10,042 bases of DNA from an uncultured archaeon (GCA_964373695.1 CAYJVT010000029.1:1-10042), one strand, 5' to 3'. Positions 1 through 10,042 are shown, numbered from the stretch's first letter. Numbers and translations: made by a program. The notes: a model not told the origin generated them from the letters alone.

Positions 1-65
1 CCAGAAGAATTCAAGGAATTCTTTTGGGCAAAGGCAGTGGAATCTGCAGATTTGATTATTGTCAT
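1..65 (-). CDS. Possible 5' end of a gene running off the window edge (MTIIKSADSTAFAQKNSLNSS...)
   Basis: ATG at 65-63 overlaps the TGA (64-62) of the upstream gene as ATGA. The frame stays open to position 1. Only 21 codons are visible. Confidence 0.25.
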   Translation of the reverse strand, partial: MTIIKSADSTAFAQKNSLNSS

Positions 66-499
66 ATTATCTCGACCTGTATGCCCGAGGCGCTCCTTGC
101 AAGGCTCACGGACATCCTGCCGGAGCCGCTTGCATTGCCGATTATGTCAATGCTGCTGGAATAATTAACCGTTATCAGGCTGTCGCCGTCATAAGAGAAA
201 TTAAGGTTATTTTGTGTGAAGTTCGACTCGACAAAACGCCCGGGGAACCTGTATTCCAAAGTGTCGGGGCCATCGCGGGCAAAAAGCGTTCCTATCCCTG
301 CATTGAACTGCACAAGCCTTTTCGCTCCCGCCGATTCCGCGCTCAATGAGCGTATCTCGTCATCGAGCTTTTCGAGCGATATACTGCCTTCCTCGAACTG
401 GTTGTAGGCGGGCTCAAGGAGGAAGTTTATTTGAGTCGTCAGAATAATGGTGGAAGCCGTGACAACGGCTATGGCTACCGCAAATGTCAGCATGTTCAT
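62..499 (-). CDS. Hypothetical protein with an N-terminal hydrophobic anchor (exported or pilin-like), 145 aa
   Basis: N-terminal hydrophobic stretch LTFAVAIAVVTASTIIL followed by a Ser/Asn-rich, beta-like region. No recognised catalytic motif. Confidence 0.65.
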   Translation of the reverse strand: MNMLTFAVAIAVVTASTIILTTQINFLLEPAYNQFEEGSISLEKLDDEIRSLSAESAGAKRLVQFNAGIGTLFARDGPDTLEYRFPGRFVESNFTQNNLNFSYDGDSLITVNYSSSIDIIGNASGSGRMSVSLARSASGIQVEII

Positions 500-546
500 G
501 TATTTACTTCCGCCGCGGCGGATAAAATGGTTTTGGATGGAGAAAG

Positions 547-581
547 CGAGCCCGGAGCCGGGCGAATTTGAAATCCATGAA
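547..581. repeat. Dispersed repeat copy A (att-like): CGAGCCCGGAGCCGGGCGAATTTGAAATCCATGAA
   Basis: 548-575 is identical to 3516-3543 (28 bp). 554-581 is identical to 2900-2927 (28 bp). 547-557 is identical to the tRNA 3' end at 4948-4958. Confidence 0.95.
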
Positions 582-594
582 GGGGATTTAGGTT

Positions 595-607
595 TTTATA
601 TCATGTG
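595..607. repeat. Distal block TTTATATCATGTG shared by repeat copies A and C
   Basis: 13-bp identity with 3563-3575. Both blocks start exactly 47 nt after the aligned repeat start (548 and 3516). Confidence 0.85.
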
Positions 608-632
608 ATAGTAAGAAATGAATTACTTTTTC
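604..632. repeat. Second repeat family, copy 1 (abuts the recQ stop codon)
   Basis: TGTGATAG-TAAGAAATGA-ATTACTTTTTC aligns with TGTGATAGGTGAGAAATGATTTTACTTTTTC (2823-2853) at 27 of 31 columns. Confidence 0.8.
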
Positions 633-2799
633 AGATGGTATTTTCTTTGATTAGTTTGAGCCTTACGAGCCTTATTTCCTCATAGGAGTAGCCATCCCCT
701 AGCATCTCTTTGATAGGCGTGAGCGGTCCGCCTCCGAGCTCTTGCATGCATCTGACAACTGCATCCTGCTTCTCCTTGCTTACAAATTGATCGATGTTTA
801 TCTCCTTTCCTGAAAATATCAGCTTCTCTATATGCGATTCTATAGTGCTCGGAGCAAGCCCTCTTTTAGTCGAAATATCCTCAAGACTAAATCCCTGTTC
901 TATCAGCTCAAAAGTCTTCGTATAAGTGTCGGCATCGACATTAATTTTAGCCTGTGATTTTGAAGGAATCTTTCTTTCGTTAAAGTCTTTTTGCAGGCAA
1001 TACCCTCGTATCTTTTCCACGAATCGACTGCCATACTTTTCAAGCTTTGCGCTTCCAACCCCTTTTATCTGCGCCATGCTTTGAAGGTTTTGCGGATAAT
1101 ATATTGACATCTCCCTTAGCGCAGTGTCATGGAATATGACATAAGGAGGCACATGCTCTGCATCAGCAATAGTTTTCCTTAGAATTCTTAGAGCCTCGAA
1201 CAAGTCCTTGTCGAAAGCTTCTTTCGTTGATATTTCTTCTCTTTCCGCGGCAGGCATATCTTCCATGCCAGCAGCTTTTGTAAGCCTCACCGGAAGCTTT
1301 CCCGAAAGGATATCGTAGCTCTTGTCATTTAGCCTGAGAAGAGGATATTTGCTTCCTTCTATGCTAATAAAGCCGAGACGGCAAAGCTCTCTTATGAATG
1401 ACTGCCATTCTCTTTTGCCAATATCTTTTCCGTTCCCGTATGATGCGAGCCTTTCGTGACCATATTGGATTATCCTTTTCTCATTTCCTCCAGTAAGTAT
1501 GGAAATTATGTATGCTCCCCCAAACCTCTCCCGCGTCTCCTTGATGCAGGCAATTATTTTCTTTGCAACTTCCGTGCCATCAAAAGTTTGCATGGGAGTC
1601 AGGCAAGTATCACATTTGCCGCATTGTCCCTCATACGCTTCCCCAAAATAATTAAGAAGCATTTTTCTCCTGCACTCGCGGCTCTCGCAGAAAGCCACCA
1701 TCTTATCCAGCTTCCTGTAAGCTATTGCAAGCTTTTTCCGGTTCCTTGATTTGTCCAGCAGCGCTTCTATTTTTTTCCTGTCGCCATAGCTAAAAAACAG
1801 TATGCACTCGCTTGGAAGCCCATCCCTTCCCGCCCTTCCGGTCTCCTGATAGTATCCTTCGATGTTTTTAGGCAAATCATAGTGGATGACATATCGCACA
1901 TTCGGCTTGTTTATTCCCATTCCAAACGCTATCGTCGCAACTATTATCTGCGCATCATCCCTGATGAACCTCTCCTGGTTTTCAGCCCTTTCATCCTTGC
2001 CGAGGCCGGCATGATAAGGCAGTGCCAAAAATCCGTCTTCCAGCAGTTTTCGCGCAAGTTTCTCAGAGGAACTGCGGCTTTGGCAATATATTATTCCTGA
2101 TTCATTTCTGCGATGTGATACATAATCCACAATCTTATCGTAAGTATCCTCTTTTAGCCGGACATTATAGAATAGATTCGGCCTGTTAAAGCTCGCCCTG
2201 TATATTCGCGGCGAAGAAAGCTTGAGTGTCGAAATGATATCACCTTGCACCTCCGGTACTGCTGTAGCAGTAAGCGCGATTATCGGAACCTTGGGGAATG
2301 CCTCCCTCAACATCTTAAGATTCCTGTATTCCGGCCGGAAGTCATGCCCCCACTCCGATATGCAATGCGCCTCATCTACCGCAAACAGCGATATCCTGAG
2401 CATCCGCAGGAATTCTATGAAATCATAAGATGCAAATCTCTCGGGCGCCACGTACAATATCTTGTCCTTGTTCTCAAGGAGCCTGATCTTTGCATCCTCA
2501 ATTTCACTCATAGTAAGTGTACTGTTGATAAAAGAAGCCCCAATCCCGTTAGCCCGCAGGCTATCCACCTGGTCTTTCATGAGTGAAATAAGAGGCGACA
2601 CTACAATGCTCACCCCTTCCTTCATCACAGCCGGCAGCTGGTAACAAAGCGATTTGCCGCTCCCGGTAGGCATAAGCACAAACACATCTTTCCCGGAAAG
2701 CACGTCCATTACAACATCTTCCTGCATCTCCCTGAATTCATTATAACCAAAATCCAGCTTCAGCCTCTCCAGTGGGTGCTCCATGACTGAAATTTGCAT
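631..2799 (-). CDS. recQ: ATP-dependent DNA helicase RecQ (helicase core, Zn-binding RQC, HRDC, C-terminal HTH). The true start may be ATG at 2784.
   Basis: Motifs MPTGSGKSLCYQLPA, VDEAHCISEWGHDFRPEY, LTATA, YHAGL, VATIAFGMGINKPNVRYVIH and YYQETGRAGRDG. Zn ligands CRRK..CGKCDTC. HRDC segment LRKTIADAEHVPPYVIFHD. An AT-rich TATA-like TATTTAAG lies about 22-29 nt upstream of ATG 2784. Confidence 0.97.
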   Translation of the reverse strand: MQISVMEHPLERLKLDFGYNEFREMQEDVVMDVLSGKDVFVLMPTGSGKSLCYQLPAVMKEGVSIVVSPLISLMKDQVDSLRANGIGASFINSTLTMSEIEDAKIRLLENKDKILYVAPERFASYDFIEFLRMLRISLFAVDEAHCISEWGHDFRPEYRNLKMLREAFPKVPIIALTATAVPEVQGDIISTLKLSSPRIYRASFNRPNLFYNVRLKEDTYDKIVDYVSHRRNESGIIYCQSRSSSEKLARKLLEDGFLALPYHAGLGKDERAENQERFIRDDAQIIVATIAFGMGINKPNVRYVIHYDLPKNIEGYYQETGRAGRDGLPSECILFFSYGDRKKIEALLDKSRNRKKLAIAYRKLDKMVAFCESRECRRKMLLNYFGEAYEGQCGKCDTCLTPMQTFDGTEVAKKIIACIKETRERFGGAYIISILTGGNEKRIIQYGHERLASYGNGKDIGKREWQSFIRELCRLGFISIEGSKYPLLRLNDKSYDILSGKLPVRLTKAAGMEDMPAAEREEISTKEAFDKDLFEALRILRKTIADAEHVPPYVIFHDTALREMSIYYPQNLQSMAQIKGVGSAKLEKYGSRFVEKIRGYCLQKDFNERKIPSKSQAKINVDADTYTKTFELIEQGFSLEDISTKRGLAPSTIESHIEKLIFSGKEINIDQFVSKEKQDAVVRCMQELGGGPLTPIKEMLGDGYSYEEIRLVRLKLIKENTI

Positions 2800-2822
2800 G
2801 GAATTCTTAAATATGAAGAAGT

Positions 2823-2853
2823 TGTGATAGGTGAGAAATGATTTTACTTTTTC
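2823..2853. repeat. Second repeat family, copy 2 (upstream of recQ)
   Basis: 27 of 31 columns match 604-632. The two copies bracket recQ in direct orientation. Confidence 0.8.
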
Positions 2854-2896
2854 TTAGTGCTTCTTGGAATTTATTAAGAATAAGAAATATAGGAAA

Positions 2897-2927
2897 CCAG
2901 GAGCCGGGCGAATTTGAAATCCATGAA
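2897..2927. repeat. Dispersed repeat copy B (tRNA-like core degenerate)
   Basis: 2900-2927 is identical to 554-581. The core at 2893-2903 reads GAAACCAGGAG, a 7/11 match to CGAGCCCGGAG. Confidence 0.93.
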
Positions 2928-2934
2928 TATTGTT

Positions 2935-2950
2935 GAGAAGTTTTATTAAA
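2935..2950 (+). promoter_or_regulatory. Putative archaeal BRE/TATA promoter of relE
   Basis: Purine-rich GAGAAG followed by TTTTATTAAA (2941-2950), 21-30 nt upstream of ATG 2971. Confidence 0.55.
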
Positions 2951-2970
2951 TCGTATATGAATAAAGAAAT

Positions 2971-3291
2971 ATGCCAGATTATGCAATCTATCATTCCTCA
3001 AGATTCGATAAAGAACTTGAGAAATTCGGAAACGATTTCAAAGTCTGGCTGGATAAAATGGAAGAGCAGCTTGTCAAAAGTCCCTATTCTGGAGACCCGC
3101 TTGGCGTCAAGTGGTTCCGCGAAAAGAAATATAAGAATTATAGGGTTTATTTTCTCGTCTATGATGACATTTCGTCTGTTTTTATGGTAGGAATAAGCGA
3201 CAAGAAAGACCAGCAAAAGGTTATCAATACAATAAGACTTTTGTTGGACTTTTTCAGGGATGAACTTGAAAGATTAGCCAAGAAAGAGTAA
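2971..3291 (+). CDS. RelE/ParE-superfamily toxin (probable ribosome-dependent mRNase), 106 aa
   Basis: Size and pattern fit a RelE fold: N-terminal YHSSRFDKELEKF, then GDPLG..FREKK..YRVYFLVY..VFMVGISDKKDQQKVI. Confidence 0.8.
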   Translation: MPDYAIYHSSRFDKELEKFGNDFKVWLDKMEEQLVKSPYSGDPLGVKWFREKKYKNYRVYFLVYDDISSVFMVGISDKKDQQKVINTIRLLLDFFRDELERLAKKE

Positions 3292-3432
3292 TTACTTTAC
3301 CCTTCTTATTCTGCCTTCTTTTATGTCTTTAAGGCTTTCCATAAACTGCCTGAGCAGCTCGACATCTATTTCTGCCTGCATCTTCAGTTTTTCATATTCC
3401 TTCCTTGGTATAGTAACTGTGTCCGTTTTCAT
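3292..3432 (-). CDS. Putative RelB-like antitoxin, 46 aa, not in the ORF track: MKTDTVTIPRKEYEKLKMQAEIDVELLRQFMESLKDIKEGRIRRVK
   Basis: Hand-translated from ATG 3432 to TAA 3294-3292. It has a TVTIPxxEY N-terminus, a charged helical body and a C-terminal SLKDIKEGR like small archaeal antitoxins. A good TATA box sits upstream and the gene abuts relE. Confidence 0.75.
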   Translation of the reverse strand: MKTDTVTIPRKEYEKLKMQAEIDVELLRQFMESLKDIKEGRIRRVK

Positions 3433-3454
3433 GAATAATTTAACCCCACAGCCA

Positions 3455-3462
3455 TATTTAAA
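3455..3462 (-). promoter_or_regulatory. TATA box TTTAAATA of the putative antitoxin gene
   Basis: Matches the archaeal consensus TTTAWATA and lies 23-30 nt upstream of ATG 3432. Confidence 0.7.
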
Positions 3463-3515
3463 GGGATACAGATATTGCAGGGGAATTCTGATTTCAAATC
3501 CGAATCTCCTGAAGT

Positions 3516-3575
3516 GAGCCCGGAGCCGGGCGAATTTGAAATCTGGGTAGGGATTCGGGAAATTTATATCATGTG
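3516..3575. repeat. Dispersed repeat copy C (att-like) including its distal block
   Basis: 3516-3543 is identical to 548-575 and 3563-3575 is identical to 595-607. An inverted arm GATTTCAAATCCG lies at 3490-3502. Confidence 0.95.
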
Positions 3576-3587
3576 TTATATGGGAAT

Positions 3588-4045
3588 TTATGATTTATCA
3601 TCTGTCTTTTGTTCATTCACTTTCTTCATGAGTTCAGGATAAATCCTTTTCAGGAAATTCACGGCTTCTTTTGCATATTCCTTGTCAAAGGTCTTTCCGT
3701 AATACAAAATGCCGTTCCTGAAATATCTGAGCTGATCGGCGAAATGGACATCATTCTTATCAAATCCAAGAATTCTCATGTAAGACACTTCGGCTTCATG
3801 TGCATAGGCACCCGAGGCATTATAGCCATCAAGGAGCATTCTTGCCCTTATCGCTTCCATTATGGCATCGTAGCAGTCCTTGATTATTGAATTTTTGTTG
3901 TTTTCGTCTATACCTATTTTTTAATTACGTCATTAATCCATCTGACAGACCTTTCGGATTCTTCTATCAGGAATCTTGCCCTTGACATGTCCGGACTCTG
4001 TTTTTTCACGATTCTCATTTTCAGGAATTCGCTGAATGACTTCAC
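3588..4045 (-). pseudogene. HEPN-domain protein (MNT partner) split by a one-base frameshift in an A6 run (3917-3922)
   Basis: GTG 4045 overlaps the MNT stop (GTGA) and reads MKSFSEFLKMRIVKKQSPDMSRARFLIEESERSVRWINDVIKK-TAG(3916-3914). The -1 frame continues IGIDENNKNSIIKDCYDAIMEAIRARML...HEAEV...LRYFRNGILYYG. One extra A would give a 152-aa protein. Confidence 0.8.
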
Positions 4046-4590
4046 AATTCTATCCCTCCGACAAGAATGATGCCGTTGTAGAGACTTTCTCTCAGATGTT
4101 TGTGTATATTGCTGAATGAGTCGTAAAAATTGATATTTATCTCCCTTTCAAGAGCCTTTTCGAATTTATCCAAGTCTATAACTTTGTCCTTCCTGCCTAT
4201 TACAGCCAGATCGATGTCAGAACTTATTATGTCTTCCCCTCTCGAATAGCTGCCGAACAGGATTATTGTTGCTCCTGCAAATTCATGCTCAATGTAGTCA
4301 AAAAGTCCGGATTCATATATAAGCTTCAGGTTATCAGCCCTTTTCAGCTGCATTACTCTTCGGCTATCCCTGTTCATTTCTATAGACCATCTTTTAGATT
4401 CGTTGTCCTGCTGGACAACAATCAGCCCGTCTTCTTCCATCTGTGGAATAGCTTTCATCACTGCCGGAGGGGAAACTCCGAGAACTTTTGCTATCTGCCT
4501 CTGGTTCATGGTCTTTCCGGCCCTTACGAAAAGAAGCCTCAATATCTCCTGCTGGAGATTTGTAAACTTTAGTTTATATATATTTATCAT
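4042..4590 (-). CDS. Winged-HTH plus minimal nucleotidyltransferase (MNT) antitoxin, 182 aa
   Basis: N-terminal HTH MNQRQIAKVLGVSPPAVMKAIPQMEEDGLI. Pol-beta-type motif ILFGSYSRGED..SSDIDLAVIG. Translationally coupled to the HEPN gene. Confidence 0.92.
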   Translation of the reverse strand: MINIYKLKFTNLQQEILRLLFVRAGKTMNQRQIAKVLGVSPPAVMKAIPQMEEDGLIVVQQDNESKRWSIEMNRDSRRVMQLKRADNLKLIYESGLFDYIEHEFAGATIILFGSYSRGEDIISSDIDLAVIGRKDKVIDLDKFEKALEREININFYDSFSNIHKHLRESLYNGIILVGGIEL

Positions 4591-4609
4591 AGTTAATACA
4601 TATTAACTA
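4590..4609. promoter_or_regulatory. Palindromic operator candidate TAGTTAATA-CA-TATTAACTA
   Basis: Perfect 9-bp inverted arms with a 2-nt spacer, lying between the TATA box (4613-4620) and the MNT start codon. Confidence 0.75.
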
Positions 4610-4612
4610 AAC

Positions 4613-4620
4613 TTTATATA
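4613..4620 (-). promoter_or_regulatory. TATA box TATATAAA of the MNT-HEPN operon
   Basis: Located 23-30 nt upstream of ATG 4590. Confidence 0.7.
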
Positions 4621-4856
4621 TCTATCATACTGTGTCGGGGAAAGTATTTTCTGTAGAAGCAGCCGTCGCACATCCCGTCGTGCCAGTCCCTGTTATGCGC
4701 CGAAATCTTTGCCTTGCACTCCCTGCAGTCGTAGTCCATTTCCTCGTCATTCTTCATGTGGAACGTGCGCATCTTTTTCTTCATCTCGGCATCGCTCATC
4801 GGCTGGGCAAAGCTGCCTTCTGACCAGAAATCGTCTTCTTCCTTTTCTTCGGACAT
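4614..4856 (-). CDS. Small putative zinc-finger protein, 80 aa (MSEEKEEDDFW...CRECKAKISAHNRDWHDGMCDGCF...)
   Basis: Two CxxC pairs (CREC, CDGC) and an acidic N-terminus. The longer track ORF (to 5093) runs through the tRNA, so ATG 4856 is preferred. Confidence 0.6.
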   Translation of the reverse strand: MSEEKEEDDFWSEGSFAQPMSDAEMKKKMRTFHMKNDEEMDYDCRECKAKISAHNRDWHDGMCDGCFYRKYFPRHSMIDI

Positions 4857-4920
4857 TATTATATATTTCTTCGCATGTTTACATTCTTTTCTGTCACGAT
4901 TTTGGAGGCGTGTCCGTTTT

Positions 4921-4937
4921 AATCCCCCAGCAGGATT
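4921..4937 (-). terminator. Weak hairpin downstream of the tRNA (AATCC-TGCTGGG-GGATT on the minus strand)
   Basis: 5-bp stem with a 7-nt loop, about 10 nt after the discriminator base. Function is uncertain. Confidence 0.25.
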
Positions 4938-4947
4938 TGAAATATCA

Positions 4948-5107
4948 CGAGCCCGGAGGGATTCGAACCCCCGACCTTCTGGTCCGAAGCCAGACGCTCT
5001 ATCCAGATTTCTCGGCAATCCCTTAAATTTGTGAAAGCCTTCCGTTCTTTGGGACATGCAAAGACCTTTCTTTCCAAGAAAGGGATTTGCCACTAAGCTA
5101 CGGGCCC
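4948..5107 (-). tRNA. tRNA-Arg(TCG) with an 85-nt D-loop intron (exon 1 5107-5093, exon 2 5007-4948); CCA not encoded
   Basis: Spliced sequence GGGCCCGTAGCTTAG|TCTGGATAGAGCGTCTGGCTTCGGACCAGAAGGTCGGGGGTTCGAATCCCTCCGGGCTCG folds into a cloverleaf. Acceptor GGGCCCG/CGGGCTC, D-stem GCTT/GAGC, anticodon stem TCTGG/CCAGA with loop CTTCGGA, T-arm GGGGG-TTCGAAT-CCCTC, discriminator G73. Confidence 0.93.
5008..5092 (-). other. Non-canonical tRNA intron at position 15/16 with a relaxed BHB motif
   Basis: Central helix GCUU/GAGA (3 pairs plus a G-A mismatch), bulges AG|U and AA|U, intron closing stem GGCAA(A)UCCC/GGGAUUGCC. The boundary could shift by 1 nt without changing the mature tRNA. Confidence 0.8.
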
Positions 5108-5148
5108 TTTAGTAAACTAATCGCTGCAGAGAATTAAAATAGAAATAA

Positions 5149-5598
5149 TCAGGGATTGCAGGCGCCTTCACTGCACCCGTTCGGGCACTTCTTCAGGGCA
5201 CTGGCCATCCCGCTTCCGTCGCAGTAATATTCCTTCAGTATGGTGCCGGAGCACGAGTCCTCAAACACGTAGGATGTGCCGCCGCTTGTCGCGGTGAGGG
5301 TTCCCCTAAGCCCGGCATTATTGCCGTCCGAGTCGGAGCACAAGTCTTGGACTGCGGCTTCCTTCTGTGCAACAGACTGCGCAACCGCGCCTTCACGGTT
5401 CGTCGCGAAGCCTGTGTATATTGGCGTCGCCAGAATGCCTATTATCAGCAGCAGCGCCGCCGCATAGGTCTTCTGATTGTGCCACATCGTCTGATTCCGG
5501 AAGCGGGGCGCATATTTCGCCGTCTTATTGCGGTTTTTCCTGAATGATAATGAGAGCCTAGCCATTTTCTTCATAGAAATCATTTTGTTTCGGAACAT
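5149..5598 (-). CDS. Membrane-anchored or exported Cys-rich protein with a C-DSDG...C...EYYC...CPNGC..GAC domain (start uncertain)
   Basis: Basic N-terminus, transmembrane-like YAAALLLIIGILATPIY, and a C-terminal six-Cys module of the kind I recall from DPANN surface proteins. Confidence 0.7.
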   Translation of the reverse strand: MFRNKMISMKKMARLSLSFRKNRNKTAKYAPRFRNQTMWHNQKTYAAALLLIIGILATPIYTGFATNREGAVAQSVAQKEAAVQDLCSDSDGNNAGLRGTLTATSGGTSYVFEDSCSGTILKEYYCDGSGMASALKKCPNGCSEGACNP

Positions 5599-5607
5599 AT
5601 AAATATA

Positions 5608-7020
5608 TTACTTGAGCATCTGTTCGAGGAGCTTCCTTATCGTGACCGGGTCGCCCCTGCCCTGAGTCTTGCGCATCACCTGGCCGACGAGGAAGTTGAA
5701 CGACTCCTTTCTCCCGGACTTGTAATCGAGCAGCGCCTTCGAGTTCTCGTTAAGAACGTCCTTTATGACGTCCTCGAGCTTCTCCTCGTCGTGTATTATG
5801 GAGACGTCGCTCTTCTTCATCATTTCCTCAGGATCCTCGGGCCTCTTCACCATATCCCTGAACAGGAGCTCGGCCGTGCGTTCCGTTATCCGCCTGTCGT
5901 ACATGAGCTGGAGCATCCTCGTGATGTGAAATTCCTTTATCCCCGTGTCCTTCAGTCTGATGTTGCTGAAGTTGAGCGTCTTTTTTATTTCGCCGGCGAA
6001 CCATCTCGCCGCAAAGTCCGCGTCAATCGTCTTTATGACCTTCTCGAACATCTCGGCGAGGTCCGGCTCAGAAGCTATGGAGACTGCAAGCTCCTCCTGT
6101 ATGCCCATCGACGCGTACTTCCTGACCTTGTCGCGGGCGAATTCCGGCATCGTCTCCTTTATAGTTCTTAGCATCCCGGCATCCACGCGTATCTTCGGTA
6201 TGTCGCCCTCGAAAATATAGCCGTAGTCCTCCTCCACTTCCTTTGCCCTGAGACTTCTTGTGACGCCGGCACCGGCATCCCACGACCTCGTCTCCTGCAC
6301 TATCTCCTTCTTCCTCGAATACAAAGTGCGCTGCCTGACTACTTCGTATTCCAAGGCCTTCTCGATGTCCTTGAATCCGGATATGTTCTTTATCTCGACG
6401 CGCTCGGAGCGCTTGAGTCCCGGTATGTCCTTCTGGTCCAGGGAAATGTTCGCATCTACTCTCATCGAACCCTCCATGTCAGGATTGAACGCATTCAGGT
6501 ATTGGAGCATCGTGGAAAGCTCCTGCAGGAAAAGCCTGGTCTGCTTCGGAGTTGTGAAATCCGGCTCCGTCACTATTTCGCACAAAGGCACGCCTGAGCG
6601 GTTGTAATCAACAAGCGCATAGCTTGCTGTTGTGATGCCGCCGCCTTCGTGAACTATCCTTGCCGGATCCTCCTCCAGGTTTATCCTCTTTATCCTTATC
6701 TCTTTTCCTGCGGCAGCAAGCTTTCCGTCTGTTGCTAGAGGCATCTCGTACTGCGTGACCTGGAAATTCTTCCCCATGTCAGGGTAGAAATATGATTTCC
6801 TTGAGAAGAATGTCTCCTTGGGCATCCTGCATCCGAGTGCCGTCGCTATCCTCAGAGCCATTTCCACGGCTTGCCTGTTGACGCGCGGCTTGCTTCCGGG
6901 CAGGCCTATGCAGTATGCGCACACGCGCGTGTTCGGCTCGCTGCTGAAGCCGTTCTCGCATCCGCAGAAGAGCTTTGTTTTCGTACTCAACTGACAGTGC
7001 ACTTCAAGACCGATTTTCAT
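5608..7020 (-). CDS. gatB: Asp-tRNA(Asn)/Glu-tRNA(Gln) amidotransferase subunit B
   Basis: Motifs IGLEVHCQL, YFYPD, RINLEED, DYNRSGVPLCEIVTEPD, GSMRVDANIS, EIKNISGF and C-terminal FLVGQVMRKTQGRGDP. Confidence 0.97.
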   Translation of the reverse strand: MKIGLEVHCQLSTKTKLFCGCENGFSSEPNTRVCAYCIGLPGSKPRVNRQAVEMALRIATALGCRMPKETFFSRKSYFYPDMGKNFQVTQYEMPLATDGKLAAAGKEIRIKRINLEEDPARIVHEGGGITTASYALVDYNRSGVPLCEIVTEPDFTTPKQTRLFLQELSTMLQYLNAFNPDMEGSMRVDANISLDQKDIPGLKRSERVEIKNISGFKDIEKALEYEVVRQRTLYSRKKEIVQETRSWDAGAGVTRSLRAKEVEEDYGYIFEGDIPKIRVDAGMLRTIKETMPEFARDKVRKYASMGIQEELAVSIASEPDLAEMFEKVIKTIDADFAARWFAGEIKKTLNFSNIRLKDTGIKEFHITRMLQLMYDRRITERTAELLFRDMVKRPEDPEEMMKKSDVSIIHDEEKLEDVIKDVLNENSKALLDYKSGRKESFNFLVGQVMRKTQGRGDPVTIRKLLEQMLK

Positions 7021-7574
7021 AGATTTTTCACCATTATTATCTCGTCAATAAACCTGCCCGAATGCTTGATGCCTTTCGGTATCCTGCCGGCCTCCCTGAA
7101 GCCGTGCTTCTTATAGAGGTTTATTGCAACCTTGTTCGGCCCGTACACCGAAAGGCGTATCATCCTGCATCCGATGTATTTCTTCGAACCGTCAATAAGC
7201 ATTTTCATTATCCTGTTCCCCAGGCCCATGCCCCTGAACTCTTTTACGACGCCTAGCGCTATGCTGCAGACATGCTTGTTCTTGTCGTGCGAGCCTCTTT
7301 CCGCCACTATCACCGATATTATTCTTCCGCCGCATTCCAGGACTATGCAGAACTTGTCGCCCTTCCTCATGCCTTCGAGCATCTTCTTCAGGTATTTCTT
7401 TTCCTCCTTCAGCGTCTTCTTCTTCGATTCGAGGATGTAGACCTTTTCGCTTATGAGGGAATTTATGTAATCCAAGAGGTTTCTTTCATCGCCTCTCTTC
7501 GGCAACCTCGCGGCAACTTCCCTTCCGTCTTCAAGTCTGAATCTGCCTATTTTCCTTCCGGGTGTCAGCTCCAT
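7017..7574 (-). CDS. GNAT-family N-acetyltransferase, 185 aa
   Basis: Acetyl-CoA motif LGVVKEFRGMGLGNRIM, then LSVYGPNKVAINLYKKHGFREAG and DEIIM. Overlaps gatB by ATGA and lies 3 nt from gatA. Confidence 0.9.
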   Translation of the reverse strand: MELTPGRKIGRFRLEDGREVAARLPKRGDERNLLDYINSLISEKVYILESKKKTLKEEKKYLKKMLEGMRKGDKFCIVLECGGRIISVIVAERGSHDKNKHVCSIALGVVKEFRGMGLGNRIMKMLIDGSKKYIGCRMIRLSVYGPNKVAINLYKKHGFREAGRIPKGIKHSGRFIDEIIMVKNL

Positions 7575-7577
7575 GTT

Positions 7578-8951
7578 TCATCGCGCCCTCTCGTAAGCCG
7601 CGGCGGCCCTTATGATGATGCCTTCCTGCATATGGTTCCCCATGAGATGAAGCCCGACGGACTTGTTCCTGCACGGCACCGATATCATTGGTATGCCGGC
7701 AAGATTTGCAGGCACCGTCAGGACGTCCATCTGGTACTGCTGAAGCGGCGTGAGCTTTTCTATGTCGGAGAATTTCGGCGGAAGCACCGGCATCGACGGC
7801 GCCGCAATGACGTCCACGCCCCCGAAGGCCTTTGCGAAGTCCTCTATAAGCAGCGTCCTTATCCTCATCGCCTTGACGTAATAGTGATCCCTGTAGCCTG
7901 ACATCCTCGCGAACGTTCCGAGTATGATGCGGCGCTTCGCTTCCTGGCCGAAGCCCTCGCTGCGCACATTGGAGAAATATTCGTTGGAGCTCCCCTCCAG
8001 TTTTCCGTGAAGGCCGTACCTCATGCCGCAGTACCTTGCAAGGTTCGTCGACGCCTCGGACGCGGCTATTATGTAGTAGGCGGCGAGGCTGTACTTGGTG
8101 TGCGGCAGCGATATCTCCCTGTAAGAGGCGCCTTCGCCCTCCAGATTTTTTATCGCGTCCCACACATTCTTTTCCACTTCCCCGTCTATGTTGGCGAAGT
8201 ACTCTTTCGGGACTCCTATCGTCATCTTCGCCACGCCGTCCAGGTACTGCAGGTAGTTCTGCCTTTGCGCCGGGAGCGACGTCATGTCCATGCCGTCGTG
8301 GCCGGCTATCACCGAAAGCATGAGGGCCGCATCGTGGACCTTCTTCGCTATCGTGCCTATCTTGTCCAGTGAGTTCGCGTAGTCTATGAGCCCGTACCTT
8401 GAGACGAGACCATATGTAGGCGTGAGCCCGACGACGCCGCAGAATGCTGCCGGGGCTGTTATGCTGCCCCCGGTGCTTTCGGCGAGGCTTATGTGCGGCA
8501 TGTCAAGAGCCGCTGTCAGTCCGCCGCTTCCTCCTGAGGAGCCGCCGCAAGTCCTCTCGGGGTCGTTTGGATTCTTTGGCACACCGTATCCCGAGTTTGT
8601 GGAGAACGTGCCGAACCCGAATTCGTCCTGGTTCGTCTTGCCTATTATGTTCCCCCCATCGTCAATTACGCGCCTGACAGCTGTGGCGTCGAAAGGCGGC
8701 ACATATCCCCGAAGAATCTTCGAGCCGGCGCAGCTTTCCATTCCCTTTACACATATACAATCCTTCACCGAGACCGGAAGCCCATAAAGGCCTTTTTTCG
8801 GCTGGCACGACATGCTGCCCGTGACGCGGAGAAAATTATGGCCTTTCCATTTAGAGAGTTCCTCGCGGAAGGCGCTTATGAAGTCCTGGTAATCTATGCC
8901 GCCGCTTTCGCTCTTGCGTATGAACTCCGAAACGGAAATATTATACTTCAT
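7578..8951 (-). CDS. gatA: Amidotransferase subunit A (amidase signature family)
   Basis: PVSVKDCI, GSKIL, GKTNQDEFGFG, GGSSGGSGG, ESTGGSI, GLTPTYGLVSRYGL, NLARYCG, GFGQEAKRRIILGT and TVPANLAGIP. Confidence 0.96.
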   Translation of the reverse strand: MKYNISVSEFIRKSESGGIDYQDFISAFREELSKWKGHNFLRVTGSMSCQPKKGLYGLPVSVKDCICVKGMESCAGSKILRGYVPPFDATAVRRVIDDGGNIIGKTNQDEFGFGTFSTNSGYGVPKNPNDPERTCGGSSGGSGGLTAALDMPHISLAESTGGSITAPAAFCGVVGLTPTYGLVSRYGLIDYANSLDKIGTIAKKVHDAALMLSVIAGHDGMDMTSLPAQRQNYLQYLDGVAKMTIGVPKEYFANIDGEVEKNVWDAIKNLEGEGASYREISLPHTKYSLAAYYIIAASEASTNLARYCGMRYGLHGKLEGSSNEYFSNVRSEGFGQEAKRRIILGTFARMSGYRDHYYVKAMRIRTLLIEDFAKAFGGVDVIAAPSMPVLPPKFSDIEKLTPLQQYQMDVLTVPANLAGIPMISVPCRNKSVGLHLMGNHMQEGIIIRAAAAYERAR

Positions 8952-9229
8952 ACGACCCTCGGCCCCTTGAAGAACCCCTTTTCCTTATGCTTAGTATTGG
9001 AAAGCGCCGCGTCCCTGCTTATACATTCCTCCTTCTCGTCCTCGCGGAGGGATGCTTCCATGGGGACTGGCTGGAAGGAAGGCTCCGACTCGGACGGCAT
9101 CGAGTTCAATATTTCAAAAGCCTTCAGTATTTCCTCCAAGTCCGCCTGCAGCTTTTTCGATTCGGCTGCCGTTATGCGGAGCCTTGCGAGGGAAGCGACG
9201 TGCTTTATCGTGTCTGGAGTGATCTTCAT
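8948..9229 (-). CDS. gatC: Amidotransferase subunit C, about 93 aa (start placed at MKITPDT; the track start is 9292)
   Basis: IKHVASLARL N-terminus, LREDE, ALSNTKHKEKGFFKGPRVV C-terminus. Overlaps the gatA start by ATGA. Confidence 0.9.
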   Translation of the reverse strand: MKITPDTIKHVASLARLRITAAESKKLQADLEEILKAFEILNSMPSESEPSFQPVPMEASLREDEKEECISRDAALSNTKHKEKGFFKGPRVV

Positions 9230-9266
9230 AGGTATAGTATTAAGTGCAATGTTAAAAAACAAAAAT

Positions 9267-9965
9267 TCATTTGTATTTTCCTTTTGTTTCATAGGGTTTC
9301 TTTGTTTTGTAAGCGTTGGTTTGTGCCATGTAAGAACTTAACATCTCGTTAAAGGGATTTTGTATTCCATAGCCGGACCGGGGGTTGTATCCGGAAGATG
9401 TTTTTTCATACGCATTACCTGACACCATATTCTTTATTTCCCTGCCGTATTTTTTTGTGCCTGCCCCGAGTTCTTCCTTTATCTTCATCCTTATCGAGAG
9501 ATCCAGATTATCGATAAGCGGCATGATTTGCCGGAGGGCTTCCTCCAAGTCCCGGTCAGTAACCTGCGACGGGTCGTTGAATACCCTGAACCTAAAGGAA
9601 GAATAATAATCAAGCTCTGAAGTCGGCCTGCTGAAAAAGAGTGACCAGGAAATATTCGAGCTGGCGATTTTTACATTTTTCAGGGTTCCGTTGTGAAAAA
9701 TCGTATAATCTATTTTACATCTGTCAAAAATGGTATCCTCAATATACCCGCCATTCCAGCTGCCGTAGAATATCTCGCAGTTGACGAATTTTGCACCTCT
9801 AATCTTGCAGTTAAAAAATGTGACAAATGAGAGTTTCGAGTCTTTGATAACTATATCGTTTATCATTTGGTCATGAAAATCGGCAAAATTTATTATAATG
9901 CTGGAAAAAAATCTTTTGCCTTGTTTGTATTGTTCGAGAAACTCCCTGCTTAGGAGGGCTTTCAT
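9267..9965 (-). CDS. Pentapeptide-repeat-like protein with a Tyr-rich C-terminal tail, 232 aa
   Basis: FLEQYKQGKRFF N-terminal cap, then 5-residue periodicity (GAKFV NCEIF, DTIFD RCKID YTIFH NGTLK NVKIA SSNIS WSLFF). TATA box TTTTAATA at 9987-9994. Confidence 0.75.
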   Translation of the reverse strand: MKALLSREFLEQYKQGKRFFSSIIINFADFHDQMINDIVIKDSKLSFVTFFNCKIRGAKFVNCEIFYGSWNGGYIEDTIFDRCKIDYTIFHNGTLKNVKIASSNISWSLFFSRPTSELDYYSSFRFRVFNDPSQVTDRDLEEALRQIMPLIDNLDLSIRMKIKEELGAGTKKYGREIKNMVSGNAYEKTSSGYNPRSGYGIQNPFNEMLSSYMAQTNAYKTKKPYETKGKYK

Positions 9966-10000
9966 AATGAATTCTTCTGAAGAGATTATTAAAATGAGTC

Positions 10001-10042
10001 TAGCAGCCGGCAGCCCGCCTCAAAGCCCCGTAGGGGCCGAAA
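10001..10042. other. GC-rich, possibly structured non-coding segment at the window edge, with hairpin GCCCC-GTA-GGGGC at 10025-10037
   Basis: Abrupt rise in GC content and a perfect 5-bp stem. It is truncated, so the RNA family cannot be identified. Confidence 0.25.

Follow-up and report, generated by a model that had tools for sequence, protein, structure and literature searches.

The 10,042-nucleotide window analysed here, which comes from an uncultured archaeon (GCA_964373695.1 CAYJVT010000029.1:1-10042), contains a tRNA-Arg(TCG) gene and, between it and the next chromosomal gene, three short gene modules separated by related repeats (Table 1). The tRNA gene is interrupted in its D-loop by an intron of ~85 nt (about 5008-5092). 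The Rfam tRNA model scores 29.1 bits on 4948-5022; ARAGORN misses the unedited gene because of the position of this intron, and reports tRNA-Arg(tcg) once the intron is removed in silico. On its 5' side lies a gatCAB cluster that runs on to 9232 and whose GatB is 90% identical in amino acid sequence to its orthologue in the same-genus genome G001; this gatCAB-tRNA-Arg neighbourhood is conserved in genus g18. All genes of the array are on the minus strand except relE, and TATA-like words, read by eye as putative promoters, precede each of them.

Table 1. Features of the tRNA-Arg locus, in window coordinates
Feature	Position	Strand	Basis or remark
Chromosomal flank beyond site A, 145-aa protein	62..499	-	hydrophobic N-terminus
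Site A, distal array end	544..601	+	R1 site model, 45.6 bits
Insertion relative to same-genus genome G001	558..4947		4.4 kb
Module 3, RecQ helicase, complete	631..2799	-	Pfam: DEAD, Helicase_C, RecQ_Zn_bind, RQC, HRDC, HTH_40
Site B	2891..2947	+	core degenerate (2893-2903, 7/11); R1 34 bits
Module 2, RelE/ParE-like toxin (putative), 106 aa	2971..3291	+	sub-threshold profiles, atlas
Module 2, putative antitoxin, 46 aa	3292..3432	-	convergent with relE; ORF list
Module 2, tRNA-proximal end	3490..3514	+	palindrome GATTTCAAATC, then CGAATCTCCT, then GAAGT; abuts core C
Site C	3512..3569	+	core 3515-3525 (10/11); R1 44.9 bits
Module 1 gene 3, HEPN-like partner of MNT	3588..4045	-	split into two frames
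Module 1 gene 2, winged-helix (MarR-like) + minimal nucleotidyltransferase (MNT) fusion	4042..4590	-	Pfam
Module 1 gene 1, CxxC...CxxC zinc-ribbon protein, 80 aa	4614..4856	-	ORF list
Module 1, tRNA-proximal end	4933..4947	+	palindrome GGATTTGAAAT, 4 nt from tRNA end
tRNA-Arg(TCG)	4948..5110	-	last 11 nt (4948-4958 on +) form the anchor, or core
Chromosomal flank 5' of the tRNA, 149-aa protein and GatB	5149..7020	-	orthologues in G001

The 22-nt word GGAGCCGGGCGAATTTGAAATC is present in three exact copies, all on the plus strand (554-575, 2900-2921 and 3522-3543); it is absent from the rest of the 1.02-Mb genome and from all 200 dinucleotide-preserving shuffles. All three are fused to copies of the tRNA's final 10-11 nt, as the first-pass annotation had noted, the tRNA end CGAGCCCGGAG recurring perfectly (11/11) at 547-557 and imperfectly in sites C and B. 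A repeat search of the window likewise found one three-copy family (544-610, 2890-2956 and 3512-3578), in which identity to copy A over 67 nt amounts to 79% for copy C and 64% for copy B. The general layout of a site is a tRNA-end core GAGCCCGGAG, six variable nucleotides, a palindrome GAATTTSAARTTC and then AGGRGAT; in site A the core is followed by CCGGGC, the palindrome GAATTTGAAATCC and AGGGGAT, the arm of site C is 82% identical to that of site A over 68 nt, and the arm of site B is identical over 22 nt; site B is followed by the putative promoter region of relE. Conservation is poor at the modules' tRNA-proximal ends, and the end in module 2 matches the tRNA-proximal flank of the first cassette of the related genome G263 at ~21/24 nt. 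Weak inverted matches to the arm model were found at this same end and at 4917-4943, and five of the 23 ATTTSAAAT words of the genome lie within the island. The modules measure 1.42, 0.62 and 2.35 kb, as the annotation had them, and are compact, with gene ends 45-75 nt from a site.

The island as a whole is an insertion bounded by a direct repeat of the tRNA 3' end that leaves the tRNA intact, and its GC content in the composition profile is 34-48% versus 50-60% in the nearby gatCAB genes. Contig C16 of G001 shows the empty site that might be looked for in a relative: the orthologues of the genes at 62-499 and 5149-5598 (83% and 80% amino acid identity, respectively) are only ~200 bp apart with the orthologous tRNA-Arg alone between them, the former directly adjoining the tRNA. 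A second empty site is present in G028, a member of genus g18.

The cargo of two of the three modules, judged from sequence, appears to consist of toxin-antitoxin-type gene sets. Module 1 begins next to the tRNA with the zinc-ribbon protein, for which profile searches gave no protein family above threshold, and the second gene matches NTP_transf_2 (1.3e-8) and MarR (3e-8) in Pfam; a putative operator-like palindrome, TAGTTAATA..TATTAACTA, lies upstream of it at about 4594-4614. Homologues of this HTH-MNT protein are patchily spread over 120 of 251 genomes of the phylum (best 66% identity), and the MNT-partner pair is kept in 14 of 19 loci. The partner here has an atlas lead to HEPN (0.93) and no Pfam match, and its motif region reads RYFRNGILYY, which lacks the His of the reference motif Rx4-6H. 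The gene is frameshifted near 3920-3941, beside an A/T run (tblastn with an intact homologue gives frames -1 and -3), and the split recurs in a 100% identical Logan contig. In module 2 the toxin assignment draws on sub-threshold profiles (ParE_toxin 16 bits against a cut-off of 23, E 0.019; TIGR02683 14 bits, E 0.036) and on atlas neighbours that are RelE/ParE clusters (0.97). Its homologues in G257 and G024 are 74% and 37% identical, and homologues of the putative antitoxin adjoin RelE in G257 (70% amino acid identity). All RecQ domains of module 3 exceed their Pfam cut-offs; RecQ was found in 7 of 23 sampled genomes of the family versus 1 of 227 other genomes of the phylum.

The site sequence model was searched against 44 genomes of the Aenigmatarchaeota family and 137 further genomes of the class. 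Within the family it matches tRNA-Arg-linked arrays only, so that the repeat is not, as had been considered, an element scattered genome-wide, and there were no matches in the other 137 genomes. The site type is present in five other genomes from two further genera (three genera in total); the sites adjoin tRNA-Arg in G257, G035 (two copies), G263 (two copies) and G033, and the G024 site is on a separate contig. The array cargo differs in every genome and is unrelated between genomes, and includes a GNAT protein, a DUF2283 pair, a methyltransferase with GT2, an LD-carboxypeptidase with NUDIX, a lipoprotein, and RecQ with RelE. The arm, RelE and antitoxin layout of site B and module 2 recurs in G024 (C53). 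In G257 the order of RecQ and RelE/antitoxin is the reverse of that seen here; these genes lie beside the same tRNA region, yet outside the stretch bounded by core copies. Two other assemblies of the source population carry the same array in integrated form without variants. We note that a 543-bp RHH and RelE unit flanked by a 20-nt repeat and with no integrase is found at a tRNA-Ser 3' end in the source genome; it is a single unit with another repeat sequence, and it does not have the arm of the tRNA-Arg sites.

Comparison of G035 with G263 locates the turnover precisely. The distal cassette is common to both and the tRNA-proximal cassette alone differs: the two sequences are 91.5% identical from the shared cassette through the core to ~36 nt into the arm, where the similarity ends until the tRNA is reached; the DNA in between, unrelated in the two genomes, measures 0.54 kb in G035 and 2.3 kb in G263. 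The expectation that cassette content and order would vary at this tRNA, with breakpoints at the repeats, was borne out. Identity to the tRNA at the sites spans 10-11 nt, and up to 19 in G033. At core position 6 of G035 the tRNA has T and both site copies have C, and the G024 site keeps five nucleotides typical of its own tRNA end and then diverges; these one-sided mismatches are consistent with crossing over at the very 3' tip, the element itself supplying the rest of the core. Because the same spot is empty or otherwise filled in related genomes, the locus looks like a small, undescribed gene-capture hotspot.

The original observation that the island has no recombinase gene also extends to its relatives. 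Pfam searches found no recombinase domain in any ORF of the island and no PF00589 in the window, no integrase in the array ORFs of G000, G035, G263, G033 and G257, and no polymerase, Cas1 or transposase in any module. Elsewhere in the source genome there are an integrase fragment beside another tRNA (C5) and, on C21, a degraded integrase that has lost its catalytic-Tyr region; the genome has no other tyrosine integrase of element type, and the family of the C21 enzyme was not found in the assemblies of G035, G033, G257 and G024. The ~2 kb around each of 16 integrase loci in the family contained no site-like sequence, on contigs that are short and in MAGs that are incomplete, and neither an excised circle nor a solo cassette nor a free element bearing the site turned up in viral, metagenome and genome collections. 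No recombinase is tied to the site.

From the observed repeats, insertion, empty sites, occurrence of the site across genera, turnover at site boundaries and recombinase-free arrays, we consider it somewhat better than an even chance (roughly 55%) that small cassettes were repeatedly inserted site-specifically at the tRNA 3' end by a trans-acting recombinase. The 3' end of tRNA-Arg(TCG) would serve as a fixed docking site at which modules of 0.5-3 kb were inserted successively by site-specific recombination, presumably from circular intermediates and by crossing over in the final ~5 nt of the tRNA. Each module would bear an attP-type arm at its tRNA-distal end, and some an inverted palindrome at the tRNA-proximal end as well. 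Insertion beside the tRNA would keep the latter intact and displace older modules outward, each closed by its own site, and new modules would enter at the tRNA-proximal position. The predicted outcome is the order seen here: tRNA, zinc ribbon with HTH-MNT and broken HEPN, antitoxin with RelE, RecQ, flank. The enzyme would act in trans, as the array does not encode it; its source might be the host, a virus or some other element. Tandem integration and integrated elements that have no integrase are both on record for archaea (PMC8371274), in keeping with this reading. Weighing against it are the missing tie to a recombinase, the fruitless search for circles, solo cassettes and free elements, the invariant array in the two other assemblies, the weak conservation of the tRNA-proximal ends, the degenerate core of site B and the position of RecQ and RelE in G257; all the genomes are MAGs of 79-93% completeness.

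A more ambitious version, which we advance only tentatively and think doubtful, is that this Aenigmatarchaeota family has a dedicated cassette-capture system, integron-like in its working and built from other parts. The tRNA 3' end would then be a fixed entry site and double-stranded sites of ~50 bp would close the cassettes; the recombinase, perhaps something other than a classical integrase, would have its gene elsewhere, and in these 1-Mb genomes the system would reshuffle genes for defence, toxin-antitoxin functions and repair.

Similar arrays might also be left by decay, if larger plasmids or proviruses, integrated in tandem by their own integrases, had lost the integrase and most other genes, as in archaeal "gene capture", while addiction modules protected a part. 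PMC8371274 documents both post-integration integrase loss and tandem integration in archaea, the source genome holds the two integrase relics described above, two of the three modules here are putatively toxin-antitoxin-type, and a ~35-nt tRNA repeat lies on either side of an MNT cassette in G096. We nevertheless find this origin unlikely: none of the ~10 modules of six genomes keeps an integrase fragment, the modules are compact up to their sites, the difference between G035 and G263 is a clean swap of one module, and the same ~50-nt arm closes modules of unrelated content in three genera, a pattern that would seldom survive random deletion.

The palindromes at both ends of modules 1 and 2 and of the first G263 module, all inverted, bring to mind terminal inverted repeats, and the cores would be target-site duplications if a transposase- or casposase-like enzyme had made a staggered cut at the tRNA 3' end; the source genome does encode Cas1 (C13) and an IS200/IS605 TnpA (C52). 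This is quite improbable, as the palindromes are offset unequally from the module ends (6 versus 4-13 nt) with mismatched terminal bases, several modules have no proximal palindrome, the cores of G035 and G024 differ one-sidedly from the resident tRNA end, and the modules are free of polymerase and Cas1 genes. We give still less credence to the repeat being a regulatory or structural unit copied with its genes (promoter and leader, terminator or insulator), the cargo having been swapped through homologous flanks after DNA uptake. Sites A and C do have a TATA-like word at a distance of ~47 nt from the core, which if read on the minus strand would direct transcripts over the site and into the gene that follows, and the g18 flanks (gatB, tRNA) are well conserved, the tRNA regions of G035 and G033 being 99% identical. 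However, it is the core, the palindrome and AGGRGAT that are conserved in the other genera, and not the TATA word; such a unit would not need a copy of the last 10 tRNA nucleotides, it occurs nowhere else in the 44 genomes, and the breakpoints fall internally at sites as well as in flanks.

In DPANN archaea, whose genomes are tiny and which rely on hosts, the ways in which accessory genes are acquired and exchanged are poorly known. Here a hypervariable locus has boundaries set to the base and lacks an attached mobility gene, and its cargo is of the kind usual in defence and addiction islands. If cassettes move as units, this would be a second, independently built answer to the problem that integrons solve, and the site model would offer a sequence handle by which such cargo could be sought in DPANN metagenomes. 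If the cassettes are not mobile, the locus is still a clear case of tRNA-linked islands decaying into minimal units, and it also places the patchily distributed RecQ helicase in one such unit.

Casposons likewise insert at tRNA 3' ends, where they build tandem arrays with shared duplications; they are 8-20 kb long, encode Cas1 and PolB, and are bounded by true terminal inverted repeats, with exact duplications of 14-15 bp. The target and the repeated target copies common to neighbouring units are alike, but none of these casposon features was seen here. The gene content of the modules, the unequal palindrome offsets and the inexact cores of G035 and G024 do not fit a casposon or another transposon with terminal inverted repeats and target-site duplications.

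The attC sites of integrons are imperfect inverted repeats (R''/L''...L'/R', GTTRRRY) that fold as single strands, and integron cassettes are mostly promoterless, in one orientation and expressed from Pc; a CALIN does not require IntI. Integrons and CALINs (attC clusters without an integrase) have been reported, including in Archaea (PMC9668308). The likeness is in small cassettes that each end in a conserved site, in toxin-antitoxin and acetyltransferase cargo, in the frequent absence of an integrase from the array, and in a variable cassette beside a fixed platform (G035 versus G263). In the present arrays, however, there is no IntI, attI or attC-type folded palindrome, the platform is a tRNA gene, and cassettes occur in both orientations with their own putative, TATA-like promoters. 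Single-stranded folding of eight sites gave z-scores of -2.1 to +2.4 and no shared hairpin, and no GTTRRRY/RYYYAAC pair was found in the sites by eye; since they do not fold like attC, the locus is not an integron, in agreement with the first-pass distinction from attC integrons. Membership among integrons or CALINs was rejected on these grounds, and the annotation's term "integron-like" holds as a functional analogy and not as family membership.

Elements integrated in archaeal tRNA genes, with their "gene capture" and tandem integration, are treated in PMC8371274 (which cites She et al. 2001 and Krupovic et al. 2010/2019), and tRNA fragments remain after integration (PMC9897764). They share with this locus the tRNA 3' end as target, the direct repeat of the tRNA end, the low GC content and the missing integrase. 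The known elements, however, are plasmid- or virus-sized with repeats of 40-50 nt and usually split or residual int genes, whereas here the tRNA identity is 10-11 nt (at most 19, in G033), the non-tRNA arm is conserved and turnover is on the scale of cassettes.

Tandem accretion at one att site, including integrase-less derivatives, is described for ICESt1-type elements of Streptococcus (Pavlovic 2004 and Bellanger 2011, cited in PMC5357655), and phage-ICE tandems at one att site are also known (PMC13651849). There too several units follow one another at the 3' end of a single conserved gene with att copies between them, and a unit lacking a recombinase of its own is presumed to rely on the enzyme of a related element for its movement. 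The known units are 5-50 kb with at least one tandem member carrying an integrase, whereas those described here are 0.5-3 kb, none of ~10 carries one and no donor with the same att was found. By these comparisons the locus may best be regarded as a new form of tandem accretion, integron-like by functional analogy only.

The 22-nt word GGAGCCGGGCGAATTTGAAATC is present as exact matches at 554, 2900 and 3522 on the + strand of the 10,042 bp window, which is the entire contig C29 of a 1.02 Mb, 91% complete archaeal MAG; a match was obtained in 0/200 shuffles. The repeat family spans 67 nt, and copies C and B are 79% and 64% identical to copy A, respectively. To the left of each repeat lies a copy of the 11-nt sequence CGAGCCCGGAG (11/11 at 547, 10/11 at 3515 and 7/11 at 2893), which is also found at 4948-4958 as the 3' end of the tRNA-Arg gene; these positions and match counts, already given by the first-pass annotation, were correct on recheck. 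ARAGORN finds no tRNA in the unedited window, as the gene bears an intron, and the tRNA part at 4948-5022 matches the Rfam tRNA family with 29.1 bits. Intron placement in this tRNA-Arg differs between two species of one genus, being in the D-loop here (~85 nt, window 5008-5092) and in the anticodon loop in the same-genus genome G001 (~30 nt, locus L043 1991-2095); segment 5045-5089 of the window intron is 82-86% identical to loci on contigs C36 and C2. With up to 3 mismatches allowed, no copy of the site was found outside this locus in the window's genome (G000), so the repeat is not the scattered, tRNA-unlinked element that had been named as evidence against a cassette bank. Nearly all matches of exact 19-27-nt site words in GTDB genomes and JGI metagenomes fall in bacterial genes, where the words encode the peptide EPGxxEFEI (e.g. 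the glycoside hydrolase 3 C-terminus); they are coincidental and not relatives of the site. The same words gave no match in IMG/VR viral contigs.

Both flanking genes have orthologues on contig C16 of G001, ~200 bp apart and with tRNA-Arg alone between them. The left flanks of the two genomes are alignable to window position ~535, after which 12 nt in the window and 20 nt in G001 are unlike, and the core is next in both. Segment 558-4947, without which the G001 flanks align, is therefore an addition at the tRNA 3' end with an 11-nt direct repeat as its bounds; its GC content is 34-48%, versus 50-60% in gatCAB. The gatB-tRNA interval of G028, a genus g18 genome, contains three small C2H2 ORFs only and no site, and is a second empty state. 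We note that small ORFs for C2H2 zinc fingers reach the tRNA-Arg 3' end in genus g18, where their stop codon overlaps the core or directly adjoins it (locus L145, G028:C1, 9440-10110; L128, 10600-10745), and that the equivalent tRNA-adjoining position in the window has a different zinc-ribbon gene.

Features of the tRNA-Arg array in the window and of its relatives in other genomes of the family
Feature	Location	Strand	Description
Left flanking gene	62-499		orthologue in G001, 83% aa
Module 3	558-2892		complete RecQ helicase
Module 2	2904-3514		RelE/ParE-like toxin; convergent 46-aa gene
Module 1	3526-4947		80-aa zinc-ribbon protein; winged-helix/nucleotidyltransferase; its conserved partner gene
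tRNA-Arg(tcg)	4948-5110	-	ARAGORN call after removal of ~85-nt D-loop intron
Right flanking gene	5149-5598		orthologue in G001, 80% aa
Conserved site		+	core GAGCCYGGAG; 6 variable nt; palindrome GAATTT-S-AARTTC; 3-4 nt; AGGRGAT
G257, 1 site copy	460 nt from own tRNA-Arg		136-aa protein; past core copy: lipoprotein, RecQ (65% aa to window's), antitoxin and RelE (70-74%)
G035, 2 site copies	583 and 1,304 nt from tRNA		GNAT, then DUF2283 pair
G263, 2 site copies	one on neighbouring contig		methyltransferase and GT2, then same DUF2283 pair as G035
G033, 1 full site copy			LD-carboxypeptidase, NUDIX, others
G024, 1 site copy			

A search with a degenerate pattern, followed by a sequence model from eight site copies (A1, R1), located further copies of the site in G257, G035, G263, G033 and G024, all of the window's own family. 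It is known from only 6-7 genomes in all, the window's included, every one of them a MAG. There were no further matches at E <1e-4 elsewhere in the five genomes, and the model has no match in 137 genomes from other families of the same class. In genus g18 the array is found between the tRNA 3' end and gatB (or a neighbouring gene). Across all the genomes with arrays, cargo is unlike from one to the next. G035 and G263 are 91.5% identical over the distal cassette that they have in common, and on through the core into ~36 nt of the arm, the non-tRNA part of the site; identity ends there and restarts at the tRNA, and the DNA in between, 0.54 kb in G035 and 2.3 kb in G263, is unrelated. G035 and G033 have their flanks in common (80-99%) and nothing alike between gatB and the tRNA. 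The module 2 unit (arm, RelE and antitoxin) is found again in G024, and RecQ and the RelE pair are in reversed order in G257. Such differences in content and order are what the first-pass annotation had named as evidence to look for in favour of a cassette bank. Exact-protein look-ups for population variants returned identical arrays only, from two other assemblies of this population.

Within the site (see table), the 6 variable nt are GGATTC in G033, as in the tRNA, and identity to the tRNA therefore extends up to 19 nt there. The central base of the palindrome alternates between C and G, and AGGRGAT is present in 7/8 aligned copies and in the G024 site. The dyad GCCCGG-AG-CCGGGC and the TATA word at +47 are specific to G000 and do not belong to the conserved site. 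Single-strand folds of the sites are no better than those of shuffles and share no common hairpin, so the sites are not attC-like. The palindrome of the site recurs, inverted, at the tRNA-proximal end of window modules 1 and 2 and of the first module of G263, and the ends of module 2 and the G263 module are alike at ~21/24 nt, including ATCTCCT, the complement of AGGAGAT. Core position 6 is T in the G035 tRNA and C in both G035 sites, and the G024 site has 5 nt as in its own tRNA end (GGGCC) and is divergent thereafter. Because the core mismatches fall on one side, we infer that crossover would fall in the final ~5 nt of the tRNA gene and that the remaining core would be element-borne homology; the G024 core is reinterpreted as a putative hybrid core. 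The idea that the G024 site is aimed at another tRNA was rejected, as its first 5 nt are those of G024's own tRNA-Arg end. No stop codon interrupts the reading frames that lead from the core into the Zn-ribbon and antitoxin genes, as if the site were the start of a split gene like those of SSV-type integrases, but this idea was dropped, as the arm has indels between genera, no coding signal and no integrase similarity.

The winged-helix/nucleotidyltransferase (MNT) protein of module 1 matches Pfam NTP_transf_2 and MarR. A frameshift near 3920-3941, next to an A/T run (window 3916-3941), splits its partner gene, whose likeness to HEPN comes from an atlas lead (0.93) only. The presumed toxin half of the pair may be dead; the same split is in a Logan contig 100% identical to the window, which may share the same source data. 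HMM matches of the module 2 toxin are sub-threshold and its atlas neighbours score 0.97; PDB sequence searches with RelE and with the HEPN partner gave nothing. A palindrome, TAGTTAATA-N2-TATTAACTA, lies between a TATA word and the HTH-MNT gene start (window 4575-4624), and since a homologue from another family (48% identical; L084, G096:C7) has it upstream too, it is probably the operator of an autoregulated MNT pair. RecQ (window 631-2799; loci L119-L125) is patchy, being present in 7/23 sampled family genomes and in 1/227 of those sampled from the rest of the phylum. Among the carriers, G017 and G032 have a stop within the gene, and in G035 a run of X marks an assembly gap that divides it.

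No ORF of the window's modules has a recombinase domain, as the first-pass annotation had stated, and the arrays of G035, G263, G033 and G257 contain no recombinase gene. In G000 no serine recombinase was found; one CRISPR-type Cas1 and one IS200/IS605 TnpA (Y1 transposase) are present, both unlinked to the array. Two tyrosine-integrase remnants are also present, at C21:1-1013, which keeps a C-terminal zinc ribbon and has lost the catalytic-Tyr region, and at C5:37083-37923, a fragment of 144 aa that lies ~200 nt downstream of a tRNA with an intron. The C21 homologue in G263 is intact (409 aa), and this zinc-ribbon family is found in 20/44 family genomes and not in G035, G033, G257 or G024; it does not co-occur with the arrays. 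Nothing resembling the site was found around 16 integrase loci.

The best reading of the arrays, to which we give a probability of roughly 55%, is repeated site-specific insertion: small cassettes would have been inserted one after another at the tRNA 3' end by a recombining enzyme supplied in trans, and the G035/G263 comparison suggests that new ones would enter beside the tRNA. Decay of ordinary tandem integrated elements, which we regard as unlikely, would account for the absent integrase but not for units so compact that share a single conserved arm in three genera. Transposition of the TIR/TSD type agrees with the inverted palindromes but with neither their unequal offsets nor the inexact cores, and we regard it as improbable; a purely regulatory repeat, which explains neither the tRNA-derived core nor the confinement to this locus, seems more doubtful still.

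A genome-wide search of G000 for other tRNA 3'-end duplications gave convincing cases only at tRNA-Ser (a single integrase-less toxin-antitoxin cassette), tRNA-Gly (a 58-nt insert, C2:7805 +68) and the tRNA-Arg locus; 10-12-nt tRNA-end matches on C2, C3 and C9 are inside housekeeping genes and due to chance. Because of the tRNA-Ser cassette, the placing of small cassettes at the ends of tRNA genes may be more widespread in the lineage. In a different family, L084 (7133-9225) carries a 2.07-kb unit with an AAA-type ATPase and HTH-MNT and without an integrase. A tRNA T-arm, acceptor end and trailer, repeated directly over ~35 nt, enclose the unit, which is another integrase-less tRNA cassette. 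On the - strand of L130 (G016:C7, oriented ~9235) 14 nt of a tRNA 3' end recur 79 nt downstream, a tiny insert resembling the tRNA-Gly case.

We also note that window 1-55 (CCAGAAGAATTCAAGGAATTC...) is a dispersed repeat with at least 12 genome copies of 83-100% identity (on C3, C5, C10, C12, C20, C40, C43 and others, several at contig ends and several internal), and probably caused the assembly break at the window start. The last 55 nt (9988-10042) are the first 55 nt of C50 and resemble a k-mer overlap, and on this identity C29 probably runs on into C50. Two segments 3.7 kb apart, 5322-5339 in the gene for a 149-aa protein and 9082-9099 in gatC, form a perfect inverted repeat of 18 nt (peptides SDSDG and PSESE), which would not be expected by chance within 10 kb; G001 also has the copy in gatC.

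Closest in mechanism are the accretion of elements in tandem at a single att site (PMC5357655) and the tandem or integrase-less integrated elements of archaea (PMC8371274, PMC9897764). In function the tRNA-Arg array is most like integrons and CALINs, which have been reported from Archaea, Aenigmatarchaeota among them, and whose cassettes are rich in toxin-antitoxin and acetyltransferase genes (PMC9668308); the integron-defining IntI and attC were looked for in the array and neither was found, which upholds the proposed distinction from attC integrons. The new features are units of 0.5-3 kb, about ten in number and none with a mobility gene, and a conserved double-stranded site linked to one tRNA across genera.
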